A stretch of DNA of 64,000 nt. Source: Vicugna vicugna. Its lineage: Eukaryota. A model generated the notes under the pieces. That model was given only the letters and a program-made list of their open reading frames with translations, searched no databases and was not told the DNA's origin. Of this stretch, positions 1 through 64,000 are shown piece by piece. The stretch lies in contig MU057889.1 in assembly GCA_013265495.1 (NCBI GenBank), positions 62,001 to 126,000 on the forward strand, given 5' to 3'. How positions within the stretch are numbered: position 1 is the stretch's first letter; each line of letters starts with the position of its first letter. Made by a program: the position numbers and the translations under genes.

Positions 1-1819
1 TTTGGGGAATTCAATCGAGTTAATGAAGTTTCACCATGTAAAAAGGTTTGCCATATTAAAGGGCACTACTAGAAGGATGGTGTGAATAAAGATTCTCCAA
101 CTAAGGCTACTCTCTTTTTAAAATAAGCCTACGGAAATAAACACATGCTTAGAATTTGGTAAAGTGCAGGTCAGACACAAAGAGCTTTTAATGGTAGTAT
201 TGCCTCCTTTCTTGGAAATGAAACACACCTGCATCTGTTTTGTCATGTTTTGGCAAACAGGAGCAAAGTGGAGCATTTCTCCCCAAATCTTCAAGATGTA
301 TGCTACAAGCAACCCATAGTTGTCGTCATTTTTTCATCTCACTATTTCTTTTTAAGTAGAATTTTCTGTTCTGGATGCTACATTGCAGCCAGCGGAGAAC
401 TCCCTTTCCAGAGTGGTGTCAGGAGATCTGCAGACCCGACCCCACCCCACCCAATGAAACCACTATAACTGGGAAAATAGATTTTTTTTAATGATCATTT
501 TAACTCTCTAGAAATTGTCCTAAGGGCATACAGTAAATCAAGGAATATTTCCCCAAGAAAATCTCAGCAAGGACAGTGAGGATCTGCAGCACCTGAACCA
601 CGACTTGCTCTCTTCCTCCCTCTCCCTCCCAGCTCAGCAGGAAAGAAACTCCGCTCTGGGTTGGTATGGCTGAGGAAATGGGGTACTCTTTCCCCTCTCC
701 TCCCACTTAAGGGATGTGGCATCTCGCTGGGAGGTTTAGACCATTAGCATTCCTCAAGCACCCCAGCTCCAAGTTGCAGAGGCAAAATTCCTGCAGATGT
801 GGCCAGGACAGGTGGGTCCCTTCCCCCACCCAGCCCCCACCCAGAAAGCAGAGCCTCTAACCCTGGTATGGCAGGCTGATAATGCTGAGTCCCAATTACC
901 CCAGCTCACTTTATGGCAGGGATTCCATCCCAAGAAATGCAAGACAAGAAGGCCAAAGGCTACTGCCCCTGGGCAGTAACTTGCTTGGATGTAGCTCGGC
1001 TAAGTAGGCCCCTGCCCCTCCATAAGCTCTTGGGAAATGGCTTAGAGATTTTGCCAAGGGAGAGGGGCAGTCCATAAGGATGGAAGAATCTGAAGTTCTC
1101 CCCAAAGGAGCGAACTTTATTCTAAACAGAGTGTGGGGGCGCTCATGAATAAGGGCGCCATCATAAACAACAGAGGGTAGTAAGCAGTTAAAAAGGAGGA
1201 GCTTATCTCCCTGCGAGCAACACGTTAAACTGTAGGTTAGCTAGTTTACCAGAGACAACTGGAGAAAGACTCATCTAAGAAAAATCCTACTGGGGGCAGA
1301 ACAAATATGAAAGCCTGGCCGGAAAAATGACCTTTGCAAAGGGGCCTGAAATTAATCGCATCAGATTATGAAGCTTTTCACATCTCAGGGCATTGCTCAC
1401 AGAGCCATCAGCCAGTTATGCATGGAGCGCACAGCTTGGTGTGATACCAACGGAGGCTGACAGGTTAACAGAGCATCAGGGAGACAGATGTTCCCAAAGA
1501 GCCTTGGTCATCCACTCTCATCTCAGGGTGACTGTGCCCCTGCACACGCCTGTGCCCTCCGAGGGATGACATCAGAGGTGTCACGCTGCAGGGGAAATAG
1601 ATGTCACTAAAATAGTCCAGCCAAGTCACTAAACAAACAAAATGACAAGAAGCCCTGGGAGGTAACATGAAAGAGCAGGAATCAGTATCCAGAGTTGCTA
1701 TAATAATTTACCTAGAATGTTCAGGTTTCAACCCAAAATTACGAGACATGCAAAGAAACAGGAAAGTATGACCCATACACAGGAAGGGGGAAAAAACAGC
1801 CAGTAAAAACTGCCTGTGA

Positions 1820-2610
1820 TTGAGGGGTGGAAGGAGTCAAGAGGGAGATGTGAAAGACTAGAAAACTGAGGTGGCTCCTGAGTGGTTCAGGCCTGTGCCT
1901 CTAGCTAAACTGATCTTGTGACTAACACGCTCCCCACCCTGTGCACTCTTTCCTTAGAATAACTTATCCTTTTACCCTAGAGGTCTTGAAAGAAGATCAC
2001 GGACTGAACCTCCAGAAAATGGGCAGAACCTCCTAAATTCCTCTGTAACAACAGCAAGTTCTTATTAAGATGAAAGGAATGTAGCCCCTGCTCACACCCT
2101 GATTGCTATCACCCTCCTGTTCCCATTTTTCTATTGAACCCCAGGACCCTTACCCCAAGACAGGCTCACCGCCTTTAAGGCACTAGCCGGCTGTGACTCC
2201 CTTTGCCTGGCAAAGCAATAAAGCGGTTCTTTCTAATTTCCCCAAAACTCTGCCTCTAACTCAATTCTGCTATAAGGGTACAGAGGGCAGTTTTTCAGCA
2301 ACAGATGTTGGTCAAAGGGTACAAATGTCATTGTAAGATGACTAAGTTTTAGAGATCTACTGTGCAGCATGGTGACTATAGTTAATAAAATTGTATTGTA
2401 CACTTGAAATTTGCTGAGAGTAGATCTGAAGTGTTCTTACTCCCCCCCACACATACACAAAGATAACTATATAAGATAGATGTTTTAATTAGCTTGATTG
2501 TGGTAATCATTTCACAATATACACATATGTGAAATCATCACATTGTACCTTTTAAATATACATAATTTTTATTGCCAGTTATACCTTCATAAAGCTGGGG
2601 GGAGTGGGGA
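1820..2610 (+). mobile_element. L1MA-type LINE-1 3' end interrupted by the solo LTR
   Basis: gggagatg|ttggtcaaagggtac...gtgactatagttaataa...tacacttgaaatttgctgagagtagatc, a typical L1MA 3' UTR; degenerate TSD aaactgcctgtga / aaactttctgtga. Confidence 0.75.
1851..2303 (+). mobile_element. Solo ERV LTR (ERV1-like, 4-bp TSD)
   Basis: Starts TG, ends CA; GATG duplicated at 1847-1850 and 2304-2307; internal AATAAA at 2217-2222. Confidence 0.8.
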
Positions 2611-4409
2611 AAGGAAACTTTCTGTGAGACACCCAAATGTCACAGGTAACAAATAATGTAATTATATGACTAGTCCTGTTTCCCTGGGGAGCCCTGACTG
2701 ATATATTATCCAAAAAGTTCAACAAATTCTTAGTAGGATAAACACGAAGAGATTTATACCTAAATATACCACAGTAAAAATGTTAAAAGACAAAAAAAAA
2801 AATCTTGTAAGCAGCAAGAAAAAAGTGACTCATGACATACAAGATTCCCTCAATAAGATTAAAAGCTGGTTTCTCCTCAGAAATAATGGAGGCCAGAAGC
2901 AGTGGGGTGACAGATTCAAACTGCTGAAAGAAAAAAAACCTATCAACCAAGAATTCTACATTCACAAAGTTCATCTTTCAAAAACGAAGGTGAAATAATG
3001 GCATTCCCCCAGAGACAGCCTGGGAGGGCTGGGGGTGGGCAGCAGCTGGTAAACACCATCTTATCCTCTGGGTTTTTCTCCAGACTAAGAGATTTCTACC
3101 AAGTAACATGTGCTGTGTATAAAATGCATCCCAATTACACAGTGAAAGATGCTGAAAGAAAAAAAAAAGTAGATTTTTTTGTTTCTTGCATATATTAAAA
3201 ATGATTTTTAATCTGTTGCTGGGAAATAAATATTCCCTAGATTTCTTAGTGTTCCTATAAAAGGTCCATCCTCTTGGGATAAGGAAATGTATACAGTTTA
3301 AAGATTTAAAAAAAAAAAAGATGTGCTCTCACTGCCCCTGGAAACATTCCACTTTTCACAAACCAAAAGAATTGTCTACTTAATTGCTCTGATTTGGGGG
3401 AATAATAAGCAATAAGATTCCCTTATCTCTCTGAAAGGGCCGAGTAGCTACTGCCTGAACCCCGGCCCTAGGTTAAGCTCCAGGTGGCCAGGCACACCGG
3501 GGCACTCGGACCCTTGAGGGCATTTACGTTCAGGCAATAATGTGGCCTGGAGCCTGGGAGACACTTCCAAGTTGTAAAAGCCACAGATATATGATTGCCC
3601 TTGGAGATGTTTTATTTCCATAGCAGCGAGTTGCAGTAAGAATCCAGGAATCTCCAAGGAGCAAAAGTTTTTCTCCCTCCTTTCAGGAAAGGCTGAGGAC
3701 AGCTGTCTTTCTCTTGTGTATACGTAGCCCCAAATCCATTTTCTCCCACTTTTGCCTATGGAATGTGCAGCCACTTGTGTAGAAGATTTTTCCACTTTTA
3801 TTGCATCACCCCAAGAGTAACGACTAGAGCAACGGGGGACCACCCACTTATTCCTTACCGTAAGGTAATTAATTAAAAACTACCCCTGATGCAGAACATT
3901 TCACATGTACTTTTAGAATAAAATTAATAAAGATACATGTCAAGTGCATAACAATTTTTAAAGTGTTATTTTAGAAGTAAAATATTGTTTTGTTGTGTAA
4001 ATGCAATACACTACACACTGGAGTCAGGAAGTCATACATTCCTGATGCAGTGGTCTTTTACTAACTCTGAAGAAGAAATTAAAACCTCCTGTCTTAAAGA
4101 ACAACCAAAAAAAAAAAAATCTCGGCATTCACTGCAGCGGAAACTGAACCATCATAAAACTTAAGTGAGAAGTATTTCCTCAGAAGTGTTAAGGGCCCAT
4201 ATCTGGGAAAACTCATGTTTGTACTCTGCTCAGTCAGCATCCTTAGAATCAGAGGGTCGGGAGAACACTTTGCCCATCCCCATCCTCAGACAATTATCCG
4301 TTAGCTACAGTAGCCATAGCGCTTAGAACCCAGAGTGCTGTTAGAGACCCACAAAAATGTCTTAGAGTCTTTTAAAATCAGAAGAAAAATGAACTTTTAA
4401 GCCAAAATA

Positions 4410-4500
4410 TACATGTTTCTATGTGACTGAAGCATTGTGCTGTACACCAGAAATCAACACATTGTAAACTGACTATATGTAATAAAAATATTTTTAAAAT
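4410..4500 (+). mobile_element. Short L1 3'-terminal fragment
   Basis: tgactgaagcattgtgctgtacaccagaaatcaacacattgtaaactgactata...aataaaaa, same 3' end type as 12760-12825. Confidence 0.65.
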
Positions 4501-5687
4501 GCACTAAGAAGCACAATAAAATGAGGTGTGCCTGTAACAAGCTAAAGGTCCCAGGAACAGAGCTGGAGTACAGATGATGAATTCAGGATCACACATGCAG
4601 AGTTTCGGGTGTTCTGGAATACCCAAGTAGAAATGTCCCCTTGGTAGCTGGATATATGGGTCTGAACTAAAAAGAGAGGAATCGGTAGGTCAGGCTGCTG
4701 GATTTGGGGAGTCTTCAATTGGTAGGTGGTGACTGACATGGATTAAGACTTCCCAGGGAGTGTGTGAAGAGTTAAGAATTAATTTTTACCTTCACCCCCG
4801 GCCCAGTAACCGTAAGGTTGGTTTCTGTGTTTGTTAAGTCTGTGTTTTGTAAATCAGTTCATCTGTGAGCTGGGGCTGAGCTAGCTAGTCCTTCGGGTCA
4901 TTTAGGGGCATTGGAAATAGGAACATTAACTCATCTAGGATGAAAGAGGTCAGCAGAGGAGGGAAGCGCAGACTGGAATGCCTCTAGGTGTCTCAGCTCC
5001 GGAGCTGTTCAGGTTCCACAGTGAGTTCTCCATCACCACATGTTTTCTTACACGGTGGCCTGAGAGACTCACAGGTTGGACTCTGGAGCACCGGACTGCT
5101 GGACACAGGGAGACGGTTTCTGCAGGAGAGCCCAAGAGCCAGCCTGGGTGGGACTGAGATCTAGTCCTGCAAAGCCAACCTTAAGAAAAGAGAAAGGAAG
5201 AAGTTGGAGGATGAGGTTTAAAGAGCATTCAGGCTTTAAGGTCTTATCTTTCATACTGTCACTTCTGGAGAGGGGTGAGGCAGGGCTGTACCAGAATGTT
5301 CTGAGAGTTGCAAAGAGGGCTGCTGGCAAACTTTAAACTGGTGGGTGGGATAGAGAAGACCTCTTTCTTTCCCCTAATTTCCACTGCTTCTAACAACAAA
5401 AGTCGGAGCCGGTGTGATCTCAGCTGCTTCTCCTGACTCACTCCACATGAAGGAAAGGAACCATTGACAGCGTGCCCTGTCACACTGTCCTCTACTCTGA
5501 AGGAGCCCAGCCACAGACCTGGAAATCCTCATTTTTGCCTCCAACTCAAGCCAAGTAGGATAGGCCTCTGCAACTTTTGACCCCTGTGGTCCTGCTTTCT
5601 CCAGCTGACCCACAGTCTTCAGCCAGCCCACCCTAGGGGCTCTCTATAGATTTTCCTCCAAGAGACAAAGGGGCCCAGAAAAGGCAA

Positions 5688-5900
5688 TTCATTCATTCCT
5701 TCATTCAGGAAGAATTGATTAAGCACCTATTATGTGACAAACCTGCTGTTACGTAGTGGGGATATAACAGGGATCAAGACACACAAGGACCCCACTTTCA
5801 AGAAGCTTAGAGTCCAATGGGGGAGACACATTAAACCAAGAATTACTAGACTGACAAATAAAACTATTTTAGATCCAGCATTCAGTGGTACATGTAACAA
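5688..5900 (-). mobile_element. L2 3'-end fragment
   Basis: ttcattcattc...attaagcacctattatgtg...ggggatataacaggga. Confidence 0.55.
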
Positions 5901-6437
5901 AGTGGTCCAAGAGAGGTGAGCAGGGAAGAGGCAGATGGGGGCTGGGATATCTCTGCCACCCAGTCCTTCCAAAGTCCTAGCTTAATACCAGGTGGATGCT
6001 TCACTGCATCCATCTTAGCTTGGCTACCCCCTTGATAGAAGTTATAGCTCAAGGTACAGCTTTCAAGTATCCCATGTAGATCCCTTTGCTGTACCAATTT
6101 TATGTAAATTCTCCTCAGTTACCCATGTGAGTTTGCCATCTGTTTCCTGCCAAAACCATGATTTAGTGCCGGCCCTCATGAAAAGGCTATTTACAGAAGT
6201 GGGCAGGGTTAGAGAAATTTTTTAAAAGTTGGGGCATCTAGGTTTTAGCAACAGTAAGAAACCATCATCACCCTAGGACTAAGAGGGCAAGGGAAGGAAT
6301 ACATGTTACCGTAGCCTGGTTGAGAGGTGGAGCCATGGAAAAGAGAACACTTGACAGAAATCATCATGTAAAGACCCAGCCAGTGTCAGAACTGTGGCAG
6401 AAAGGTATTAGGAGGAATAAATACATTGATCTCAATC

Positions 6438-6471
6438 TGTGTGTGTGTGTGTGTGTATGTGTGTATGTGTG
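6438..6471. repeat. (TG)n microsatellite, imperfect
   Basis: tgtgtgtgtgtgtgtgtgtatgtgtgtatgtgtg. Confidence 0.9.
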
Positions 6472-6599
6472 TTTCCTTCTCCAATATCCCATTGGCTAAA
6501 CACAATCTGAAGCTGAACCCAACCAGCACTCGGATGATCAAGTCAATAGAGGTCTGCCTTCTGGGGTATAGGGCCAAAAGGGGCTGATATGGAGAGCCA

Positions 6600-6978
6600 G
6601 ACAGAAAATAACCATCTAATCACTCCTCACTGTCAAGAACACTTTTCAAAGAGAGTAGATAGCTTTTTAAAATGTATTACAAAGAATATATCTTATTTTG
6701 GTAATAAGATTTTTTTTAAAGATAGGGCAGAGAGTACACCACCACACACATGGCAAATTAGCTTAACAGGTCCAACTTGCCAGGGTTGTTAGCAGGCCAG
6801 CCTGCCTGAGCAGGTGACATACGGACCTCAGAGCACAACCCATTGTGAGGAAGCATGGATTGTTTCTGAGGTTCTAGAATTCCCAGATGCTGTGGCTCAG
6901 CAGTGGGAGCTTCTGCTCACGTTTGCTTCACGGCTCCTGGGTACCCCACACCAGGGGCCCCTCTTTCCCAAATTCCAG
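6600..6978 (+). promoter_or_regulatory. ACRV1: ACRV1 proximal promoter and 5' UTR (spermatid-specific; no CpG island)
   Basis: Directly upstream of the ATG; contains AGAAAA (6603-6608) and ACACAC motifs (about 6744-6750) resembling described mouse SP-10 promoter elements; TSS not determinable. Confidence 0.5.
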
Positions 6979-7030
6979 ATGAAGATGTTTCTCTTACTAG
7001 TGAATCTTTATCTGCTTGGATCTGCCAGAG
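6979..7030 (+). CDS. ACRV1: ACRV1 coding exon 1 (signal peptide)
   Basis: ATG AAG ATG TTT CTC TTA...GCC AGA G|gtgagt; 52 nt. Confidence 0.93.
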
Positions 7031-10000
7031 GTGAGTCCTCTCTCTTGGCTCTGGGGGGACATGTAAGAGGCCTCTTTAAGGTGCTTCGGCCCTTGAAGGA
7101 AGGCCAGTATGTTGGTTACTCAAACCAGTCTGACTCAGAATTAGGAACAGCTAAGCAAGTTCAGCTCTGAGAGCTGCAGAAGCAGCTGATTGCTCCCAGT
7201 TACAGCTTCCCCATCAGAGACTGGCTTGGCGCAGTATCATTCTTACTTATTTCAGCCACTCAACATTTGTATCTGATGCTCTGTGGAACAAGAAGGTAGG
7301 TCTAGGGGTTCTGCAGGAGTCCAGTGTAGGTCTTTCCGAGTGAACTGAGTGTCAGGGATCTTTGTTTGATGTAGCAAGGAGAGAGACAAGGAGATGGGAA
7401 TGGGTTAAGCCCAGAAAGTCACCCCTAAACACAGCACGGCTGTGGGGCAGAGACCCAACCAGCTCGCCTTCCTGGCTATGGGCCCTCTATCCCATTCTCT
7501 ATTTCCCCTTTCAGGATCCCTGTTCATGGTGGGCTGTGCTCCCCCAGCTCCTACAGAAGTGAGAGGCCATGAGCTCTGAGCCGTCAGTTAAATGACAAAA
7601 TGTCTTCTGTGATGTTGCTTCTCAGATTTGGTCTTTTGCTTTCTTAGACTTTCAAAAGTTGACTCAGAAATGTAGATACATTCCTGCCAGACAGTGGTAG
7701 GTGCCAGCCACTTGGTGAAATAAACTATAAGAATGACTAAGAAATCAGTGTGCTCTTTCAAGCCTCCTTTCAGTATCAGAAATCTCTTTATACATCTCTT
7801 TATAAAAACTTTTGAGATTTTTGATGAATCAGTCAAGCAGATGGTATTTCTGTAACAACTTTTTAAAATAAAAAACTCCTAAAAGCCTTAGCCAATCTTA
7901 CCTTTCCTGTATCAACATATTCTAATCCCAGGCTTTCAGAGAGTTAGTTGTAAGGACTGTGATTATAAGGACTTCAGACCTAGAGTACTTTGGGGCCTTA
8001 GGCCTCAAAGAGCCTGGATTCCTCTCAATTTTTGTCTAGGATTAATAACTTAGTCATTATAGTCATTCACCACCCTCTTGTAGGTTATTCAGTCTAAATC
8101 AGTTACTCAGAGTCAATCAAATTGTTTGGTGCTACACTTAATAAAATGAAAGTTATCCTTAAGGAATATTTGTCTGACAGTCATTGATGAGATGGATTAA
8201 AGGTAGAAGAGAGTGGTCAGAAGAGAACGATCAGCTATGAGCTTTGTAATTCCAAGCGCAAGGTGGGGAAGAGGAAAGACTAAAATTAATCGAGCACTTA
8301 AGCAATGGACTAGGTACTTCACAACTTACCTTGCTGAATACTCACGACGACTCCATGAAGCAGGTGTAAGTGGTATGTCACAAGGAATCTCAGTTCAAAG
8401 ATACAGGAGCAAAGAATGTTTTTATCTTAATAACCAATCGATAGCAACTTGGCTTTGAGTCTCCAACCCACGTGGGCTGGGGACTGACTATGGGAAAGAA
8501 TGTGAACTTGCCAAATAAAGGTAGGTCTTCATCCCTTGTGATAATCTTTGTGCGATCATTAGATACTTGTCATCTCCCATTTAAAACGTGTCTTACCCAA
8601 AGTCTAAAACCTTCCACTCTCAGTTTCAGCTAGAATTACTCTGTTATTGAAACAGCTTGCTTTCTCTCACCCTCATGTATCTCCATTCTTACCTTTCATC
8701 CGTAGAGGAACTGGAGGGAGGCTAGCGGTGAAATTCTGATTACATGAATGATGATACATCGATGTCCTCATGCTGGCTTTGTCCAGGATGCACAAGTACT
8801 TTTGGTGCTAGGTGAGTGGGCCCCTCTGTGCCCACTCAGTACACACAGATCCGCATAAATATTATGGATCTTAAAACTCTTCCCTTCAATCACAGAGGTG
8901 GTCTTTTGTGTGTTTCGTTAACACCTCTGTCTTCCATGGTCTCTCAGGTAATTGTTTGACTTCCTCCAACATCTGCAACATCTTCAAGTGCTTGATCTAG
9001 GTCCCCAGGAAACTTAGGAATCCCACAACCTTACTCCATAGGAAAGTACTCTTTACCCTGACATTCTCTCTCACCTTCACTGTCTCTCCTTCTGTTACTT
9101 CTCCATCCCAGGATCATCAGGTCAACCTGATGAGCTTCCTGGCTCTCTGGATCATCAAGCTTCAGTTCAGCAACTTTCAGGTGATTACTTTTCACTTGCA
9201 AATCTTTCAGAATGTGAGGCTTTGTACAAGACTGCTTCAGGTGAGAACGCCTTTAGCGAGCATGCTGCAGTTGAGCACGCTTCAGGTGAGCACACTGCGG
9301 TTGAACATGCTTCAGGTGAACAAGCTGTGGCTGAACACGCTTCGGGCGAGTACGCTTCAGGTGAGCATGCTGCAGGTGAACATGCTTCCAGTGAACAACC
9401 TTCAGGTGAACAGTCTTCAGTTGAAAAGCCTGCAGGTGAGCAGCCTTCAGCTGAACAGCCTTTGGGTGAACAGCCTTCAGGTGAACAGGTCGCAGGTGAA
9501 CAGTCATCAGGTGAAGATCCTTCAGGCATTCCACCTTCAAGCACAGTTTCAGGTGAGCCACACTTGGATGGGTGCCAGTTCTTGACTTCAGGTGGGAAGT
9601 AGGTAACACATCAAGAAAATCAATTTTAAGGAGTTTAGAAGAAATAATGGCTCAGATACTTCACAAACAGCTCTCCCAAAGACTTTTTATATTTATTTAC
9701 AATAATACCAGGGGTCAGGATCCAAGTTTTGTGGGGCTCTGAAGGTTAAACAATTCAGAGAGCCCTCTTTAAGAAAAGGACACAAATGCAAAATGCCAGC
9801 AGACCCTCCAACTTCACTCTACATAAGGAATTATGAATACAGATGCCCGTGGCTCCCCGGGAAGGGGCTCACGGAGGCCACCTCTGTAAGCTTCATGCTA
9901 AATCTGCCTCTGAACAAGCTATGCTCAAATGCTTTGCAAGCCCTGTAAAGAGATGTCTAGTCCTGGACTTGGTAGCTTTTTGTTTTTTCTTTGTTTGAAT

Positions 10001-11915
10001 GTGGAAAGTAAATCATGGAGACACTTTTGTCGATTAGATCCGGAAATAAGTTCCCAGAACAACTTCAATTCTTTGGCTTTTACTGAAAAGGGGTTGTTCA
10101 AGGAAGGAAAACAAGATCCAAGTTTTCATGATTCAAGTTATTACCTACCAGACACAAACACTTCATGTTTCACCCACTGTGTAAGTAATAGTGTCCCAGA
10201 TTTCCAGGTGAGAGAAGTGAGGCCAACATCAACTGGCTAGAAAGTAGCAAACTTTGGGTTCAAACTTAGGTCCAACTTCAAAGCCCAGATTCCTTCCACT
10301 TTCTATTTCCTTAATTAGGGGACTGGCAGTGGAGACAGTAAGAGAAGCAATATGGAATCATTTCAAAGAGTATGAATGCCCTTTGTGAAAAATCAACCTT
10401 GTTGAAGGTCAACTTGAGAATGGAGAATGACGCAGACACTTTACAGGGTTTGCAACATTAGAGCATTCTAACAGAGCTTATTAATCAAATTTTACTACAA
10501 ATGTTTGTGCTTTGTGGATAAGTGGGAGTGTACAGGGCGTATGGAAGGGATCAGTCACGTGAGTTCTACTTGGCTCCTACTGAGTTAGACACCACAGAAG
10601 GGCATCTAATTATACATGTCCAGGAAGCCACGGGCATATGAATTAAGAGTCAGTATTAGAGAGATAAACGTGGGATTCATCAGCAGTGAAAATCACAGTC
10701 GAAGTAGTAAGAATGCAGGAGTTTTCTGGTACGGGAAAAAGAATATGTCTTTCAGACACAGACCCTTCACATCCCCAACAAGAACCAAGAAATGGAATGT
10801 ACCCTCACCACTTGTTGCCCATCATTCCTCCCCAGATGTGTGACCCAAGGCTACACACCTGGATCATAAGGTTATTTCATCAGTCTTATCTTAAATTTTC
10901 AGGCCCGGCATTAAATTGCCACACATGCTCTTTTATGAATGAACAAGGAAAATGTCTTCGTGGAGAGGGAGTCTGCACTACTCAGAATTCCCAGCAGTGC
11001 ATGTTAAAGAAGATCTTTGAAGGTATATGGGGACTTCACGAACCAATCTTTGCCAGAGAACACATCAGCCAGCTTGAGTACGGATGGGGAGCAGTTAGGG
11101 TGGCGGGGGCCTGAGGAGGGCCCAAGCTGTGATTCCTCAGAACCTTGGAGATTCATGAGAACCTCATCCTTTCGGGAATTAAGAGCAGAATTCCAGCTAC
11201 TTAGAGAAAGGTAGAGGCCCTTCCCAGCAGGTCTAAGATGTCTTAAAAGGAGGCAGGGAGATTGGCTGTCTCTTCCTATTAAAGAAAAGTGTGAGTTGCC
11301 CCTTGAGCTGTTGAGACATTGAATGTAAGCTCAGGAATGAGCTTATTCACAACTATGTACTCCTAGCACTTGGCACAATGTCCAGCCTATGGTAGGCCTT
11401 TAGTAAATACTGAATAAGTGAATGAACTAATAAACAATGGCCCACCAGTCTGCGTTCACAGGTTGCCAGATGTGTCTGAGTGTATTCCCACACCTCTCTA
11501 CCCTTCACTCAATCCTCATCCCCCAAACAAAGAAGAGATCTTGGTTACTTCCACCTTATGAACCACACTGCCTGACTTCCCTTGTGGTTTACCTGGCCTC
11601 TCACTAGAGAGAGTGGGCAACTGATCTGAGGAAAGGCCCAGAAGATGCAGATGGAAGGGGAGGGAGAGAAAGAATATACAAGTTGGAGGACTTGGCCGTG
11701 CCTACATGGCAACTCTGGGGACCACGGATGGAGGCTAAGGCTAGAGGAGGAAGCTTTCTGCTCACTACACTCTGTCTCTGCTTCTTTCAGGTGGAAAACT
11801 TCAATTTATGGTTCAAGGGTGTGAGAACATGTGCCCATCTATGAACCTCTTCTCCCACGGAACCAGGATGCAAATCATATGCTGTCAGAACCAGTCTTTC
11901 TGCAATAAGATCTAG
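6979..11915 (+). CDS. ACRV1: Acrosomal protein SP-10 (acrosomal vesicle protein 1), whole CDS join(6979..7030,9112..9552,10903..11022,11791..11915), 245 aa
   Basis: Spliced frame of 738 nt: signal peptide [26 protein letters not shown] acidic repeats, C-terminal 10-Cys Ly6/uPAR domain ending [11 protein letters not shown]. All introns are GT-AG, phase 1. Confidence 0.97.
9112..9552 (+). CDS. ACRV1: ACRV1 coding exon 2 (SGEH/SGEQ repeat region)
   Basis: Polypyrimidine tract then cccag|GA TCA TCA GGT CAA CCT ([22 protein letters not shown]...); ends TCA G|gtgagc; 441 nt. Confidence 0.92.
9709..9912. mobile_element. MER53-like hAT MITE in ACRV1 intron 2
   Basis: caggggtcaggatccaagttttgtggggc...gccctctttaagaaaa...aagcttcatgctaaatctgcctctg matches the recalled MER53 consensus with inverted ends. 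Confidence 0.65.
10903..11022 (+). CDS. ACRV1: ACRV1 coding exon 3 (LU domain, first half)
   Basis: ttttcag|GC CCG GCA TTA AAT TGC ([40 protein letters not shown]) G|gtatat; 120 nt. Confidence 0.96.
11791..11915 (+). CDS. ACRV1: ACRV1 coding exon 4 (LU domain, second half, stop)
   Basis: ctttcag|GT GGA AAA CTT ([41 protein letters not shown]) TAG; 125 nt. Confidence 0.96.
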
Positions 11916-12132
11916 AAGACTGTGCCCTTGCTTCTTGCTCCATCACCCTGCTGGTCTCAATTTATACTTAGTTTCTACTTTACTCAACAACTGATCACAT
12001 CTTCCTCTGCCTGAGTGTTGGGCAAGATGCTTAAATATCTTCTCTTCTCTCTCCTATGCCCTGCTACCCATTCTTCTATGCCCTCTGTCTTCCCTATTCT
12101 CTTACCCAACTCTTAGCATTCTTTTCTTTTTC

Positions 12133-12138
12133 AATAAA
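12133..12138 (+). terminator. ACRV1: ACRV1 polyadenylation signal AATAAA
   Basis: First AATAAA after the stop, about 220 nt downstream. Confidence 0.75.
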
Positions 12139-12249
12139 TTCTGCATGACTAAAAGATGTAGACATTAGATAGACGTCTTTTCCTCTCAGCAAGTGGCAAG
12201 GTCACCCTGAGCTTCTTTCCACTCCACACATTAAAGTGGGTGCATTTTT

Positions 12250-12347
12250 TGTACCCTAATGTTCATAGCAGCACTATTTACAATAGCCAAGACATGAAAG
12301 CAACCTAAATGTCCATTGAGAGATGACTGGATAAAGATGTGGTATGT

Positions 12348-12387
<40 letters not shown>

Positions 12388-12827
12388 CATAATGGAATAT
12401 TACTCAGCCATAAAAATAATGAAACAATGCCATTTGTAGCAACATGGATGGATCTAGAGATTATCATCCTAAGTCAGACAGAGACAAATATCATATGATA
12501 TCACTTATATGTGGAATCTAAAAAACTGATACAAGTGAACTTATTTACAAAACAGAAACAGATTCACAAAAAAAGAAAACAAAATTTCTGGTTACCAAAG
12601 GGGAAAGAGGGGAGGGATAAATTAGGAATTTGAGATTAGCAGATACAAACTACTATATGTAAAATAGATACACAACAAGGTCCTACTGTATGGCACAGGG
12701 AACTATATTCAGTAGCTTGTAACAGCCTATAATGAAAAAGCACATACATACAAATGTATAACTGAATCACTATGCTGCACACCTGAAACTAACAACATTG
12801 TAAATGAACTATACTTCGATTAAAGAA
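12250..12827 (+). mobile_element. 5'-truncated LINE-1 (ORF2 end and 3' UTR)
   Basis: aatgttcatagcagcactatttacaatagccaagacatg...gccatttgtagcaacatggatggatctagagattatcat...cacagggaactatattcag...aactatacttc. Confidence 0.9.
12350..12382. repeat. (CA)n microsatellite inside the L1
   Basis: Direct reading. Confidence 0.92.
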
Positions 12828-14985
12828 AGTCATTTTGTAAGATGTAAGAACAGCATGCTGGCGTGCTGAAGGAGGTCTAGGAGAGAGGGAGAATGTTAAG
12901 ATGCGAGAGAGAAAGGAGAAAATCATACCCTTTGGTAGCTGAAGATACCTGAAAAGCAGTCATGAGGAAGAGCTGGCCCCAGTAAGGAGGCGCACAGGCA
13001 GGCCAAAGCCATGGCAGGCAGGAAGGCCCGCCTAGAAGTGCAGGGAGGTGGGTGTGGTGGTGGGAGCCAGTCTTTAGAACTTTCCAGCGAAACAGGAGAC
13101 GACGCAAGATTATCGTCTGAGAGTGGGAGAGGCTTGGACTAACCAGCTGAGAGCAGCTACTTTTCTGGAAGTGGAAGGGAAGGGGGCAGGGTGGGAGCCC
13201 CTCCCCAGCAGGACGCTCCAGGCTTCACCTGCTCAAGCTTCAATCCGTACACTTAGACAGCTTCAATGCTTTCTTCATGAAGGTCCTGCCCATTTGTTAC
13301 GGAGCTTACTTCTAAAACCCTTTCTAATTCTGTAGATCTCATCGATTGGATTATTTCTCCCTAATGCACTTCCTAACCGGGTGTTAAGAGATGATACACA
13401 GACCGCGAACGCTGTCCTTTGCTTTTCAACTGGTCGCTTGAGGAGACTTCGCAAAGCATTAACGTTTTCCGTTCAGCAGCCTATACATGGAATAAAAATT
13501 GGGGAAATTATAACTGATTAAGAAATTATATTTTGTCAAGAGGAAGAATATTTCACGTACAGACTGGTGAAAAGCAGACATCAGTACCCTACAGGAGTAT
13601 CTTTCGACTTGTTAGAACCTGGGTGTCCTCACCTATAAAACAGAAAATCTGTTCTATCGACATTTTAATGTGAATAATACAAGTTTGTGTAAAAATACCT
13701 GTAAGTTGTCTTGTATTATACAAATGGCACTTGTTGTTCTTAGAGAGAGAGCGAGCACTGAAGGTCAACAAGCCCCAGAGAGTAAAAGTCAACTGAAGTG
13801 CACTCTGCACGTACGTCAGGATTCCGAGTGGAAAAGGGGAACCAGGAGGCCACCTGCAGCGGGAGGGAGAGGAGGACGCGGAGAGGTGGGTCCTGGGTGC
13901 AGGTGCAGGAGGCAGCAGCCCCCCCTGCAGAGGCATCTGCATCTGAAAAGCCTGCTTGTGGCCGCCTTCCACTGGGCACCCCAGCCCTGTGCCGCCTCCC
14001 TGGGTCCACGTACATCCAAACCGTGGTCAGGCGGGGAGCGCGACAGAACCACTTTGAGGTAAAGGAGTTTTAAACTATTACATTTTGCATGACATTCATG
14101 AAAGGAAATGTTTTTGGTATCGTGGCTAATAATAACTTAAACAAAACGCAACTGTGCTTTCTAAGATGGAATGCACCTTTCTTGAAATGCACCGCAGCCT
14201 TCAATTCCGGGAAAGCTAGTGTGTTCTCGGAGGGACGCCCTAAGTTGTCCACTCTTCACTCGTCACAGCCCAATCGTCTTAGACCATTTCCAAATCAGAA
14301 GGGGAAATTCACATTTCACAGGCTGAAAGCCATAATCATGCCCCTAAATCATGACTCTCAGAACTTCATTCAAAACTAGCTTCCTACAGTGATCGCAACA
14401 GCTTAGAAATAAACAGGGCGAACCTTGCTGACGGAGCAGACTCGCCAAGCTGGGAGGCTGCAGCTAGAATCAGACACCTCCTGTGGTCAAAGCTGGACTT
14501 TGTTTTATGCATGAGTAAAGGACCTCATGATCCCAGCACGTAAGCTACAAAGAATGAGCCAATACAGTATATCTGAGACATCGGGCTTTATTTATAAATC
14601 TGTCACTCTTTCAAATGTGTCCCTTTTTTAAGAAGTTATACCTTTGTTCTGTATGGCCTCATGCTGAATTTGGTCCCCTAAAAGCATGAACGCGTGAAAC
14701 ACATTTATGAGCTGAGTGCATAATATATTAACCTACTTGAGGTTCCAAGGTTGTCACCACTCATACATCATACATTTAATCATCCTTTCTGCTAAGTTTC
14801 TGCATGGCTTCTGCCAAGTCATCCAAACCCTGAAAATTATATAATATGGAAAACAGTGAATTTACAAGTTTAATTACTGAATTCCATAAGATCTTTTTCA
14901 GTATAAATTCAGGCAACATTTTACTAGTATAAATACCACCCTAAAATAACAAGTTACAATTTAAAACATCCACACCCTTCGTATG

Positions 14986-15330
14986 TATCACTTATATGTG
15001 GAATCTAAAAAAATGGTACAAATGAACTTATTTACAGAACAGAAATGGACTCACAGACACAGAAAACAAATGTATGGTTACTAAAGAGTGGGGGAGATGG
15101 GAGGGATAAATTAGGAGTTCAGGATTAACATATTATACACCACTATATTTAAAATAAATAAACAATGACCTACTGTATAGCACAGGGAACTATATTTAAT
15201 ATCTCATAATTACCTATAACAGAAAAGAATCTGAAAAAGAATAGATATATATAACTGAATCACTGTACACCAAAAAATAACACAAAATTATAAGTCAACT
15301 ATACTTCCACTAAAAAAAAATAAAGTGTAT
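14986..15330 (+). mobile_element. Second LINE-1 3' UTR end with A-tail
   Basis: tatcacttatatgtggaatctaaaaaa...cacagggaactatattt...caactatacttccactaaaaaaaaataaa. Confidence 0.88.
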
Positions 15331-17688
15331 AAAGTGGGTGCATTTTTAAACTATTCCCTATTCCTCAAAGTGAACCACCACACCACCCCGCCCCACCCCA
15401 ACCCCCAGCTGCCACAGGGGCAGAGACCAAAAAGAGAAATGCAAAATAGGTGTTAACTTTTTAGGAGCTTAAAAACGATATCGCAGGTCCTTCTCTCTGA
15501 CCTCCAAACTTTCCATCCCTCTGGAAACCACACACACTTCTACTTATTACGGTGTTCAACTCACCCCTTCTTTGGCTCCGGAGAGTCTTCAGTGAAGAGT
15601 CTACCCTTAACATAATTATAACAATAAATTGACTCCTTTGAATTTACTTGCTATGTAAATATGTAGGTCATAATTATCACATCTTCTCACACACAATGTT
15701 ACTGATTCATCTCAGCATAGAGGGGCAGGGGGAAATCCCACAGTCCCTCCTCTCACCTTGTATTGGTATTATGTTCTTCAAGGTATTTTCACATACATGG
15801 TTGCATCTGTTCCTCAGAAAAGAGCCCAGAAGAGTAGTCAGGAAAGATAGCATCATCCTTAGTTTATAAGTAAGAAAGTGTGACATAAAAATGTTTTATA
15901 TATTCATACTCTGTATTGTTCTGAACTTGTCAGGTTTACAGAGCTACAGGGAGCCCTGGCCAGATTTCAAAACCAAATCTACATGATCTCAGTCTGTTTG
16001 CACCACACTATGACTATTAGCCAAAATGGTCCTTTCAAGACCAAAATCAAACCTCTCTCCTACACAAGCCCATTTCCTATTAGCCATTGCTCCCCAACAC
16101 CTCTGCTTAAAAGCCCTTGAGATCAACTGGGGAGTCTTAACGGTGCCTTTTGCAGAGCAGAAACCTTTAATTTTTATAAAATCTAATTTGTCAATGTTTT
16201 ATTTACGGGTAGGGCTTTTGATTTCATACATAAGAACTCAGAATCCCAGAAGAATTCTCAACTTGAAATACAGTTTACTGGGGGGCAAGAAAGAAACAAA
16301 ATTCTACTAACATTGTGGACACTTTTTTTGAGGGAGGGGGATAAATATTAGCTAAATACATTAAATACAGCTAAATCTATTCACAATATATGTCGTGGGA
16401 ATGAATTCAAGTATGTTGTTGAAATTTAACGGCAGAGGAGTTCTGGCTTCCAATAGTGGTGGATTCGTTCGGTTGAACTAGCCCTACTTCAGGTAACTAT
16501 AAACACTTAACAAAAATTCAGAAACAACTATTTTAAAGTTCCTTGAAGAGAACTATATAGAAGTTTCCTGTATTTGTATTTTGTATTCGTATATTTTATG
16601 TATATTTGCTGAATTGAATAGCAGTTGCTGAATTGAATACAGAATATGAAAACCACATCAAGGAAGATTTCTAGAGTTTTGACTCAAGAAACTGGGGAGC
16701 TAATGTAGTATTTATTTAGACGGGGACTCTAGGGAGGAGTAAGTTGGAGGACATGGATCAGAAGTTGGTTTTGGCCATAAGATGACTATTAGTCAAGGGG
16801 AAATGTCAGGTAGGCTGTGGCTATAAAAGCCTGGAACTCAGGGGAGAGGTCAAAGCCAGAGACAACTTTGATTCTGAGAGTTACTGATGGCCAGCTGACA
16901 ATTCTCAAGAACAAAATTTCTTTCATATTTGAGAATGCACTGGCTCAATTCTTAGGAGCCTCCTGTAGGTTTGAATTGATTCCTCGTATGGGTATACTAC
17001 AGTAACACAATTCACCAGTATATACCTCATATGATAAACTCGATAAAATTTCATGCTTTTGGCCTCAGACTAAGATAACTGACTAATTTTTATAAATTAC
17101 CAAGGAAAAGGAATACAGGGTCCCAATCGAATACATTCAAAAGTTAGTATGAATTTTATCAGAAGAACAAGGTCTTACTAAAACTAATAGGTAAAAGGTC
17201 CTACGGATAGGAATAGGAACTAATAGGAATCAGATCTATTTCCATCATAGCTTCCTCACGTCTCCCTGCTCTTGCACTCCTTACCACCTGGAAGCTTAGC
17301 CACCAATAAGTTCACAGAGTTAGCTATCCACTTTCAAAATAGAATTTATTTCTGTAATAAAGAATTAAAATATGGCTGTGAAAGTAGAAAATAATACAGA
17401 AAAATATTTAAAATGTGCAACAGTAATTCAGAGTAAAGGTAGTTAAGCACTAGAGTTCATGCTCAACTTCTACTTGACAGACCAATCCATATTTTATATA
17501 TTGTTAACTACACCAGAAAAACAAAACATACCGACTTGCAATTTTAATTAATAATTATAATTCAAAAACAGGTTTATATACCTGGTCAGGCCCTTTTGAA
17601 AATATAAGTACAAATCTTATGGATATATTTTGATGTTCGCTTCACTTCACAGACTGATAAATCTACTGTCCCAAAGTCACAGGTTGTT

Positions 17689-17694
17689 TTTATT
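17689..17694 (-). terminator. CHEK1: Candidate CHEK1 polyadenylation signal AATAAA (a second candidate lies at 17345-17350)
   Basis: tttatt on + at 17689 and 17345, inside the AT-rich 3' UTR. Confidence 0.5.
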
Positions 17695-18076
17695 AACTCA
17701 TTCATGCAATTAAGTCAACATGGAGGAAATACGTACTTTTTGGATGAAACCAAATGTTTTGGTAAAAATAGGACAAGTGTATCATTTTTCATTATGTTGG
17801 TAATAAAAGCCGGTAAACGCATGTATCCCCAAAGCTTGGTTTACACCAGGTGGGTCTCAAATTCAGACACTAACCGCAGGTGAAGAAATATCTAATGAAT
17901 TCTATACACCCCTTCCCCAGAGTTTTACTTACAGTTAAGATATAGGTATTATTTGTATGAAGAACATACAAAAAAGGATTGAAAAATGTTTGGCTAGAAG
18001 GAAGACAGCTCTTCAGGGACTACTGCTTGCAGTTTGTAGAGTAAGATAATCTTCTCTAGGAAGAATAATGTCCACA

Positions 18077-18084
18077 TAGCAGCA
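18077..18084 (-). promoter_or_regulatory. CHEK1: miR-15/16/195/424/497 family 8mer site in CHEK1 3' UTR
   Basis: TGCTGCTA on the minus strand, 37 nt after the stop; CHEK1 is an established target of this seed family. Confidence 0.75.
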
Positions 18085-18120
18085 CTATATTCACCAGGAA
18101 TCCCAGAGCCAGTGGATCTA

Positions 18121-36277
<18,157 letters not shown>

Positions 36278-36525
36278 TCAATCATCTGTAAAGCCACGAG
36301 CCCTGCCTCTTGCTGTGATTCCTCAAGATAAATTACAGCTCCTGGTTTCCCCTTACGCCTCATCCACATTTTATCCAAATCTTTAAACCACAAGCAAGTA
36401 TTCTAAACTCTGGCATTTCGTTGGTAAATCACAATCCCCACTCCTACGCAAACGGAAGGCCGAACCCTCGCCTTCCAGCCAGCAGAGGACAAGTACTAGT
36501 CGCGTTGGGGAGTTGGGGGGGGGGG

Positions 36526-37130
36526 NNNNNNNNNNNNNNNNNNNNNNNNNNNNNNNNNNNNNNNNNNNNNNNNNNNNNNNNNNNNNNNNNNNNNNNNNNN
36601 NNNNNNNNNNNNNNNNNNNNNNNNNNNNNNNNNNNNNNNNNNNNNNNNNNNNNNNNNNNNNNNNNNNNNNNNNNNNNNNNNNNNNNNNNNNNNNNNNNNN
36701 NNNNNNNNNNNNNNNNNNNNNNNNNNNNNNNNNNNNNNNNNNNNNNNNNNNNNNNNNNNNNNNNNNNNNNNNNNNNNNNNNNNNNNNNNNNNNNNNNNNN
36801 NNNNNNNNNNNNNNNNNNNNNNNNNNNNNNNNNNNNNNNNNNNNNNNNNNNNNNNNNNNNNNNNNNNNNNNNNNNNNNNNNNNNNNNNNNNNNNNNNNNN
36901 NNNNNNNNNNNNNNNNNNNNNNNNNNNNNNNNNNNNNNNNNNNNNNNNNNNNNNNNNNNNNNNNNNNNNNNNNNNNNNNNNNNNNNNNNNNNNNNNNNNN
37001 NNNNNNNNNNNNNNNNNNNNNNNNNNNNNNNNNNNNNNNNNNNNNNNNNNNNNNNNNNNNNNNNNNNNNNNNNNNNNNNNNNNNNNNNNNNNNNNNNNNN
37101 NNNNNNNNNNNNNNNNNNNNNNNNNNNNNN
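36526..37130. other. Assembly gap (605 N) in CHEK1 intron 1
   Basis: Run of N flanked by G-rich tracts. Confidence 0.99.
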
Positions 37131-37591
37131 GGTGGGGGCCTGGGGAAGGGGGTGAGAGGTGAGGGCTTGGATAAGAGTAAGGGGAGGCCGGCTAGTGGAG
37201 CAGGAAATAATACCTATGACGACCGCAGCCCCTCCTCCCCACTCGCTCACTCCCAATTCCTACCCCCACCCCGTCCCCGAGGCCCGGAGGAGCCCGGGGC
37301 GGGGCCAAACTGCCCCCAAGAAGCGGAAGGAAGGGCTGGGTGGCACGCGGACGGCTGGGCCAAACCTCGGGGGCTCCCAGCCAGCAGGGGGGTCGTCTCT
37401 CCAGTCCCTGTACGGCAGGGACTCCTGACACCACACTCCTCCCCTCTCCGAAACCGCCCCTCCCCGGGAGTCTCTCCGATCCCCAGGGCTCGGCATCAAG
37501 AACTTTCTCTAGCCGTGCCTCTCCTAAGTCGTACAGACGCCGAACTGCGGCTCCAGGCGCCTTTCCCATTCTACCGGCCGCCCCTCCTCAC

Positions 37592-37700
37592 CAGGCCGTC
37601 CTCTGCCCGCCACCACAGGAATCCAAATGCAGAGCTTTTCCCGCCAAAACTTGCGGCGTCATACTGTCGCAAACGCACGCCCCGTGCCGTAAAGCAGGGA
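37592..37700 (-). other. CHEK1: CHEK1 non-coding exon 1 (5' end approximate)
   Basis: Minus strand TTTTGGCGGGAAAAGCTCTGCATTTGGATTCC...GGACGGCCTG|gtgagg donor; resembles the recalled human CHEK1 5' UTR. Confidence 0.7.
37636..37649. promoter_or_regulatory. CHEK1: E2F binding site (TTTTCCCGCCAAAA)
   Basis: Near-palindromic E2F consensus at the CHEK1 start region; CHEK1 is an established E2F target. Confidence 0.8.
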
Positions 37701-40063
37701 GGCGTGCGTTCCTGGCCCCGCTGCTCTGCAGACTGGCCGCACCTGGAGCCGGCGCCGACGTTCCGCGCAGGCTCGGGCCGGCCGAGCCCGGGTTACTTTG
37801 GAGTCGGAGGAGATCCTGGCTGAAGAGACCTAAGAACAGCCGGCCGCCTCGGTGCGAATGACCTCCGGGCCCAAACGCGGGCCCCGCCCGGCTCTCTGCC
37901 CGCCGCCCGACCGACGTCCGAGCACCTCGCCCCGCTGCCTGGCAGGGTTGGGGATCACACTCCATCAGTGTTGCTTCTGTAACTTTATAGCGCGGCCCCG
38001 ATAAAACTAGAGCCAAGAAGCTAGGAACAGCTGTTGAGAACTGATCCTCTGAAGAATAAAAGGTGGTGGGAGCGAGAAGCATCCAAGACCGACCGCACGG
38101 AAGGCGGGTGGGAAGGCATCAGGACGAAGAGAGCTGTTCTTTTGTAGTTTGAAGTAATGTCAGGATGACCAGTTTTGCCTTGTCTTGTCTGAACAGGCTG
38201 CAAAACAATACCTCAACCCAAACTTACTGAATAAATGCAGCTACATAGCTTAGTTCTACCTCCTCTCTTATTGGTGTGTACGAAATGGGCAGGCAGAAGG
38301 GAAAAAGGTTGCATTTTACGATGCAAATTTTAAAAGCAGAGTAACCAATTTTGGTGGGTAAGTAAATTGTGGGAAGTGGACTAGCTGGAGAACAAACTAA
38401 TGTGAAAAAATTGAAATAGTTACTCCCCCTTGACAGTGAACTAGACTGGAACTCAAGGCTCAGGCAAAATCATCTCCGTCAAATTCTCAAAACTGGGCCA
38501 CACACAAACACTGAGCGTAACTGGCTCTTCATTTGTAATAGTGTAAAATATGTTACACAGAAGCGCACAATTTGATTTAAAGAAGCAAAGTCAGGGACAA
38601 AAACCAAGACCAGAACATTCTTGAAATGCGTATGTGAGAAGTTTCTAACTATGACGTCACAGCGTAGGCTTCATGTAATAAAGTAAGTTTTCCAGATCAT
38701 TTACTCCATTTTCTCTAGTTTCTGGCACTGTGTGCTGCAAACAAAGAATATGAAGAAAGGTAGAGGACCTACACAGTTCCTTTGTGTCTGGCCAGAATTA
38801 AGGGGTAGCTTAGTCTAAAAAAATAAGGTATACACATTTCAGGCTGAAGGGAGAAGAGGTGGACACGATAACCTCTGTTCTCTTCTAAAAGCTTACTAAA
38901 ATATAGTCAATTTTAACAGTAAATATTAAATTAATAATAGTAAAATTTACTAACTTAAAATAGTAACTTTTTAAAAGGCAGTAACCCACAAACGGTATGA
39001 AAAACAAATTTTTTGCTTAGTGGGAAGTCTTTAGATAAGAGATAATTAATTTAAATGAATGAAAGAAGCCTAAAGCCAGCAATGGGAAAGCAGGAAAGCA
39101 ACTTGATTTATTTACATCAGAGAACTCCCTAAAGGCTGAAGTTGAATTAGTGACAACTGATAATTGAGGTGAAGGTGGGGCTAAAAGACAACAGGCAGGT
39201 TGTTGAGAGACTGTATATGAAGCAAACAGACCCTTGGATCCCCTCCCTCCTCTGTGTACCCAAGGAACTGCCCCTCCACAAAGCTGGTACAAGATTTGAG
39301 AGGGTAAACACATGGTTATCTGAACTGGAGAGCCTCAAGCACAGTTAAGGCTGGGTATGTTAGTGAAAACAAAGGGATTAAGTTTAACTACTGCACTCAA
39401 GGTTGAATCTCTAAGCCTTCTTTCCTCACTTTACTCCCAGAAATCTAGCAACCTGGCTTGTATCCTTAAGAGGACGTTAAAGCTTTCTCGAGGGAACCTT
39501 ACCTATGTAGACGATCTAAAGATACCAATATCAGGGATCTCCTAATGTAACAAGTCAGCCGGATCACAGGAGAATGAAGCCCACATTCAATAAGCTCCAC
39601 CCTACCCCAAACAGACCTTCCCATCAGCTTTTTAGGGTCCCACTCTTTAAAAAGAGCAGACAAGCAAGAATTTGAAAAGGACTTTAATATGAAAGATGTC
39701 CAAACAAAGGAATACTCAAACAAAAAAAGCTCTTGGACATTAAAAAAAAAGATAGCAGAAAAAAAAGAAAACTAGATAGGGAAAAAAGTTTAGAAAATCT
39801 CCCAGAAGGAAGATTAAAGATGGAAAAAAGAAGAGTAAATTTAAGAATATTGGGAGACTAATCAAAACCCAAATAACTTATTTTTCAACAACAGAAAAGG
39901 AGTTGGTGGAATCCACAAATAACTCAAGAAAATTTCCCAGGCAGAAGAATTTGACTTTCAATACTTTCTCTATACAAACTTCTCCAAACTTGAGCTTTCC
40001 AAGTTTAAGAGTACCCAGTACAATGGATGACCCATTCTAAGACACATCATTGGTAAATTTTCA

Positions 40064-40147
40064 AAATATTATATACAAAGAGAATATACTAAGAGGTCTG
40101 GGAAGGAAATATTATATACAAAGAGAATATACTAAGAGGTCTGGGAA
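40064..40147. repeat. Perfect 41-bp direct tandem duplication (period 43)
   Basis: aaatattatatacaaagagaatatactaagaggtctgggaa at 40064-40104 and 40107-40147. Confidence 0.92.
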
Positions 40148-42390
40148 TGGACACATACAAAAAAAAATTAAGAATCAGAATAGCATTGCATTTCTCAACA
40201 TTTAGAACATAGAAAACAATGAGCCAATACCTTCAAAATAATTCTAAGGAAAAGTTATTCCCAACCTGGAACTCCATACCTAGCCAACCTCTGAATCAAG
40301 TGACAAGAGACACTCAAGATGTCAGCAAATTTAGCTCCCACACATTTTCTCAGGAAGGTAGTTAGTGGTGATAAATCAACAAAGAAGTCAGGGGATTAAC
40401 ACACAATATGACAGTGAGAGGATACATCAATCCAAGAGGTGTGCAAGAAACCTGGAGAGTAAACCAAATCAGAAAGTACCAAAACAGAAGACATCTCTGA
40501 GAATGACTATCCAACGAGTCTGAACATATTAAAAGGAAGCTGGCACAAATGAAGGAGAGTTCAGGGAGAAATTAGTGACAAGCACAAAAACAAATGAAAA
40601 AAATCCCTCCAAAAAAAAGTTATGGAAGAAAAAAAAAGCAACACTGTATCACATGGCCTAGTTGTGAAAAGCCTTAAGGTAAAAACTGCTGAGCTAACCT
40701 AAACAGGACAGGACAGTAAGAATATGTGTGTCCATGGGACTAGCAGGATGGTGAGAAAGAGCTAAATCCTCAATCTGCACACCAGAAGGCCAACAGATGA
40801 CACCTAAAATTGAAAAAATCCAACACATAGCAAAATAAAGCAAGTTATTTAATGACATGCAGGTAAGTAATGTGAGAATCAGCAGAGTTGAAAGTGGGTA
40901 CCTCTGTGGGATGGAAGACAGTGTTGTTTTTATAGAACTATTTGGTTTTTTTTTTTACACTAAATGCACTGTAACAATGGAAATGAGAAGTAAATTTCTT
41001 TAAACTGTAGCTTCATGTAGCCTAGAAAGTAACAAAATTAAAATTTTAAGAGCAACAACTGTAGTGATAAACCATTATCCCATCTCCTACAGAGGAAAAT
41101 CACTAATGATCTCTAACTAGTATTACTCATATTGGTCAGAAACAAAACGAACAAAAACCTCAAAATACCTCTTCCACTAGGGAGGAATTCTGTAAATAAA
41201 CCAAGTCATGTATTTACATACAGTAAATCAAATCTTACATCAAACCTAAGTATCACCCACAGTTGGAGCACCTGGTACATAAACTAGCATGGGAGGCTGT
41301 TCCCTGGGTGTCCAGGGAGAGATGGCATACCCTCAGGAGCACCATCTGACTTATCCAAAAGTCCCATCATTGCTCCTGTTTCTTAAACAGGTAACAGTAA
41401 AGAGTTACCTTGTATTCTTTTTTTAATAACTAAGGGTTTATATACATCACCGATACATGTCTTATGTTTTAAAATACATAAAACATCCTACGTAACTGAA
41501 TGTAAGGCTGTTTGTCCTGACGTTAAATATCGATGATGAGACTCCTGTGCTTTTCTTAACTTACTTAGCAAAGGCTTCAAAACCAGACTATGGAGCTTGT
41601 TAGTGATACACAGTAACAAAAAGGCTGAGACTAAGGGGGAGAGAAGCTCACCTTTAAATAACCACACGGTTTTAGTGTGTAAGCTAAAGGATATGAGCAA
41701 AGAGACATTTACTGTATCATGGATAAGTGAGAGTTCTGAAAAGCTAGATTTCAAATAGATAGGTATGGTTATACTTCAGCTAATTCAAAAACACCTATTG
41801 ACCATCAAGTTCTGTATGTAATGCTGAAGGAATTTCTTCCTCTCGTCAAGAATAATTTCACTGTTTGCCTTAAGTCTTCAAAACTACTGATTTAGTCTTA
41901 CCGGGTTTATTCCTGCTTGAAAACAAAATACCTAGCTAGTCCCAAAGAATACTGGTGAGATCAGGTCTGGCTAGCCACCCTCTGTCCCTTGTAGTCAAAG
42001 AGCCTCTAAGGACAGGAAATGTTGATAGCAGATATGATGGCAACACAGCTACCTCTTCTGCCCAGAAATGGCACTCTTCCTGGCCCCACAAATGTTTATT
42101 CATTCAGAACAAATTTATTGAGCACCCACCATGTGCAAGGCATCGTGTTAGGTGCTGCAGTTTTTGAAATGACAAAATTGTTTGTATATGTAGGATCTGA
42201 GCTAGTCCTTGACAGTCTTCCTGATTTGAGAGAAAAAGACAGAATGCCCCTACCAGGCCCATTCAGGGAGCTAAGAGCATGGGTGAGGTCTGCCCTCCGT
42301 CCTTCTCTCAGCCCAGCAGAAACTTTAAGCTTCCTCAAATCAGTCATAAGTCAAAACAAATAAGGCACATTAAAAAAAAAAATTCCCCCC

Positions 42391-42396
42391 TTTAAT
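42391..42396 (-). terminator. STT3A: Candidate STT3A proximal polyadenylation signal ATTAAA
   Basis: tttaat on +, about 215 nt after the stop, followed on the minus strand by T-rich sequence. Confidence 0.55.
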
Positions 42397-42610
42397 TGAC
42401 CAAAGTAAAGCCATGACATTTCATTTGGTAACCTGCTCAGAAATATAAAAATCATTCCATTTGGCCCAGCCCACACTGCCCAGGGCAAAACGTCCAGACA
42501 GTTCTAATTCCATGGTCTTCTGTTCTTATACACTGCATATTTTTAAAATGTCTTCAGCGCCCTAAATGTGACGCGCTCAGTGCGAAGCAGATCAGAGCTG
42601 GTCGTAACAT

Positions 42611-60649
<18,039 letters not shown>

Positions 60650-62299
60650 CTAAAATGGAAAAGTCAAGACCATAAGATATTAAACATCTTCAATTTACCT
60701 AATTCACTTTCATATTTTAGGGTGGTAGAGAACCACAGAGACAGGAGGTAGTGAACACACCAGAAAGGGTCAGGACTAACACTAATTCCCAAGCCCTGAC
60801 TGAATTATGACCAACTGGTAAGGAAGTAGGCATGTCAGGTCTGTGAATTAGGAATGAAAAGGACTGACGAGAGCCCAAAACCGTAATTCTGTTTCCTAGT
60901 TCTCAAAGCTGACAAGTACCTAAGCACAACTGGCAAGTGTGGTACAACAGGAGTAAAAAAACCACGTATAGAGCAAAGGGGGGTTGGAGGATGACATGCA
61001 AAGAAAATAGGAAAGATAGGGAATAGAAAAAATAATTATATGGAGAAAGAGAGCATTCAAGAAAAGGCAGGAATGTATGAAAGAAAGCAGGGACTAAGTA
61101 TAGCAGTGAAAGCGGAAAGCTGAAAAACAGAAGTCATGACTGGATCAGCACAGTTTACAAACCTAAATTTCAGCTTCAATTGATTGGCTACAAACTTCTT
61201 TCTGTTCCAAATTCCCATGGGGTTGCAGGGTCAACTAAAGAGTATGACTGACCCCTAACGCAGTTACAGGCATGCAGTCAAGAAGAGAGGGACTCACACA
61301 TACACAAATCACTGTACTTTCAATCCTTTACATCACACTGTAACTACTGTTTAGAGCTACACCACTTCCAATAAGCTGTTCAAAGCATCTCTGTAATTGA
61401 CACTGCTGATTTAAGCCTCTGGTACCAGACACAGCTCATGGAACCAGATGACAAGCTGGAAGGAAAAGAAAATTTTCCTATCAAAGCAAAAAAACAAAAA
61501 CAAAAACAAAAAAACTCGGGCTGGGGTGGGGGTTGCTAGAGTAAAATAAAATGTTGAGGGAGGTAGTCTGTAGACTATTCAGAATGGTGATCACTTAATG
61601 GACAAGATTTATTAGCACTAATTAGGAGCTTAGCCATTTCCATTTAAGACAGCACTTAAACCGTAAGCTGGTCGAGGGCTAAGTGCTAAAGAATATAATA
61701 ATAAAGAATATGCAACACTGTACAAGACTGCAGGGGGAAAAAAGGAATCTGGATCCCTCCTGATCTTTCCCCCAGCATTACTAGAGGAAAAGAGGAGGGA
61801 AATAACACTGGACTAGGTGGAAGGCATGAGGAATCATACACTCCTAGCTCCAACCGTGAGAAGTCCATCGTCTTTTCCATAATTAACCGTCCCAGAGGGG
61901 CAGCTCTACACTTGTTTTAATTATAATCCCAAAGGAAAACCTTATCTTGCAATAAAAAATAAACACCTAACTCCAGGAAGTCAATAATCCAGCCACATCC
62001 CTCAGGTTTGTACTTGTTTTCTCCAACGCTGAAATGGGAAAACATACCATCACTGAGGTGATAGGCTCCTTCCGCCTCTAAGTGTAAGCGGGGTAAATGA
62101 GTGCTAGAACCTCTACCTGAAAACTGAGTAAAGGAGCTGGTAATTTAGGCCAGGACCTTACGGGAGTTTCCATACTGTAGTGTCTGGCGTTTTCGCACAC
62201 CCCAAAGTAAGTAAAGGCAAAGACACTTTTCTTAGAACACTTGGCATCTGTCCTCCACCTCAACTGTGCCTGCAAGCTGGGGCCTCCCTGTTCCACCCA

Positions 62300-63760
62300 A
62301 TTCCCAAGACGGCAACTTGCCCACCCCGTTCGCCTACGCACTTTCTCACACCTTCCCCGACTTCTGCTCGCTCCTGCAGGTCCCTCCTCCCTGTCTCCCA
62401 CGTTCAAAAAGCTCAACCCCTCTAACACCAGGCACCGCGAGACACCCCACCACCTTGGCATTCGAAGCGCCATCCCCTCCAGGACTAGTCCCAGGATCCT
62501 ATCTTTCCCACGCCCTCCGGGCCTAAGCGCACGCCCCATCCCAGACCCTCACATCCTCCCATTCTAGGATGTCCCCACGCCACGCCCCACGCCCCCTCCT
62601 CTGCAAGGCCCTCGACTCTGTTCTGCACCCAAGCCCCACGCCGTTTGAGCCCCACCACCTGCACTTCGCTCAGCCCCACCAACGCCTGCGACTGCACCTG
62701 CCGCTAATTCTGAAATCATATCCTAAGGCCTTCTCACCTGAGCCGCGTCCCTCAAGAATCCGCTGGGCTCCCTCTACCATCCGTTCAGCGTTCAGCGGCG
62801 CAGCCAACCCTGGCAGCGCCGGGTCTGCCTCCCGGGCCGCTCCCCATTGGCTGGCTCAGGGCCGATCTGATACTTAGTGAGAGCGATAGGATCGCGGAAC
62901 TGTCTGTCAGGCTCGGAGGCGTGGACAAAGCCGCACTCCCGCTTTTTAACTGGACAATATAGATATCACTTAGCAGCGGGGAGGCGGGACTCGGTTCAAC
63001 CGCCGAGCGGTGATAGGCCCGCTCGTGAGAGCGAGAGCGCGGAAAGAACTCGCTCGCAGCAGTTTGGTTGAGGGTCGAGCAGTGACGTGTCCGTCTGAGG
63101 ACCGCGGAGGAGTCGCGGACGGAAGGTGTGTTCTGTTCAGCCCAGTCGTGAACGGAAGCGGAAACTACGCGAAGGAATGGGTCGGAACTACAAATCCCCA
63201 AAAACCAGCCTGTATTCGCTCCCCTCCGTTTCTGAGTTTTGTTTCTTTAACGGTAGAAGTTGGCTATTACCTCATATAAGGTTAAAGGAGAGGTGGGAAG
63301 AATTTTCTTCCTATTCTCAATGAAAACTCAAACGCTTCCCGGTCCAGGCCGTTGCATCCTGTACGGGATCTTGTCTGACAGTTCGCCCAAGAGCCGTCTT
63401 GGACGATGCTCCGGTAAAGTGCAGTGGACGACAGCCCTGACCAGTTTCACGGGCCGTTTTCCTTTCTTAAACCCCTGACCTCGTTAGTGAACATACCTGG
63501 GCTAGACGGATCGTCGGGTTTGGGCTGGAAGAATCCACGCCCCGGGCCGAGAGTCCATCGCTGCCGCGGAGGCGGTCCTCCGCAGCGGTAGACAGGCTTC
63601 TTCCGGGGAACCTGTCAGCTCACCCCTCTCTAAGATACCCGACAGTGAAAGCTGCCCTGACTCGCCGCCTCTCCCTTCCTCTCCTCCCCCGCAAAGAAAA
63701 GCTGCAAGGGCAGGGAAGGGGGCGAAGTTTCAGCAGCCAATCCCGTCACCTCTAGAGCCG
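62300..63760. promoter_or_regulatory. STT3A: STT3A CpG-island promoter with CCAAT (62846-62850, minus), TGACGTG (63083-63089), ETS-type CGGAAG cores and ACTACAAATCCC (63187-63198)
   Basis: High CpG density; motifs read directly from the sequence. Confidence 0.82.
62738..62830 (-). other. STT3A: STT3A non-coding exon 1 (5' end approximate)
   Basis: GCCAGGGTTGGCTGCGCCGCTGAACG...GCGGCTCAG|gtgaga donor inside the CpG island. Confidence 0.72.
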
Positions 63761-64000
63761 CCCTCCCACTCCCTATACACCTTAAAGAGCAAGAGCTACA
63801 CCAAGGAAAATGGGAGCATCGGCAACTCTTCTAACTTAGTCCCAGCGTCACTCATTTCCCTTCGCAGTTACTCTACTGTGAATGCAACCGACAAAACTTA
63901 CTGAAAGCTTATTAAATCAGTGCTTCAAAATCACGTGTACTTCTCAAAATTCTCATGACCGGGTTCACCCCAAGACGTTATGATTCAACAGATCTGCTTT

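Follow-up and report, generated by a model that had tools for sequence, protein, structure and literature searches.

How did two pieces of L1 and about 2.15 kb of non-L1 DNA come to lie within one perfect target-site duplication (TSD)? The locus belongs to a 64-kb stretch of DNA, referred to here in its entirety as the window, and the first-pass annotation had read it as a candidate product of LINE-1 3′ transduction. The duplication itself was borne out in full. Specifically, AAAGTGGGTGCATTTTT occurs on the plus strand at 12233–12249 and 15331–15347 and nowhere else in the window; the expected count is 0.03 when up to two mismatches are allowed, and 0 of 100 shuffles held two matches. The direct repeat is perfect over 17 bp, or over 18 bp when the T at 12232 is included, and its left copy is preceded by TT, giving a TT/AAAG target site of the L1 endonuclease type. 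Other L1 copies show homology from 12250 to near 15320–15330, and both flanks of the bracketed block are single copy in the assembly, with no alternative haplotig there. The TSD and TT/AAAG site suit an old resident L1 equally well as they do a 3′ transduction.

With respect to its surroundings, the block follows the sole AATAAA in 11900–12233 (12133–12138, plus strand), which is located downstream of the last exon of a plus-strand UPAR_LY6-domain gene with exons at 10668–11111 and 11745–11912. It is putatively ACRV1, the name given in the first-pass annotation. The signal ends 95 bp before the left repeat copy, a small refinement of the distance of about 100 bp put forward earlier. The block lies on the side of the UPAR_LY6-domain gene toward which the convergent CHEK1 gene ends.

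The composition of the block was likewise confirmed, in that two L1 pieces and 2.15 kb of non-L1 DNA are indeed present. Their assignment to LINE-1 comes from L050, a copy 94% identical to 12250–12332 that matches ORF2p residues 1134–1273 (E 9e-51) and whose translation represents the last 140 residues of LINE-1 ORF2p; the window's own L1 frame is interrupted by stops. The intervening DNA (12830–14985) is non-repetitive and has a single other place in the 2.03-Gb assembly. Window positions 12250–14983 align with this place (C3689:9788415–9791154), which upholds the earlier view that DNA from another locus is present here.

A central feature of this alignment is an abrupt switch in identity. 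Nine of the 11 mismatches to the C3689 locus fall in the first 83 bp (12252–12332), a clustering with a binomial p of 1.1e-12 and a Fisher p of 7e-13. As a result, 12250–12332 is ~11% diverged from C3689 whereas the remainder is 99.9% identical, and the switch after 12332 occurs in L1 register, within an alignment that is gapless from 12250 to 13461. Over 12333–14983 the two loci differ at only 2 of 2651 sites (13223 and 14240) and by one 6-bp deletion in the window, which corresponds to a divergence of 0.08%. The left L1 had been described as a single piece; its L1 nature stands, while its unity is lost, with 12250–12332 local and 12333–12828 copied from the C3689 donor.

Within the copied tract, the L1 part (12333–12828, plus strand) is identical to the donor L1, carries an (AC)16 run at 12350–12381 and is joined to the resident L1 in register with no indel. 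It is followed by gtcattttgt (12829–12838, plus strand), the 3′ TSD copy of the donor L1, whose partner GACATTTTGT is located at the donor just 5′ of the donor L1. This amends the annotation, which had found no TSD belonging to either L1 alone; the partner of this copy lies outside the window. The unique donor flank (12829–14983, plus strand, ~2.15 kb) runs to the right junction at 14982–14983 (plus strand), where TA is common to the donor (...CTTCGTA/G) and the L1 (...CATA/TGATATCAC), a 2-bp microhomology. No A-tail is present at the 3′ end of the tract (14983), and poly(A) is found at neither end. Both junctions are known from one assembly, and word shares of 72–84% in 20 runs are values that are not junction-specific.

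The donor locus itself is native and intact: its own TSD brackets the L1, further unique DNA lies beyond, and no N occurs in 20 kb. The donor L1 is a 5′-truncated, old element of ~600 bp that starts at ~C3689:9788395 and is 76–84% identical to other copies among 40 scored of 16022 candidates, with most of these matches beginning at query 281–284, equivalent to C3689:9788395. Its TSD is decayed (GACATTTTGT/GTCATTTTGT), and because the 3′ copy sits inside the shared tract, the direction of transfer was from C3689 to the window. As confirmation, the annotation had asked for a paralog with a longer L1 before it and the second L1 after it. The paralog was found, preceded by an L1 only 20 bp longer than that of the window; the right L1 is absent from the donor, where homology ends at 14983. 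Aside from the L1-to-L1 match, the 20-kb donor region shows no further similarity.

Turning to the resident L1, its 5′ piece (12250–12332, plus strand) represents the end of ORF2, differs from the donor L1 at 9 of 83 sites and is not donor-derived. Judged against the base held by most of 36 other L1 copies, this stretch deviates at 5/83 sites and the donor likewise at 5/83, which indicates that window and donor are two independent old L1 copies. Elsewhere in the assembly, the best sources for the 83 bp are 96–97% identical. The 3′ piece (14984–15320, plus strand) ends in a short decayed A-tail (ctaaaaaaaaa, 15310–15320), is absent from the donor locus and is off the majority base at 43/322 sites; its best other match in the genome (for 14984–15330) is 83% among 40 scored of 7111 candidates. 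A first look at the assembly gave L1 candidates in the thousands.

Because 12250–12332 and 14984–15330 are collinear, non-overlapping parts of an L1 in the same orientation inside the TSD, with position 14986 of the right L1 aligning with 12499 of the left, their best reading is as two parts of one old L1, on grounds of this geometry and the absence of other sources. Approximately 160 bp is missing between them (donor coordinates 12333–12494). A test for shared subfamily between the 83-bp piece and the right L1 was uninformative (Spearman −0.09, p 0.60). The repeats at 12233–12249 and 15331–15347 would then be the left and right TSD copies of this resident element. Their intactness counts against our preferred explanation: the probability that 2 × 17 bp survive perfectly falls from ~0.25 to 0.13 and 0.01 as divergence rises from 4% to 6% and 13%.

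Taken together, the course of identity along the block and the condition of the donor make a DNA-repair product the most likely origin of the block. In our judgment it is probable, though well short of assured, that a break in the old L1 was repaired by copying a non-allelic L1 and its flank, followed by end joining at microhomology. Specifically, a 5′-truncated L1 of ~560–600 bp would have inserted by target-primed reverse transcription ~95 bp past the AATAAA and generated the 17–18 bp TSD. Long afterwards, in recent time, this resident L1 would have suffered a double-strand break or a collapsed fork, probably at or near the dinucleotide microsatellite often borne at that position, where 21 of 36 other L1 copies contain a run of at least 5 units. 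The left end would then have invaded or annealed to the non-allelic old L1 on C3689, and repair synthesis would have copied the rest of the donor L1, its 3′ TSD copy and 2.15 kb of unique flank. At only 77–81% identity, the L1 homology on the right may have been insufficient for the new strand to be captured there; this strand would instead have been end-joined to the right break end at the 2-bp TA, at a cost to the resident L1 of ~160 bp in donor coordinates.

The relationship between the two loci, its direction, the abrupt identity switch, the structure of each junction and the age of both L1s are shown by the sequences, whereas we infer the break, its position and the repair pathway. An in-register, indel-free left junction and a non-homologous right junction with microhomology and recipient loss are features that one-sided repair would leave. 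One-sided invasion (synthesis-dependent strand annealing, SDSA) with end joining, replicative template switching and capture of a donor fragment cannot be told apart here. Strand invasion into a partner merely 89% identical over 83 bp is inefficient in mammalian cells, and this low homology over the surviving 83 bp counts against the invasion step.

The classical alternative is that transcription of an active source L1 passed its weak poly(A) signal, continued across 2.15 kb of flank and terminated at the tail of an L1 further on, the whole being inserted as a single unit. This would account for the order of L1, unique DNA and L1 with A-tail inside one TSD, as well as for a paralog of the unique DNA directly 3′ of another L1 elsewhere. 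However, the donor L1 is an old, 5′-truncated 600-bp stump with its own TSD and is therefore incapable of driving its own retrotransposition, and identity along the block is non-uniform, with the first 83 bp 11% diverged and the remainder 99.9% identical. Moreover, the donor lacks the downstream L1, for which no source above 83% was found among 40 scored of 7111 candidates, and the copied tract ends at 14983 without an A run, abutting an L1 fragment that the donor lacks. We find the transduction proposed in the annotation scarcely credible. Its fallback, recombination into a pre-existing L1, came close to the data as a general idea, given that the recipient was probably such an L1 and that the left junction lies within L1 homology. 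In its specific form, an excised L1-bearing circle or fragment integrating by homologous crossover, it is very improbable: a single circle crossover predicts both junctions in L1 homology and a duplicated 5′ part of the donor L1, whereas the right junction, outside donor homology, joins unique DNA to L1 at 2 bp. A captured linear fragment that annealed on the left and was end-joined on the right cannot be separated from our preferred explanation.

An RNA route, which we rate as quite unlikely, takes two forms: a donor transcript reverse-transcribed to fill the L1 break in the endonuclease-independent, class 2 manner, or one target-primed event switching among three RNAs (one bearing the old L1, the donor and a further L1). 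The perfect TSD and a TT/AAAG site that suits L1 endonuclease preference are in keeping with this, as are distant-locus templated insertions proposed to be RNA-derived, in the account that PMC5110952 gives of them, and the L1-associated break repair described in parts of PMC1920257. On the other hand, poly(A) flanks the copied tract at neither end, the left junction falls exactly in L1 register as homology-guided repair predicts, and the short decayed A-tail beside the right TSD is unlike that of a fresh insertion. The three-template version would in addition require near-identical sources, and the best are 96–97% for 12250–12332 and 83% for 14984–15330 (the latter among 40 scored of 7111). 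An assembly artefact, in which C3689 reads or a haplotype contig wrongly filled a gap left by a repeat in what is really an intact old L1, is also unlikely, if somewhat easier to entertain. The left switch adjoins the (AC)16 within the L1, a place where short-read assemblers also mis-join; the contig (C1017) is small at 129,678 bp, the window holds a 605-N run, and the junctions rest on one assembly. Furthermore, a difference of just 2 substitutions and one indel over the 2651-bp tract is compatible with a misplaced allele, 0.08% being inside the range of ordinary heterozygosity. Against this, the copies are non-identical and so do not represent one read set used twice, and across the first 20 kb of the window no other non-self match exceeds 88% identity. 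At the right junction, where no N occurs, unique donor DNA and L1 overlap by just 2 bp, which would be an abnormal product for overlap or graph assemblers, and a 2.65-kb fill for a ~160-bp gap would be unlikely.

Repair of the kind that we favor is already known, reportedly from Belmaaza and Chartrand (in 1994), Nassif et al. (in 1994) and Tremblay, Jasin and Chartrand (in 2000), who are said to have described one-sided invasion or SDSA finished by end joining, including a chromosomal LINE break repaired by gene conversion with endogenous LINEs. The present locus resembles those cases in having one junction in register within non-allelic repeat homology, copying that continues past the homology into donor flank, an unchanged donor, and another junction that is non-homologous with microhomology. 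It differs in that those studies used induced breaks in cultured cells or flies, whereas the event here would be spontaneous and inherited in a mammal, with a partner ~11% diverged, 2.15 kb of unique DNA copied and a position inside an old TSD that imitates a retrotransposition product. L1 3′ transduction was reportedly described by Moran in 1999 and Pickeral in 2000; in contrast to it, the source L1 here is incompetent, no poly(A) follows the copied DNA, the terminal L1 is not found at the source and the 5′ 83 bp are not source-derived. What is shared with transduction, and with class 1 templated insertions as PMC5110952 outlines them, is an L1, unique DNA and an A-tail in one TSD at TT/AAAG, as well as a second copy of the unique DNA that follows an L1 at another locus.

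Class 2 templated sequence insertion polymorphisms have end-joining features at their junctions and are argued to be RNA-derived (Onozawa & Aplan, PMC5110952). By that paper's description of the class, our locus is similar as a distant-locus patch that brings neither a TSD nor a poly(A) signal or tract of its own and shows signs of end joining at one junction, and dissimilar in a left junction that was homology-guided within L1 and in having nothing that points to RNA. Non-classical endonuclease-independent insertions, as sampled by Sen et al. (2007, PMC1920257), involve young L1s (<2% divergence) and 4–312 bp of extra DNA; at one of them, NCLI34, a diverged segment in the middle of the L1, which matches another place at 98%, is ascribed to insertion by a later gene conversion. 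Our locus has in common with the insertions described there an L1-involving break repair, additional nucleotides from outside L1, microhomology at a junction and the loss of some sequence at the target, and is set apart by two old L1s and extra DNA of 2.15 kb.

In terms of local effect, the event placed 2.65 kb of additional non-coding DNA beyond the UPAR_LY6-domain gene, ~95 bp from its poly(A) signal, on the side of the CHEK1 end. In the copied flank (12829–14983), neither coding sequence nor an RNA family was detected: no Pfam family was matched by eight ORFs from 12830–14985, nor by a ninth in the L1 part (12298–12495), Rfam gave no match, and CpG observed/expected was 0.31–0.49. By these Pfam, Rfam and CpG tests, no functional element was detected within the patch. 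Given 0.08% divergence between the copies, the event is recent, and it may still be polymorphic.

The broader implication is that dead, diverged L1 stumps could, by providing anchoring homology, carry kilobases of unique DNA from one locus to another without retrotransposition, in this instance through a germline break at an L1-borne microsatellite, a partner ~11% diverged and the delivery of 2.15 kb of flank into the space between convergent genes; we regard the case for this as evenly balanced. Because the product lies inside the TSD of an old element, it is at first sight indistinguishable from a 3′ transduction, and its layout, along with the placement of the paralog behind another L1, would satisfy most sequence-only criteria for that process, which constitutes a practical warning for transduction calling. 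If reads confirm the locus, it would provide an inherited, natural case in which ectopic repair between old repeats began through homology and finished by end joining, a route documented chiefly for induced breaks. If our explanation is true, some catalogued mammalian transductions and small dispersed duplications could be repair scars of the same kind.

The non-L1 stretch at 12830-14985 was found at exactly one other place in the window's own assembly, on contig C3689 (9788995-9791154), which bears out the proposal of the first-pass annotation that DNA from another locus lies here. A BLAST comparison with 20 kb of the donor locus placed the whole of window 12250-14983 against C3689:9788415-9791154; the 2740 aligned columns are 99.38% identical and include 11 mismatches and a single gap. 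Apart from this, the 20 kb showed only a 77% L1-to-L1 match between the right L1 of the window (14984-15330) and the donor L1. Specifically, nine of the 11 mismatches fall within 12252-12332, and the following 2651 bases (12333-14983) hold two substitutions (13223 and 14240) and one 6-base deletion, a clustering with a chance probability of about 1e-12. APOBEC-type editing was ruled out as the source of this cluster, the nine changes being of mixed types. No gap interrupts the alignment at the switch in identity, and one L1 therefore passes into the other precisely in register. The sole indel between the copies lies at window 13461/13462, where the donor (C3689:9789627-9789632) carries 6 extra bp, TGTCAC; a 2-bp AC repeat flanks this difference, which is a slippage-type change in one or other of the two copies.

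The block that contains this tract is bracketed by a perfect direct repeat. The 17-base sequence AAAGTGGGTGCATTTTT stands at 12233-12249 and at 15331-15347, enclosing both local L1 pieces, and the repeat reaches 18 bases once the T before 12233 is counted; the target site reads TT/AAAG. These are its only two occurrences in the 64-kb window (expected matches 0.03 with two mismatches allowed), and none of 100 shuffles contained two, in agreement with the target-site duplication (TSD) first reported for this locus. The DNA outside the repeat is single copy on both sides in the 2.03-Gb assembly, and in dozens of other copies of the element homology starts at 12250 and stops near 15320-15330, so what the direct repeat encloses begins and ends in repeat-element sequence. 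Judged by its homology, this element is a LINE-1: copy L050, elsewhere in the assembly, is 94% identical to window 12250-12332 and translates to the last 140 residues of the LINE-1 ORF2 protein (E 9e-51 against solved human ORF2p). The window's own L1 frame holds stop codons, and its ORF matched no Pfam family; eight upstream ORFs likewise gave 0/8 Pfam matches, and a solved-structure search with one ORF gave none. Between the short A-tail of the old L1 and the right TSD copy, the 7-mer TAAAGTG occurs twice (15321-15327 and 15330-15336), so that part of the TSD's beginning is present a second time beside the A-tail (15321-15336), which could reflect slippage at insertion or a later micro-duplication.

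With respect to the donor, its L1 is an old, 5'-truncated stump of about 600 bases, 76-84% identical to other L1 copies among the best 40 of 16022 candidates, most of which begin to match at query 281-284 (C3689:9788395, 20 bases 5' of the start of the window L1). A stump of this age, lacking promoter and open reading frames, is not a competent element. It retains its own, slightly decayed TSD, with GACATTTTGT before it and GTCATTTTGT after the decayed tail. The 3' copy of this TSD lies inside the shared tract (window 12829-12838) and its 5' partner outside it on C3689; the pair straddles the tract edge, indicating that the tract belongs originally to C3689 and reached the window locus as a copy, and ruling out the reverse direction. 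Set against the majority base of 36 other L1 copies, window and donor each differ at 5 of the first 83 sites; these stretches are two independent old copies as opposed to source and offspring. In the 20-kb donor neighborhood, 113 ORFs gave a single Pfam match, under the cut-off. Some 3-4 kb before the donor L1 on its upstream side (positions 5545-6740 of this region, L003), a 285-aa open frame on the plus strand (L003:5886-6740) belongs to no Pfam family, and an adjoining ORF carries a weak P2RX7_C match (E 8.7e-4; 19.7 bits, below the cut-off of 23.5).

The sequence left behind when the copied tract is set aside resembles a single element. The local pieces 12250-12332 and 14984-15330 lie on the same strand, are collinear and do not overlap in L1 coordinates (14986 in the right L1 aligns with 12499 in the left), and are separated by a gap of about 160 bases in donor coordinates. 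The right L1 is old: among the best 40 of 7111 candidates in the genome none matches it above 83%, 43 of 322 sites differ from the majority base, and its A-tail consists of nine A's followed by other bases. The 83-base piece has best other matches of 94-97% (top 96-97%), and a younger age for it was considered and ruled out, since the donor's equivalent 83 bases score alike (94-96%) and the high identity reflects ORF2 conservation only. At 96-97% and 83%, neither local piece has a near-identical source elsewhere in the assembly. The simplest reading is that both would derive from one old 5'-truncated L1 of about 560-600 bases with its own TSD. A subfamily test, comparing closeness to the right L1 and to the 83-bp piece across 36 L1 copies, was uninformative (Spearman -0.09, p 0.60), and the eight copies nearest the 83-bp piece have 3' ends 73-84% identical to the right L1 and the donor L1 alike, and so do not discriminate between the two. 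For an L1 diverged by 4-13%, the probability that a perfect 17-base TSD pair survives is about 0.25 to 0.01. This places the perfect TSD in mild tension with a repair event in an old L1, a tension softened by the fact that the locus was picked for its perfect repeat.

Taken together, we consider the block to be probably an ectopic repair patch in an old L1, started by homology and finished by end joining. A break or collapsed fork in the resident L1 would have been repaired from the non-allelic donor L1, with a homology-guided left junction in register, copying through the rest of the donor L1, the donor TSD and then 2.15 kb of unique flank, and a right end that was joined and not captured by homology. 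Just after the identity switch lies an (AC)16 run (12350-12381) of equal length in both copies. At the L1 position equivalent to window 12340-12390, 21 of 36 other L1 3' ends (L006-L044) carry dinucleotide runs of at least 5 units (5-27 units of AC, AT or GT), a share that may be biased because the copies were retrieved by similarity; among such copies, this ORF2-terminal site is expansion-prone in the Vicugna vicugna genome. Given this frequency, the resident L1 could plausibly have carried a microsatellite that served as break site and as anchor for annealing. The equal length of the two (AC)16 runs was dropped as a dating clue, as it would not be improbable under stepwise mutation.

At the right junction, donor ...CTTCGTA is joined to L1 ...TGTATCAC; other L1 copies read ...CATATGATATCAC here, leaving only TA common to donor and L1. 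L1 homology on this side is only 77% (BLAST) or 257/319 sites, 81% (multiple alignment), which may explain why end joining took the place of homology capture. Such a course would correspond to one-sided invasion, or to synthesis-dependent strand annealing that was completed by end joining. The same product would be expected from replicative template switching, or if a donor fragment had annealed on one side and been captured. Precedents for the individual steps reportedly include gene conversion in which endogenous LINEs served to mend a broken chromosomal one (Tremblay et al. in 2000), one-sided invasion (Belmaaza and Chartrand in 1994) and ectopic sites from which non-homologous DNA was copied (Nassif et al. 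in 1994). At typical mammalian rates, two substitutions in 2651 bases suggest an event age of the order of 1e5 years, and the patch may still be polymorphic.

The first-pass annotation had favored an L1 3' transduction, in which a source L1 carries its 3' flank to a new site, and had expected a paralog preceded by a longer L1 and followed by the second L1. The paralog is indeed present in the same assembly, but its L1 is only 20 bases longer and the second L1 is absent. Moreover, the mismatches are uneven where a single transcript is proposed, the 83-base parts are independent old copies, the donor L1 is not competent, and no A run closes the copied tract at 14983. Beyond that point the donor continues as unrelated unique DNA, and the right L1 is old. 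Classical transduction is accordingly the most improbable reading. Integration of a DNA circle or fragment is also very improbable, although the recombination into a pre-existing L1 that formed part of the annotation's fallback comes close to the data. An RNA-based patch or chimera is unlikely.

An assembly artefact is fairly unlikely. The window lies on a small contig (C1017) and contains a run of 605 N, the left switch sits beside a microsatellite, where assemblers err, and the 0.08% difference between copies fits a misplaced allele. Against this, donor and L1 overlap by only 2 bases at the right junction, which is free of N, the two copies are not identical, the assembly holds no alternative contig with the flanks, and the tract is the sole non-self match above 88% in the window's first 20 kb. 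A search of sequencing runs recovered 72-84% of sampled words in 20 runs from 7 studies under three organism labels; these shares are not junction-specific and say nothing about the junctions, because most of the words sampled are present at the donor locus anyway.

In terms of gene setting, the two halves of a UPAR_LY6 domain lie in two plus-strand exons (10668-11111 and 11745-11912), followed by an AATAAA at 12133-12138, and protein-kinase exons occupy 28-35 kb on the minus strand, one of which matches human Chk1 at E 1e-37 (next kinase family 1e-12). This agrees with the convergent ACRV1-CHEK1 arrangement proposed earlier, ACRV1 being the annotation's name only. The last coding exon and 3' end of CHEK1 were not located among the ORFs of 15348-19000. 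The N run (36526-37130) falls between the minus-strand kinase (CHEK1) exons and is a scaffold gap or a withheld stretch. Contig C1017 measures 129,678 bp, compared with 14.9 Mb for C3689, so the ACRV1-CHEK1 interval sits on a small, unplaced assembly piece. Positions 1845-2305 hold a further interspersed repeat, about 455 bp long and present in many genome copies at 82-88% identity. The patch itself shows no coding or RNA function by the tests applied: eight ORFs matched no Pfam family, Rfam returned no family, and a CpG observed/expected ratio of 0.31-0.49 indicates no CpG island.

PMC5110952 divides templated insertions from distant loci into a LINE-1-mediated class, recognized by its TSD, poly(A) signal, poly(A) tail and TTTT/A site, and a break-repair class that lacks these and shows end-joining features. 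The window patch resembles the break-repair class at its right end and differs from it at its homology-guided left end. For non-classical L1 insertions, Sen et al. 2007 (PMC1920257) considers L1 RNA capture, strand-annealing repair and break-induced recombination, and explains one locus by later gene conversion inserting a diverged L1 segment. Our literature search returned no natural mammalian case in which an L1-anchored repair patch within an old TSD carried kilobases of unique flank, and a published case may exist. The locus is moderately interesting, chiefly because it mimics a transduction in nature.
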